Position numbers and translations under genes: made by a program. Shown piece by piece: positions 1 through 64,000 of a DNA stretch of 64,000 nucleotides. Source of the stretch: Trichormus sp. ATA11-4-KO1 (GTDB lineage: Bacteria; Cyanobacteriota; Cyanobacteriia; Cyanobacteriales; Nostocaceae); NCBI GenBank assembly GCA_019358915.1, contig JAHHIM010000036.1, positions 384,001-448,000 of the forward strand, in the 5' to 3' direction. How positions within the stretch are numbered: position 1 is the stretch's first letter; each line of letters begins with the position of its first letter. The notes beneath the pieces were generated by a model, which saw only the letters and a list, made by a program, of their open reading frames with translations, was not told the DNA's origin and did not search any database.

Positions 1-278
1 ATCGGTGAGAGATTGACAGTACCGTATGTTCCACTACCGGCTAAAACTTCTCGTAAAAAAGTATCTTCCCAACTGGGGGGATTGGCAATAATGCGCGCAT
101 TTGCAGTGCCCAAAGCTACATCTGTAAGCATACAGAAAAAACGCGATCGCAATCCTTGCACAACTAAAAATTTACCCACCCGCATATCTTCAACGGAAAT
201 ATCAGGGTGTAATCGTACTTCTAATCCCCCAGTCAGAGAACCTTGTATTACCGAACCTAATGGTTGTGCCGAATTCAT
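1..278 (-). CDS. HerA/DUF87-type ATPase, N-terminal HAS-barrel part (runs off window edge)
   Basis: Manual translation from ATG at 278: MNSAQPLGSVIQGSLTGGLEVRLHPDISVEDMRVGKFLVVQGLRSRFFCMLTDV..., open to position 1; not in the ORF track. Confidence 0.7.
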   Translation of the reverse strand, partial: MNSAQPLGSVIQGSLTGGLEVRLHPDISVEDMRVGKFLVVQGLRSRFFCMLTDVALGTANARIIANPPSWEDTFLREVLAGSGTYGTVNLSP

Positions 279-406
279 TATGTTAAGTGCTTCCTTTCTG
301 TGTGCTGAGTGGAAGTAGAGAGACTGTCATCCTGTTGAGTGTTTATCTTATGTTGAATTGTAGTTTATTCTCCCTTATCCTCCTCATCTTCGGCACACCC
401 TATCAC

Positions 407-1198
407 TTATTCAATTTGAATAGAAGTAGGCGCACTTCCAGTTGGCGGTAAACCGATTAATGGTTTGCGAAATTGGGCATAGAGGCGATCGCGCCAAGCA
501 AAGAATGGTTCATAATCGGGATTATCTGCTAAACCCGGCACACCTTTGCCTCTAAGACCTGCTGGTAAATCCAAATAGGGGCCTTCGGGGAACTTCAGCA
601 ACATCGACAAACCTGCCACTGCTAAATCAGCTAAAGTAGGTTCATCTCCTGTTAAATAAGGACTATCCACTAACAATAGTGTCAGCGCTTCTAAGTCTTG
701 TTTTAAGTCCGCGATCGCTGATTTAATCACATCTGGACTATAACCCACCCCAAAGCCCAAAATAGTCAATAAGTCTCTAGGTACTCCTTCAACCAAATTT
801 TTTAGTATATCTGGTGTGGAGGTAGGTAATAAAGACTTACGGAAATTTTGGTCTTGACTAATGGTAGAAAAAAGAGAAGTTCTGCTTTTGACACCTATTG
901 ATTCATCTGCCCATTCCTCGATCAATAAGCATAAACCCCGTTTCTGAGAATCTTGGGGTATCAGTGGGCGCTCAGGATATTCTAAGTCTAAATACTTAGC
1001 TATTTCCGTGGAATCCACAATATATCTATTACCGTCCTTCAAAACGGGCACTTGTCTTTGACCAGTCAGCCGGAACAAATCTACTTGGCCAATTCCAGGT
1101 GTAACCTCTATTTTTCGGTAATCCAGCCCTTTATAATCTAGAATTAACCGTACTTTTTCTGAGTAATGAGATAGTTCCCATTGGTATAATTCCAGCAT
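407..1198 (-). CDS. glutathione S-transferase family protein
   Basis: N-terminal LYQWELSHYSEKVR, QVPVL and DSTEIAKYL motifs; C-terminal PTLADLAV. Confidence 0.92.
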   Translation of the reverse strand: MLELYQWELSHYSEKVRLILDYKGLDYRKIEVTPGIGQVDLFRLTGQRQVPVLKDGNRYIVDSTEIAKYLDLEYPERPLIPQDSQKRGLCLLIEEWADESIGVKSRTSLFSTISQDQNFRKSLLPTSTPDILKNLVEGVPRDLLTILGFGVGYSPDVIKSAIADLKQDLEALTLLLVDSPYLTGDEPTLADLAVAGLSMLLKFPEGPYLDLPAGLRGKGVPGLADNPDYEPFFAWRDRLYAQFRKPLIGLPPTGSAPTSIQIE

Positions 1199-1320
1199 AA
1201 TCTATACCTTTTAGCTGATTAATCGAACAACGCTTTTATTGTATCTTTACTTTATGTAACTTTCCGGGAAAATCCAGCAATTTATCTCCAAATTAATCGA
1301 TAAAAAAGTTAAATGCTTGG

Positions 1321-1815
1321 CTAATTTTCTGTGAATTCTTGTGTAAGTTCATCTATTTTTTGATATTTCATAAATACAACAAAACCCTTAAAATACTTCT
1401 TTCGCGCTTGAGATAGTCGAAATTTATATTGCAGCGCAGATGGTAAATCCTTGAATTTAACAGGTATAAATCCTTGTTTTATATAAAAATTTACTAGGCG
1501 ATGTTCTACACATTTTAGATAAAGAGGTTGAGTAGCTTGATTAATTAAATGTTGCGTCATAAAAGTTCCTAAACCTTGCTTTCGCCAAGCTGGCAGAACA
1601 AATAAACTACCTAATTCTTGTGCAAGATAAAAGTTTCTTAATTGTCCAATGGCTATCACACGGTTATCAATTTTAATTATCCAAAAGTTCTGCCATTTTA
1701 GTTGAGTAGGATCGAGCCAAGCTCGAAATACCAAAAATATTATTAACCATTTATCCTTAGGTTTGGCTCTACAAATAACACATGATTTCGGTAGTATGAA
1801 ATTATTGTGTTTCAT
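1321..1815 (-). CDS. GNAT family N-acetyltransferase
   Basis: LGSLFVLPAWRKQGLG acetyl-CoA motif and FYIKQGF. Confidence 0.85.
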   Translation of the reverse strand: MKHNNFILPKSCVICRAKPKDKWLIIFLVFRAWLDPTQLKWQNFWIIKIDNRVIAIGQLRNFYLAQELGSLFVLPAWRKQGLGTFMTQHLINQATQPLYLKCVEHRLVNFYIKQGFIPVKFKDLPSALQYKFRLSQARKKYFKGFVVFMKYQKIDELTQEFTEN

Positions 1816-1853
1816 TTATTTAATGTTCTTTGGTTAATTTACTTTTGTATAAG

Positions 1854-2010
1854 TAACGTGAATTCGATAGACCTCACCCCAACCCCTCTCCGACGCCCAG
1901 AGGGGCTTAAATATCCTTAATTACCAACGAAAAATCAAGGTTTCAAAGCCTCTCTCCTTGCAGGGGAGAGGTTTGGAGAGGGGTTTTTGATATTTGTCGA
2001 ACTCATGTTA
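1854..2010. mobile_element. MITE with 14-bp imperfect terminal inverted repeats (TIRs) ending in TA (IS630-like ends)
   Basis: TAACGTGAATTCGA ... TCGAACTCATGTTA; internal CCCCTCTCC/GGAGAGGGG hairpins; inverted second copy at 19609-19880. Confidence 0.75.
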
Positions 2011-2065
2011 AATTAATAGAAATTGTCAATTTTAGCAACTTTAAGTATTGATAGATAATTTTTAT

Positions 2066-2100
2066 AAAAAATTCCCTAACCAGACTTACTGGTAGGGAAA
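2066..2100 (-). terminator. probable intrinsic terminator of the cNMP/4Fe-4S gene
   Basis: Minus strand TTCCCTACCAG-TAAGT-CTGGTTAGGGAA followed by a T run. Confidence 0.55.
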
Positions 2101-2182
2101 AATGATTAAAAATATTCATTGTATCCTCAACAACTTGATTCTGTCTAAATGAAAAAAGCTATACCTTAGCTAGCGCTTTTTG

Positions 2183-5053
2183 CTATAAAGTTTGAAACGA
2201 TCGCATAAATCTCTGGAGTTGCCGACTTTCCATCTCCAAAACACGCCGAGCAAAATCGTGATCGAGATCCAGAAAATCATCAAAGGCATCAACAGAAACT
2301 GCTAAAATGCGCGTGATTTTATTGTCAGCAATAATGGTGTTTTTTGAGTCACTATGCGCCAAGACTTCTAACTCATCTAGGGTTTGCCCTGGGTGAAGTT
2401 TCTCTACTCGCACCTCCTCGTTGTGTAAATAGAAGTGAATTTTGGCATCTCCTTCAATTAATAACAGCAATTCTCGGCAAGTATCGCCTGCTTCTGTAAT
2501 CACCTCGTTGGTGGAGTAGGTTCTGACTTCGGAGCGCTCGGCGAGAGCAATTAAGGTTTCGCTGTGCATTCGGTGAAAGAAATCACTATTGAATAGATGC
2601 ACTACTTTCTCCAACATGGGAAATGTTGTTAGAGGTAGATCCGGCTCAGATAGGGATAGAAGAATTTTGGCAGTTTCTTGAAATAAAGGTGAGTTGTGGA
2701 CATTAGAAAAATCACGGGCGATCGCTTTACTTTGCTCAAGGTCAAGTTGGGCAATGATGTAAAGGCAGGCTGTGGGAATCAGGGGATTTTGATCGTGTAG
2801 CAGAGGTGCCAAAGACCTCAAGATTGCTTCAGGAGAATCATCTAGTGAGCAAGTACTGGATTGTCCTGGTAGTGGAGTTAAATTCTGCAAGACATCTGGA
2901 TGAAGCCGAACGCGCCAGTTCTCAAGTTCTAACAGCTCTGCCAAAACTGCTGGTGCTAACTGTCCTAACGATTCGGCAAGAGCGATCGCCCCTGAGTCAG
3001 TTTGCAGTGTTTCCAGCGTTTCGAGAATGGTTCGCACAATCAATTGCTTCTTGTGATGAATACTGTCTCGCAATAGCATCAAAACTGCTCTGTACTTGTG
3101 TAGCATCGGTTGATGAAGTGCGCGATAGCAGGAAATTAAAGTGGGCAATTGGGCAAGCAGAAATTCAGCTCTCCGAAGGTTCCCAGCTTCAGGAGAAATG
3201 CCGCTCAAAATCCAGGCTTCTTCCTTAGCGGTGATTGAATATTGGCGACGCAAGGCACGAATTTCGGCTGCGTTTTCTCCCATCAACGTATTCAAAGCAC
3301 TGCTGCTGAAACTGCCAATTTGTTTTTTCTGCAATAACATCAGTCGCTCCAGCGATTTGCGGTAGCCACTCAAGCGAATTTGATTCTCTAAACTTCGTTG
3401 ACGAGAGGGATTGAGTAGTTCTGGATCTTCAATGCCCAGTTCTTCCAACACCTCCCGGTGTTCATCATCAGTAATGCTTAATTCCTGCCGCAATTGCTGC
3501 AAAACTTCTAAGCTACTGGAGTAGTTGATGTATCCTTCTTCCAATGCTTCTCGAACAACGCCCTTATACGCTTCATGCCGCTTCTCTCTGGTAAAACCTG
3601 GCAGAACTCGTGCCAAAATGTAGACTTCATGTGTGTTCAAATCACTCAAGGAACGTCCTTCTAAGAACTGGGAAATATTCAGCTGCAATTTCTCTAACTG
3701 CTTGCGGAAACGACTAGCTAAATTTTCTCTCGAATACAGTTCAGGGTTGCGCTGCCAGGTTTTATAGAGCCAAAGCGTACTCAGCAACACAAGACCCAAA
3801 TCATAAATGTATTGACCCCAAAGCGGCAGCAGTTGAACTAAAGGACGACCACCAAAAATAAAGAAGAAATTAAAAATTCCAAAGGTACAAAGCGTAAAAA
3901 TTCGATGTCGAATGATTTCTGAACTCAATTTCAGATCGTGATTCCGGCTATAAGCTTTTGCCCGTTGTTCCATCCAACGACCTAACTGATAGCCGACCAC
4001 GGTAGTAGCACCTAATGTGAGAGGAACAGCAATCAGCTTAGGAATATTAATCGCTTGGCCAAATAGATAGAATCCGGGACTCAATAATGATGCTAGTTGG
4101 TCGGTTTGCCGTACCCATGCACCAGAAAAGTAATAGTTCCAATTGCCTGCATACAGATAGTAGTAGACAAAATAGCCAATGACTAACCCTACATAGCCGT
4201 ATCGCAGCCATGATTCTTCCGGTTTATTCAAACCATCCCAGTAGGCTCGCTCAGAGTCGATATCAATACAGGGATTTTGACAGGCCACACAGGCGCTCTG
4301 CTCTTTGCCATCCGGTAAAACTGTACGGCACATGGATTGAGTAATCATCTGTTCGCTGGTATGAGCTTTACTGCCGAATAACCCTCCTGGCTCGCTATAA
4401 ATGCGTTGCACTGGAGCCATGGGGCAGAAGTAATTACACCAGGATTTACCACTGTAAAGATAGCCAACGGTAATAGCAGATGCGATCGTCAATAGTAGCC
4501 ACAATGCCAGAACTAGGCGATCGGCATTAAAAAACAAAATCCGTCCGCATAATCCGACAAAGAACCAGCCAAACTGGACGTAGGGATAATTTTTCCCCAA
4601 CCAGGAATCTGACTTTACTTTTGCTAGTTCATAGCGGACTTTACCTGTCTTGGCATTTTCCCGTTTGAATTGCCGTTGCCAACCCAATGCTCGAGGAATT
4701 TGAGACAAAAAGGATAAGGGGCAAATGCGTCGCCATAATTCATGTCCAAACACCAATAAAATGAAAATCGCCGCAGGCACGATCGCTCCCCAAAACAAAG
4801 TAGTACCCAAAGGATAGGGCTGTTCAACTAAGCATTGTCCTTGTACTGCAATACACTCATCTGGCAACCGTAAAGGACTCCAAGGATGATTGGGCGTTGT
4901 TAGTGCCACAGTCCAAGGATCGGAGAATAACGATGCAATGATTAACAGCCATGCGATCGTCAGTATCCAACGAATCCAGTGCATTCGCCGCTCAGAGAGT
5001 TGTGCAAACGCAAAAATAGATAAACTTTTGTTGAAGAAAGATTCCTTGTTCAT
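2183..5053 (-). CDS. membrane protein with 4Fe-4S (polyferredoxin-like) motifs and a C-terminal cyclic-nucleotide-binding domain
   Basis: Multiple TM segments; WRRICP, WCNYFCP and CVACQNPCIDID Cys motifs; C-terminal EAGDTCRELLLLIEG...PGQTLDELEVL cNMP fold; start uncertain (5053, or later near FAQLSERRMH). Confidence 0.8.
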   Translation of the reverse strand: MNKESFFNKSLSIFAFAQLSERRMHWIRWILTIAWLLIIASLFSDPWTVALTTPNHPWSPLRLPDECIAVQGQCLVEQPYPLGTTLFWGAIVPAAIFILLVFGHELWRRICPLSFLSQIPRALGWQRQFKRENAKTGKVRYELAKVKSDSWLGKNYPYVQFGWFFVGLCGRILFFNADRLVLALWLLLTIASAITVGYLYSGKSWCNYFCPMAPVQRIYSEPGGLFGSKAHTSEQMITQSMCRTVLPDGKEQSACVACQNPCIDIDSERAYWDGLNKPEESWLRYGYVGLVIGYFVYYYLYAGNWNYYFSGAWVRQTDQLASLLSPGFYLFGQAINIPKLIAVPLTLGATTVVGYQLGRWMEQRAKAYSRNHDLKLSSEIIRHRIFTLCTFGIFNFFFIFGGRPLVQLLPLWGQYIYDLGLVLLSTLWLYKTWQRNPELYSRENLASRFRKQLEKLQLNISQFLEGRSLSDLNTHEVYILARVLPGFTREKRHEAYKGVVREALEEGYINYSSSLEVLQQLRQELSITDDEHREVLEELGIEDPELLNPSRQRSLENQIRLSGYRKSLERLMLLQKKQIGSFSSSALNTLMGENAAEIRALRRQYSITAKEEAWILSGISPEAGNLRRAEFLLAQLPTLISCYRALHQPMLHKYRAVLMLLRDSIHHKKQLIVRTILETLETLQTDSGAIALAESLGQLAPAVLAELLELENWRVRLHPDVLQNLTPLPGQSSTCSLDDSPEAILRSLAPLLHDQNPLIPTACLYIIAQLDLEQSKAIARDFSNVHNSPLFQETAKILLSLSEPDLPLTTFPMLEKVVHLFNSDFFHRMHSETLIALAERSEVRTYSTNEVITEAGDTCRELLLLIEGDAKIHFYLHNEEVRVEKLHPGQTLDELEVLAHSDSKNTIIADNKITRILAVSVDAFDDFLDLDHDFARRVLEMESRQLQRFMRSFQTL

Positions 5054-5214
5054 ATGACAGTTCTGGGTGCGGAATGTGGGATTTAACGAAATCGCATTGC
5101 TTCCGTGTCGAAATCCCGTTTGCGGAGCGCCAGCCCCGCACATCAGGGAGCAACCAGGAAAGCCAAGAAGTGATTCTTGGATATCTGATACTGAATCATT
5201 CAGAGTGAGAGGTA

Positions 5215-6081
5215 TCAGCCCACATCATCATGGGCAAACCTGTTAAAGAGAAAATCTAGGGCATAATTACGTAGTTTATAGTATTGTGGATCTTCCATGA
5301 TCAGGGCGCGATCGCGTGGGCGAGAAAAGGGAATTTCCAATACTTCACCGATTTTGGCGTGGGGGCCGTTAGTCATCATTACCAATTTGTCAGCTAAAAA
5401 TAGCGCCTCATCAATATCGTGAGTAATCATTAATACTGTGCAGCGATTTTCATTCCAAATCTTCAACAGTTCTTCTTGTAATTCCTCTTTGGTAATGGCA
5501 TCCAATGCACCGAAAGGTTCATCTAAAATCAGGACTTTGGGACGAATTGCCAAAGCACGGGCAATGGAAACCCGTTGTCTCATACCGCCGGACATTTGCA
5601 GAGGTTTTTTTTCCATAGCGTCAGCTAGTCCCACCATTGCCAAATGTTCCCGCACAATCGCCCTTTTCTCTGGTTCTGGCTTGTGGGGATAAACGGCGTT
5701 CACAGCTAAGTAGATATTTTCAAATGCAGTTCGCCAAGGAAGCAGGGCATAGTTTTGAAACACCACCATTCTATCTGGCCCTGGTTTGGTGATTGGTTGA
5801 CCTTCCAGTAATACTTGCCCGGAGGTAGGAAAGTTAAAACCCGACACCATATTTAGCAGTGTCGATTTACCACAGCCAGAGTGACCGATGACGCAGATAA
5901 ATTCACCCTTTTCTACATTTAAGTTAACGCCATCAAGGACGGTGAAGGGGCCTTTCTTGGTGGGATAGACTTTGGTAACGTCTTTAATTTCGAGGAAAGG
6001 TCTGCTATTGGTTGCAATTGCTGATAGTTGTTCTTGTCTGTTTTTGGTGGTTTCGGTAACACTAAATCTGCGGTTTTGCAT
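5215..6081 (-). CDS. cmpD: bicarbonate ABC transporter ATP-binding subunit
   Basis: GHSGCGKST, MSGGMRQR and ILDEPFGALD; last gene of the cmp operon. Confidence 0.88.
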   Translation of the reverse strand: MQNRRFSVTETTKNRQEQLSAIATNSRPFLEIKDVTKVYPTKKGPFTVLDGVNLNVEKGEFICVIGHSGCGKSTLLNMVSGFNFPTSGQVLLEGQPITKPGPDRMVVFQNYALLPWRTAFENIYLAVNAVYPHKPEPEKRAIVREHLAMVGLADAMEKKPLQMSGGMRQRVSIARALAIRPKVLILDEPFGALDAITKEELQEELLKIWNENRCTVLMITHDIDEALFLADKLVMMTNGPHAKIGEVLEIPFSRPRDRALIMEDPQYYKLRNYALDFLFNRFAHDDVG

Positions 6082-6110
6082 GGTTGGGGAGTGGGGGAAA
6101 AATTATTTTT

Positions 6111-6215
6111 GGTGTTGCATATTTGTAGGGTGATTTTGTTGGTTTTGGGGGATGGGCATCTTGCCTGTTCCTTTGATTTCTGGATGCCTACCCCACAAAA
6201 ATCATCCCTATTCAC
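6111..6215. repeat. MITE/REP-like element between cmpC and cmpD
   Basis: GGTGTTGCATATTTGTAGGGTGA end and GGGCATCTTGCC...ATGCCTACCCCACAA hairpin, shared with 27164-27317. Confidence 0.6.
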
Positions 6216-6224
6216 ACATGATAT

Positions 6225-8228
6225 TTACGCAACTCTTCTTGTCGGCGAGTCGAGGATAACTTCCGCAATGGAGAAATCACGCTTAATTTGCAAGCTGTTG
6301 AGATAGGCTATGGGGTCATCGGCGTTAAAGGGAGTCCCATCAAAAAGCTGAATGGGTTGGCGAGTATAGTTGATATCTAGTCCTAATTCTCTGGCGGCGG
6401 TACTGAAGACGCGCACACGGCAAACCCGTTCTACAACTTCTACCCAGTTTCTGGGGAAAGGTGTGTCACCCCAACGCGCTAACTGACTCATAATCCAGAT
6501 TTGTTCGGTACGACTGGGGCGGTTGATGGCTGACTGGGCAAAAAACTGGTGGTGGGCGTAGTCTTGCAATGGATGGTCTAAGTCACAGGTAAGGTTATTG
6601 GGGTCTTCCAGTTGGATGTAATCTAAATCAGTGCTGACGTAATCTCTACCTGCCACAATTGTTCTGACTTCTTCGGCATTTTCTGGTCTAGAACAGTATT
6701 CACAGGCTTCCAGCAAAGCTTTAGTCAAGGCAATATGGGTGTTAGGATACCTTTCTGCCCATTCTTCCCGCACACCGAGGACTTTACCCGGATGTCCCAA
6801 CCACACTTCCAAGTCGGTAGCAATAGTAAAGCCTACACCTTCCACGGCGGCGCGGTAGTTCCAAGGTTCACCCACGCAATAACCATCAATACTTTTGTTT
6901 TGCAAGTCGGCTACCATCTGGGCGGGGGGAATGGTCTTCATGTCCACATCTAAATCGGGGTCAATACCACCAGCCGCTAACCAGTAACGCAGTAGTAAGT
7001 TGTGCATAGATGCGGGATGGACTACCCCCATTGTGTGGCGTTGGTCGCGGGTACGCAGCAGGTAATTTTTGAAGTCCGATAAGGTGCGGACACCTTGATC
7101 ATAAAAGCGTTTTGCCAAGGTGATGGCATTACCGTTGCGGGTCATGGTAAGGGCGGTGGCAACAGGGAGAGGTCGGTTATCATGTCCTCCCAGTGTTAAC
7201 CACATGGGCATTCCTGAAGGCATTTGAGCTGCATCGAGATAACCGCCACTTATGCCATCGACGATACCCCGCCAGCTAGTTTCCCGCACGAGGTTGACTT
7301 CATCTAAACCATACTTGATGAAGAAACCTTTTTCTTTGGCAATGGCTAAGGGGGCGCAAGCAGTCAAGGGTAAGAAGCCAATTTCTAAGTTAACTTTTTC
7401 TAACCCATGACGAGAGACATCTGCGGTTTTGCGGGCGCGAATTTTCTTTACTCGTTTTTGCTGGTTGAGGAAGTAAATCATCTCACTCCGCAAACTGTAG
7501 TAGCTGGGATGTTCTACTACTTCCATGCGTTTGCGGGGTCTGGGAATATCTACTTCGAGGATGTCACCAATTTTGGATTCGGGGCCGTTGGTGAGCATGA
7601 CAATTTTGTCAGACAACAACACTGCTTCATCTACGTCGTGAGTCACCATGACTGCCGTGACTTCATTTTCTTCGCAGATTTGCATTAACTGTTCTTGCAA
7701 GTTACCCCTAGTGAGGGCATCCAACGCGCCAAAGGGTTCATCTAATAGTAGTAGTTTAGGACGAATGGCTAAGGCACGGGCGATCGCAACTCGTTGTTTT
7801 TGTCCACCTGATAACATACCCGGCTGTTTATCTGCATGGGGACGCAAACCCACCATATCTAGATGTTTTTCTACAATCGTTTTGCGTTCAGCTTCTGGTA
7901 TTCCCTTCATAACTGAGTTTACAGCCAAGGAAATATTTTCTCTCACCGTCCGCCAAGGCAACAAAGAATAATTTTGGAAGACCACCATCCGGTCTGGTCC
8001 TGGTTTAGTTATTCTCTGTCCTTCCAGTGTCACTATACCTTCAGTTGGTAAATCCAACCCAGCAATCATATTTAATAAAGTGGATTTACCACAACCGGAG
8101 TGACCAATCAAAGAAACAAATTCACCTTTTTTAATCTGGAGGTTAATTCCTTTGATGGCAATATATTTACCACCGCCGGTTAACTCAAAAACTTTTTCAA
8201 TTTGGTCAACAGCAACGAATACTGACAT
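6225..8228 (-). CDS. cmpC: bicarbonate ABC transporter ATP-binding subunit with fused substrate-binding-like domain
   Basis: Likely true start MSVFVAVDQ at 8228; ABC domain plus NrtA/CmpA-like C-terminal domain. Confidence 0.9.
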   Translation of the reverse strand: MSVFVAVDQIEKVFELTGGGKYIAIKGINLQIKKGEFVSLIGHSGCGKSTLLNMIAGLDLPTEGIVTLEGQRITKPGPDRMVVFQNYSLLPWRTVRENISLAVNSVMKGIPEAERKTIVEKHLDMVGLRPHADKQPGMLSGGQKQRVAIARALAIRPKLLLLDEPFGALDALTRGNLQEQLMQICEENEVTAVMVTHDVDEAVLLSDKIVMLTNGPESKIGDILEVDIPRPRKRMEVVEHPSYYSLRSEMIYFLNQQKRVKKIRARKTADVSRHGLEKVNLEIGFLPLTACAPLAIAKEKGFFIKYGLDEVNLVRETSWRGIVDGISGGYLDAAQMPSGMPMWLTLGGHDNRPLPVATALTMTRNGNAITLAKRFYDQGVRTLSDFKNYLLRTRDQRHTMGVVHPASMHNLLLRYWLAAGGIDPDLDVDMKTIPPAQMVADLQNKSIDGYCVGEPWNYRAAVEGVGFTIATDLEVWLGHPGKVLGVREEWAERYPNTHIALTKALLEACEYCSRPENAEEVRTIVAGRDYVSTDLDYIQLEDPNNLTCDLDHPLQDYAHHQFFAQSAINRPSRTEQIWIMSQLARWGDTPFPRNWVEVVERVCRVRVFSTAARELGLDINYTRQPIQLFDGTPFNADDPIAYLNSLQIKRDFSIAEVILDSPTRRVA

Positions 8229-8282
8229 AGGGGATTGGGGATTAGGGATTGCTCTGTAACCTATAACCTGTAACCTGTAACC
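8229..8282. repeat. short tandemly repeated repetitive (STRR) heptamers
   Basis: GGGATTG-type and TAACCTG-type 7-mers between the cmpB stop and cmpC start. Confidence 0.75.
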
Positions 8283-9121
8283 TACTTTTGTTCTGCTGGT
8301 AAAATTAGGTTTTGAATCCAAGCCATGAGTTTGTCTAGTAACAAACCCACTGCACCGATGTAGACTAGTGCCAAGATAATTTCGCTGATGTAGTTGTTCT
8401 GGTAGGCATCCCAGATGAAGAAACCGATACCTACGATACCTGACATGACGATTTCGGCAGCGATAATTGCCAACCAAGCTAAACCAATCGCAATTCTTAA
8501 ACCTGTAAAAATGTAAGGTAAAGCAGCAGGAATCAGAATGTTCAAGAAATAATCTTTTCGGGAAAGTTGCAGCACTTTGGCAACGTTGTTATAGTCTTGA
8601 GGAATTTCTTTGACACCTACAGCCGTGTTAATGAGAATTGGCCAAATTGCGGTGATAAATATGACAAACAGCGCGGCGGGTTCATTTTGGCGTAAGGCTG
8701 CTAAGGAAATAGGCACCCAAGCTAACGGCGGGACAGTTCGCAATAACTGAAACAGAGGATCTAAAGCTTTAGACATGGTTTTATTAACACCAATGACAAT
8801 GCCTAAAGCAATACCAAATACGGCAGCCAAAGAGTAACCAATAGCTACTCGTTGCAGACTAGCCCAAATCTGCCAAAATAATCCTTTATCAATGCCGCCT
8901 TTGTCATAAAAGGGATATAAAATCAAAATCCAAGTATCTTGTACAACCTTAATTGGCCCTGGTAATGTCGCGCCAGGAGTCCATGAAAATAGTTGCCAGA
9001 TAACTAGAAAAATTGCGATCGCGATAAATGGTGGGACAAGCTCAGGAAATTGTTTTTGCAATCGAGATATGAAACTGTTATCTAATTTAGAGGTGCCTGG
9101 TCTTCGTTGAGCGAGTGTCAT
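8282..9121 (-). CDS. cmpB: bicarbonate ABC transporter permease
   Basis: YPFYDKGGIDKGLFWQ and AAEIVMSGIVGIGFFIWDAYQ, CmpB-type signatures. Confidence 0.88.
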   Translation of the reverse strand: MTLAQRRPGTSKLDNSFISRLQKQFPELVPPFIAIAIFLVIWQLFSWTPGATLPGPIKVVQDTWILILYPFYDKGGIDKGLFWQIWASLQRVAIGYSLAAVFGIALGIVIGVNKTMSKALDPLFQLLRTVPPLAWVPISLAALRQNEPAALFVIFITAIWPILINTAVGVKEIPQDYNNVAKVLQLSRKDYFLNILIPAALPYIFTGLRIAIGLAWLAIIAAEIVMSGIVGIGFFIWDAYQNNYISEIILALVYIGAVGLLLDKLMAWIQNLILPAEQK

Positions 9122-9142
9122 GAATTTTGTTCTCCGATTCTC

Positions 9143-10543
9143 TTATGCGATATATTGTGTCTCGATTGACTGACTAACTTTTTTAATTTGCAGACTCTTG
9201 AGATATGCTTCTGGGTTTTCTGGGTCAAATTTTGCCCCATCAAAAAATTCTTCTACACCACGGGATGTGTTTGTGGGAATATCAGCCGCCGCAATTCCTG
9301 CTTCTTTTGCAGCTTCTTTCCAAATGTCCTCACGGTTAACTTTATCGATTAATGCTCTAGCCTTGGCGGCGTTATTATCAATGTAATCTTTGGGCAAAAA
9401 TCCCCAACGCACACTTTCGGTAATAAACCATAAATCATGGCTCTTGTAAGGATAAGAAACGCTGCCTTTTTCATCTTTCCAATACAAAGCTGCCATTGAT
9501 TTATCATCAATTTGACGACCTTCACCCATATCGTATTTACCCATAAATGGGTCAATTAAAACATCAACTGGCACGTTAAAGTAAGCCCGTTCTGCCAAAA
9601 TGTTCGCCATTTCTTGGCGGTTATCAAAGTTATCGCACCATTGTTGAGCTTCCATGATGCCTTTTAATAGTGCTTTTGTCGCTTTGGGATGTTGATCAAC
9701 CCAGTCAGCCCTCATAGCGAGATATTCTTCGGGGTGATTCTTCCAAATTTCTGCTGTTAATGCAGCCATGAAGCCAACTTTGTCTTTGACGATGCGGAAA
9801 GGCCAGGGATCGCCAGTGCTGAAGGCATCCATTGTCCCTGTCTTCATATTGGCGACGGTTTGCGCTGATGGGACTGTGAGCAATTTCACGTCTGCATCGG
9901 GGTCAATACCACCGGCTGCTAACCAGTAGCGAATCCAGAAATCTTGGTTAACGGCGGGGAAGGTTTGGGCGGCTGTAAAAGGCGTGGGTGAGGCTTTGAG
10001 TTTGGAGAATAAAGACTTAGCACTAGCTAGGTTTAAGCCTATACCGCTACCTTGGTGTTTGTTGGCGATCGCAATTCCATTCCCATGTGTAATTAATTGA
10101 CATAATACATACATGGGAATCTTCTGATTGCCTTTAGTAATTAAACCTTCAGTAATTAAATGTGGCATGGGCATTTGCCATTGACCACCATCAATTCCAC
10201 CACCAGCCGAACCAATTTCTACGTTATCTCTAGCAGCACCCCAAGAAGCTTGTTTAGAAAGCTCTACATCGGTCAGTCCATACTTAGCAAAAAAGCCTTT
10301 TTCTTTGGCAATAATTAAAGGTGCAGCTTCCACAATGGGAATATATCCCAACTTAACTGTGGTGACTTCTGGTGCTTGTTCTGCGCTGATATTAGCCGCA
10401 GGTTGAGCAGTTGGCAAAGATTGCGTACCTCCTGTATTTTCCGGTGGATTTCCTAAACAACCTTTGAGGAACACAGCACTTGCCGATACTCCTGCTGTTG
10501 TTATAAATTTACGGCGAGAAATTTGATTAAAAAACTCTGTCAT
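9143..10543 (-). CDS. cmpA: bicarbonate-binding lipoprotein
   Basis: SRRKF signal with LKGC lipobox; GGQWQMPMP and HPEEY motifs typical of CmpA rather than NrtA. Confidence 0.9.
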
Positions 10544-11331
10544 AATAGCCTCTTGAGTCGAATTTAAATTTTTTTGAACAAGATAATAAATGCCAGTAAA
10601 ACAGATGTTTCTTGCACAACATACAAACTTTCTTCACTAGACTTAGTAAGTCAATTCCAACTATTTCATGACAGAAATAGCTGGAATGACTACTGAGTAA
10701 ATAAAAACAGTTAAATTTCTTGGCTTTTCTCGAAGTTTCCTTGAGTTCATTCGCTGTATTAAAATTTAGTTTACAAGCTTTTTTGTCAAAGTGGTGAACT
10801 TTGAACAAGCAATTATAAACAAATATTAGATTGGTTATATAAGTAAAAATTTATCTTTAAAACTAAAAGCAGGTATGTTGATTTGATATATCAATTCTGG
10901 TTAATGATAAGCATTTGTTTAGAAAATACTTCACCTAATTTATCCATATATAGGATTTTATCTGACTTTTGAAATACACATAGGCGAGCCACTTTCGTGG
11001 GGGGGTGGTACCAATTGCCGAAAATAATGTGACAGTCGCTATGTGTGTCGCCAACATTTTTTGAATTTTCAAGGTGAGTTCGATTTTGACACAAGAATTC
11101 GCTATTCTCTGTATTCTCTACGCCTCTGTAGTTAAATTAGTTACTTTTCAACCGCAGAGATACAGAAAATGATCTCTTCTCCTATTCCCTGTCACTTGTA
11201 AACTATTTCCTACTTTCAAGCTAGTACATTATTTTTTTGACCAAAAATATTGGTGCCTCTGTTAGATATTATGCGTAGCGAAGTGTTATAAATCTTTATG
11301 TAACTGTTTAAAAGCAAGACAAACAAAATTT

Positions 11332-12027
11332 ATGAAGGTAAATTACAGCAAATTGCTCACCAATTTGGTAGGTGTAGTAGGAATAGCAGGTGTTAGTCTC
11401 CTAGTCACTTTACCATCTGGAGCAAATGAGACAAGTAATAATTTAGTAGCACAGGGCGGTGGGGCATTAAATCCCAGACCAAGTATTTTTAACGAACCTC
11501 CTTATAACCGTGGTAGCCGCACTTCACCCACTGAAGTTACACCTACTCCAAGTACTCCCCCAGCTACAACACCCCCCACAACTACCCCAGAGACAGGTAC
11601 AACTGATACTCAAGACAAAACCTTGTTAGCATTGGCAGAATCAAGCCCTTCTTTCACAACCTTAACCAAGGCTTTAAAAGCAGCAGGATTGACAGAAGCT
11701 TTGCAAGGTCAAGATGACTTAACAGTTTTTGCGCCCACTGATGCTGCATTTGCCAAATTACCGCAAGATGCTGTCAGAGATTTATTGAAGCCAGAAAATA
11801 AAGAAATCTTGCTAAAGCTATTAACTTACCATGTTGTCAGTGGTACAGTCTTATCTACTGATTTGAAATCTGGAGAAGTCAAAAGTGTTGAAGGTGGCGC
11901 AATTAGCGTCAAAGTTGATTCTGCTGGTGTGATGGTAAATGATGCCAAGGTAGTTCAGGCAGATATCAAAGGTAGTAATGGTGTGATCCATGCGATTGAC
12001 CAAGTGATTTTGCCTCCTGACTTGTAG
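11332..12027 (+). CDS. secreted fasciclin (FAS1) domain protein
   Basis: Signal peptide, Pro/Thr linker, TVFAPTDAAF, LTYHVV and NGVIHAIDQV motifs. Confidence 0.92.
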   Translation: MKVNYSKLLTNLVGVVGIAGVSLLVTLPSGANETSNNLVAQGGGALNPRPSIFNEPPYNRGSRTSPTEVTPTPSTPPATTPPTTTPETGTTDTQDKTLLALAESSPSFTTLTKALKAAGLTEALQGQDDLTVFAPTDAAFAKLPQDAVRDLLKPENKEILLKLLTYHVVSGTVLSTDLKSGEVKSVEGGAISVKVDSAGVMVNDAKVVQADIKGSNGVIHAIDQVILPPDL

Positions 12028-12170
12028 GTTTTAAACATTTAACCCTGCCTTTCCCCACCCTTTGCCAGGGGTGGGGTGATAAAATCTGCATAATATAAAT
12101 TTTTATTACAGTTTTTCTCGCTTTTGCCCTGTTAGTTAAAATATGTGTCACAATCTCTGTTGAGAGTTAA

Positions 12171-12273
12171 TTCGGCGACAGCGTTTGTTTTTAGTATTGA
12201 CAGGCTTTTTCCTTGTGGTATTTACAGACTTCTCTCCGAAATCTAAATCTCTACACTCTTGTGATTTTGGAGA
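12171..12273 (+). promoter_or_regulatory. conserved rbp 5'-UTR boxes
   Basis: TTCGGCGA (12171), TTTGTTTTTAGT (12184), TCTCCGAA (12233) and TTTGGAGA RBS (12266), as known upstream of cyanobacterial cold-inducible rbp genes. Confidence 0.7.
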
Positions 12274-12279
12274 CATTCT

Positions 12280-12585
12280 ATGTCAATTTATGTAGGCAAC
12301 CTTTCTTACGAAGTTACCCAAGATGCTCTAACTGCTGTGTTTACAGAGTATGGTTCTGTAAGACGGGTACAAATACCTACTGACCGTGAAACAGGTCGTG
12401 TGCGTGGCTTCGCTTTTGTAGAAATGGGTACAGAAGCTGAAGAAACAGCAGCTATTGATGCCCTTGATGGAGCTGAATGGATGGGACGTGACCTAAAAGT
12501 CAATAAGGCTAAACCCAAGGAAGATAGAGGTTCCTTTGGGGGTAACCGAGGCGGTGGCGGTGGCAACTTCCGTAACCGTTACTAA
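12280..12585 (+). CDS. rbp: RRM RNA-binding protein with Gly-rich tail (Rbp family)
   Basis: RNP2 IYVGNL, RNP1 RGFAFVEM and GGNRGGGGG tail; paralogue letter not assignable. Confidence 0.93.
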   Translation: MSIYVGNLSYEVTQDALTAVFTEYGSVRRVQIPTDRETGRVRGFAFVEMGTEAEETAAIDALDGAEWMGRDLKVNKAKPKEDRGSFGGNRGGGGGNFRNRY

Positions 12586-12718
12586 ACGAAATAAAGTCAA
12601 TTAGGTAGATAAACAGCTCTCAGACCATTATTCTGATACTTTAATTCTGCCTCAGTTTCACAAAACAAGTGCTATTTCTGAGCACATTTAGTTTGAGGAA
12701 CTTAATTGAATTTAGTAG

Positions 12719-12747
12719 AGGCTCAGGCATTATTGTCTGAGCCTTTT
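12719..12747 (+). terminator. intrinsic terminator between convergent rbp and PPIase genes
   Basis: AGGCTCAGGCA-TTAT-TGTCTGAGCCT followed by TTT. Confidence 0.7.
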
Positions 12748-12764
12748 GTGTACAAAAATTTTAT

Positions 12765-13520
12765 TCAGTTCAGTAAATAATTAGGTAAAGATGAATTGAG
12801 TAAAGAGTCTAGTTCTTTAACTAGCCAATTTTGAAACATATTATTGAGAACTTCTAAATATTTTTCAGGTGTTAATTCAGCAGGAAGGAACTCTTCCACC
12901 ATTAAAAGATGATAACCTTGCTCAGTTTTTAAAGGGCCTATCAACTGTTTAGGTGGTGTTCTAAATACGATCGCGGCTATATCTAGCTGGAGAGAAAAAC
13001 GATAGATTCTTCCTTCATAACCGCACTTTTGCCTGCGTTGAGCATCAATATTATAGAGGTGAGCGGCATCATAAAAACTGATTTCTTGATCTTCTATTTG
13101 ATAGTAAATTTCTTGAGCCAGTTTTTCAGAGTCAACAATGATTTGATAGAGAATTACCTGCTCAAACTCTAGGCGCTTGTGGATAAAAAACTGTTCTACT
13201 TCTTGAGCAAATAATGCTTGAGCTAATTTTTGTGACAACAGGCGATCGCGAATTTTCATTTCCCAGTCACTGGGAGTAACTAATTGATCCGTTAACCATG
13301 CTAGTGTGTCTGTAGCTTTCTCTAATCGCTGTTCGCGGCGCTGGCGATTCGCTTCAGCCTCAATCTCGGCTGTCGTCACAGTTATTCCTCTTTCCTCAGC
13401 TACATGCCATATCACCTTATCAAATAGAATTTTTTGATATACTTCCTTTAAACTCATTTCTTTTTTGAGGAAGTTGATAATTTCTTCGGCTTCAATAACT
13501 ATTTTAGAAAGGTCACTCAT
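12765..13520 (-). CDS. PpiC/parvulin-type peptidylprolyl isomerase of the kind linked to peptide exporters
   Basis: EISFYDAAHLY...GYEG...IGPLKTEQGYHLLMVEE rotamase pattern; downstream of hetC-hetP. Confidence 0.8.
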   Translation of the reverse strand: MSDLSKIVIEAEEIINFLKKEMSLKEVYQKILFDKVIWHVAEERGITVTTAEIEAEANRQRREQRLEKATDTLAWLTDQLVTPSDWEMKIRDRLLSQKLAQALFAQEVEQFFIHKRLEFEQVILYQIIVDSEKLAQEIYYQIEDQEISFYDAAHLYNIDAQRRQKCGYEGRIYRFSLQLDIAAIVFRTPPKQLIGPLKTEQGYHLLMVEEFLPAELTPEKYLEVLNNMFQNWLVKELDSLLNSSLPNYLLN

Positions 13521-13906
13521 TGGTATTTAGGTTGTTAAATAACCAGTTAAACAAGGTTTTAGTTCATCGCTTTGAAAAATATAAAAAACTGGAAGCTAAA
13601 AAAGTTAAGTAGCTTCCAGAAATTACTATATAAATTGTAAACTTATAAAGCGGAAAGAATCCTATTTGGGAGAAAAAGGATTAAGATATTTGCAAGAAAA
13701 GCGTAAGTTCTATCAGCCATAACAATGATGGAATCGTCACTTTTTCCTTTTTCGCTGCTGGTGAAGGTGTTAATCGTCAGCTTTTAAACTCAAATAACAC
13801 CAACTTCAGCCAAGAAGCTCTATCCAGTTTCCCCACGTTTAGAGACTCGATAGAAAACATTCAAAGTTAGGATGGCGGGGAGACGCTAATCTAACTTTTA
13901 TTTGCT

Positions 13907-14044
13907 TTAACTTCTGCCGAAAAAAGAACCACCATTCGCAACGGTCACATCGTTATTTTTGGTTGAGGAGTTGTTTACTCCCTGATATACTGACTGCTTC
14001 AGCAACTGCAATCAGTTATATGTGTTTCATAGTCAGATAATCAT
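13907..14044 (-). pseudogene. decayed double-glycine-leader peptide gene at the patC position
   Basis: Reads MII* then, frameshifted, MKHI*LIAVAEAVSISG; resembles MIISD..E...SGG leaders; lies directly downstream of hetP; 3' boundary uncertain. Confidence 0.45.
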
Positions 14045-14231
14045 TGATTTTATCGTTGTAAATTAATTTTTTTCATCACCTCTTGTTGAGTAGTTATTTA
14101 TAATCTATAGGATCTTGTTAGAAAATATTTGCCATTTTGGCAATAGTTTTCGTATTTAGGATGAAATACTTAAAATATAAATTTTTGAAAAACAAATTTT
14201 TTTAGCAGTTTATGCAACTGTAAAATTATAT

Positions 14232-14273
14232 AAAAAACCTACCATACTCATGAGAAATACATAGTATGGCAGG
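14232..14273 (-). terminator. intrinsic terminator after hetP
   Basis: Minus strand CCTGCCATACT...AGTATGGTAGG followed by TTTTTT. Confidence 0.65.
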
Positions 14274-14326
14274 CGTTAACACTCCCAATAATCTGTGAAG
14301 CATGATCTATTAATGCAATAGATTGT

Positions 14327-14797
14327 TTAATTAAATTCACAGATTTTCAATGATTCATCTTCAGCTTTTTCAGGGTTTAATGCCAATGATATGGGTTGAG
14401 ATTCGTGCATTTGCTTTGCCGATGAATTATTTAAACTACCACCACGAATTTCTCTGGTTTGATTTCCCACTACTTCAAGATAAGCCAGGTCTTTAATTTT
14501 ACTTAAGCAACCTGGTGAACTCTTCATATCAGACCTTTTACTAGCCGACGGTTGAGCAGTTTTCATACTTTCGTTATGCTGTTGGTGCGTTCTGCTAACT
14601 TGGGTGTTTTCTTTCAGCAATCGGTTATAAGTGCGGTAAGGAATGTAATGTAAAGGATTATAACCAACTATGCGTAGCATTAAAACACATGCCCAGGAAT
14701 ACTTTCCGGCAAGAATCGCTTCCACTATTTGATCGAATTGTTGAGGATTCATTGCTTTATTGAAATTGCTACTAATGCCAGGAATATCTTGATTCAT
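14327..14797 (-). CDS. hetP: heterocyst commitment protein HetP
   Basis: [39 protein letters not shown]; 156 aa; downstream of hetC. Confidence 0.93.
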
Positions 14798-15376
14798 AGT
14801 GTTAGTTATCTTTGATGAAGCTAGATCAATTTCGTCAGTTTTTGGTGTTGCAGTTGACTTGCAGTTACTGAGTTATTCTCGGAAATATATTGGCTGTGTG
14901 GCGAATGAGGCGATCGCACTAGTAAAGCTTGATGCCTGCTGAGGAATTAGATAGTAGTAAAAATAAAAATCATTGAGCTTCATTTCTAAACTTTCCCCTT
15001 GATTTGAGGTTTCTACTGCATTTGACTTGATAATTTCCATGAGTGGAAACAAGTCTGTATGTAGCTCGTGGTAGATGCAGTTTTGACTTCTTGTGAATGT
15101 CTGGTCTATTAATCTAAATTTACTGACCCTGATCATTTATTGTATATTTTCTGCTCGGCAATTAAGAGCAATTTTGGATAAATTTATTTGTTTTTACTTA
15201 AGTATGAAAACTTATTTATCCAATAATACTAAGAATAGCTTTCGTATTTATACTATTCTATCTCATTAATCTTATTCGTCATTATAGCATTGCTACCAGT
15301 CAAATTTACTGAACTTTTTTTCATGTTATTTCTTTGTTGTGCAACTTTGTTTTTTGTCACTTATTTACTAAGAGAT

Positions 15377-15393
15377 GAGGGGTTTAACCCCCT
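15377..15393. promoter_or_regulatory. HetR-binding inverted repeat upstream of hetP
   Basis: GAGGGGTTTAACCCCCT (GGG-N5-CCC core), close to the known hetP site GAGGGGTCTAACCCCTC; about 580 bp upstream of the hetP ATG. Confidence 0.8.
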
Positions 15394-15865
15394 ATTGGTA
15401 ATATCTTTGAGGTTTTGAATTTAATTAATCTACTAGAAAAATTTACCATCAAATAAGTTAATAAACAACTGTTTGATAAAACAAAAGAAATATCATTAAA
15501 AACTCACCCAGGATTCTTTGGTTAGAGTTATTGAGAATTGTTTTCCCTGATATTGATGATATTTATACCGCCAAAAGCTGAATATACAAGCCTAATAGCT
15601 ATTAGGGCTGGCGACTTCGCTGAATCTTGAAGCAGTCACAGTTAAAAAATTAGGGTAATTAATGTTTTATGTTATGATCTATTGACTTATTGAAGATTTA
15701 TAAATTATCTATAACCAAACATCCATTGAGGATATTTGAAAAAAATATGTAGCAGTCTTAGTCTGCATATCATTGATGGAATGCAGCGAATCAGAGAGTT
15801 TTATTCAGTGTGTCTGGAAGCAAATTTATAGGTAGATTGAGCTTTAACCACCTGAGCCAGGTGAA

Positions 15866-18800
15866 TTATAGTTGTAATTGCAGTTGAGCTAAGTTGTAAT
15901 AAAGACCAGCAATTTCCATTAATTCTTGATGAGTACCTTGTTCAACAAGAAAACCTCTGTCTAGGACGAGTATGTAGTCAGCTTGACGCACACTAGAGAA
16001 ACGATGGGAGATGATAAAAGTGGTACGATCGCTACTCATCCTGGTTAAGTTCTGTTGCAAGCAGAGTTCCGATTCTGCATCTAGTCCGCTAGTCGCTTCA
16101 TCCAAAATCAAAATACCTGGATTTCTAATCAATGCGCGGGCGATCGCAATTTTTTGTTTTTGTCCACCAGAAAGCGTTACACCCCTCTCCCCTACCTCGG
16201 TGTTGTAACCGAAGGGTAATGCTTGAATAAAGGCATGTGCTTCAGCTAACTTTGCAGCTGCGATCGCCTGCTCTAAGCTAAACTCCGAACTGTATAAGGT
16301 GATGTTTTCTAAAATGGTTCCAGAAAACAAAAAACAATCTTGCGGTACAAAACCCAACTGACTCCGCAACGACTGGAGAGAAACCAGCGAAATATCTTGC
16401 CCATCAATGAAAATCCTTCCAGCGTGGGGACGATATAAACCAGCCAGCAAATTCGCTAAAGTACTTTTACCTGAACCACTCTGACCGATAATGCCAATAG
16501 TCTGCTGGGGTTGCACTTGAAAAGAGATATTTTGTAAAGTGTTGCCGTTTTCGGGGTTATATCGGCAGCAAACATTTTCAAAATGCACTTCACCGCGAAT
16601 CGGAGGCATTACCAGTAGCGGTGTTGGGGAATTTTCTTCTGGCTGGGAAGCAAAGACATCCTCCAGCCTCTCCAGAGAAATCTGGATCTCTGGGAACTCA
16701 TCCCACAACCCCACCAATGCCAAAATGGCGATCGCAATATTACTAATAAGCAGATTAAAAGCGACAAACCTACCGAGTGTCATCTGCCCACTAATTACCA
16801 GATTTGCCCCAAACCACAAAATAACTGTGCTACCAACGTGATTAAGCAAACTTCTGGTGAGTTGCAAGTTACTCACCAACTTTCGTCCCCGCAACCGCAC
16901 CTTCAACATATTCTGAAAACGCTCTTGCCAATGCATCTGCACTGGGTATTCAGCTGCTGCGGTTTTGACTATAGCAATACCAGTAATCATTTCGCGCATC
17001 GAGGTGTTATGTCCTGCCGATTCCTGTAAAATTTCCTGCGACGCTTTTTTGAGGAATGGACTTGTGCCGATAGTCAAGATTACAACTAGTAGCATCCAAA
17101 CCAGTACCAGGAGAGTCAATTGCCAGTTGTAATCAGCCATTAACCCTAGGTATATCACCACCATGAAGGTGTCTATCGTGCCATTGATAGCTTGACGAGT
17201 CAGAAATAATTGGATTTTGCGGTTTTCTTGGACGCGGCTAATAATGTCTTCTACTTGACGCGAGGCAAAAAATTGCCACGGCAACTGCAACGTATAGTTA
17301 ATGAAACGACCAATCAAGTTAATATCGATTCGATTGGCAACATACTCCAATAAGTATTGACGCTGTGCTGTTAAAACAGCACGCCAGATACCTAAACCCA
17401 GGAAGCTGACAGCAAAAATATTCAGCGTATCAAAGTCTTTCAGGGGCATTACTTGGTCGATTACCACCTGAGTAAATAAGGGAGTCGCTAGCCCAAACAC
17501 TTGCACCAACATGGAAGCGAGAATAATTTGACCGAGTAATTTACGGTAATGCCCCAATGTGTGCCAATAACGACCCAGAGAAATTTTTTCGTTCTTGAGA
17601 TTATAAAAATCTGCGGTGGGGTTTAAAAGTAGGGCGTATCCTGTCCAACTAGCGACAAACTCCGGACGTGAAAGCCAGCGCTTACCGATGGCTGGATCGG
17701 AAATCAATAAGCGATCGCTTTTGACTCGCCAGACAACAACATAGTGAATTCCTTGCCAATGAGCAATCCAAGGATTTGGATCAGCATCTAACTTATCTAA
17801 ACTTGCCCGTACTGGTAGCACATCATATCCCAAGGTGGCAGCTGCGGCGGCTAAATTTTGCAGAGATGCACCCATGCGGTCTACCTGTGCTAAATTTCGC
17901 AGGGTGTAAAGGTTCAAGCGTTTACCCCAGTACTGACAAACCATCGCCAAACACGCCGCACCACAATCCGATGAACTTTGCTGTTGAATGCAGGGATAAG
18001 AACGCCATAACTTATTTCTTAACCGAGGCTGGTTTTCCGCTTGAGGAAAGTTAATTTCTTCCACATTTGGCAGAAGTTCCGCTTCTGTTGTTGATTCTGC
18101 TTGTTCCTGATCCCCAATCTCCAGTGCCCAATCTCTATTGTGATGTGGAACAGGAAGTGGTATTTGGGTTATTGGTGCGCTTTCTGCTGCTGCTACTGGT
18201 GCAGATTTTTCCGGAAATAACTGCGGTGCGATCGCTCTGACTAATTCCCAATTATTTGTTGACAAATGGTAAACTAACAAATCGGTTTCGGCAATCCCAT
18301 CAGTCGGTGTGATATCAGGATATCCCCAGCTATCGCCTATCTGTAGTGAGTTGTCAATTTTGCCCCCCGCCAGCCAAAAGCGTCCCTTAACTGAAGAAGT
18401 TGTTTCTACTAGAGATGAACCAGCCGTGATCTTAGTAGCTACGAGGTAGGGTAGTAATTCTCGCAGAGTGGAACTAGTAAGCGATCGCAACTCGGTATAA
18501 CTTTTAAAAAAAATCAGTGCTTGCTGTTTACAAGTTAACTGCTGTAAATAACTTTTTAATTTAGGTAGGCGCTGCAACCACTGTTTTAAATCAGAAATAG
18601 CTATTTGCGCTATACAACCTGCACTAGCTGCGATCGCTCGGTATGGTAAAGGTTGATGACAAAATAAATGATCTGCCCCAAAAGTTTGTTCTGTTAATAG
18701 CAACTGTGTAGAAACTTCTCGTTTCAAAGTTGCATCAAAACCCAATAAACGCACGCGACCATGACAAACTAAGTAAAGAAAATCTTCAGTGTCGCCATTG

Positions 18801-18997
18801 AGAGCATAGCTACTTAGTTCATCACCTAGTTGAAACTCACGTATCACCCAAAATTGGCTAAAGTCTGATATGATACTTGTATCCCCTACAACTATCTTCA
18901 AAAATTTGAGGATAGCCGCTTCTGGAGTAGGAGATTGTTGGTTATTGGTATCTTTTTGCATATCTCCCTGAACTCTGAACGACAAAGAGGGGTTCAT
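15866..18997 (-). CDS. hetC: HetC: C39 peptidase-containing ABC exporter with N-terminal cNMP-like domains
   Basis: QQSSSDCGAACL, HYVVV and ISDP catalytic motifs; TM domain; GQSGSGKST, LSGGQ, ILDE; 1043 aa; upstream of hetP. Confidence 0.92.
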   Translation of the reverse strand: MNPSLSFRVQGDMQKDTNNQQSPTPEAAILKFLKIVVGDTSIISDFSQFWVIREFQLGDELSSYALNGDTEDFLYLVCHGRVRLLGFDATLKREVSTQLLLTEQTFGADHLFCHQPLPYRAIAASAGCIAQIAISDLKQWLQRLPKLKSYLQQLTCKQQALIFFKSYTELRSLTSSTLRELLPYLVATKITAGSSLVETTSSVKGRFWLAGGKIDNSLQIGDSWGYPDITPTDGIAETDLLVYHLSTNNWELVRAIAPQLFPEKSAPVAAAESAPITQIPLPVPHHNRDWALEIGDQEQAESTTEAELLPNVEEINFPQAENQPRLRNKLWRSYPCIQQQSSSDCGAACLAMVCQYWGKRLNLYTLRNLAQVDRMGASLQNLAAAAATLGYDVLPVRASLDKLDADPNPWIAHWQGIHYVVVWRVKSDRLLISDPAIGKRWLSRPEFVASWTGYALLLNPTADFYNLKNEKISLGRYWHTLGHYRKLLGQIILASMLVQVFGLATPLFTQVVIDQVMPLKDFDTLNIFAVSFLGLGIWRAVLTAQRQYLLEYVANRIDINLIGRFINYTLQLPWQFFASRQVEDIISRVQENRKIQLFLTRQAINGTIDTFMVVIYLGLMADYNWQLTLLVLVWMLLVVILTIGTSPFLKKASQEILQESAGHNTSMREMITGIAIVKTAAAEYPVQMHWQERFQNMLKVRLRGRKLVSNLQLTRSLLNHVGSTVILWFGANLVISGQMTLGRFVAFNLLISNIAIAILALVGLWDEFPEIQISLERLEDVFASQPEENSPTPLLVMPPIRGEVHFENVCCRYNPENGNTLQNISFQVQPQQTIGIIGQSGSGKSTLANLLAGLYRPHAGRIFIDGQDISLVSLQSLRSQLGFVPQDCFLFSGTILENITLYSSEFSLEQAIAAAKLAEAHAFIQALPFGYNTEVGERGVTLSGGQKQKIAIARALIRNPGILILDEATSGLDAESELCLQQNLTRMSSDRTTFIISHRFSSVRQADYILVLDRGFLVEQGTHQELMEIAGLYYNLAQLQLQL

Positions 18998-19561
18998 AGT
19001 TTGACTTCTGGTTATTTGTATGATGTTTAACTTGTAATATGTGAGCAGTTGTAGTCTCAGAAAATAGAGATATAAATGCTTGGATTAATTGGGTTTTGCA
19101 TTATTCAAATGTTATTAATCAACAAATATTTAAGCTCATTTTTCCTACATACAGTTTTAATCACAAGATTTTACTAGGAGAATGCAGCTTGAATTGACAC
19201 CAGAAACTTAAGCATCTGCTTCAGGATTACATTCTATAACTTGTAAAAAATTGATACTTGTTGAATAATTCCAGATAACTTAGCTAATGAACTGTGCCCC
19301 CAACTGAACATTAGTGTTACCAGAAAATCTAGAATATCAATTTCTAAGAATAAACATAAGCATAAGAAAATCAGTAACTTTTATGACTAAAATTAGCAAT
19401 ACTTGTATTTTTGAAAAATGCCGTCTTAATGCGTAAGTATTTAAATTGTTTTTTAACCCTACTTATACTTTCCTGGGGTTCATGAAATACCCGGAAAATA
19501 AAACTAAAAATTGGAGATTTTTAGTTTTTGAGTTGTATACACAATACCGTTCAAAATACAA

Positions 19562-19603
19562 ATAATAAAATATCTGTGGTAGTTGTTGTGTATCTTTGGT
19601 TAC
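19562..19603 (-). promoter_or_regulatory. NtcA-activated promoter of hetC
   Basis: GTAACCAAAGATAC (GTA-N8-TAC, 19603-19590), 22-nt spacer, then TATTAT -10 box; about 565 bp upstream of the hetC ATG. Confidence 0.85.
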
Positions 19604-19608
19604 AGATT

Positions 19609-19880
19609 TAACGTGAGTCTCCAAGGAAGGCGCACCTGCGGGAAGGGCGAAAGAAACAGAATCCTCCGTACTTTTTACTCGTAACTCAGCACTATTTCTT
19701 AGGAGTTCTACAAGTTGAAAAAACCCCTCTCCAAACCTCTCCCCTACAAAGAGGAGCCACTACGTTGTGCGGGTTCACCGCGTTGTAGCAAGTGGCGTAG
19801 AGGCTTCAAAACCTTAATTTATCGTTGGCCCCTTTCCGTGTCGGAGAGGGGTTGGGGTGAGGTTAATCGAATTCACGTTC
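19609..19880. mobile_element. inverted copy of the 1854-2010 MITE carrying two nested insertions
   Basis: Colinear with the reverse complement of 1854-2010; extra segments at about 19619-19705 and 19754-19798. Confidence 0.72.
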
Positions 19881-19950
19881 TTACTTTGGGGCTAGTTTCT
19901 TCATCTCTGTTCCCTATTCCCTGTTCCCGCCCCAAAGGGGCTGATGAAAG

Positions 19951-22359
19951 CTACTCACAAATAAATAGGTAAATTGCCCAAATAGCCATCGCCCGGAGAT
20001 AAGTGCTAGCACGGAAAGTCCCAGATGCTGTAATCGCTTCAGGTGTGCGGAATTGCAATCCATTTTCGTAAATTTGCGCCACTACCGCTTGCGTTAACCT
20101 TAAAGCTTCATCCTTCATTCCCATCTGCACGAGAAAAGCTGCTAATCCAAAATTAATTCCTGTCCAAACTTCCAGAGGATGGGTAGCTTTGGGGTTTTCT
20201 GGCGAACCATCGGGACGAACGCCATTCGCCGCACCAAATTGACCATGACAGAATTGGAGGAAGCAGGCATCATAAACAGTTTGCAACGCCGAGAGGGCGC
20301 GATCACTGGGTACAATATCTGGTAATCCCAACAGACGCGCATAAAATTGTCCGCACAATTGATCCGCCATGACTACATTAGAACCACTCTCACTATCCAA
20401 GCGGTAATACTGCCCATTCCAGAGTTTTTCTTCGTATACAAGGCGTGATTGTGCCAACCAATTTTTATAGGTAGATGCTAACTCCTCAGTGTTCTCTGCG
20501 CCTCTGTGGTTCGTCAACAAAACCTCACTAATGGTGATCGCCGCTTCTAACGCTGCTAACCACAACCCGCCACAATAGGCGCTGACACCCTGTAACCGCC
20601 AATCATCAAAGGTTTGGTCTGGTGCGCCGGAATTTTCGGGAATCCCATCTCCATCTTGATCGAAAGTTTTTAGGTAGTTAAGAGTTTGGACAATACTATC
20701 CCAGCAATCTGCTAAAAATTCCACATCATCGGCACCAGTAAGTAGGAAATCTCGGTATACTTGCAACACAAAATCACTACCTAAATCCTTCCACAAATTG
20801 CAGTCTTGATAGCAGGTGTAGTTGGTTTTTTCCCAAACGTGTTCATTAGGTGCGCCCAAGTCGTGGGGTGTTGCACCTGCAATTTTGCGTGGGGCTGTTG
20901 TAGTGTCTGCGCCAATTGTGTAGTAATAGCCAATTACACGCTGATGATCATCACTTTGGGGAATTGCCCTGGCAAATGCCCGCATCACTGATTTTTCTAG
21001 TTCAGGAAACAGGATTAACAATCCAAAAGAACCATATAACCGTACATCTAAACTTTCGTACCAGCGATAATCTAAGCACTCTAGGACGGCAAACTGACCA
21101 ATAGGATCAATTGCTGAAGCTGCACTCCAAAGAGTACCACCACAAGTTAGGTCGTATAGCTCATTAAACAGCGCCATTTTGAACCAGTTGGGTAAATCTT
21201 CCCGGTTTAGAATGGGTTGTTGCCAAGCTTGAATTTGTGCTCGCCAACTTTGGTATTGTGCTAAAGCACTAGCCGCGATCGCCCAAGCATGATTACCACC
21301 ACGACCAAAAAAATCTGTATATCTGCGGTAATAATTAATTCCGGCTGCAAATTCTGTTACCGGAAAATCCCAAGTCAATACTAAAGGGATTTCCAGATTT
21401 TCGCCTGGTTGCAGCGTGAAACGCACTGCGATCGCTGCTCCTATTTGTATATTTTCTAACGCAGCAGTTGCATCTGAAAAATTGGGTAAAGAACCATCTG
21501 CGGCAAAGCTGCGCCACACATCTTCCCCCGTACCCGCAGGATTCCAGCGCGTATGGTGAAATACTTCCACCTGGGGATGTTTAATTGTGGTTATACACCA
21601 GCTACCGTCCCCTTCTTGTACTGATTCATCACTACCAACTCGACCTAAAAAGCAACCAACATATTCTGTATTTTCAATTAGCTTATTGTAATTTCCTTGA
21701 CTTTCCCCTATGCGTGGCTGATATTCATAAACCGGACTACCATCATCCCGTATTCGCACCTGTGGAGATTTCAAAGCATTAGTAAACCAGCCCACCATAT
21801 TTTGCCAAGTCAGCATAATACTCAGAGTAATAGGTGCGTCTGTGGGGTTGTGAGCATTCCAGAGGAATATTGCCACAGGATAGCTAGTTTCTTGGTAGTT
21901 GTTTGCCCAAATCGGAGAAAACTGCTCACAAGTTAACTGTGCTTGAAACACATTTTCATAAACAAACCAGCTACGCGGATATAGGGCATGATACGTGCCT
22001 GTTTCCTGCATTGCTGTAGATGCTGGATACCATCTCCACGCTGCGAGACTACCATCTTGAGGCGGTTCTGTCGATAAAGCGTAGGCTTGGGAAGATGTAC
22101 CATTTGATTCAAATACACTGAATTGACAAGCGGGGATATTTTTGAAGGTATGCTCACCGCCATCAATGTGCCACAGATTAAAGTCTCCCCGTGAAGAACG
22201 ACCAATACAACCTGCACCAAAACCCCCTAAAGGCATACCATGCCAGGGGCCATCATCAATATTACTAGCGTAGCGAACAGTGTAGGGTTTGTCCCAGCCT
22301 AAACCGATGGGACGACTCCAAGAGCAAGAGGGAATTACGGACGAGAGCGGATTTGTCAT
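19951..22359 (-). CDS. GH116 family beta-glucosidase
   Basis: GMPLGGFGAG, QFAVLECLDY, HDLG, DQTFDDW and FRTPEA motifs. Confidence 0.92.
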   Translation of the reverse strand: MTNPLSSVIPSCSWSRPIGLGWDKPYTVRYASNIDDGPWHGMPLGGFGAGCIGRSSRGDFNLWHIDGGEHTFKNIPACQFSVFESNGTSSQAYALSTEPPQDGSLAAWRWYPASTAMQETGTYHALYPRSWFVYENVFQAQLTCEQFSPIWANNYQETSYPVAIFLWNAHNPTDAPITLSIMLTWQNMVGWFTNALKSPQVRIRDDGSPVYEYQPRIGESQGNYNKLIENTEYVGCFLGRVGSDESVQEGDGSWCITTIKHPQVEVFHHTRWNPAGTGEDVWRSFAADGSLPNFSDATAALENIQIGAAIAVRFTLQPGENLEIPLVLTWDFPVTEFAAGINYYRRYTDFFGRGGNHAWAIAASALAQYQSWRAQIQAWQQPILNREDLPNWFKMALFNELYDLTCGGTLWSAASAIDPIGQFAVLECLDYRWYESLDVRLYGSFGLLILFPELEKSVMRAFARAIPQSDDHQRVIGYYYTIGADTTTAPRKIAGATPHDLGAPNEHVWEKTNYTCYQDCNLWKDLGSDFVLQVYRDFLLTGADDVEFLADCWDSIVQTLNYLKTFDQDGDGIPENSGAPDQTFDDWRLQGVSAYCGGLWLAALEAAITISEVLLTNHRGAENTEELASTYKNWLAQSRLVYEEKLWNGQYYRLDSESGSNVVMADQLCGQFYARLLGLPDIVPSDRALSALQTVYDACFLQFCHGQFGAANGVRPDGSPENPKATHPLEVWTGINFGLAAFLVQMGMKDEALRLTQAVVAQIYENGLQFRTPEAITASGTFRASTYLRAMAIWAIYLFICE

Positions 22360-22501
22360 CGCCTGATTTTACAGCGTGCGGTTACGCTAAGGAAGCTTAA
22401 CGCGATGTGTAATTTTTCTCAAGTAACCGGTTTTACCAAGGTTTGAGCGCAATCGGACTCCAGTTTCTCTAGATAATACTGCTCAAGCTCGATTGCGCGG
22501 T

Positions 22502-22900
22502 GACTATGCTGTAAATTAGTAAATAAACATAACAAAGAGCTATATATTGTTGAGGGAAGAGATGGACAAGCGATTGATCCTTCTGGCAATCCTCTTCTAC
22601 TTGATTAATATTGATAAGCTTGAAGAAATAACTGGATATGATTTCCTATCTAATCTTCCCTCTGAAATTCAAGAGGCAATTGAAGGGCGAAAATACCCTG
22701 ATATTCTAGAAGAAATTTATAATAAACGGCTTATGTGAGTTGGAGTCTGGAAAGTCGTAAATACGGCAATATGGTTAAACACCTTGGCCAAACCACAGCC
22801 TGAAACCCTTGCCATAGCTTGGGCGTTTTTAATTCACATAAGGCGTAATAAGGAAATTAAGATTAGACCCAGGTCTGCTTCTTTAATGGCTTCAACGACC
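22502..22900 (+). pseudogene. decayed NucA-like DNA/RNA non-specific endonuclease fragment (copy 1)
   Basis: DYA/KLVNKHNKELYIVEGRDG, then INIDKLEEITGYDFLSNLPSEIQEAIE; with the MITE removed the frame continues EIYNKEIKIRPRSASLMAST. Confidence 0.65.
22726..22846. mobile_element. 121-bp MITE with 16-bp TIRs and 5-bp TSD
   Basis: ACGGCTTATGTGAGTT / ACGCCTTATGTGAATT ends; AATAA at 22721-22725 and 22847-22851. Confidence 0.8.
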
Positions 22901-25229
22901 GGGGATTGCAGGAAGAGAAGGAGTAACTTTTAAAACTATAAGTTCAAAAGTTAGCGTTCCTGAAAGTATTTGGAAGGTTGTACTATTTCTAGATCGTCCT
23001 GGTCAAGGAATTTCCGACGTAACTAAAGATACCCTCGCTTTTGGTATTTATTTATCCAACACCCTTGATGTAAATGGTAAAGGGCAAGATCCTAATGACG
23101 ATTGGAAACAAAACTTTACACTTGATGGAAAGACATTTGGACTATTTAATGTTGAAGAACTTGAAAAGCTAACTGGGTATAATTTCCTGTCTAATATTCC
23201 CACAGAAATTCAGGAAGCAATTGAGAATCGAGATGTTAATGATATTTTGACAAAACTCAATGTCATTAAACCTCCGTCACTTATGGCTGCAACTGAAGAT
23301 GAACTAAAAATCTCCGAAAAAGGGACCGCTTTTGATAGTGCCATCGGGCATAGTAGTCTGGTAAACAAAATTCCCATAACTCCAAATAATGTTTGGAGCG
23401 ATGTAAGCATCTCTGAAGTTAGTTTTAATCAGAATAGCGAACTCAAAACTACTGATGTTAGCTCCACAGAAGGTAGCACGACTAGCGTTCATATGATTCA
23501 GGTCGGTTCCTCCCAAATCGGCTTCAGTCAAATCACACCAACTCAAGTTGGCGGAATACAAATTAGCATCCCTGACAATAGCGCGTTTCAACCAAGCGCT
23601 TTCCAAGGAAACACCAAACAAATCGGCTCCAGTCAAATCGGCTCGACACAGATCGGCTTGTCTCAAATAGGCTCCGCGCAAGTTGATATCTCTCAAAATA
23701 GCGCCTTCGAGGTCAATCGAACTGTCGAGGGGAACACCCTCAGATTGAATCAACTCAATCCCTCGAAAATCGCGCTCTCCATCAGCATACCGAGCCAACA
23801 ACTCCTCAGCAGTTATTTCCCAAGCCATGAATTAACCTCCAATTTCTTTTCCAATCTTAAATATAGTGTTAATAATATTTGGGGAGATTTACTCACATCG
23901 GAAACGCCCACCTTAAACATCTCCTTCCAAATCACCAACCTCCCCACCGGACAACTAGCCGAAGCCCAACTAACCCAATTCGACCCCCAAGGTCGCCCCA
24001 ACGGAGGCACAATCCTCATCGACCACGACGCTAACGGCTACTCGTGGTTTATCGACCCCACCCCGCTTGACAACAGCGAATTCACCACCTCCCTCACCGA
24101 CACAACCTACCGCGCCACCACAGGCGACGCATTCGGCAAATACGACCTGCTCACCACCATCCTCCACGAAACCGGACACCTACTAGGTATAATCTCCGGT
24201 AACCCAGGCTTCGACCGCTACATCCAAACCATCAACAGCACCAAAACCTTCATCGGCGATAACTTCACTGCCACCCTCACCCCAGACGGTAGCCACCTTG
24301 ACTCCCAGGTACACCCCTACGACCTGATGAATAACACCCTGTCCCCAGGCCTGCGTAAGCTACCATCATGGCTCAACCTGCAAATGATTAACGCCATCCG
24401 TAACACTACGGTAGCGCCAAGCAGTACAACACAACTAACAGCACCACTAACAGCAATCCTGCTTGCAGACATCACCAACGGCAACTTCAACTTTAGCGAC
24501 ACAACCAAACCCGAATACGGCTGGACAACCCGTGGTGCAGCCACCATCCTCAACCCCACAACCCTGTCCATTCAAACCAACCCCACCAACAGTACAATCC
24601 AACTAACCCCAGATGGCACAGTCACATACACCCCTAACCCCACCTTTGTCGGCATAGACACCTACACCTACACCATCACCGACACAGAAGGCTTAACATC
24701 TAATACTGCCACCGTCAACAATATAGCCCCAGTGATCACAGTAATTACAGGCGACACCACCACCACCGAAGGCACAACAGCCAACTTTAGTGCCACAGCA
24801 GTTGACCCTGGTGACGAACTTACCTACCTCTGGAACTTTGGCGACGGTTCACAACTGGTCGAAGGTGAAAACGTCACCCACACCTACACCGACAACGGCA
24901 CATACATCGCCACCCTGACTGTTATCGATAGTCTTGGCGTCAATAGCTTCCAAACCCTAGAAATCACCGTCAATCATGTCGCGCCTCGAGAAATTACCAA
25001 ACTCAAATTCGAGCAAAAACTACTCCATCTCAGAGTTTACGAAAATTCCCAACTAGTAGAACATGTTAAAGGCAGACAAAATCAACCAGTATCACCCCTA
25101 GCCTTTGACAGAATCCAAATACTCGCCCTCAACAACAATGGCCAATCCCAGATATTTGATGACATTACCTTCCATGATAGTGGAGAAGGTATTGGCACTA
25201 TAGAGATTCCAGTAACGCCACTGGGGTGA
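22887..25229 (+). pseudogene. 5'-truncated, internally deleted giant surface protein: NucA-like C-terminal half, QIG linker, HExxH metalloprotease-like domain, Ig-like and PKD domains
   Basis: Frame is open from 22887 with no start codon before the TTG at 23247; contains KVSVPESIWKVVLFLD...EELEKLTGYNFLSNIP, ILHETGHLLG, TVTYTPNPTFVGIDTYTYTI and YLWNFGDG; nuclease catalytic DRGH region absent. Confidence 0.75.
23304..23828 (-). CDS. pentapeptide repeat protein nested antisense in the giant gene
   Basis: AEELLARYADGERDF N-cap, A(D/N)Lxx repeats, GGAGG RBS 7 nt before the ATG. Confidence 0.85.
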   Translation of the reverse strand: MAWEITAEELLARYADGERDFRGIELIQSEGVPLDSSIDLEGAILRDINLRGAYLRQADLCRADLTGADLFGVSLESAWLKRAIVRDANLYSANLSWCDLTEADLGGTDLNHMNASRATFCGANISSFEFAILIKTNFRDAYIAPNIIWSYGNFVYQTTMPDGTIKSGPFFGDF

Positions 25230-25315
25230 GTTCCCATAGCACGTTCAATATCTTCTGGACGATTGCGTCCACCTCGAACAACTAATGCTTCATCGGGTAT
25301 TTTCTTTAAGGTCAC
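25199..25315 (-). pseudogene. N-terminal fragment of a small protein, truncated at the junction with the giant-gene remnant
   Basis: KIPDEALVVRGGRNRPEDIERAMGTHPSGVTGISI, after which the frame runs into antisense of the giant gene. Confidence 0.45.
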
Positions 25316-25393
25316 TGGAGGGATGCATATATTTGTTGTAATTAACTGTAATTTATCTAGTAAATATTAAAAAACTTTTGAAAAACTAAAATT

Positions 25394-27031
25394 ATGAAAA
25401 TGAAGTACTTATTTCTAGTTTGGGTGCTTGTACTCTCATTAGTCATTCCCAGCGAGGCACTTGCCCAAACCAAACAGCCTGATAATTTAATACCTGGACT
25501 CGGCACACATCACCATGCTGTTGCTACCCGTAATCCAGAAGCACAGAAGTTTTTCGATCAAGGACTAAATTTAATTTACGCTTTCAACCATGATGAAGCA
25601 GTACGTTCTTTTCAACATGCTGCCGAACTTGATCCCCAAATGGCAATGGCATATTGGGGGATGGCTCTGGGTATAGGCGCAAATATCAACTTAGATATAG
25701 ACCCTGAACGAGAACAAGTCGCCTATCAAGCCATACAAAAAGCTTTGGCACTTTCCCCCCAAGCACCAGTCCCAGAACAAGACTACATCGCTGCCTTAGC
25801 AAAACGTTACTCTAACGAACCAGATGCAGATTTGCATCAATTAGCGGTGGACTACGCCAAAGCAATGGGGAACTTAGTCAAGCGCTATCCAGATGATTTA
25901 GATGCGGCTACATTGTATGCCGAAAGCTTGATGGATTTGCATCCTTGGCAACTCTGGAGTAAAGATGGCAAACCCCTGGGAGATACTGAAGAGATTGTTA
26001 CTGTTTTAGAATCAGTTCTCCGACGTGATCCCCACCATCCGGGAGCGAATCATTATTATATTCATGCAGTGGAAGCATCGCCGCACCCAGAACGTGCCCT
26101 TGAGAGTGCTAAACGACTAGAAACCTTAGTTCCCGCAGCCGGACATCTAGTACATATGCCTTCCCATATTTATTTTCGTTTGGGAGATTATGAAGGGGCG
26201 ATGCGGTCAAATCAGCAAGCGATCGCTCAAGATAATATCTATTTGCGTAATCATCAAGTCCAGGGCATTTATCCCCAGATGTACTATAACCACAACGTGC
26301 ATTTCTTGATGGTTGCCAGCAGTATGGCAGGTAGATATCAAGATGCCCTACAAGCTGCCGACAAGTTGGTAACAAATGCTGCTGCTATTGACCCATATTT
26401 ACCAATGCTTGAGGGATTCCTCGGTAACAAAATGCTGATTCAGGTAAGGTTTGGTGATTGGGATGCTATCTTAAAAACTCCTGCACCTGACGCTAAACTA
26501 CCCACTACTACTGCACTTTGGCATTTTGCTCGCGGTATGGCTCATGCAGCTAAGGGTAACTTAGAAGATGCAGCAAACGAAAGCCGTGCCTTACTAACAG
26601 CAACACAGACAATTCCTGACGATGCCACCATTGGTTTTACTCCTGCTAGTCGCATTTTAGACATTGCCATAAAATACCTGGATGCCAAAATTGCCAAATC
26701 CCAACATAATTACGATTCGGCAATTAAATTACTACAACAAGCAGTAGTAGCAGAAGATGCCCTTGATTATGTAGAACCACCAGATTGGTATTTTCCCACA
26801 CGGGAAGCATTGGGTGGTGTATTGCTAGCTCAAGGCGATTACGCAGCAGCCGAGAAAGTTTTTCGTGCCGATTTAGAAAAATATCCCCATAACGGACGTT
26901 CTTTATTTGGCTTACAGGCCAGTTTGCAAGCACAGCGCAAAGATAACGCGGCAAAACTTGTACAAACTGAATTTGCTACAGCATGGAAACATTCGGATAC
27001 TCAGCTACGAGTTGAAAATCTCAGAGATTAG
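25394..27031 (+). CDS. secreted TPR-repeat protein
   Basis: Signal peptide; AQKFFDQGL..YAFNHDEA, HPGANHYYIH and GHLVHMPSHIY motifs; helical repeats. Confidence 0.85.
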   Translation: MKMKYLFLVWVLVLSLVIPSEALAQTKQPDNLIPGLGTHHHAVATRNPEAQKFFDQGLNLIYAFNHDEAVRSFQHAAELDPQMAMAYWGMALGIGANINLDIDPEREQVAYQAIQKALALSPQAPVPEQDYIAALAKRYSNEPDADLHQLAVDYAKAMGNLVKRYPDDLDAATLYAESLMDLHPWQLWSKDGKPLGDTEEIVTVLESVLRRDPHHPGANHYYIHAVEASPHPERALESAKRLETLVPAAGHLVHMPSHIYFRLGDYEGAMRSNQQAIAQDNIYLRNHQVQGIYPQMYYNHNVHFLMVASSMAGRYQDALQAADKLVTNAAAIDPYLPMLEGFLGNKMLIQVRFGDWDAILKTPAPDAKLPTTTALWHFARGMAHAAKGNLEDAANESRALLTATQTIPDDATIGFTPASRILDIAIKYLDAKIAKSQHNYDSAIKLLQQAVVAEDALDYVEPPDWYFPTREALGGVLLAQGDYAAAEKVFRADLEKYPHNGRSLFGLQASLQAQRKDNAAKLVQTEFATAWKHSDTQLRVENLRD

Positions 27032-27045
27032 GGAAAAGGGGACAG

Positions 27046-27158
27046 TGGAATTTTGAAATAGTCATGACCCAATCAAGCGGACTAACAACAGTGGCGGTGT
27101 TTTTAGCAGAATTGCTGGGTAAAAGGAAAATACAGTACATCAGCAATTACGGGAATGG
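27046..27158 (+). pseudogene. probable IS transposase N-terminal remnant
   Basis: WNFEIVMTQSSGLTTVAVFLAELLGK, then after a frameshift ENTVHQQLREW; recalled similarity to cyanobacterial IS4-like transposases. Confidence 0.45.
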
Positions 27159-27163
27159 TTAAC

Positions 27164-27317
27164 GGCATTGCTGAATCAAGGGATGACTCTTGTGAGGTAG
27201 GCAGCGTTCGACTGAGCGCTCACGCCGAAGTCTTGCCTGCCCCGAAATATATACAAGGGACGGCAAGATTGCCCATCCCACAAAACCAATAAAATCATCC
27301 CGCAAATATGCAACGCC
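27164..27317. mobile_element. MITE with GGC(A/G)TTGC ends enclosing REP-like hairpins and a short dispersed repeat
   Basis: GGCATTGCTGAATCAAGGGATGA versus reverse-complemented end GGCGTTGCATATTTGCGGGATGA; internal GGCAAGATTGCCCATCCCACAA. Confidence 0.6.
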
Positions 27318-27321
27318 TGGT

Positions 27322-27495
27322 TAAGAGACGCAACAGATAAAACAAAAACAAAAGATGGGCGTGCTCCGTTGGAGGTAATATCTTGTTTCAGTCCGTTGTT
27401 AAGCTGGATTCTGAGCTTATGGCCAGAGTCAGTAAAACGTCTAGCATTGGTAGCAGACGCTGCGACATTAAGCCTCTCTGAACCCCTACCGTTGA
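27322..27495 (-). ncRNA. candidate structured ncRNA downstream of pmgA
   Basis: Nested complementary segments GAGG/CCTC, TAATGTC/GATATTA, CGTCT/AGACG and AAGCT/AGCTT, then a U-rich tract; boundaries approximate. Confidence 0.4.
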
Positions 27496-27517
27496 AAGCC
27501 ATTCCCCAGTCCCCTCT

Positions 27518-27973
27518 TCATCGGCGCAAAGATAGACGGGGGCGATTTTCCAGTTGCTTACATAGCCTTAATTCTGTACCTTTGCGATTCCACTCTACTT
27601 GATCAAAAATTTGGTGCAGAAGGCACAGACCACGACCACTTTCTGATTCATCGGGTGGTAAATAATCTATGGGATCTTCATCAGAATCAGCACCAGACGC
27701 AGGAACAAAGCCTTGACCTTGGTCTGATATTACCCACCAATATTGATTATCTATTAAGGAAAAACGGACTACGACTGTTTTACTGGGATCAAGATTATTG
27801 CCGTGTTTTGCTGCATTTACTAAGGCCTCTTGGAGTCCTAACCGCAGTTCTGCTTGTAATTTTTCTGGAATTTCTGCCAGCAATAAATCTAAGATTGGGC
27901 AAAGGTAGAGGGTTGAGGCGAAACTAATTGTGCCCCAATATCGTCCAACCGGACGGAGGGAAATGGTAATCAC
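27518..27973 (-). CDS. pmgA: anti-sigma-factor-like HATPase (photomixotrophic growth protein A)
   Basis: LQEALVNAAKHGN, ISDQGQGF and ESGRGL motifs; downstream of an RNA methyltransferase as in other cyanobacteria. Confidence 0.85.
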   Translation of the reverse strand: MITISLRPVGRYWGTISFASTLYLCPILDLLLAEIPEKLQAELRLGLQEALVNAAKHGNNLDPSKTVVVRFSLIDNQYWWVISDQGQGFVPASGADSDEDPIDYLPPDESESGRGLCLLHQIFDQVEWNRKGTELRLCKQLENRPRLSLRR

Positions 27974-28402
27974 AAGAGAAACCCCGTAGCTTTCAGTTAG
28001 CTAGACATCAGTTTGCTTTTACAGGCACCCTGATAATAATTGAGGTGGTCATGCTGCCTTCAAACTTGCGTCTTTAGATACTAAATTTTGAAAATGCTAG
28101 GGAGCATTGACTCTGTTTATGAGGTTAGATTGCTGATACATAAAACGGCTCTAAGAAAACTGCTAGTGCAGTTAACAACTAAAATTTTGAGAAATTTGCC
28201 AGGGTATTAGGATACCTTGGGGATTGCCGATTCGTACTTTAGACAATCTTATTCATGTTGTTTAGAGTTGATGCAACTTTAATGTTTGTAACAAAATCAT
28301 TTTTATTTTTTGGTTAATTCGATTTTAGCATTTTTAGTATGCACTAGACTACGAATTTGAAATTTGAGTTTTTGTCAAAGACTCAGTAGCCCTATCCAAA
28401 TG

Positions 28403-29755
28403 TCATAGCACAAGAAAGGCGGCAACTTCCACATGAGCTGTTTGAGGAAAAAAATCAGCCGGTTGTATCCGTGTGATTTTATATTGCGAATCTTGGCACA
28501 ACAATTTCAGATCACGGGCGAGAGTAGCTACTTTACAACTGACGTAAACTATGCGTGGAGGTTTCGATTGCAATAAAGAATCGATAACGGCGCGATCGCA
28601 TCCTTTACGTGGCGGATCAAGTAACACCACATCTGGTAGTATGCCCATCTTTGGCAGCAAATTCTCTACTGCTCCTACTTGAAATGTGACGTTATTAATT
28701 TCATTGTGTTGGGCATTGAGAATAGCTTGTTGTACAGCTTCTGGTTGTAATTCTAATCCTGTAGCTTGGCGTACTTGTTTAGCTAAAGGCAAAGTTAAAG
28801 TTCCTATACCACAATAGGCATCGACTAGCAACTCATGTCCTTGAAGATTCAATTCTGACTGAATTACTTGTAATAGAGCCTCTGCGGTTTCTGTGTGCAC
28901 CTGGAAAAATGTATCTGGACGGACTTGAAATTCCAGTCCAGCAAATTTTTCTCGGAGGTAAGGAGTTCCCGCAATGCAACGAGTTTGAGAGCCAAAGATG
29001 GCATTTGTGCGATCGCTATTGCGATTTAAAGACACTCCCACCAACCGAGGATAACGCTGCAACCATTCCTGCGCTTGGTCTTCAATCCCTGGTAAATGCC
29101 AATCCTTGACCACCAAAGTCAACAACATTTCTCCAGTGCGTCGTCCAATGCGTAAACCGAGATGGCGGATTTGCCCTTGGTGACGCTGTTCATTGTAAAT
29201 CTGCCACCCGTGCTGTTGAATATCTTGTTTAACTTCAGCCAGCAAAGGATTTAATCGTGGGTCTTGAACTGGACATTGATTCAAGTTCACTAATTGATGG
29301 CTACCTTTTTGGTAATAACCAGCCTTTACCTGACCTGTGGCGGAAACACTCACAGGATAAGTGGCTTTATTGCGATAACCCAAAGGTGAAGCAGTGGTCA
29401 GCACCGGATCTACTGGTGGATTAACAAAACCGCCAATCCGTTGTAGAGCTTGAATAACTTGATTTTGCTTAGCTAGCAGCTGATAATTATCATCAATATG
29501 CTGCCACTGACAACCACCGCACTTATCAGCCACAATGCAACTCGGTCGGATACGGTGAGGAGATGGTTGTAATAGCTGCTGAAGTTTGCCGTGAGCGTAT
29601 TTAGGTTTGACATGTACCAAGCGCACGATCGCGCGATCGCCTGGGACAGTATCCGGGACAAAAACCACCAGTTCCTCAAAACGTCCCACACCATCACCCG
29701 TATCACTCAGGTCGGCGATCTTTACTTCAACTAACTCACCTTGTTGTTTAGTCAT
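28403..29755 (-). CDS. rlmD: 23S rRNA (uracil-5)-methyltransferase
   Basis: TRAM domain, CGGCQWQH, DAYCGIG, LDPPRKG, YVSC and DFFPQTAHVE. Confidence 0.92.
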   Translation of the reverse strand: MTKQQGELVEVKIADLSDTGDGVGRFEELVVFVPDTVPGDRAIVRLVHVKPKYAHGKLQQLLQPSPHRIRPSCIVADKCGGCQWQHIDDNYQLLAKQNQVIQALQRIGGFVNPPVDPVLTTASPLGYRNKATYPVSVSATGQVKAGYYQKGSHQLVNLNQCPVQDPRLNPLLAEVKQDIQQHGWQIYNEQRHQGQIRHLGLRIGRRTGEMLLTLVVKDWHLPGIEDQAQEWLQRYPRLVGVSLNRNSDRTNAIFGSQTRCIAGTPYLREKFAGLEFQVRPDTFFQVHTETAEALLQVIQSELNLQGHELLVDAYCGIGTLTLPLAKQVRQATGLELQPEAVQQAILNAQHNEINNVTFQVGAVENLLPKMGILPDVVLLDPPRKGCDRAVIDSLLQSKPPRIVYVSCKVATLARDLKLLCQDSQYKITRIQPADFFPQTAHVEVAAFLVL

Positions 29756-29757
29756 TA

Positions 29758-29802
29758 CCCTTGTCCCCTTGTCCCCTTGTCCCCTTGTCCCCTTGTCCCC
29801 TT
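29758..29802. repeat. (CCCTTGTC)5 tandem repeat next to the rlmD start
   Basis: Five perfect 8-mers; the same unit recurs near 36495 and 63131. Confidence 0.9.
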
Positions 29803-30033
29803 CCCACTCTTCAAACGTATAAATTCAATACAGTCAGGTGAGGACAGAGTATTGATGGCTCAAAACCCTGAAGCAACTAACTGGCTTGATACTCAGCACT
29901 CAGCACTCCCCTTCGACTTCGCTCAGGGCCAGCGCACTCAGCACTTTGCCATACATCACAGCTTATATCTCTTTCTTTGTGTACCTCAGACTCGTTAAAC
30001 TAGCAAATAATATTTCGCGTGATTGCCATAATC

Positions 30034-30519
30034 ATGACTGTAATTAGCCAAGTTATTCTCCAAGCCGACGACCAACTGCGCTACCCCAGCAGTGGTGAAC
30101 TCAAAAGTATCAAAGAATTTTTGCAAACCGGTGTCCAACGCACAAGGATTGCAGCAACTCTAGCTGAGAACGAAAAAAAGATTGTTCAGGAAGCAACCAA
30201 ACAACTTTGGCAAAAGCGGCCTGACTTTATCGCACCCGGTGGTAACGCTTACGGTGAACGTCAACGTTCTCTATGTATCCGTGATTTTGGCTGGTACTTA
30301 CGCCTGATTACCTATGGCGTACTTGCTGGTGACAAAGAGCCAATTGAAAAAATTGGTTTAATCGGTGTGCGAGAAATGTACAATTCTTTGGGCGTTCCCG
30401 TGCCTGGAATGGTAGAAGCTATCAATTCCTTGAAAAAAGCCTCCCTTGACTTACTAAGTGCGGAAGATGCTGCGGAAGCTGCACCCTACTTTGATTACAT
30501 CATTCAAGCAATGTCTTAA
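30034..30519 (+). CDS. apcD: allophycocyanin alpha-B subunit
   Basis: [23 protein letters not shown]; chromophore Cys in [12 protein letters not shown]. Confidence 0.95.
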
Positions 30520-30620
30520 TGCAAAGTGGTGCTGGTTCTCAAAGTGTAATTCCGATCTATTAGAGTGAGTGTAAGGTATTAGCACTTAACATCCATAAGA
30601 TTTCTCATTTGATCATACCT

Positions 30621-30748
30621 TCCCCACAGTTGGTAATGGCTTTGGCAAATACTCTGTCAAGTTATTAACCAGTTGTGGGGAAATTTTATTAGCCTGTAAA
30701 TCCACGCAACAAAAAACCGACAGGCTTTATTTTATAAAGACTGTCGGC
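30621..30748. terminator. two stem-loops downstream of apcD
   Basis: TTCCCCACAGTTGGT...ACCAGTTGTGGGGAA and CCGACAG..CTTTA...TAAAG..CTGTCGG. Confidence 0.5.
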
Positions 30749-31037
30749 AATTTAGTGTGTTCCCTATTAATGACTCGGCTAGAGTTCAGTAATAAGCTAT
30801 TCTGGCAAATTGGTAGTTGAAAAGAAAGGATCTTAATCATCGCTCTAAGTGATTTTCATCACTACGATTGCTACCAAAAAGCTGTAATTGCTCAAGTAAT
30901 ATATCTGTTTGGTTATAGTACACATCCTTAAAGCATAACGCGACGAAGTGTGTGACACCCAGTATGTGGTTCACTCAGGAACACAGATATAAACTTATAG
31001 GCAGTGGACAAACAACTAGGTGTGGAGTGTGGTTACT

Positions 31038-31703
31038 ATGGAACAGAGAATTTATCGTCATTGTTTTCACTTCGTGGCTGGGATCATTCTCTTGGGAGTA
31101 TCCTATGGTTGTACGATGCCACAACCAAATCAAGTTACTCAAAGCAACAGCGTCACAACTACGCCTACTTCCATCCAGACTAACAACTCTCAAAGCAACA
31201 AACCAGATACCAAAATTGCCACGATTAGTATAGAAGGGGAAGACACGCCCATCACTTTAAGGCTTTACAAGCAATACAGCAGCGTATTTACCACTTACTA
31301 TCCCGACGCAGAATTTCTTAGCCAAGGTGTGAGTTCCGGTGAAGGAACAGGCGTGAAATTTATTGCCAATTTCGATGGAAGCAAAAATGAAGATGCTTAT
31401 GTTAACCTTTCCTTCCTCAACAGTTTTAACTCTCTAGAACAGCTAAGAAGCTTTGTCAATGGCGAATCTGGGCTAATTGTGTCTAATGGATGGCAGGTTG
31501 TCAGTCGCACTCAAAAGACCCCTTATCCCTGGGCCCAAGAACAGATTGTTTTCCGCAAAGGGCAAGACATAACAGGTGTTGTATATCTTGGTCAACAAAA
31601 TGGCAAAGTTTTCTATACAGTTACCCATTACCCAGTTGAATATGGAGATGGATTTTCACCAAGAGCCGACTTAATTTTACAAAACCTGCAAGTTGGCGGG
31701 TAA
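31038..31703 (+). CDS. hypothetical lipoprotein
   Basis: Hydrophobic signal with VSYGC lipobox-like Cys; HYPVEYGDGFSPR C-terminal motif. Confidence 0.7.
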   Translation: MEQRIYRHCFHFVAGIILLGVSYGCTMPQPNQVTQSNSVTTTPTSIQTNNSQSNKPDTKIATISIEGEDTPITLRLYKQYSSVFTTYYPDAEFLSQGVSSGEGTGVKFIANFDGSKNEDAYVNLSFLNSFNSLEQLRSFVNGESGLIVSNGWQVVSRTQKTPYPWAQEQIVFRKGQDITGVVYLGQQNGKVFYTVTHYPVEYGDGFSPRADLILQNLQVGG

Positions 31704-31807
31704 TGGAGATTAAGCGCAGATAAGCACCTCATAATGATTGTCTACTCAAAATCGCTGAACCAATGGGATAAACTGGACTCAGCAGCAACAAACCTAGCAG
31801 CATAAAT

Positions 31808-32026
31808 ATGGAACCAAAGCAAGCAGAAGACTTATCAAAACTCGATGAACCCGAAGCATCGAAGGCAGATGATGCACTTGGCATGAGATATCGCATCCAG
31901 CAAATCAAAAATAAAATGGCAGACCAAGGCATCACTCTAACTGCCGAAGATTTGGACGGTTTGCAATCTTACTTAGTTTCTGAGCAAAAATGGGAAGAGG
32001 TCTATTGCCGCCTTGCAGACTCGTAG
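31808..32026 (+). CDS. putative antitoxin of the Doc-type toxin
   Basis: 72 aa, acidic, C-terminal [10 protein letters not shown] helix; overlaps the doc start by 14 nt. Confidence 0.6.
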   Translation: MEPKQAEDLSKLDEPEASKADDALGMRYRIQQIKNKMADQGITLTAEDLDGLQSYLVSEQKWEEVYCRLADS

Positions 32027-32405
32027 ATTTATTTCTCACTTCCTAACCATAACCATCCACCAGCAGCAGATTGAGAAGTTTGGTGGCACATTTGGTATTA
32101 GAGACAAAGGCTTGCTAGATTCAGCCTTAGCTCAACCTCAAGCAACATTTGGCGGGGAACTTCTCCATCGGACAATTCACGAACAAGCAGCAGCTTACTT
32201 ATACCACTTAGCAATGAACCATCCTTTTGTAGATGGCAATGAACGTACAGCTTTCGCTGTTATGGATACCTTCATTACCTTGAACAGCTACAGTTTGAAC
32301 TTGTCAGATGCAGAAGCTTACAAATTGGTAATTCAAGTAGTTCAGAAGGAAATATCCAAAGAAGAATTATCTACATTTCTAGAACTGCACCTACAGCGCA
32401 AGTAA
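32013..32405 (+). CDS. death-on-curing (Doc/Fic) family toxin
   Basis: [15 protein letters not shown] and [12 protein letters not shown] motifs. Confidence 0.88.
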
Positions 32406-32446
32406 ATCGATACAATAATGCTCTGTACTCTTGGTGCATTATTTCC

Positions 32447-34828
32447 ATGACCGCCACATCCTCTACTCCCTTTTCTCCCCAAGAAATTGCCGCCGAAGGT
32501 TTAAAGCCAGAAGAATACGCAGAAATTGTTAGCAGGTTAGGGCGTCATCCCAACAAAGCTGAACTGGGAATGTTTGGCGTGATGTGGTCTGAGCATTGCT
32601 GTTACAAAAATTCACGCCCGTTACTCAAACAGTTTCCCACGACAGGCCCCCGTATCCTCGTTGGCCCCGGCGAAAATGCTGGGGTTGTCGATTTAGGCGA
32701 CGGACTACAACTGGCATTTAAAATCGAATCTCATAACCACCCTTCAGCCGTTGAACCTTTCCAAGGAGCTGCTACAGGTGTGGGAGGGATTCTCAGAGAT
32801 ATCTTTACAATGGGTGCGCGTCCCATTGCCTTATTAAACTCATTACGTTTCGGTCCCCTAGAAGATCCAAAAACTCAACGTTTATTTAGCGGTGTTGTCG
32901 CTGGGATTAGTCACTATGGTAACTGTGTGGGTGTGCCCACCATCGGCGGTGAAGTTTACTTTGACCAGGCTTACTCTGGAAATCCCTTGGTGAACGTGAT
33001 GGCACTAGGATTGATGGAAACATCAGAAATTGTTAAATCTGGGGCGTCTGGCTTAGGTAACCCGGTGCTGTATGTTGGTTCTACCACTGGACGTGATGGT
33101 ATGGGTGGAGCAAGTTTTGCTAGTGCTGAATTAAGTGATAAATCAGTTGATGACCGTCCGGCTGTGCAAGTAGGCGACCCTTTTTTAGAAAAGTCATTGA
33201 TTGAAGCTTGTTTAGAAGCCTTTAAGACTGGTGCAGTTGTCGCCGCCCAGGATATGGGCGCAGCTGGTATCACCTGTTCTACTTCAGAGATGGCAGCTAA
33301 AGGCGGCGTAGGTATTGAATTGGATTTAGATAAAATTCCCGTGCGAGAAACGGAGATGGTTCCCTATGAATACCTGCTTTCGGAATCTCAAGAAAGAATG
33401 CTGTTTGTTGCCCACAAGGGACGTGAACAAGAGCTAATTGATATTTTCCAGCGTTGGGGACTTCATGCTGTGGTTGCGGGCACAGTAATTGCTGACCCCA
33501 TTGTGCGAATTCTCTTTCAGGGTAAAGTAGCGGCAGAAATTCCGGCTGAGGCTTTGGCGGAAAACACGCCACTTTATGAGCGGGAGTTATTGACGGAACC
33601 ACCAGAATATGCCCGTCAAGCTTGGCAATGGCAGCCTGATTCCTTACCTGCTTGTACAATTACTGGCATTAAAATTCAGGGAAAAACGCAAAGTTGGACT
33701 GATATTTTATTAAAGTTGCTCGATACACCCACGATCGCTTCAAAAAATTGGGTGTATCGTCAGTATGACCATCAAGTGCAGAATAATACTGTCATCCTGC
33801 CAGGTGGCGCAGATGCGGCTGTAGTGCGGTTGCGTCCCGTGGAGACAATTAAAAATGAAAAATTAAAAATTGAAAATCTCAAATCGGCAGTGGCGGCTAC
33901 GGTAGATTGTAATCCGCGTTATGTTTATCTTGACCCTTATGAGGGTGCTAAGGCAGTGGTGGCAGAAGCTGCCCGTAATCTTAGTTGCGTGGGTGCAGAA
34001 CCTCTAGCGGTAACAGATAACCTGAATTTTGGCAGTCCAGAAAAACCGATTGGTTACTGGCAATTAGCAGAAGCTTGTCGGGGTTTGGCAGAAGCTTGTC
34101 AAGCATTGGCAACACCAGTTACAGGTGGAAATGTCTCTTTGTACAATGAAACTTTTGATTCTCAAGGCAACCCACAACCCATTTATCCCACTCCTGTTGT
34201 GGGTATGGTAGGGTTAATTCCCGATTTCACCAAAATTTGTGGTCAAGGTTGGCAAGCAGTAGGCGATGTCATTTATCTTCTGGGATTACCTCTGACATCC
34301 TCCGTTAGTTTGGGGGGATCTGAGTATTTAGCTACTATTCACAACACTGTGGCTGGAAAACCCCCACAAGTAAATTTTGATTTAGAACGTCGTGTACAGC
34401 AAGCTTGTCGCGAGGGTATTCGTGCAGGTTGGGTACGTTCAGCCCATGATTGTGCTGAGGGGGGAGTGGCTATTGCTTTAGCCGAATCTTGTATTTCTGG
34501 CAACCTGGGAGCAAAAATTTATGTCGAAATACTAGAGACGCAGTTACAACGTCTTGATCAAGTGCTTTTTGGCGAGGGTGGGGCGAGGATTTTAGTTTCT
34601 GTAACATCAGATAAACAAGAAATCTGGGAATCCTACTTACAGGAACATCTAGGTCAGGAATGGCAAAAACTCGGTACAGTTGGTAATTCTGACAATTCTG
34701 GTGAGGGTTTGGGGGTTTTGACCACTGATAACCAAACCTTAATCAAAGTTAGTATTGAACATATGCACGATCGCTACTTCCACGCGATCGCTAAACGTCT
34801 CGCTATCCACACAAACACCCCTAGTTAA
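32447..34828 (+). CDS. purL: phosphoribosylformylglycinamidine synthase subunit PurL
   Basis: [22 protein letters not shown] and SESQERM. Confidence 0.97.
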
Positions 34829-34979
34829 TTATTTGCATCCCCTACCCCGGGATTATTAACGTCTCTGAGCATAATTACGGTACTGTTTTAATATGTGGTT
34901 AAAGATTTATTAAGAAATCGGCAACTATCCAGCGACACAATCCCAGTGACTTGACACCCAAACCAGGAGCAAAGCTAGC

Positions 34980-36479
34980 ATGATTCCCATCCATCCCGTC
35001 ACTTCGGATGAATACCCTAATCAGACCAACAACCCAATTAATAGTCATGAACATCGTCTTGACAAGCCAGAAGAAGCTTGCGGTGTTTTTGGCATTTACG
35101 CACCGGCAGAAGATGTTGCTAAACTGACCTACTTTGGATTGTATGCCCTCCAGCACCGGGGTCAAGAATCAGCTGGTATTGCTACCTTTGAGGGTGCAAA
35201 AGTACACCTGCATAAAGATATGGGTTTAGTATCTCAAGTCTTTAATGAATCCATCTTGGATCAGTTACCTGGTAACCTAGCTGTTGGTCATACGCGTTAT
35301 TCTACTACTGGTTCTAGCCGCAAAGCTAATGCCCAGCCGGCTGTAATCAAAACCCGCTTAGGTTCATTAGCTTTAGCACATAATGGTAATTTAGTCAATA
35401 CTGTGCAACTGCGGGAAGAGTTAGTTCAGAGCAAATTTAATTTAGTCACATCTACCGATTCAGAAATGATCGCGTTTGCGATCGCCGAAGCCGTCAACGC
35501 TGGTGCAGATTGGCTAGAAGGTGCTATTCAGGCATTTCACCGTTGTCAAGGAGCCTTTAGCTTAGTTATTGGTACGGCTACTGGTGTTATGGGTGTTCGT
35601 GACCCTAATGGCATTCGTCCCCTAGTGATTGGTACTTTAGCCGGTAATCCAGTTCGTTACGTTTTGGCTTCCGAAACTTGTGGTTTAGACATCATTGGTG
35701 CCGAATACCTGCGAGATGTTGAACCAGGCGAGTTAGTTTGGATCACAGAGGAAGGTTTGGCTTCCTACCATTGGAGTCAACAGCCTCAGCGCAAGTTGTG
35801 TATCTTTGAGATGATTTACTTTGCTCGTCCTGATAGCCTCATGCACAACGAAAGTTTGTACAGCTATAGAATGCGGTTAGGACGGCAAATAGCGGCGGAA
35901 TCTGCTGTGGATGCTGATATTGTCTTTGGTGTTCCTGATTCTGGTATACCTGCTGCCATTGGATTTTCTGAGGCTTCTGGTATCACCTACGCTGAAGGAC
36001 TGATTAAAAATCGCTATGTTGGACGCACCTTCATTCAGCCGACACAATCCATGCGCGAGTCAGGAATTCGGATGAAACTTAACCCCCTCAAAGATGTACT
36101 CATGGGTAAACGAGTCATTATAGTAGATGATTCGATTGTCCGAGGTACTACCAGCCGCAAACTGGTTAAAACCCTGCGGGAAGCGGGTGCGGTGGAAGTG
36201 CATATGCGAATTTCTTCTCCGCCAGTGACTCATCCTTGCTTTTATGGCATCGATACCGATAGCCAGGAGCAGCTAATTGCGGCTACTAAGTCAGTAGAGG
36301 AAATTGCTCAACAACTGGAAGTAGACAGCTTGGCTTATCTGAGTTGGGAAGGAATGCTCAAGGCTACGGGAGAAGATACCAATAGTTTTTGCTCGGCTTG
36401 TTTTACTGGGGATTATCCTGTGGCGATTCCTGAACAAGTGAAGCGTTCTAAGCTGATATTGGAAAAAGTAGTGGTGTAG
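34980..36479 (+). CDS. purF: amidophosphoribosyltransferase
   Basis: EEACGVFG, QHRGQESAG and VDDSIVRGTT. Confidence 0.97.
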   Translation: MIPIHPVTSDEYPNQTNNPINSHEHRLDKPEEACGVFGIYAPAEDVAKLTYFGLYALQHRGQESAGIATFEGAKVHLHKDMGLVSQVFNESILDQLPGNLAVGHTRYSTTGSSRKANAQPAVIKTRLGSLALAHNGNLVNTVQLREELVQSKFNLVTSTDSEMIAFAIAEAVNAGADWLEGAIQAFHRCQGAFSLVIGTATGVMGVRDPNGIRPLVIGTLAGNPVRYVLASETCGLDIIGAEYLRDVEPGELVWITEEGLASYHWSQQPQRKLCIFEMIYFARPDSLMHNESLYSYRMRLGRQIAAESAVDADIVFGVPDSGIPAAIGFSEASGITYAEGLIKNRYVGRTFIQPTQSMRESGIRMKLNPLKDVLMGKRVIIVDDSIVRGTTSRKLVKTLREAGAVEVHMRISSPPVTHPCFYGIDTDSQEQLIAATKSVEEIAQQLEVDSLAYLSWEGMLKATGEDTNSFCSACFTGDYPVAIPEQVKRSKLILEKVVV

Positions 36480-36511
36480 GGACTGGGGAGCGGGGGACAA
36501 GGGGAGCAGGG

Positions 36512-36684
36512 CAGGGCTGTTTCATTCGCTTGTGTTGGAGATTTGTCAAGAGGATAATCTCACGCAAAGGCGCAAAGACGCAAAGAAAAATCAGGTATTT
36601 CGGACTGAAGATGCCAAAATTTTTGGTCTTAATTGTGGATTTGCCCTTGCAATTTTAACCCTTTTAGGGAACGAATCAGCCCTG
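36512..36684. mobile_element. 173-bp MITE with ISAs1-like CAGGGC ends and 10-bp flanking direct repeat
   Basis: CAGGGCTGTTTCATTC / CAGGGCTGATTCGTTC TIRs; GGGAGCAGGG at 36502-36511 and 36685-36694. Confidence 0.75.
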
Positions 36685-36860
36685 GGGAGCAGGGGAGCAG
36701 GGGAGCGGGGGAGCAGGGAGGAGAAGAATTTGATAATACTCGTCTTGGATGCAAGATAGTGGTAATTTTATTTTTGGAGTTACCTAATATAAGTTCTTTT
36801 TCCTCTGCTCCATGTTCAGCAAGGCTAGAATAGGTAAATCCGCCAATTCAAAGATGGTTT

Positions 36861-37427
36861 ATGAACCAGCCGACAACAGAAAGAGTATGCTGGACTACCG
36901 CCGACTTGGAGTTGTTTCCAGATAACGGGAACCGCTATGAAATCATCGACGGGGAATTGTTTGTGACAAGAGTGCCTCACTGGAAACATCAAAAAGCTTG
37001 TGTGAGAATTAGCACTGCCTTAGATATTTGGTCACAGACTAATGGACGGGGAGAAGTTGTCACTGCTCCTGGTATCATCTTTGGTGATAACGATAATGTA
37101 ATTCCTGATGTTGTCTGGGCTAGTCATGAGAGACTAACCGAGCTTTTAGATGAGGCTGGTCATTTGACAGCTGCACCGGAACTAGTGGTAGAGGTTTTAT
37201 CTTTTGGCGTTGAGAATGAAAAGCGAGATAGGGAACTCAAACTTAAACTCTACTCAACACGAGGAGTTAGAGAATACTGGATTGTGGATTGGCGCAAGCA
37301 ACAAGTAGAAGTATATAGACGCGAACAAGCAAGTTTAAAATTAGTTGCCACCTTGTTCAAAGGCGATGAACTAAATTCACCCATATTGCCTAATTTTACT
37401 TGTGCTATCGCAGCTTTATTTACTTAA
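36861..37427 (+). CDS. Uma2 family endonuclease
   Basis: RYEIIDGEL, PDVVW, PELVVEVLS and GVREYWIVD. Confidence 0.9.
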   Translation: MNQPTTERVCWTTADLELFPDNGNRYEIIDGELFVTRVPHWKHQKACVRISTALDIWSQTNGRGEVVTAPGIIFGDNDNVIPDVVWASHERLTELLDEAGHLTAAPELVVEVLSFGVENEKRDRELKLKLYSTRGVREYWIVDWRKQQVEVYRREQASLKLVATLFKGDELNSPILPNFTCAIAALFT

Positions 37428-37913
37428 AAATTAGTAATGCGATCGCCATCCCTCAGAGGTGGGATTGAGCAACGCATAAAAAGTTCGAGAATCGGATTGC
37501 ATGGATATCTTACATTAATACTCATTTTGAATTTATTCGAGATGATTAATTTTTAATGTTGGGTGTCATTACTTTGAACCCAACCTACTAGCGATGTTTT
37601 TCTAAACCGTTAAATCTTTTTTATCCAGGGCTTTTGATGTTAGCAGGCGAGGAAATCTAGCTATTGCTATATTTATTTTTTCCCAGACCTATCTACAAGA
37701 GGGGTGTACATCAACAAAGCTTAGGATAGATAACCACATAACTCTAATTCTAAAGTTGGCAAATTCTCTAACTTTTAGAACTGTAGACAGTATAACTGTG
37801 GGCTGAGGACTTAAGTATTGGTATTCAGAAGAATGAAGACAGGTGTGAGGCTAGTTGGCGTTATTAAGTTTTGAATGTGTCAATGCAAAATACACTCAAC
37901 ACAGGAGTTTTTT

Positions 37914-38231
37914 ATGGCTGATGCAATCCAAAATGTTGACATCGATAGTACTATTTCTGCCTTGCAGGGGGATTTAATGTCCATACCTACCGATCAGGCA
38001 TTGGCTGTGATCAATGGTTGGCAGCAACAACTCTCAGGAACCGACATCGCTGAAGATTTGGGTGAACTCAAAAAGGCGATCGCTAGTCGCGATACGGCAA
38101 CTATTTCTGAGATTCTTGTCGATTTGGGCCAAGACACTAGAGATGCGTCTGCCAACGCTAGTGGTAATGTTGCAACTAAGGTGCAGAGACTGGGAGAACT
38201 ACTCTCTCAAGCAGGGAATTCTTTGAAATAG
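37914..38231 (+). CDS. small acidic helical hypothetical protein
   Basis: CAGGAG RBS before ATG at 37914; 105-aa amphipathic ORF. Confidence 0.65.
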   Translation: MADAIQNVDIDSTISALQGDLMSIPTDQALAVINGWQQQLSGTDIAEDLGELKKAIASRDTATISEILVDLGQDTRDASANASGNVATKVQRLGELLSQAGNSLK

Positions 38232-38433
38232 TTCTTGGTCTGCTTTGAATTGAACTAAAATTTAACCTAATAAACAGGATCTATACTGCCTGTTTTGGTG
38301 ACAAAAAGCTTAATCTTCTGTTAAATTAGCCCACATTAGCTATTCGGCGTTCGTCTTTGGCGTTCCCTTATGGTAAGTGGGTTTTTTTAGTGTAAGTAGC
38401 CGTCATGAACTGCGTACACTAGAACACATAAAA

Positions 38434-38508
38434 ACTCTTTGTGTCTTGGTGTCTTAGTGGTTCAAGATTTTTTACCACCAAGGCACAAAGACACCAAGTT
38501 TTTTCAAG
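38434..38508. repeat. dispersed palindromic repeat
   Basis: CTTTGTGTCTTGGTG...CACCAAGGCACAAAG inverted pair; related tracts at about 11107-11165 and 36558-36586. Confidence 0.55.
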
Positions 38509-38536
38509 TCAGGTAGGCAAAAAGGGAAGAAAATGT

Positions 38537-39709
38537 ATGGAGCATGACTGTAAAACGCTGACTGAACTTTATCAAAATGCGCTCCTCAACGATGTACTAC
38601 CATTTTGGGAAAAAAACTCCCTAGACTGGCAGCAAGGCGGCTATTTCACCTGCCTTGATCGCCAGGGCAAGGTTTATGACACAGACAAATTTATCTGGTT
38701 GCAAAACCGCCAGATATGGACTTTTTCTATGCTGTACAACCAACTAGAAAAACGTGAAAGCTGGTTGCAAATCGCTAGCAATGGTGCTAAATTTCTCGCC
38801 CAACATGGCAGAGATGGTGATGGTAATTGGTACTTTGCTCTTACCCGTGCAGGTCAGCCACTAGTTGAACCTTATAATATCTTTTCTGATTGCTTCGCAG
38901 CGATGGCATTTAGCCAGTATGCCCTGGCTTCTGGTGAAGATTGGGCAAGGGATGTAGCGATGCAAGCTTATAACAATGTTTTACGCCGTAAGGATAATCC
39001 TAAGGGCAAATATAACAAAACTTATCCCGGTACACGCCCGATGAAATCCTTGGCTGTACCGATGATTTTAGCTAACCTAACTCTGGAAATGGCATGGCTG
39101 CTTCCCAGCGAAATCTTGGAGAATGTCTTGGCTGAGACTGTTCAGGAAGTCATAACAGATTTTCTAGACCAGGAAAGGGGTTTGATGTATGAAAATGTTG
39201 CCCCCGATGGTTCCCACGTTGATTGTTTTGAAGGACGGCTGATTAATCCTGGTCATGGTATTGAAGCGATGTGGTTCATTATGGACATCGCTAGCCGCAA
39301 AAACGACATGAAAACTATTAACCAAGCTGTTGATGTGGTATTAAATATCCTCAATTTTGCCTGGGATCATGAGTATGGCGGCTTGTATTACTTTATGGAT
39401 GCCAACGGTTATCCTCCACAACAGCTGGAATGGGATCAAAAGCTGTGGTGGGTTCACTTAGAATCTTTAGTGGCATTAGCAATGGGTTGTCGCTTGACGG
39501 GGCGTGAGGTGTGTGGTGAATGGTATCAAAAACTGCACGATTACACTTGGTCACACTTTGCTGATCCAGAATACGGTGAGTGGTTTGGCTACCTGAATCG
39601 CCGTGGAGAAGTGTTGTTAAATCTCAAGGGTGGCAAATGGAAAGGCTGCTTTCATGTCCCCCGTGCATTGTATCTTTGCTGGCGACAGTTTGAGGCGTTG
39701 AGTTCATAG
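38537..39709 (+). CDS. N-acylglucosamine 2-epimerase (AGE family)
   Basis: [29 protein letters not shown] and WKGCFHVPR; start MEHDCK. Confidence 0.9.
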
Positions 39710-39767
39710 TCAGTTTAATTTCTGCTAAGAAGCTAAAGTAAAAACATAACTATCTAATGGATGTCTC

Positions 39768-39917
39768 ATGAGCGTTGTGACACCAAAGCGATTCACAATA
39801 GACGAATATCATCGTCTGATTGAACTGGGGTTTTTTCAGGAGGGCGAGTCTCTTCGAGACGGCAAAGCCGACAGTTTTTATTTATTCCCCGCTTGCAACA
39901 ATTTTCTACTGACCTGA
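39768..39917 (+). pseudogene. Uma2 family N-terminal remnant
   Basis: MSVVTPKRFTIDEYHRLIELGFFQEG, then a repeat-like tract and an early stop. Confidence 0.7.
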
Positions 39918-39990
39918 CGTAAAACTTAGGCTACGATATCCCCTATTGCCTTTGTGCAATTTATGTGGGGAGTAGTGCAGGTCAATAAAC

Positions 39991-41124
39991 ATGACAGAAA
40001 ATATTCAGACACAAGACTCTTTGAGTCTGGTTGCTATTGCCGAAAAATTCACGCTTCAAGGGAAAGTTACGGGTGTTCAAGCATTTGGTAGTGGTAATAT
40101 TAATGACACTTTTCTGGTAACTCTGGATGCTGCCGAAAAAAAACATTTTGTCCTGCAACGCATTAATACACAGGTATTTCGGCAGCCAGCATTAGTTATG
40201 CAGAATATGCGTACATTAACAGAGCATGTTGGCGATCGCCTACAACGCACCCCAGTAAATCGTCGCTGGGAAATTCCCCGCGTGTTATTAACTAAGGATG
40301 CTCAAGATTACTGGCAGGATCAGGCTGGCTCATTCTGGCGGGCAATCAGCTTTATTGCAGGTTCCCAGTCCTTCGACACTCTGCAAGATAACTCACGCGC
40401 CCCGGAAATCGGCTATGCCTTGGGGATGTTCCATAATTTGATCAGCGACCTCCCCCCGGAAAAACTCGCTGACACCTTAGAAGGGTTTCATATTACACCA
40501 GTTTATCTTCAGCAATATAACGAAGTTCTGACAAGAATTAACCCACCCACATCTCCAGAAGTTAATTATTGCTTACAGTTTGTTAGCGATCGCACCACCT
40601 TTGCCCAGGTTCTAGAAAATGCCAAAGCTATAGGTGACTTGCCGTTGCGCCTGATGCACGGCGACCCGAAAATTAATAATGTGATGTTTGATACGACTAC
40701 TCAAAAAGCAGTGAGTGTCATTGACCTGGACACAGTAAAGCCAGGACTAATACATTACGACATTGGCGACTGCTTGCGATCGGGCTGTAATCCGGCGGGA
40801 GAAGAAACAGAGCAATGGGAAAGCGTTTATTTTGATACTGAATTATGTCAGGGAATTCTACAGGGTTATCTCTCTGTAGCCAAGGCATTTCTGATTGAGA
40901 ATGACTATAATTACATTTACGATGCCATTCGCCTCATTGCCTTTGAGTTAGGATTGAGATTTTTTGCTGATTATTTAGCGGGGGATGTCTACTTCAAAGT
41001 CAAGCATTCAGAACATAACTTAGCAAGAGCGTTAGTTCAGTTTAAGCTGACCGAAAGTATTGAATCTCAAGAAACCAAAATTCGCAAAATTATTCAGGAC
41101 ATGAGATTAATTCGTAATTCTTAA
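39991..41124 (+). CDS. APH-fold phosphotransferase (N-acetylhexosamine kinase-like)
   Basis: GSGNINDT, LQRIN, HGDPKINN and VIDLDT. Confidence 0.8.
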   Translation: MTENIQTQDSLSLVAIAEKFTLQGKVTGVQAFGSGNINDTFLVTLDAAEKKHFVLQRINTQVFRQPALVMQNMRTLTEHVGDRLQRTPVNRRWEIPRVLLTKDAQDYWQDQAGSFWRAISFIAGSQSFDTLQDNSRAPEIGYALGMFHNLISDLPPEKLADTLEGFHITPVYLQQYNEVLTRINPPTSPEVNYCLQFVSDRTTFAQVLENAKAIGDLPLRLMHGDPKINNVMFDTTTQKAVSVIDLDTVKPGLIHYDIGDCLRSGCNPAGEETEQWESVYFDTELCQGILQGYLSVAKAFLIENDYNYIYDAIRLIAFELGLRFFADYLAGDVYFKVKHSEHNLARALVQFKLTESIESQETKIRKIIQDMRLIRNS

Positions 41125-41155
41125 TTAAGCTGGATTTCTCCACTTGCAAATTGGG

Positions 41156-41695
41156 ATGATAAACCAGACATTTTCTTTACAACCGTTTTCCAATCACGAG
41201 TCTCTGCCTAATTTACAAATTACAGGCAGAATTATCAGATATGATAATCGGCTTGTGATTAAATATAAGCTGACTGGTGACTTAACAGAAGTTGCGATCG
41301 CTCCACCATCAGATACACCAGCGCGAAAGTATGAATTGTGGGAAGACACTTGTTTTGAGTTCTTTCTTAGTATCAAAGGTTCTCAACAATATTGGGAATT
41401 CAACCTTTCCCCCACCGGACATTGGAATGTCTATCGTTTTGATGGATACCGTCAAGGAATGCAAGCGGAAACAGCTTTTACTATACTTCCGTTTACTGTC
41501 GAACAGCAAACAGAGAGTTCTACACTTACTTTAGAGATCGATTTGGGTAAAATTGTTGCGGCAAACCAAGCGATTGAAGTGGCAATTACTACTGTTATTA
41601 AAGATATAAGTAGTAAAATTACTTACTGGGCGTTAACGCATCAAGGTGCAGAGGCTGACTTTCATTTACGAGATAGTTTTATTATTGAGTTGTAA
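41156..41695 (+). CDS. DOMON-like domain protein
   Basis: ELWEDTCFEFF, YWEFNLSP.GHWN.Y.FDGYR and YWAL.H...ADFH. Confidence 0.8.
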   Translation: MINQTFSLQPFSNHESLPNLQITGRIIRYDNRLVIKYKLTGDLTEVAIAPPSDTPARKYELWEDTCFEFFLSIKGSQQYWEFNLSPTGHWNVYRFDGYRQGMQAETAFTILPFTVEQQTESSTLTLEIDLGKIVAANQAIEVAITTVIKDISSKITYWALTHQGAEADFHLRDSFIIEL

Positions 41696-41754
41696 AGGCT
41701 GTCTCTCATTGGTGAGTTACACTGAAAGCAAGCTCTAGAGAAATATGCCAACCG

Positions 41755-42015
41755 ATGACACAAGCAATTCTTCATCAAATCCTGAATCAGCTTGAGGCAC
41801 TTAAACCTGAAGAATTACAGCAGCTTAATCAGGCAATCCAAAAATGTCTTGCTGCCAAAGAGACTGTTCAAAAAACCACATTTGATCAAGCACTTTTAAC
41901 ATCAGGCTTAGTCAAACAGCTTAAGGAAGCCTCTCAAACTTGGCAAACAGAACGGCGACTAATTCAGGTTCAGGGTAAGCCTGTTTCTGAGACAATAATT
42001 GAGGAACGCCGCTAG
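41755..42015 (+). CDS. putative VapB-like antitoxin
   Basis: 86 aa ending GKPVSETIIEERR, directly before a PIN-domain remnant. Confidence 0.65.
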   Translation: MTQAILHQILNQLEALKPEELQQLNQAIQKCLAAKETVQKTTFDQALLTSGLVKQLKEASQTWQTERRLIQVQGKPVSETIIEERR

Positions 42016-42105
42016 ATAGCAGTTTATTTTGTCGATAGCAGTGCTTTAGTTAAACGCTACATCAGTGAAATTGGTTCAACATGGGTTTTAAATTTATTCG
42101 ACATA
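42016..42105 (+). pseudogene. VapC/PIN toxin N-terminal remnant
   Basis: ATA start, then AVYFVDSSALVKRYISEIGSTWV; truncated after 30 codons. Confidence 0.72.
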
Positions 42106-42351
42106 ATGATACAGCTAACATTTAAGGTTCAAGCATTTTGGGATTCAGAAGCCGAAGTTTGGGTTGCAACTAGTGAAGACTTGCCGGGGTTGGTAACAGA
42201 AGCTTTTACAATGGAGTCTCTGACGAACAAGCTCCGAGAAATGATTCCTGAGATTATGATTCTCAATCGAGTCGTCCCTCCTGACTACGTGGGTTCTATC
42301 AGATTTGACTTGACCAGCCATCGACAGGAGTTGATAGAGGTAGCTTCCTAG
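42106..42351 (+). CDS. DUF1902/HicB-like antitoxin
   Basis: WDSEAEVWVATSEDLPGLVTEA. Confidence 0.8.
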   Translation: MIQLTFKVQAFWDSEAEVWVATSEDLPGLVTEAFTMESLTNKLREMIPEIMILNRVVPPDYVGSIRFDLTSHRQELIEVAS

Positions 42352-42549
42352 ATGGGTGTGTCGTTTACTCCTGAGTTGAAAAGTATTCTTTCGGAAGCTG
42401 GTTGCTACTTTGAAAGACAAGGCAGAGGAGATCATGAAATTTGGTACAGTCCTATCACAGACCGTCGTTTTGTCGTAGATGGTTCAATCAAGTCACGCCA
42501 CACAGCTAACGCAGTTTTGAAACAAGCAGGACTGCCTAAAACATTTTAA
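42352..42549 (+). CDS. HicA family toxin
   Basis: RQGRGDHEIW and HTANAVLKQAGL. Confidence 0.85.
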   Translation: MGVSFTPELKSILSEAGCYFERQGRGDHEIWYSPITDRRFVVDGSIKSRHTANAVLKQAGLPKTF

Positions 42550-42637
42550 TTTCTTTTGTTGTTTGGATGGCGATCGCCTTCATCTAGACCATACCTAAAT
42601 TTAGGTGCGTTAGCAAATGTGTAACGCACCTTTAGGG

Positions 42638-43372
42638 CTATTTTTGTAAATTACCAACATGTAAACCACACTCTTTAGCGGTGGATTCTTCCCACCACCA
42701 ACGGCCTTCGCGTTCATGCTGGTTAGGTAACACTGGTCTGGTGCAGGGTTCGCAACCAATGCTGACAAAACCGCGTTCGTGCAATTTGTTGTAAGGCACA
42801 TCTAAGGCGCGGATGTATTCCCACACCTGTGCAGAAGACCAGTTTGCTAAGGGATTGAACTTAATTAATTGATGGTCTGCGGTGGAAAAGGCAGTATCAA
42901 CTTCAATTACAGGGATATGGTTGCGGGTACTAGGACTTTGGTCTTTGCGCTGACCTGTAATCCAAGCATCGAGGGTATGCAATTTGCGACGTAATGGCTT
43001 CACTTTCCTGACACCGCAGCATTCTTGATGACCATCTTGATAGAAACTAAACAAACCCTTCGCTTCTACTAAAGTTTGGACTTCTGCTGCATCGGGGAAC
43101 ATGACTTCTAATTTAATACCATAACGTTCTCTTACCTGATCCAAAAACTGATATGTTTCTGGGTGTAAGCGTCCAGTATCGAGTGTAAAAACACGGAAGT
43201 GTTTGGTAATTTTTGAGGCAATATCAATTAAAACAACATCCTCAGCACCACTGAAGGAAATCGAAATATTGTTAAAAGTTTCCAAGGCAAATTTGAGAAT
43301 TTCCCTTGGTGTTTTTTGACTATATTCTGCTTCTAGGGCGGGAATATTTAAATTCGTTTTAGCGGCTACCAT
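42638..43372 (-). CDS. cysH: adenylylsulfate (APS/PAPS) reductase, 4Fe-4S type
   Basis: [19 protein letters not shown] and ECGLH. Confidence 0.92.
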
Positions 43373-43572
43373 GTCTTTAGTGTTCTCCTCTGGCTCACCC
43401 TGGATTCTACCAAGTTCAGATGCTTTTATCCCAATTGTGGGAAAATTGAGTTACAGAAGAGAGAAATTAAGACACATCAGGCGTTGCTGAATGAGAGTAT
43501 AAATTTACCTCACGCAGAGGAGCAGAGAATAAGAGTGAGCGATCGCCATGACCCAGCAGTAGACCCATACTG

Positions 43573-45015
43573 TCACCTGTACTCTGTTCCCTCTCTTTGA
43601 TGCTGATAATATTTGTGGGCTGCCATAGCCATTGCTAAAAATCCCCACAGAATCATCCCTGCTACACTCAGCATGGCACTATTGCCTACTAGCTGTACAC
43701 AAGAACTCAGACCAATGGCGCGGGCTGCACTGACAAAACTATCAAACCTAGCTTCTGTGTATTTACTGACAGTGATAATAATCAAGATTAACCCACCAAG
43801 ATAAGGGATAGCGCCCAACCAACCCAAGGTGAAAAACATATCTAAAATACCACTGTCAAGCACAAAGACTTCTATTTGACCAGTTTTTTCGTTGACAGTC
43901 CAAATATTTCCTAAACCATTACCTAAAACATTAGACAGGGCTAAACTGAGGTTTCTGTCATAGCTTCCCGATCTATCTCTAAAACTAGTATCTTCTTCAA
44001 GATTAGAAAAACTTTCAAAACGATCTGTAACTACATCAGAAATAGGTTCAATATTCGTCAGTGGTACAACACACATTACCATGACTAAAATTATGGTAAT
44101 TAAGCGCATTTGAATCCGGGGCTTGACCGAGCCAAAAATCATCACTACCCCTAATAACCAGCCGCCCCAACTAGTACGTACTTGCGCTAATAAAAACGAC
44201 AAGTAACCAACTACTGAAGCAGGAAAGATTAAAGCTCCCGAACTAGTAAATAATAACAGCAGACCTGTTTGCATGACAGAAGCAAAGGGGCCGGGTGAGT
44301 GTAGAGTACTCCACACGCGCATCCCAAAAGGTTCAGGATCTCCAGAACTACTAAACATTTTTGACTCTATCAACCAGTATCTATCCCATTCAGGTGCTAC
44401 CACGAATTGATATAAGCCATAAATTCCGAGAATCAATACACCCCAGAGGAATACACGTTGTATGTTCTGGCGATAGCTGGGATAATCTCGCCAGTTCATA
44501 AATAAGTGAAAAGCAAAAATGATGGGACTCAGCCAATCTAAAAAACCTCGTGCTACAGGAAGCGGTGCATTATAAATCAGACCGACTAAAAAACCATAAG
44601 ACACCCCGAAAAAAGCCAAAACAAACGGCAATCCTCCCTGACGTGTAGCGCGAGGAAAATGTCTTAAGAAAGTCGCTATAGTCACAAACACCACTAAGTA
44701 AGGTGCCACGAGCATCTGACGGGTAGGGTCCCAGCCAACTCGATAGTCAATTAAACGCGCAGCAAAGGGTGTAAGGAACCATATCCACCAGGTAAAGCCG
44801 ATGTAAAGAATGGGATGGCGCAAGTATAAAAATACAGCTACCACCAAAGCTGTGACCGGATAAACCAAGCGCAACAGCGCCGCCGCACCAGCAAAATAGC
44901 AAGTTACTGTCAGCAACACAAAGCCCAGAATTGCCAGCCAACCTTGTAGCGATCGCTGTTGGGGAAAAAAGTGTGATTCTAAAAAACTATGAAAATGTAT
45001 CTGTTTAGAAATCAT
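43573..45015 (-). CDS. Wzy/O-antigen-ligase-like membrane protein of the Hep cluster
   Basis: About 12 TM segments; RVWSTLHSPG and DSGILD; last gene of the cluster. Confidence 0.7.
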   Translation of the reverse strand: MISKQIHFHSFLESHFFPQQRSLQGWLAILGFVLLTVTCYFAGAAALLRLVYPVTALVVAVFLYLRHPILYIGFTWWIWFLTPFAARLIDYRVGWDPTRQMLVAPYLVVFVTIATFLRHFPRATRQGGLPFVLAFFGVSYGFLVGLIYNAPLPVARGFLDWLSPIIFAFHLFMNWRDYPSYRQNIQRVFLWGVLILGIYGLYQFVVAPEWDRYWLIESKMFSSSGDPEPFGMRVWSTLHSPGPFASVMQTGLLLLFTSSGALIFPASVVGYLSFLLAQVRTSWGGWLLGVVMIFGSVKPRIQMRLITIILVMVMCVVPLTNIEPISDVVTDRFESFSNLEEDTSFRDRSGSYDRNLSLALSNVLGNGLGNIWTVNEKTGQIEVFVLDSGILDMFFTLGWLGAIPYLGGLILIIITVSKYTEARFDSFVSAARAIGLSSCVQLVGNSAMLSVAGMILWGFLAMAMAAHKYYQHQREGTEYR

Positions 45016-45092
45016 GTATTGAAAATTAGGGACTAAAGATTGGAAACATAGAAATAAAACCATCTTGTAGATGCAATTCCCATTTTTAATTT

Positions 45093-46019
45093 CTAATTTT
45101 TAATTTTTAATTGTTTTTGTGCTTGCCAACGTCCACGCCAGGATGCTAATAATTTTTGACTGGCAAGTTGGCCTTCACTGGGTAATAATCTCAGCCATTG
45201 GATGCAGCCTAAATTATCTCGTGTACCCACTAATATTGCCCAGAGCCAAAATATGATACGACGTGATTTCGGTAGATGTTCTAGTAAAACTAAAGTTTCG
45301 TTATGAACTAAATTAATAAAGGCAACTTCATTAAAGTTGTGGCGCTGGTCTTCATCAAAACGTTGTGCTGGATAATGATCTACTGCTACTTGGGGATCAT
45401 AAATCATCTTCCAACCAGCTCGTTTTAATGCCAGGGTGAATGCCATTTCAAAATGTACCTGCGCTCCAGTACCACGCATCCGTTGATCAAATTGTAATTG
45501 CCCCATCGCTTGGGTACGAAAACTCATGTTTACGCCTTTGAGAACATCAACTTCGCGGGGTTTTCCTACTCCTAAATGATGATTGCCAATTACCCGGCCA
45601 AACCACTGCAATTTACCAACGATCGCCGCTTGTCCATTTTCTAGTTTGTTGCCGTAGTGTACCCAATCACGGCCACCAACACCGCCAATGCAACTATCAC
45701 TGATAAAGTGAGCAGTAATTCTTTCTAACCAATCAGGGTGGGGTGCAGCATCATCATCAGTGATGGAAAGAATATCTCCTGCTACAGGCGCTAATCCGGC
45801 GTTGAGTGCTGCTACTACTCCCGGTTGCGTTATCTTGACAGTTTGCAATGGTAGGTTTTGGGGGTGGAATTCGGCGAGAAATTGCCAAGTTTCTGCATCT
45901 GTATCCCGAACCACCACTATCACCTGATCAACAGGTTTAGTTTGCACCTGTAGCGCCAAAAGGCAGCGTGATAGATCCAGAGGACGACGATAAGTTGGGA
46001 TGAGAACTGTGTTCCTCAT
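45093..46019 (-). CDS. glycosyltransferase family 2
   Basis: VLIPTYRR and ITDDDA. Confidence 0.88.
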   Translation of the reverse strand: MRNTVLIPTYRRPLDLSRCLLALQVQTKPVDQVIVVVRDTDAETWQFLAEFHPQNLPLQTVKITQPGVVAALNAGLAPVAGDILSITDDDAAPHPDWLERITAHFISDSCIGGVGGRDWVHYGNKLENGQAAIVGKLQWFGRVIGNHHLGVGKPREVDVLKGVNMSFRTQAMGQLQFDQRMRGTGAQVHFEMAFTLALKRAGWKMIYDPQVAVDHYPAQRFDEDQRHNFNEVAFINLVHNETLVLLEHLPKSRRIIFWLWAILVGTRDNLGCIQWLRLLPSEGQLASQKLLASWRGRWQAQKQLKIKN

Positions 46020-47136
46020 GCTGAATTAACTCCTCAAATAGATCCAAATAAGTTTGCGCCATCTTCGTCCAACTATGTTGTTCTGCGACTGAGCGAGCTG
46101 CTTGACCCATTTTTTGCCGCAATAAGCGATCGCTAGCTAGTAACTGCAATGCCTGTGTTAAAGCTTCTGTATCGTCTGAGTCTGGCAAAACTATTCCCGA
46201 TTCTGGTGTTACTAAATCAGCTGCACCAGTGGAAATTGCTGTAATCACGGGTAAACCAGCAGCCATTGCTTCAATCACCACTAAGCCAAACGGCTCGTAA
46301 CGTGACGGAAAAACCAAAAAATCTACAGCTTTCATTAGTTCTGGAACATCAGACCTGAGTCCCAAAAAATGTACTCGCTCATGCAATCCCAGTGATGCTG
46401 CTAGCTGAACATAAGGACTACCTTCGGTATTTCCTGCTACCGCTAGATGTAAATCAGGAACTTGCACTAAAGCTTGCAAGACTGTATCCAAGTTCTTGCG
46501 AGTCAGTCTGATATCTCCAGCAAATAACGCAAGGGGTACATTTTCAGGCAATTGCCATTTTTGGCGTTTGCTAACCCCTGGGGAAAATTCCTGTAAATCA
46601 ACGCCATTTAAAATTACCCGGATGGACTCTGGCGATACACCTATTGCTAATAAATCTTGAACGACTTTATGAGAAACTGCCACTACTACTGGCGCTGCAC
46701 GAAAAGCTTTTTTTTCCCAATGTGCATTTAAAGCTGTATATAGCCATTGGTAAAAATCATATCCATTGAAAGTTTTAGTTTTCTGAGAAATAAATTTTAA
46801 CCAAGAACTATGAACAAAATGCACTGCATTAACATCTCCAGGAGCATTGGTAATTGCTCCATTAACTTTTATAATGTCAAGCTCATGGCGGTGTTTACGT
46901 AACCAAATTGTACTTTTAATGGCAAATATCATGTTACGGAGAAACTCCGTAGGCCAACCTTTTACTGAAATGGTAACCCAATTAACTTGGGGGCTTTGCT
47001 GTAATTCTAAAGCCACCTGACTTGCTAATAAGGTTAGGTGATGACCGCGACGAATTGCTTCTTGAGCAACTTCGTAATTTACTCGACCTTGACCATCACC
47101 TTTTTGAATTTTATGGGTAACAATGCAAAGTTTCAC
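45937..47136 (-). CDS. glycosyltransferase family 4
   Basis: FPSRYEPFGLVVIEAMAAGLPVI. Confidence 0.9.
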   Translation of the reverse strand: MKLCIVTHKIQKGDGQGRVNYEVAQEAIRRGHHLTLLASQVALELQQSPQVNWVTISVKGWPTEFLRNMIFAIKSTIWLRKHRHELDIIKVNGAITNAPGDVNAVHFVHSSWLKFISQKTKTFNGYDFYQWLYTALNAHWEKKAFRAAPVVVAVSHKVVQDLLAIGVSPESIRVILNGVDLQEFSPGVSKRQKWQLPENVPLALFAGDIRLTRKNLDTVLQALVQVPDLHLAVAGNTEGSPYVQLAASLGLHERVHFLGLRSDVPELMKAVDFLVFPSRYEPFGLVVIEAMAAGLPVITAISTGAADLVTPESGIVLPDSDDTEALTQALQLLASDRLLRQKMGQAARSVAEQHSWTKMAQTYLDLFEELIQHEEHSSHPNLSSSSGSITLPFGATGAN

Positions 47137-47336
47137 ACATCACTTCCTTATATATTCAACCTCTTGCATAAATACTTTGGTGTTGCTGATAATACTATTA
47201 AAAGGTTCGCGCAAAGAAGACCGCAAACAATACATCTATTTAGATTGTTAAATCATTCGTGTAAGAGGTCTATTCTCTGGCAGGATATAACTACTATGAC
47301 TTTACGTAGTTAAATTTGTGAAATTATTGCTTTGAT

Positions 47337-47437
47337 AGGACTTACGCAACGACTCTCTGAAACTCTCATTCCTCCGTGTTCTCAGCGTCTCTGTGGTTCG
47401 ATAAATTAAGCCTTTTGGTGATTTTTGCGTAAGTCCT
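47337..47437. mobile_element. 101-bp MITE with perfect 13-bp TIRs
   Basis: AGGACTTACGCAA ... TTGCGTAAGTCCT. Confidence 0.78.
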
Positions 47438-47444
47438 GTTTGGT

Positions 47445-48449
47445 TTATTTGGGTATTCCTAGTATAGGATTTGCTAAAAGTTTGGGAATAAAACTGAGAG
47501 TTAATGCCGCTATAGTTCGCAGATTAAATTTTTGCTGGCTCAGGGCTTGCCAAAGATGAGAACGTGCTGATATTGTTTGTTTATTTCGCAATAAACCAAT
47601 TCCTAAAGTAGTATTAGATTCTAACCATTTCTGTTGAAAGTAGGTTTGAAATTCCTGTATACGAGGATCTTGTATAAAGATTTGGTAACAGAAGATTTCA
47701 CTTTTAGCTTTGCGAATTTTGGCTTCTACATTACGACTACCACTAAGCTTAGTATCAGTTTGCTCATGGTCTCGATATCTTGTCAATTTTTCTGGATAAT
47801 AGTAAGCACCATGACCAGAGATACAGCAAAGATAAGTTAAATATAAATCCCACATGCCGCCAATTTCTGAAGGAATACTATCCCAATCAATCAAATTATT
47901 GCGAAGCACACAAGCGGCGGCGGTGGCTATACTTTTATCTATTAACCCAACTTTGTGGAAAGGTTGATGAACCCCTGGTGCTAGTTTATCTCGCTTGTAA
48001 CTTTGGCTATTTCTTTTAGTTCCGCTATCTTTAATTTTGCCATGTGCATCTATGATGTATTGGTCGCAAAAAGCGAGAATCAAATCAGAATTTGCTTCTA
48101 AGGGTGGGACAAGCTTTGCTAAAAAATCCTCATTCCACATGTCATCATCGTGGAGACTGGCAACATATTTACCACGTGCCATTTTGAAGGCGTGCATCTG
48201 ATTGGCAATCATGCCGAGATTTTGCTGTTGTCGCCAAAATCGAATGCGTGGATCTTGAAAAGATTCGACAATTGCTTGGGGATTTTCTGGACTACAGTTA
48301 TCAGAAACAATGATTTCGATATTTTGATAAGTCTGTTGCACAGCACTAGCGATCGCCTGCCGAAGATACTCCGTTCTATTATAAGTAGGAATAACAATAC
48401 TGACTAGAGGCTCGTTTACTTTGAACATATCATTAGTGATATTTTTCAT
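47445..48449 (-). CDS. glycosyltransferase family 2
   Basis: VSIVIPTYNR, VSDNCS and LHDDD. Confidence 0.9.
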   Translation of the reverse strand: MKNITNDMFKVNEPLVSIVIPTYNRTEYLRQAIASAVQQTYQNIEIIVSDNCSPENPQAIVESFQDPRIRFWRQQQNLGMIANQMHAFKMARGKYVASLHDDDMWNEDFLAKLVPPLEANSDLILAFCDQYIIDAHGKIKDSGTKRNSQSYKRDKLAPGVHQPFHKVGLIDKSIATAAACVLRNNLIDWDSIPSEIGGMWDLYLTYLCCISGHGAYYYPEKLTRYRDHEQTDTKLSGSRNVEAKIRKAKSEIFCYQIFIQDPRIQEFQTYFQQKWLESNTTLGIGLLRNKQTISARSHLWQALSQQKFNLRTIAALTLSFIPKLLANPILGIPK

Positions 48450-48513
48450 GTTTAAACATCTAGAAGTTACTCATTGATATAAAATACCTAATCAAAGGTA
48501 TATGCTGCGGCTT

Positions 48514-49542
48514 TTAAACTTGGTTTTTCGAGATTAAAGGTTTAAATAATAAGCCGACATTGCTATAAAATTGAGTAACAATAGACATAATTACATCTAA
48601 GATTTTTCTTAAATCTACATTTTTAGATGCTTTAGGTATTTTGTAATCAGGTATATCAGCGATACCTAATGATTGAGCATATTGACGGCAAGATTCCCAA
48701 TCGTATCTCCAAATATCTTCCATCCAAAATCGTCGCATTCCATACTTATGGAAATAACGCAGAACTTCAAAATCGTAGTGATAATACTTTTGTTTGATAA
48801 TCGTATGCATATCAATTCCCCGTTCTTCCCAGCCTGTAAACCACTCATCAGGAGCAGGTTCTAATTTGCCGATACTCAAGTAACAAAGTTTTGCAGAATA
48901 GCGCGATCGCCTGCCTATGGCATGACCAACTTCTAAGACATTCTCGATGACACTATATAAACGTAACTTTGAGGATTGTGCATCCAAACGAGCCAAGGCA
49001 TAGTGCATCACCTTGATGTCATGGATATGCAGCCTCGTAGCATATTCAGGCGTGGGAATTCTGATACTATGAATTGACTGTGGCCGATGTTCGGCTCCAT
49101 CATCGACATAACCAAGGGGTGTAAGAATACCAGTTCTGATACATTGATGAGTTGTGTTAAATAAATCTGGCTTTTCAAAATATAAAACTGTCCCTGGTTT
49201 TGCTTTGAGCATGGCTTGCCAGCTTGGAGTTTTGATGGCATCAGCAGCTAGTATTTCATCAGCATCTAAAGCTAAGATAATTTTATGATCTGGGATTAAA
49301 TCTCTGGCTGCCTGAATCAATAATAACTGCCGATCTGATTCATTAAATTTTTCAGATTTGTTCTCAATAAGTATAACTTTGGGATATTTTTTACAAATAG
49401 CCTGACTGCCATCAATGGAATTTTGATCGGCAATAATTATGTGGTCGGCGAATTGACTAGTGACAGATAAAAAGCGATCTAAAATCCAGGCTTCATTTTT
49501 TACGGGAGTAATTACTACAATTTGAGGTTTCTGGCTTTCCAT
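48514..49542 (-). CDS. glycosyltransferase family 2-like
   Basis: ITPVKNEA, ADQNSIDGS and LDADE. Confidence 0.82.
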   Translation of the reverse strand: MESQKPQIVVITPVKNEAWILDRFLSVTSQFADHIIIADQNSIDGSQAICKKYPKVILIENKSEKFNESDRQLLLIQAARDLIPDHKIILALDADEILAADAIKTPSWQAMLKAKPGTVLYFEKPDLFNTTHQCIRTGILTPLGYVDDGAEHRPQSIHSIRIPTPEYATRLHIHDIKVMHYALARLDAQSSKLRLYSVIENVLEVGHAIGRRSRYSAKLCYLSIGKLEPAPDEWFTGWEERGIDMHTIIKQKYYHYDFEVLRYFHKYGMRRFWMEDIWRYDWESCRQYAQSLGIADIPDYKIPKASKNVDLRKILDVIMSIVTQFYSNVGLLFKPLISKNQV

Positions 49543-49605
49543 TGTTTATTTCTCTGCTTCAAGATGGATAAATCATGACATTTATTTGCAAATTACTGGT
49601 AAATT

Positions 49606-50730
49606 TCAAGCATGAAAATCAGCAATAGTTTTTTCGTAAATTTTTTCTAACCGTTGAATGTGAACATCAATAGTAAACTCTTGCTGAAACCAAACCTGGC
49701 CATGTTCACCCATCAATCGGCTTTTGGGAAAGTTTGTTCCTAGTTCGTTGATAGCAGCAGCTAACTGTTTGATGTTGTTGGGTGCAACTAAGATACCTGT
49801 TTCGCCATCGCGAATGTGTTCAGGAATCCCTCCTACTGCACTGGCAATTATCGGTCGATAGTGACTATAAGCTTCGAGAGTTACAAGACCGGCAGGTTCA
49901 GGCCAAAGACTAGGAAAGACTACAGCAAAGCATTGTTGATAAAGTTCTTCTAATTTGTCGCCGTTACACCAGCCATGCCAAGTAATGCGATCGCTTAACC
50001 CCATCTGATGTGCTAATTTTTCCACACTTGGCTTACTCCAACCATCTCCAGCAATGTCAAGATGAATGCGTTGGTCGGAGAGTGCCAAAGCTTTAATCAG
50101 CCATTCCAATCCTTTTTCAGGCACAATGCGACCAGCAAACAAAAGGCGCTGATTTTGATGAATAGTTGAGTTTAAAGGTTCAGGAGTATCTTTGGGAGGT
50201 TGCACACCACAGCGCAGGGTCACCACTCGTTCAGGTGATAAACCGTGACTAATGATTTGCTGCCGTACATAATCACTATTAGCAATCACCGGAATTTTCA
50301 ATTTTTTGAGTACTTCTAGAGGATGGTAAGCATTTAACCAATTCTGAATAATTTTTTGGGGTCGGCGGCTACCACATCCATCGACTAAATGTCCCCAAGC
50401 ACATCCCAGTGGATTCATCAAGCGATCGCACACTTTTTCTCGATTTGCTAAATATTTCGTGCCACTGGGACAGTAATTAGAGTTATTATGCAGGGTAAGT
50501 ATAGCCGGACATTCTTCTCGCAGATCCATGAGTATATCTGGGTCGTGAATGTGCAGCAATTGGAACTGGTGTTGATCGATATTTTTGAGACAAGATATGG
50601 TGCGATCGCTCACTCCAGGAATTTGAGAATTTACCAAAGATGCTAAATAAGTTTCAATACCGCCGCCTCCCTTGATATCAGCATGGGAGCAGTGATAAAT
50701 CATTTTTTTATCAACCAATTTATAGCCCAT
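49606..50730 (-). CDS. glycosyltransferase family 4
   Basis: AGRIVPEKG and PSLWPEPAGLVTLEA. Confidence 0.88.
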   Translation of the reverse strand: MGYKLVDKKMIYHCSHADIKGGGGIETYLASLVNSQIPGVSDRTISCLKNIDQHQFQLLHIHDPDILMDLREECPAILTLHNNSNYCPSGTKYLANREKVCDRLMNPLGCAWGHLVDGCGSRRPQKIIQNWLNAYHPLEVLKKLKIPVIANSDYVRQQIISHGLSPERVVTLRCGVQPPKDTPEPLNSTIHQNQRLLFAGRIVPEKGLEWLIKALALSDQRIHLDIAGDGWSKPSVEKLAHQMGLSDRITWHGWCNGDKLEELYQQCFAVVFPSLWPEPAGLVTLEAYSHYRPIIASAVGGIPEHIRDGETGILVAPNNIKQLAAAINELGTNFPKSRLMGEHGQVWFQQEFTIDVHIQRLEKIYEKTIADFHA

Positions 50731-50799
50731 ATATACTTTGTTTATTTGTCGCTGGAATCCTAATAGTTTTAGAAGAAATTGGTTCCTGATTGTGATTTT

Positions 50800-51639
50800 T
50801 CAGTGTTCTACATTCATCCAGAATTTATGCCTAATATCACTAACATAATGCCGTAAAGCAATTTCTTTACTAGCAAATTTATCTGGATAAATAAATTGGT
50901 CGGCAACATTCAAAACATACTTTTGTGAGCATAATGGTACACCATGATTATGATGAATTGTCAAATGTACAATTGTTTGCTCAGTAAAATAGCTAGGTAT
51001 TCCCACGAGATTGGCCAAGCGTTTAATTGCAAAACTCCAATCCAACTCATGCTTAAACAAAATGAAGCCTGCATTCACAGGATTTACTTTTTCTGCCACT
51101 TCATAAATCATGCGTCTGTCTAGTGAATTTGAGCAATCAAGTAGATAATGACAATATTTACTATCTAAATTAGCTAAACTAACTAAGTCAATTCCCCCTG
51201 GGAAGAATAAAATATCTGAATCAGTATAAATAGTTGCACCATTAACAGGAATCGACATCAATGCTGATAACTTTTTACCCAGTGGATGCACTTGGGAATA
51301 ATCAGATACACATTGTGGCAAATCTGTTTTGAGAAACTTGTTGATGGGGATGACTTCAACGCAAGGATGAATGCGGCTAAGCAACTGACAACTTAAATCA
51401 GTGTAACTACCATCAGAAATGACAGTGAATGTATTGGGAATCCCAATATTGTGAAGAAACGAGCGAATACTAGCTACTTGTTCAGGTAAGTCGCGCTCAC
51501 AAGAGAAAGCATAGACATTAATGGGAACTTTTTGAGATGTATTGATGGGAAGATTAACTGTTTTAGCCAGATTTGATTTATATCGAGAGCGATGGAGTTT
51601 ACCTTGAATCTGAGCAGTATGATAGCCAATATTTACCAT
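50800..51639 (-). CDS. putative nucleotide-sugar transferase (GT-A fold)
   Basis: YTDSDILFF DxD motif, VNAGF and EQT. Confidence 0.55.
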   Translation of the reverse strand: MVNIGYHTAQIQGKLHRSRYKSNLAKTVNLPINTSQKVPINVYAFSCERDLPEQVASIRSFLHNIGIPNTFTVISDGSYTDLSCQLLSRIHPCVEVIPINKFLKTDLPQCVSDYSQVHPLGKKLSALMSIPVNGATIYTDSDILFFPGGIDLVSLANLDSKYCHYLLDCSNSLDRRMIYEVAEKVNPVNAGFILFKHELDWSFAIKRLANLVGIPSYFTEQTIVHLTIHHNHGVPLCSQKYVLNVADQFIYPDKFASKEIALRHYVSDIRHKFWMNVEH

Positions 51640-51724
51640 TGTTATTTCCTCGAAAAAACCAAATTACTGGTCTCAATTTAATTTGCAAAGTTGCAGAATT
51701 AAATCCGGAATGAATCGCCAAAAT

Positions 51725-53575
51725 TTATCCTGCTTGACCCATTTCATATTGAGTTTTGTGATATTCCCAAAGCTTGCCTTTAAGTTCAAGCAATTCTTGA
51801 TAATTACCTTGCTCAATGATGCGTCCTTGTTCTAATACCACGACCTTATGAGCTTGAGCGATAGTAGAAAGACGGTGAGCGATCGCAATTACTGTTCGAC
51901 CTACAGATAGCTTTTCGATAGAATCTTGAATCAAGCGCTCAGTCATGGAATCTAGGGCGCTGGTGGCTTCATCCAAAATCAGAATTTCTGGGTCACGCAG
52001 TAAAGCACGAGCGATCGCAATTCGTTGGCGTTGTCCTCCCGATAACCGTACACCGCGATCGCCTAATTGCGTATCAAAGCCTTCTGGCATTTCTTCAATA
52101 AATTCCAGTGCATTTGCTAGTTGAGCAACTTGGCGAATTTCCGCCTCATTTGCCTCTGGTGTACCATAAGCAATATTTTTCCACACAGAGGTATTGAAAA
52201 TAAACGTATCCTGACTAACAACGGCAATTTTTTGTCGGAGTGATTTGATATCAAAGTTTCGCAAATTCACTCCATCAATCAGTACGATACCTTCTGTGGG
52301 ATCGTAAAATCTCGGAATTAAATCAATCAATGTACTTTTACCAGCACCAGTCCCCCCAACCAAGGCTGTTGTTTTACCTTTTTCGATGCTAAGGGTAATA
52401 TTATTTAGCACTGTAGTATGAGCATCGTAGCCAAAATCTACAGACACGATATCAATTGAATGCTGTAGTTTATTAAACTTAATTTTGCCATTTTGCAAAT
52501 AATATTTATTGTCGGTTCTGATGAGTTCCTTAATATTATCTGCTGCTCCTTGGAGTGTGCTGAGATGCGCTCTAGTACCATTAATATCTTGAACGATGGG
52601 TACAACCCGAAAGAGTACAAAGAAAAATGTCAGCAAAGAAGCAACTTGTAGAGTTCCATTAACAACAAAAACAGTAAACGCAAAAATAATCATACCAATG
52701 AGAATCGTACTAGCTATAGCTTCAGCTAGAGGTCTTACAAGTGCCCAGGTCAATATAACTTTAGTTGAAGTACTGACTACTTTATCGCTAGCATTATAGA
52801 AACGTTGTCGTTCAAAGTCATGAGTAGCAAAAGCTTGAACTGTGCGAATGCCGTTAATAAATTCCATAGCTATAGAGGTAAAGTTACCATTAGCAATAGA
52901 AGTGCTAAAACTCGCTTCTCTGGCACGAGCATTTAATGTTGATAATCCTACACCCACCAGAGTAAATAATAGAAAAGAAATTATGGAAAGCTGCCATGAC
53001 AATAAAAACATGGAAATAAAGTAAACAAAGGCAGTCATTCCTCTAGTCATCAAAAATGCTGCTCCGCTAAACCACTGTCTCATTCTTTCAATTTCAGTGG
53101 TGATCGTATTAATTAGTTCTCCAGAGCGAGTTTTAGCAAAGTAGCTGAGTGGCAATCCTTGTAACTGTTCAAAAATTTGCTTACGCAAGCGATCGGCTAG
53201 CAATAATTGCGCCATTTCTGTGTATATCTGTGACAGGTAATTAAAGCCAGCACGCATCCACGTACTCAATAAAATTAACAAAGATATCCGATATAGTCTA
53301 TTAATTGCCGATGTATGAGCAGCTAAAACCCAAGTATCAAACCAAGCAAATCCAGTTTGAATTGGTTCAGCATCAGGAGTAGTTAAGTTTTGCAAAAATG
53401 AGAGGAGAAAACCAATACTAAAACCTTCAGACGCCGCAGCTAAAAATGAAAAACATAAAGCCAAAATAGCAACTTTGCGGAAGTATTTAAATTCTCGCAA
53501 TATTAAATAATTTCTTTGCCAGAACTTGGTATTTTTGAAGCGATTATGGATTAGTTGAGAACTTTTCAAATGCAT
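51725..53575 (-). CDS. hepA: heterocyst envelope polysaccharide ABC transporter
   Basis: TM domain plus ABC domain (GGTGAGKST, LSGGQRQR); follows hepC. Confidence 0.9.
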   Translation of the reverse strand: MHLKSSQLIHNRFKNTKFWQRNYLILREFKYFRKVAILALCFSFLAAASEGFSIGFLLSFLQNLTTPDAEPIQTGFAWFDTWVLAAHTSAINRLYRISLLILLSTWMRAGFNYLSQIYTEMAQLLLADRLRKQIFEQLQGLPLSYFAKTRSGELINTITTEIERMRQWFSGAAFLMTRGMTAFVYFISMFLLSWQLSIISFLLFTLVGVGLSTLNARAREASFSTSIANGNFTSIAMEFINGIRTVQAFATHDFERQRFYNASDKVVSTSTKVILTWALVRPLAEAIASTILIGMIIFAFTVFVVNGTLQVASLLTFFFVLFRVVPIVQDINGTRAHLSTLQGAADNIKELIRTDNKYYLQNGKIKFNKLQHSIDIVSVDFGYDAHTTVLNNITLSIEKGKTTALVGGTGAGKSTLIDLIPRFYDPTEGIVLIDGVNLRNFDIKSLRQKIAVVSQDTFIFNTSVWKNIAYGTPEANEAEIRQVAQLANALEFIEEMPEGFDTQLGDRGVRLSGGQRQRIAIARALLRDPEILILDEATSALDSMTERLIQDSIEKLSVGRTVIAIAHRLSTIAQAHKVVVLEQGRIIEQGNYQELLELKGKLWEYHKTQYEMGQAG

Positions 53576-53729
53576 GGGTATTTTCTAACAATAATTTCAG
53601 CAGTTGATGTAGATGCTAGATAACCCTTACTTAGTGCTGAGAAGCCAGTGCCGCCTTGGGAGTTCCTTCATGGATAAGTGGCGTGGCTGGTATTTAAACT
53701 CAGCACTTTTCATAATTAAATTGCAGTTT

Positions 53730-54461
53730 TTAGCTATCTAAACGCAGCAAATTTGGCTCTTCCCATGAATCTGTTATTACTGGTAGTTGATTAATTTGTT
53801 GTTCTTCTAAAGTGAGTTGCAAAGCATTTGCCAAAGTCCAACTACGAGATCCCATCAGACTCATTTCCCCACATAGCACATTTACCAACTGCGGCAGATT
53901 GTCTAAATCATATTTACGCATCAAATGTCCTAGAGGTGTGATATTTTGCTTTTTAGTTGTGCAAAACTTGATTGCTCGAAAAAGTTTGCCTCTTTCTCCA
54001 ACATGCCACTCACGAGTAAAAACTGACCCTGGTGTGTCAATCTGTATTAGTACAAATAATGCCAGCATTACTGGACTCATTAATACTAGTAAGATTAATG
54101 CTGCAATCCAGTCAATTAGTCGCTGCCATCGGTTACCATGTCTAGGCTGTTTATTACTAGAAGGTATGCGGAGAAATACAGGCTTACGAGCTTTTTCACA
54201 GGCCTCTATCCAAAGTTTTAGCGCATCTTCACCAATGTTTGGATCTATACTTACCACACTAACTAAAGAATGTTTTAAACAATTGACTAATAATTGCTCG
54301 TTATTCAAAGAAGGCAGATATGGCTGTTTTACTTGTCCGGAAGATTTTACTAACAGCTGACCCCGGCGCCATTGGAGTGTGCAGTATGGGAAGCGATTAT
54401 TTTGGTGTTGCTGAGTCGTGGGATAGGAATTCTGTAGAGCAGGAATTAATGAGCTTGTCAT
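53730..54461 (-). CDS. hepC: heterocyst envelope sugar-transferase-like protein
   Basis: CTLQWRRGQLLVK N-terminus; degenerate bacterial sugar transferase domain LDNLPQLVNVLCGEMSL. Confidence 0.88.
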   Translation of the reverse strand: MTSSLIPALQNSYPTTQQHQNNRFPYCTLQWRRGQLLVKSSGQVKQPYLPSLNNEQLLVNCLKHSLVSVVSIDPNIGEDALKLWIEACEKARKPVFLRIPSSNKQPRHGNRWQRLIDWIAALILLVLMSPVMLALFVLIQIDTPGSVFTREWHVGERGKLFRAIKFCTTKKQNITPLGHLMRKYDLDNLPQLVNVLCGEMSLMGSRSWTLANALQLTLEEQQINQLPVITDSWEEPNLLRLDS

Positions 54462-55064
54462 AGGTCTTTGGATCTATACAATAGTGAATTGTTGAGTTGA
54501 TATTGAAGGCTATCAATGCCAAAGACTCCGAACCAAATTTTGTTTTGTTCCAAAAATCTGTAAATGATTGCGTGCAAAAAGATATTCTTTTAAATTGCAC
54601 TCCAGGCAAGTCCGCATCTGGGAACTTTCTGCCGATGGAAAGATGTACAAACAAGAAAGATACTAAGCAGATAAGTAGCAATAAACATATTGGGAAAGCT
54701 GGTTGGAGATGGTGGTTTCTCTCTGATAATTAGGGATTGTGGATAAGTGCAGAGGAAAATTATTCTGACACTCCAACTCTACACCTACGTTTAGTTGCAA
54801 CTATCTTTTTTGCGATCAATCTCACAAAATCAGTTCACTTTTGTCTTTAAGCCGTTTAGAGAGGACTTTAATCTCTAGGATATAAGACTCTGTAGAAATG
54901 ACTATATGTTGAGATAGATTCTTTATTTAGTCTTTAAAGAGCTAGTTGTTTTTCTAGTTGATTATAAAGATGCCATAAATATACTGATTTTTAAGTATTA
55001 GTAATTCAATAAAAATTGGCTAATAAAAAATAGCGATCGCCACTAATAAAATTGCCAAAAACAT

Positions 55065-55100
55065 ATGTGCGATCGCATACCAACAAGCGCGATCGCACAT
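55065..55100 (-). terminator. hairpin built from two HIP1 sites downstream of wzc
   Basis: ATGTGCGATCGC-N12-GCGATCGCACAT. Confidence 0.45.
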
Positions 55101-55165
55101 CAGATAAAATTTCAGACTTTGGTCTTATTTTAGTGTCATTCCCAATATCCAAAGTCAACCATTAG

Positions 55166-57394
55166 TTATTTTTCCACCGCTTGTTGCAGTGCAAATTGCG
55201 ACGACTTGGGATACTGTACATAGGTACTGCCATCAGATACTCCATTAGCCACAACACCAATGAGGTTTAACCTACTCAGCATGGCTGTAGCTTGAGCTAG
55301 CTGGCTGCGAGTTACCTTACTCATACTCGCCGCTAACACCACACTCCGACAAGATGATGCTGTAAGTATGGCATCCACCAAACCAATAACTGGCGGAGCA
55401 TCAACGAGTACCAAATCATAGTTCTCCTCAAATGCGGTCATCAATTGCATCATGCGTGGAGAACTTAAAAGATTTGCTGGGTCAACAGGTTTAGGCCCGG
55501 CTGTCAAAATATCAATATAGGCTGAGCCTAAAGTTTGGATACCAATCTGGTTGGGTAAAGTAATATCACTGGCCAAGAGAGTGGAAAGCCCTTGCTCATT
55601 TGGCAAATTCAGCTGTTCGTGGAGGCTAGGTTCTCGCAAGTTGGCATCAATCAATAGTACCCGTTTGTGTAAACGCGCCGCACTCATAGCCAAACCCAAT
55701 GCCAAAGCTGACTTACCCTCATCTGGTAAAGCCGAGGTAATCATCAAAGACTTCAAGCTGGGAACAGAATTTAAAAGTTCAATATTTTTGAAGATTAAAT
55801 CCAGCGATTCCCAACGCGGTGGGGATTGCAACACCTGAATTGTCCAAGGCGCGAGGACTTCTGGCTTACCAAAAGGCAACTTAATGATTGATTCTCTGGT
55901 GTTAGTAGATGGCAGTTTGGGAGTAGTTCCCAACAACGGCAAAGGTACCTGTTTTTCTAATTCAGCAGTGGTGTGAACAGCATCATCAGATGCTTCCCGA
56001 ATAAAAGCAGCAATACCTCCTAACATCAACCCAACTACAGCACCTAACAACAGATTCTGCTGAAGATTGGGGCCCAACTTCATACCTAATAGTGGTTCTT
56101 CCACAACTTCCCAATTAAATCCACCCTTGGCAAGTTCCTGGCGCAATTTCTGTTCGGCTCGCAATAGCTCTTCTAACCTTTCGCGGCTAAATTGTAGCTG
56201 TGGCATGATGCGATTGTAGTAAGCCAACAGAGGCGGAAAGCGTTTGATTTCAAAACGTAGCTCATTTTCCTTCTGTGCCAAAGTTTGATCACGGGCACTT
56301 AAAGCCACTATAGTTGTTTGCGTCTCCACTAACTGACCAGCAAGGCTGAGGTCAATTTCACCGAATTGTCCTTGTTCCAGCAGAGGTACTTTGGAAGAAA
56401 TAACACCACTAGACTGTACGCCCAAAGTCCTCCCTACCTCTTGTTGTAATAATTCCTTCTGGCTTTGCAGTTGTTCTTGGAGCTTTTGTACACTGGGAGT
56501 TTCATCCGTGAAACGTAAGCGTTCCTGAGCTAGTGCCAGTTCTGTTTTTTGAATTTCGTTAAGTAAGCCTTGGTAGCGAGTAGACTGACTCAGGCGAGAA
56601 GCAACCAGGGCATTTTGAGGAGAACGGTTAAGTTGTTCTTGCAAAGATTTTTGGCGCGCCAAAGCCTCTTGATATTGAGAACGGGTATCACGGCGTTCCT
56701 GCTCAATCTTGTTTAAAGCATCCTCTAGAGCTTTTGCTTGTAATTCAGGATCAATTAAATTTTGGTTGCGGCGAAATCGTTGTAAGTTTGTCTCAGAAGC
56801 ATTGACTTCTTCACTGGCTTTACTCAACTGTTCCCTGATAACTTGTAAACCTTTTTGTAACCGTGAATCTTGCTGTTGTTTGTTATATTCCACATAAACT
56901 TGCCGAATCGCAGCCAGAACTTTTTGGGTCTTCTCGGGATCTCTGGCAGTATAGTCTACTTGAAAAATTTTCGTAGCTACATTGTCTTCTTTAGTCCTGA
57001 TTTGATTGAGGACTAAAGATTGCTTGATTTCATTGACAGTGATATCCGGATACTCAAGCTGAAGTTTTTCAACTGCCTTTTGGATGAGGCCAGAACTTTG
57101 CATCAAGTTAAGTTGAGTTGCTGTGTCTATCTGAATATCAGGCTCAATAAACTGACTGTCTGCGCCTCCTTCTCTTTTACCTTGATAGTTAGGTTCGACA
57201 AGCAGCTGCATTGAGCTTCTATAAGTAGGTTGAGTTCTAGAAGTTACAAAAGCTGCAATAGCGATCGCACTAATAAATACTCCTAAAAACCAAGGAAATC
57301 TGCGAATAAATATTTTAAACAGTTGTCCGTAACTTGGTTCTGTATTAGAGTTATCAACTGAATTTATACCGGGAGCGAGAGTAGCTTGACTCAT
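55166..57394 (-). CDS. Wzc/GumC polysaccharide co-polymerase with tyrosine-kinase-like domain
   Basis: Two TM segments, coiled coil, SALPDEGKS, LIDANLR and VDAPP. Confidence 0.9.
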   Translation of the reverse strand: MSQATLAPGINSVDNSNTEPSYGQLFKIFIRRFPWFLGVFISAIAIAAFVTSRTQPTYRSSMQLLVEPNYQGKREGGADSQFIEPDIQIDTATQLNLMQSSGLIQKAVEKLQLEYPDITVNEIKQSLVLNQIRTKEDNVATKIFQVDYTARDPEKTQKVLAAIRQVYVEYNKQQQDSRLQKGLQVIREQLSKASEEVNASETNLQRFRRNQNLIDPELQAKALEDALNKIEQERRDTRSQYQEALARQKSLQEQLNRSPQNALVASRLSQSTRYQGLLNEIQKTELALAQERLRFTDETPSVQKLQEQLQSQKELLQQEVGRTLGVQSSGVISSKVPLLEQGQFGEIDLSLAGQLVETQTTIVALSARDQTLAQKENELRFEIKRFPPLLAYYNRIMPQLQFSRERLEELLRAEQKLRQELAKGGFNWEVVEEPLLGMKLGPNLQQNLLLGAVVGLMLGGIAAFIREASDDAVHTTAELEKQVPLPLLGTTPKLPSTNTRESIIKLPFGKPEVLAPWTIQVLQSPPRWESLDLIFKNIELLNSVPSLKSLMITSALPDEGKSALALGLAMSAARLHKRVLLIDANLREPSLHEQLNLPNEQGLSTLLASDITLPNQIGIQTLGSAYIDILTAGPKPVDPANLLSSPRMMQLMTAFEENYDLVLVDAPPVIGLVDAILTASSCRSVVLAASMSKVTRSQLAQATAMLSRLNLIGVVANGVSDGSTYVQYPKSSQFALQQAVEK

Positions 57395-57539
57395 AATTTA
57401 TTATCCTTCTCTGCAAGATAGCTAATACCAATTCGTAATTAAGAATCACAAATTAAGAAAGTCAGACTGCATCTAGGTTTCTACCTTTTGTATCTGTCGC
57501 ATAGTTTTTTAAAATTGGTATAACAAACCACAAAAATGA

Positions 57540-58628
57540 TTAATAGATACCACAAGTTTGGTCAATAAGTTGCTCAACCTTGCGAAAGAATACAGGTTCC
57601 GAAAAATTGTTCACTGCATGACTACGAATATTTTCATAATTCCAAGCGATTCCTCCGGACTCTATTAATGCAGCTTGTAGAGATTCGGGTGTTTGTCGCT
57701 TAAAAAATACTCCTGTTTTCCGGTGTATTTGAGTATCTAATACTCCACCTGCTCCATAGGCGATGACAGGTGTGCCACTAGCATTTGCCTCGACTGGAAC
57801 TAATCCATAGTCTTCTAAGGCAGCAACTATAACAGACTTAGCTTTAGAAAATAAATCTTTGCGTTTAGCATCACTGACGTGCCCTAAAAACTCAATATTA
57901 TCTAATGCTTTAGATTTTAAACGCTCTTGTTCTGGCCCATCCCCTGATATTAATAATCGCCAACCTAACCAATTAAAGGCCTCGATAATTATATCCAACC
58001 GCTTATAGCTGATCATCCGAGCCGAGGCTAGATAGTATTCATCCTTTATATCTGAAAATACAAAATTATTTGTATCAATTGGATAGTTAATCACAATTGA
58101 TTGTTTGTTGTATATTTTTTGAATACGGCGGGCGACAACACTGGAGTTAGCAATGTAAAGGTCTGGTTCTTGAGCATATTTTAGGTCTATATTTCTCATT
58201 AACTGGAACACTTGTTCAATTAATGGAGCAAAGTATCGATAGTCTCCATACTCCCGTAAATACGTTTCCGTATCCCACAGAAACCGGGTAACATTATGAC
58301 AAAAACAAATGTGTTTAGCATCTGGATGTTTGCGTACTGCTTTGGCAAAACTGGTGCTACTACTAATAATTAGATCGTAGTCCTGTAAATCTAAAGACCT
58401 AAAAGCAGGAAAATATAAGGGAGCCATCAATCTAAAATACTTTGCTGCACCAGGAATTTTTTGCAAAAAAGTAGTTTTGACTATACGCTCACCCATATCA
58501 ATAGTTTTTTGCGGATTGTATAAAGATGTGAAAATATCCGCTTGGGGGTAGCGTTTACAAAGTAATTCAAATACCCGCTCTGCTCCACCGCGTTGGGTTA
58601 AGTAATCATGGACTAGAGCAATTTTCAT
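57540..58628 (-). CDS. glycosyltransferase family 4
   Basis: HDYLTQRGGAERV and EDYGLVPVEANASG. Confidence 0.9.
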   Translation of the reverse strand: MKIALVHDYLTQRGGAERVFELLCKRYPQADIFTSLYNPQKTIDMGERIVKTTFLQKIPGAAKYFRLMAPLYFPAFRSLDLQDYDLIISSSTSFAKAVRKHPDAKHICFCHNVTRFLWDTETYLREYGDYRYFAPLIEQVFQLMRNIDLKYAQEPDLYIANSSVVARRIQKIYNKQSIVINYPIDTNNFVFSDIKDEYYLASARMISYKRLDIIIEAFNWLGWRLLISGDGPEQERLKSKALDNIEFLGHVSDAKRKDLFSKAKSVIVAALEDYGLVPVEANASGTPVIAYGAGGVLDTQIHRKTGVFFKRQTPESLQAALIESGGIAWNYENIRSHAVNNFSEPVFFRKVEQLIDQTCGIY

Positions 58629-58630
58629 AA

Positions 58631-58674
58631 TTCGTAGTTCGTAATTCGTAATTCGTAATTCGTAATTCGTAATT
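58631..58674. repeat. (TTCGTAA)6 STRR next to the start codon
   Basis: One TTCGTAG and five TTCGTAA units. Confidence 0.9.
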
Positions 58675-58860
58675 AAGACAAGAAAGTATTGGTGATGTTG
58701 AGTTTTTTTCTGCGACTTAATCTATACCAGTTCTACTCAGAGACTTTCACACCTATCCCCTATCACCTGTTATCTTTGTTGCAGATTCCCCCTAACTCTT
58801 GTTGATGGAGTTAGAGGGATCAAATTCTTAACAGAATGTGTTGATCTAGAAATACTGATG

Positions 58861-60174
58861 CTACCCAACGGCTGCTAGAACTTTTTCTGATGCAAAATAA
58901 GTGTTTTGTTCAGCGCGTAGTTGGTCACAAAGTCTACCTTCAGGCAACTCTACATCATCGTAAGTCAGGACTTGATCCTGAGGAATATCTCGTTTTAGGC
59001 GACATCCTTCAGCTAAACCGATTGGGAGTAGTTTTTGCTCTTGAACGATGGGGGAATTTTCACATTGCCCATAAGTCATGTAGTAGCCAATACCATCTAA
59101 GGTTTCCCCAGCTTTCAGATTAATTTTAGCGGTGGTGACTACATCTACTACTGGCCCTGCTAGTGGAGACAAGACAGTATCCTGGAACAGGACAGCACGA
59201 GCAACAGATAATGGCACTTCAAAATGACACAGGTGATAGGGAGTATAGAAGCTATATAGAGGGCCTTCACCTAACTTGTATAAGTCTAGATAGTGGCGTT
59301 GCTTGGGGTCTTGATGAGTGGCAAATACAAATACACCGGGGCTAGGTTTAGCACCAACTACATAATCAACAATGCCACCTAATTCATGGAGTTGTTCAAC
59401 ATCGTACATGTGGGTCATTTCATCAACATGACCACGGAAGTCGTATCCTAGCATTCCGCGCTGGGCGACTTTCATACCTGTAGCGTTGGCAACGATCGCT
59501 TGCTCGAAGGAAATTTTTGTCCCGTCGGCAAAGCTGGTTACCATGTGGGCTTTTTGACCCCAACGTTTAGCAAATCCTGCTTGGGTCGTAGGATTGCGAT
59601 AGGGGTCTTGAAGTCCTTTAATGTTACCGCACAATAATGGAGTCAGACCAATACTTTTGACAAATCGGTAGAGATTCATTTCTACCCCTGGCTGATCACC
59701 ATCACAGGCGCTGAGAATGACTCCGGCTTTGTCGGCGTATACTTTTAGGATGGGGCCAATAGTAGCGTCGAGTTCGGCATTCATCATAATCACATGTTTG
59801 CGATGAGCGATCGCCTCCATAACTACATGAGCGCCAAATTCTACTGCACCGGTGACTTCGATGATGGCATCAATTCCCTCTGCTTGGCAGAGTAATTGGA
59901 CATCTTCGGTGACTGCATATTTATGGTTGGCGATCGCGTCTTCTAATTCAGTTACAGTTGTCACAACTTGCATATTTTCTAGCCCCGCTTCTGTATAAGC
60001 TCGTTTAGCTGCATCAACCTGACGGCTAAAAATAGCAACTAACTCCATTCCGGGAACTGAATTAATAATCTGATTAGCAATCCCTCGACCCATAAAACCA
60101 GCACCAATCATCCCCACTTTCACTGGATTACCTGCTGCGGCGCGGGCTTGTAAGGCACGATCAATAATAATCAT
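58861..60174 (-). CDS. NAD(P)-dependent oxidoreductase with C-terminal SAF domain
   Basis: GAGFMG Rossmann motif, DGDQPG, SFADGTK and LPIGLAEG. Confidence 0.85.
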   Translation of the reverse strand: MIIIDRALQARAAAGNPVKVGMIGAGFMGRGIANQIINSVPGMELVAIFSRQVDAAKRAYTEAGLENMQVVTTVTELEDAIANHKYAVTEDVQLLCQAEGIDAIIEVTGAVEFGAHVVMEAIAHRKHVIMMNAELDATIGPILKVYADKAGVILSACDGDQPGVEMNLYRFVKSIGLTPLLCGNIKGLQDPYRNPTTQAGFAKRWGQKAHMVTSFADGTKISFEQAIVANATGMKVAQRGMLGYDFRGHVDEMTHMYDVEQLHELGGIVDYVVGAKPSPGVFVFATHQDPKQRHYLDLYKLGEGPLYSFYTPYHLCHFEVPLSVARAVLFQDTVLSPLAGPVVDVVTTAKINLKAGETLDGIGYYMTYGQCENSPIVQEQKLLPIGLAEGCRLKRDIPQDQVLTYDDVELPEGRLCDQLRAEQNTYFASEKVLAAVG

Positions 60175-60236
60175 TAGTTAAATTCCTGTATTAATTCTAG
60201 TTTGAGCAAGAAATTTCCGAACCCCGGTTTCTCAAC

Positions 60237-60812
60237 TCATGAATGATTGAGCATTGATATAGAATCTGCACAACCAACGGGGATCATTTCTAATAAAGTC
60301 CAATTTAAGTCTTTCTCAGAAATTTCAGTTACTGCTAGAGGCCATTCAATATTAAAAAACGGGTCATCATAGCGTAATCCTCGTTCATATCCTGGTGTAT
60401 AAAATTCACCCACTTGATACATTACCTCAGCATCATCTGTGAGAGTTTGATAACCGTGGGCAAACATTTCTGGTACATACAAAGCCCGGTGATTTTCTGC
60501 GGTTAATTCCACACCAATATGTGATAAAAAAGTCGGCGATTCAGGACGCATATCAATAATTACGTCATAGATAGCGCCTTTGGTACAGCGCACTAATTTT
60601 GTTTCTGCGGCTGGAGAAACTTGATAATGCATTCCCCTCACAGTGCCTTTTTTGTGGTTGAAAGAAATATTACATTGGGCAACTGTGGGCTTCAAACCAT
60701 GTGCCACAAATTCTTGAGCGCAGAAACCACGGGCAAAAAAACCGCGATGATCTGGCTTTTTTTCTACGTCAATAATGAGTGCGTCTTGGAGTGCAGTGGT
60801 GGTAAAAATCAT
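60237..60812 (-). CDS. rfbC: dTDP-4-dehydrorhamnose 3,5-epimerase family
   Basis: DHRGFF, VRGMHYQ, KLVRC, DVIID.R and FAHGY. Confidence 0.9.
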   Translation of the reverse strand: MIFTTTALQDALIIDVEKKPDHRGFFARGFCAQEFVAHGLKPTVAQCNISFNHKKGTVRGMHYQVSPAAETKLVRCTKGAIYDVIIDMRPESPTFLSHIGVELTAENHRALYVPEMFAHGYQTLTDDAEVMYQVGEFYTPGYERGLRYDDPFFNIEWPLAVTEISEKDLNWTLLEMIPVGCADSISMLNHS

Positions 60813-60858
60813 AGAAATTATCAGTATTTAACTAAGGAAGAAGGACGAAGTGATAACT

Positions 60859-60996
60859 TTAAGGGAGTTAGACACGCAGTTGATTATTGCTAAAGAAGTA
60901 AAATTACTTGCCCCTGAAATGTTTGATTCTGCTTTAAAAGAGGTTGATGAAATGTAGCGTATTCTAGTATCTACTCTGCAAAAACTGCCACGATAG
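60859..60996 (+). pseudogene. four-helix-bundle protein C-terminal remnant
   Basis: LRELDTQLIIAKEVKLLAPEMFDSALKEVDEM*RILVSTLQKL with an internal TAG; flanked by AAGGAAG and CTTCCTT tracts. Confidence 0.6.
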
Positions 60997-61846
60997 CCCT
61001 TCCTTCTTCCTTAAGCCCTATCCTTTCATCAACTTCTCTGTTTAAATTTGGTCTAGGATATGTATTATCCCAGTAATGAGTACAAAGTTCTGGACGCTTG
61101 GGAGGGTTGGCAGTATAGACAAAAAACAGTGTTGACCGTTCTTCAGTGCGGAGAGTACCATGATGTAAAATTCGTCTGGTATCAGCAAAAATAACAGTAC
61201 CGGCTGGACCTGGACAAGACTTCCACGCGGATTTTGGGACAATTTTATTTAGCGTTTGATCATCAATTCCTCCTAAGTTTTTAATTTGGCGTTTAATTCG
61301 ATAAGCTTGTGATCGGGAAATTAAAGATATTGGCACATATTCAAAAGGCCCATGTTTTTCCTCCACATCATTTAAGTAGACAATAATTTTGAGAACTCGG
61401 CGGTCTTCTATATCTCTATGCCATAGTAATGTTTGAAACTGCTCTGTGTTGGCAAAGTCTTTGCGTAAATGTACACCATGATAAGCAACGGGAAGACCAA
61501 TGTAATTTTCGATAATGTTGAACAGCCTTTGTTCTCTTCCCCAGTTATAGAATGCTGGTAAATCTGTAACTATGTAAATTTCTGGCGGATTTTGGCTGGA
61601 ACTGCTATAGTTAGCTGCTCCCATACTTGGCAATAGACTGTAAGCAGAATTGAGTAATTGTGAGGTGGAAGTTAATCCTAACTCTGTGAGGTTTGTAATG
61701 TGAATTCCGTCACGTTTAATCGAGTCAAGAATTATGCGATCGCTTGCTGCTAATACAGGCAATTTTTTTCCATGTTGCCAAGATGATACTCTGTAATTTA
61801 ACTCTGATTTTAGGGAAAACAACTTGTCACCAACATTAGTAAACAT
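60971..61846 (-). CDS. 2-oxoglutarate/Fe(II) oxygenase (PhyH-like)
   Basis: WHRD HxD motif, GPFEYVP, GTVIFADT and LHHG. Confidence 0.75.
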   Translation of the reverse strand: MFTNVGDKLFSLKSELNYRVSSWQHGKKLPVLAASDRIILDSIKRDGIHITNLTELGLTSTSQLLNSAYSLLPSMGAANYSSSSQNPPEIYIVTDLPAFYNWGREQRLFNIIENYIGLPVAYHGVHLRKDFANTEQFQTLLWHRDIEDRRVLKIIVYLNDVEEKHGPFEYVPISLISRSQAYRIKRQIKNLGGIDDQTLNKIVPKSAWKSCPGPAGTVIFADTRRILHHGTLRTEERSTLFFVYTANPPKRPELCTHYWDNTYPRPNLNREVDERIGLKEEGRAIVAVFAE

Positions 61847-61884
61847 GGTGTAATTGAGGTTTGAATTGTGTATGTCAGTTGTTA

Positions 61885-63033
61885 TTAATTTCTTACTTCT
61901 GCTACTTGCGCCACATTTTCCCCTGCTTCAACTCCCAATACAGGAATTTCTCGTGGTTGAAAATATGCAAGTTGCATAAACTGCTGAATTTGAGCTTGGC
62001 TCTTTTGCTTCATGTCATAGCCTTGTTGCCATGCTTTTGTCCAATCAACTATCCAAGCTAAGGCTGTTGCTAAGTCTAATTGGGGTTCCCAGTTGATTTG
62101 CGTCCGAGCTTTAGAACAATCCAAGGTTAAATAATTGGCTTCGTGGGGTTGAACTCTACTATCTTTAGTCCAAGTAGCATCTTTACCCCAAAACTGTTTG
62201 AGTTGTTCAACTACCCAAAATACTGTTTTTACTCCTGACTCATCCGGCCCAAAATTCCAACCTCCGTTGTAAAGTGAACCTTGAGTAAATAGTTTTTCTG
62301 CCAGCATTAAGTAACCATTGAGTGGTTCCAAAACATGCTGCCAAGGTCGGACGGCTTGGGGATTTCTAATCACTACTTCTTTTCCTGCCAGCCAAGCGTT
62401 GAGAATATCAGGAATTAGACGGTCTTTAGCCCAATCTCCGCCACCAATCACATTGCCGGCGCGAACAGTGGCTATAGCTACCCCATGTTGTCCGTAATCA
62501 GCAGGATTGAAAAAAGATTGACGATAAGCTGTTGCAACTAACTCAGCACATCCTTTACTACTGCTGTAAGGGTCATATCCTCCCATAGGATCACTTTCCC
62601 GGTAGCCCCAAACCCATTCCCGATTTTCATAACATTTATCGGAGGTGATGCTGACTACAGCTCTGACGCTAGATACAGACCGTACTGCTTCCAACACATT
62701 CACCGTACCCATGATATTGACAGCATAGGTATCTACTGGGTTGTGATAAGATTCCCGCACCAATGCTTGAGCTGCCATATGAATGACGATATCTGGTTGG
62801 TAGGATTGCATTACTTGCTTGAGCAAGTTTAAATCTTTGATATCGCCTACTACTGATGTCATTCCATGAGCAACGTTAGCTAACTCAAACAAACTGGGAG
62901 ATGTTGGGGGAGCTAAAGCATAACCAATCACCTCAGCCCCTAACATTTGTAACCATAGAGATAACCAACTGCCTTTAAAGCCTGTATGTCCTGTAACAAA
63001 AACTTTTTTTCCCGTCCAAAAATTCGCTGACAT
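61885..63033 (-). CDS. rfbG: CDP-glucose 4,6-dehydratase
   Basis: VTGHTGFKGSWL, TSDKCY, DPYSSSK and RPWQHVLEPL; start MSANFW. Confidence 0.92.
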   Translation of the reverse strand: MSANFWTGKKVFVTGHTGFKGSWLSLWLQMLGAEVIGYALAPPTSPSLFELANVAHGMTSVVGDIKDLNLLKQVMQSYQPDIVIHMAAQALVRESYHNPVDTYAVNIMGTVNVLEAVRSVSSVRAVVSITSDKCYENREWVWGYRESDPMGGYDPYSSSKGCAELVATAYRQSFFNPADYGQHGVAIATVRAGNVIGGGDWAKDRLIPDILNAWLAGKEVVIRNPQAVRPWQHVLEPLNGYLMLAEKLFTQGSLYNGGWNFGPDESGVKTVFWVVEQLKQFWGKDATWTKDSRVQPHEANYLTLDCSKARTQINWEPQLDLATALAWIVDWTKAWQQGYDMKQKSQAQIQQFMQLAYFQPREIPVLGVEAGENVAQVAEVRN

Positions 63034-63164
63034 CACCACACCTTCAATTTTGCTTGACCAGAATTCCACATTTTTTCGAGAGACTGTGGGGGAGTGGGGA
63101 GATGGGGGGAAAGAACTTATATTAGTAATCTCCCCTTGTCCCCTTGTCTCCTTGTCCCCTCTCC

Positions 63165-63938
63165 CTACCACACTTTCCAAGGAGCCTGGCCACTCTTCCA
63201 TAGCTCTTCTAGATAGTTTTTATCGCGTAATGTATCCATCGGCTGCCAAAAACCTTGATGTTTGAAAGCAGATAGCTGATCCATTTCAGCTAGCTTTTCT
63301 AATGGTTCTTTCTCCCAAACCGTAGAGTCATCAGCAACCAAGTTAATTACTTCTGGTTCTAAAACAAAATAACCGCCATTAATCCAGGCTCCATCACCTT
63401 CAGGTTTTTCCCGAAAGCTGTTGATTTTAGTTTGTTCTTGACCTAAGGAAATAGCACCAAAGCGTCCAGCTGGTTGCACTGCACTGAGTGTCGCTAAGGT
63501 TTTTTGCTCTTTATGAAACTTAATTAGTTCTGTAATATTTATATCACTTACACCATCACCGTAAGTGAAACAAAAAGTATCATTACCAACATGCTCACTG
63601 ATGCGTTTTAAGCGTCCGCCTGTCATTGTATAGTCACCTGTATTGACTAAAGTGACACGCCAGGGTTCGGCATAACCAGAATGTATATTCATCTGATTAA
63701 ATCGCATATCAAAGGTCACATCTGACATGTGTAAAAAGTAATTAGCAAAATACTCTTTAATGATGTAACCTTTATATCCACAACAAATGATGAAGTCATT
63801 AATTCCGTGGGCAGAGTAAGTCTTCATGATGTGCCAGAGAATTGGTTTTCCACCAATTTCCACCATTGGCTTGGGTCTGATACTAGTTTCTTCACTGAGG
63901 CGTGTACCAAGCCCTCCAGCCAGAATCACCGCTTTCAT
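63165..63938 (-). CDS. rfbF: glucose-1-phosphate cytidylyltransferase
   Basis: MKAVILAGGLGTR, PKPMVEIGG, TYGDG and WQPMDTLRD. Confidence 0.95.
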   Translation of the reverse strand: MKAVILAGGLGTRLSEETSIRPKPMVEIGGKPILWHIMKTYSAHGINDFIICCGYKGYIIKEYFANYFLHMSDVTFDMRFNQMNIHSGYAEPWRVTLVNTGDYTMTGGRLKRISEHVGNDTFCFTYGDGVSDINITELIKFHKEQKTLATLSAVQPAGRFGAISLGQEQTKINSFREKPEGDGAWINGGYFVLEPEVINLVADDSTVWEKEPLEKLAEMDQLSAFKHQGFWQPMDTLRDKNYLEELWKSGQAPWKVW

Positions 63939-64000
63939 ACAATTACCTTGGAGATTTACAGGTAGTTTTTCATTTAAATTTTTCGCCATGAAGAAGATGC

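Follow-up and report, generated by a model that had tools for sequence, protein, structure and literature searches.

A pentapeptide-repeat gene nested antisense within nuclease-bearing giant genes of cyanobacteria: a putative immunity gene inside its proposed toxin gene

In a 64,000-nucleotide stretch of DNA from Trichormus sp. ATA11-4-KO1 (hereafter "the window"), a pentapeptide-repeat protein (PRP) gene lies on the minus strand, entirely inside a long open frame of the plus strand and in codon register with it. The initial annotation interpreted this as a fully embedded dual-coding segment of a giant nuclease/protease gene. The locus raises the question whether both strands are indeed maintained by selection, and what a PRP gene might be doing in the linker of a nuclease-bearing protein.

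The window locus and its copies in the same genome

The features of the locus, with the basis of each assignment, are the following.

23304..23828, minus strand: PRP gene, 174 aa, putative nuclease immunity protein, mosaic allele (ORF and Pfam)
23836..23840, minus strand: Shine-Dalgarno sequence GGAGG, with the ATG 7 nt further on (sequence read)
22887..25229, plus strand: open frame of 780 codons without a start; orphan fragment of a giant gene (ORF and comparison with the giant on contig C41)
22938..23303, plus strand: C-terminal part of a NucA-like nuclease, catalytic His motif missing (profile positions 175-291 of 295)
23304..23828, plus strand: host linker, rich in QIG/SQI, the antisense reading of the PRP gene (frame translation)
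23904..24410, plus strand: conserved downstream domain with HExxH (HETGH at 24165-24179), the constant 3' flank of the cassette; end approximate
24561..24971, plus strand: Big_9 and PKD domains, past an in-frame deletion near 24553 relative to C41 (Pfam)
22523..22738, plus strand: second, shorter NucA C-terminal remnant in another frame (profile positions 236-275)

The two overlapping frames are as first described: the minus-strand ORF has GGAGG 7 nt before its ATG and is identified as a PRP by Pfam (PF00805, E 4.4e-23), and the plus frame is open and codon-aligned with it throughout. None of the 19 Leu codons of the PRP gene is TTA or CTA and none of its 12 Ser codons is TCA. The probability of this absence is 7e-7 under the codon use of the genome (1604 ORFs of at least 350 aa) and 1e-4 to 2e-5 under that of the 27 standalone PRP genes of the same genome, none of which is free of these codons, so that the absence is beyond chance.

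The plus frame, which had been taken for a giant gene, turned out to be a remnant: it opens directly after a TAA at 22884, retains the last 40% of the nuclease while the catalytic half with its DRGH-type motif is gone, and has lost about 540 nt and its end relative to the C41 giant. A translated plus-strand product of the window copy was considered and rejected for lack of an evident start, as none of the five in-frame start codons up to 23830 is preceded by a Shine-Dalgarno sequence evident by eye. The label "protease" had no basis other than the HExxH motif, and the window copy gives no Pfam peptidase match. A promoter and terminator scan yielded six sites (4.7 expected) and no sigma-70-like promoter upstream of the PRP gene on the minus strand. 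No sequencing run contained half of the sequence words, and the contigs compared, from four of eight runs, all stem from other organisms. Two RNA runs that belong to a single study yielded contigs of 717 and 678 nt; these cover 23280-23865 of a relative (~91%) and little else, are unstranded and possibly DNA, and their uncovered parts are uninformative, which makes them a weak hint of expression.

The arrangement occurs three times in this genome: in the window, on contig C41 and on contig C65. The C41 copy (G000:C41) is a frame of 10,408 codons that encodes CARDB, Ig-like, RHS, nuclease and PKD domains and has its nested PRP in the corresponding position; the Pfam content is mostly of adhesin type (CARDB, He_PIG, Big_9, PKD), together with an RHS repeat and a weak Peptidase_M10 match. 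Its last ~20 codons lie at the contig end within an element that is repeated on five other contigs (G000:C41:32737-32866), and the C41 giant may thus itself be cut short. The C65 copy (G000:C65:228477-229568) is a remnant cassette with two nuclease stubs and a 180-aa PRP that represents a different allele (48% identical).

Compared with the C41 PRP in successive 75-nt segments, the window PRP shows 1, 0, 0, 0, 2, 34 and 30 mismatches, i.e., three differences in the first 375 nt and 64 in the last 150 nt, which resemble the giant at locus L031, to whose nested PRP the window PRP is 94% identical. The nuclease stub at 22905-23205 is nearly identical to C41. By these comparisons, the window copy is a mosaic. 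Since the first 375 nt differ from C41 at three positions only, the openness of the window plus frame is inherited; the copy is too recent for decay and is therefore no evidence in itself of present selection on the plus strand.

Two observations concern the surroundings. The spacer between the two nuclease stubs (22685-22904) has no second copy in the genome. At 12765-18997, 4-10 kb from the orphan cassette, lie three genes that we take to encode a PpiC-type protein, a HetP-like protein and a C39-peptidase ABC transporter; several giants are likewise followed by genes like these.

Nesting, codon use and selection among relatives

The query used to collect relatives was the conserved domain that follows the linker; the PRP was left out of the search. 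This domain was matched in 44 of 389 genomes of the family, 36 of 401 of the order and 9 of 401 in a sample of the phylum. Sixty matches, mostly long frames, together with six further loci (four duplicates), gave 62 distinct loci, of which 54 carry an in-register antisense PRP that starts about 25-65 nt before the downstream anchor, seven do not, and one gave no anchor. Wherever a complete NucA-like nuclease precedes the anchor, the PRP is there: 46 of 46 distinct loci, comprising 45 aligned loci and L157, where a degenerate Cys-rich PRP (~1100-1660) is nested at the usual place. Six of the seven loci without a PRP combine the anchor and a long upstream frame with no nuclease, and the seventh holds a nuclease stub; in five genomes with nuclease-free giants, no long frame contains a nuclease. 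Giant homologues with a complete nuclease thus keep the antisense ORF, and most also a candidate ribosome-binding site: a Shine-Dalgarno 4-mer precedes 30 of the 45 nested PRPs (24% and 11% of control windows), and 42 of the 45 start with ATG. At least two of them carry ordinary PRP gene names in public annotation.

The host frames of relatives also reach about 10,000 codons through the overlap. In 37 of the 45 aligned loci the host frame runs open as far as the examined DNA extends, and in the other eight it begins after an upstream stop. The giants were mostly chosen for long open frames, so that the absence of host stops is partly due to selection of the sample, and the relatives are not independent. 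In the less biased set of shorter-frame matches, a PRP was present in 18 of 20, and 19 of 21 PRP pieces were free of forbidden codons; these pieces are orphans, whose openness requires recent origin or reuse as an explanation.

Several loci depart from the simple form. L158 (G871:C41) has three different PRP genes in tandem downstream of a complete nuclease, and a single open host frame encloses them all. L198 and L153 (G335:C83) belong to one frame of 8,564 codons in which each of two nuclease domains has a nested PRP of its own behind it. The 10,758-codon giant at L136/L196 (G216:C1) lacks both nuclease and PRP, and its downstream domain, the same as elsewhere, is preceded by an RHS-like core and a toxin-like region; a 73-codon antisense ORF at L196:3257-3478 is a candidate partner. 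According to its record title, the L050 giant resides on a plasmid, and the neighbours of L031 are presumably partition-like genes. Behind three of the five giants checked lie what we take to be ABC-transporter/HlyD-like genes.

Codon use in the overlap is strictly limited on both strands, each of which completely avoids the stops of the other. A first codon count, restricted by a motif-based cut to 34 of 57 loci, was repeated on 45 loci: the nested PRPs use TTA/CTA for 0 of 961 Leu and TCA for 0 of 540 Ser, compared to 409 of 1208 Leu (34%) and 45 of 674 Ser in non-nested PRP relatives, and the host frame within the overlap uses forbidden codons for 0 of 341 Leu and 0 of 1421 Ser, compared to 470 of 990 and 153 of 849 in the adjacent nuclease (34 loci). 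Free PRPs, non-nested and standalone, use TTA/CTA at 34-40% and have an open antisense shadow in 1 of 43 and 0 of 27 cases; the nested PRPs, with a median identity of 37%, never use these codons.

What is conserved in the overlap differs between the strands. In three disjoint pairs of giants, simple counts of single-base changes (80 codons with multiple changes were set aside) gave 0.31 substitutions per site for doubly silent changes, 0.37 for changes silent in the PRP only and 0.051 for changes silent in the host only. Since PRP-silent changes are about as frequent as doubly silent ones and host-only-silent changes are rare, the PRP is conserved as a protein and the host linker is not. Correspondingly, the ratio of changes non-silent in both frames to those non-silent in the PRP only is 0.45 in the overlap and 0.48 in the single-coding control. 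In short orphans without the downstream flank, the host frame has acquired stops in 16 of 23, while the PRP is retained at a pN/pS of 0.15 (nine pairs). Hence, the proposal that both strands were under selection needs to be divided: the PRP is under purifying selection at the amino-acid level, and the host linker is merely kept stop-free. Dual coding as such holds in the intact giant relatives, where both frames are open beyond chance; by these counts, conserved dual coding in the family is real, and the window holds a remnant of it.

Co-variation of nuclease and PRP in nested and terminal architectures

The type of the nested PRP follows the type of the nuclease. PRP similarity correlates with that of the nuclease (Mantel r 0.55) and much less with that of the equally adjacent downstream domain (0.14), and the nearest neighbour of a PRP is shared with the nuclease in 19 of 45 loci and with the downstream domain in none of 45. 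The correlation with the nuclease falls to 0.33 once eight of the nine members of the largest clade are removed, and physical linkage alone would also make neighbours co-vary. In 26 pairs of loci, the downstream domain is 86-97% identical, compared to 28-43% for the nuclease and 29-47% for the PRP. Overall, the median identity is 36% for the nuclease and 59% for the flank. Judged from these identities, nuclease and PRP are exchanged as a pair while the flanks around them stay conserved.

The nuclease profile, used as a query in turn, matched 91 of 251 genomes of the order and yielded further long frames. From these, 20 loci were picked by hand, with 29 nuclease ends, of which 27 are terminal (some of them stubs) and two internal with a nested PRP. 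The nearest downstream PRP lies on the opposite strand in 25 of the 27 terminal cases, as near as 40-730 nt and often within arrays; the exceptions are one nuclease without a PRP within 2.2 kb and one with a same-strand PRP. Orphan arrays hold up to 5-6 different PRPs. NuiA was not matched in any of the 20 loci; behind standalone nucA, nuiA lies tail-to-tail in three of four loci, including that of this genome. Nested and terminal nucleases are intermixed on a quick unrooted tree, which forces at least nine changes of architecture. PRP type carried over between the two architectures: when pairs were matched across them, the cognate PRP ranked in the top three of 45 for 10 of 17 and fifth or worse for seven of 17. 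Closeness to a nested nuclease showed no trend with TTA/CTA use (rho -0.10, p 0.71, 17 pairs).

The nucleases are NucA-like and of the His-Me finger type with a DRGH-type motif; among 45 aligned domains, the catalytic G-H is invariant and the metal-binding Asn and Glu are present in at least 90%, and the best PDB match is 2o3b/1zm8 (E 2e-80). The nested PRP has the tandem A(D/N)Lxx repeats of the family's beta-helix, and the model of the C41 PRP (pLDDT 92.6) finds its best fold matches among PRPs, including MfpA, Qnr and AlbG. The C41 host linker was modelled at pLDDT below 50 over residues 74-287 of the modelled piece. A folded solenoid on the host strand was rejected, because the linker evolves freely at the amino-acid level and has no confident fold. 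All 45 nested PRPs are net acidic, and their N-terminus is not strongly hydrophobic. As the nuclease domains have a net acidic charge as well (median -11), a simple DNA-mimic model fits poorly. Complex prediction for the C41 nuclease and its PRP scored 0.00 in two runs, which counts neither for nor against an interaction.

A putative toxin-immunity system and competing explanations

Taken together, we consider it likely that the giants are polymorphic nuclease toxins and that the PRP gene nested within the toxin gene confers immunity. The initial annotation had offered a partner, an immunity or a regulatory role for the nested gene; among these, immunity is best supported. Cyanobacterial surface giants of about 10,000 aa would bear an internal, highly variable NucA-like nuclease that acts as an antibacterial toxin, and the cognate inhibitor would be a cytoplasmic PRP whose gene lies on the other strand, downstream of the nuclease and tail-to-tail with it. 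Provided that both strands are translated and the giant is secreted, its frame would continue past the nuclease and read the inhibitor gene backwards, giving an unstructured linker with the sole constraint of remaining stop-free. Recombination in the conserved flanks would exchange nuclease and inhibitor as one cassette. The immunity gene would sit inside the toxin gene because the toxin is internal, the flanks are constant on both sides, and a single recombination must bring both. The window would then hold an orphan cassette, with a dead nuclease stub, the intact inhibitor gene of a non-resident allele and the downstream flank; its PRP might protect against a nuclease allele other than that of the resident giant, and the cassette may serve as a recombination donor. 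With somewhat less assurance, we favour the generalization that this is a widespread cyanobacterial system, in which PRPs provide allele-specific nuclease immunity, lie antisense inside the toxin gene as part of one in-frame swap cassette, and persist as orphans that form a recombinable reservoir.

Alternatively, the overlap could be real and the PRP a chaperone, a secretion helper or an indirect protector that hitch-hikes with the nuclease, e.g., as a gyrase-binding DNA mimic like MfpA or Qnr. The known functions of PRPs, as given in the available part of a review, are gyrase protection and others rather than nuclease immunity (PMC8145042), PRPs are also known as T6SS accessory proteins (judging from the title of a reference), and the fold matches include MfpA, Qnr and AlbG. 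However, neither a chaperone nor a general protector would explain the allele-specific co-variation, the orphan arrays of several different PRPs, or the continued selection on the PRP after loss of the nuclease, and we regard this explanation as unlikely. That the PRP strand alone is functional, the plus-strand reading being no more than the shadow of the antisense gene and the "giant" either two separate proteins or a fusion that is not translated, appears very improbable: it is largely true of the window copy alone, whose plus frame lacks a start, and it agrees with the missing linker fold and with host amino acids that evolve in the overlap as in a non-coding shadow, but free PRPs hardly ever leave such a shadow open, nested PRPs never use TTA/CTA, and frames of 10,000 codons cross the overlap.

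We give least credence, and very little, to the idea that the giant is no weapon but a nuclease-adhesin for biofilms or DNA scavenging, with a PRP that guards against the cell's own nuclease only. Adhesin-type domains do dominate the giants, and NucA/NuiA is described as a self-protection pair in the consulted portion of PMC13522737, yet self-protection gives no reason for the polymorphism of the nuclease relative to its flank, nor for the hoarding of non-cognate PRPs.

In the usual form of a polymorphic toxin system, the toxin is followed by the immunity gene on the same strand. The cyanobacterial arrangement differs in that the toxin is internal rather than C-terminal in the nested form (it is terminal in 27 of the 29 ends of the second set), that the partner is encoded on the other strand (all 46 nested cases and 25 of 27 terminal ones), and that the nested partner is located inside the toxin gene. 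Shared with polymorphic toxin systems, as outlined in the available sections of Zhang et al. (2012; PMC3482391), are a constant body, a variable toxin domain, an adjacent co-varying partner, orphan cassettes and strings of partner genes. The same sections list Tox-NucA as a toxin family, argue that one recombination event must unite toxin and immunity gene, and call such systems relatively rare in cyanobacteria; the word "pentapeptide" is absent from 300,000 of the 357,715 characters of that paper. The Anabaena pair NucA/NuiA (PF01223/PF07924) has the same nuclease family and an inhibitor gene tail-to-tail on the opposite strand, but here the partner is a PRP instead of NuiA, the nuclease is a domain of a giant, and the pair is polymorphic.

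PRP-like genes near nuclease-type toxins appear in two further sources: YjbI-like PRPs beside GH-E toxins (PMC5714182), and the putative immunity protein Tsi6a, which was likened to an annotated PRP (bioRxiv 10.64898/2026.07.13.738213). In both cases the toxin family and secretion system differ, and the accessible parts of these sources describe neither an overlap nor a test of immunity. Whole protein genes inside another gene on the opposite strand are represented by olg1/olg2 of Pseudomonas aeruginosa (PMC8850804) and by asa, laoB and ano (PMC7457138). These are described, in the portions available, as young or novel ORFs, whereas the PRP embedded here is a member of an established family; it is the partner under stronger constraint, and its free-standing relatives serve as a natural control. 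The full-text literature searched, outside which most subscription papers lie, described neither the arrangement seen here nor any toxin gene with its own immunity gene nested inside, and the parts seen of PMC12419801, PMC11481896 and PMC10933656 held nothing bearing on the arrangement.

The functions of cyanobacterial PRPs were called almost completely unknown by a 2021 review, as far as its available text goes (PMC8145042), and the proposed system offers a testable function for a large subfamily of them. It also provides an unusually well-controlled example of a fully embedded bacterial gene, in which the same family occurs nested and free with forbidden Leu codons at 0% and 34%, and a possible reason for the persistence of the overlap: an internal toxin and its antidote would be swapped together only if the antidote lies between the same flanks. 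It would further point to warfare between strains of cyanobacteria, a group in which systems of this type were called rare.

Two loci show what may be mobile or repeated DNA next to the cassettes. At L033:7635-11426, five different PRP cassettes are packed into 3.8 kb, several of which open at a similar short element with a reading like LMLGFVPQPNL, a possible insertion site that we take to be a dispersed repeat of the Nostocales. At L023:570-1241, a transposase gene, presumably of the REP-associated type, directly precedes an orphan downstream fragment.
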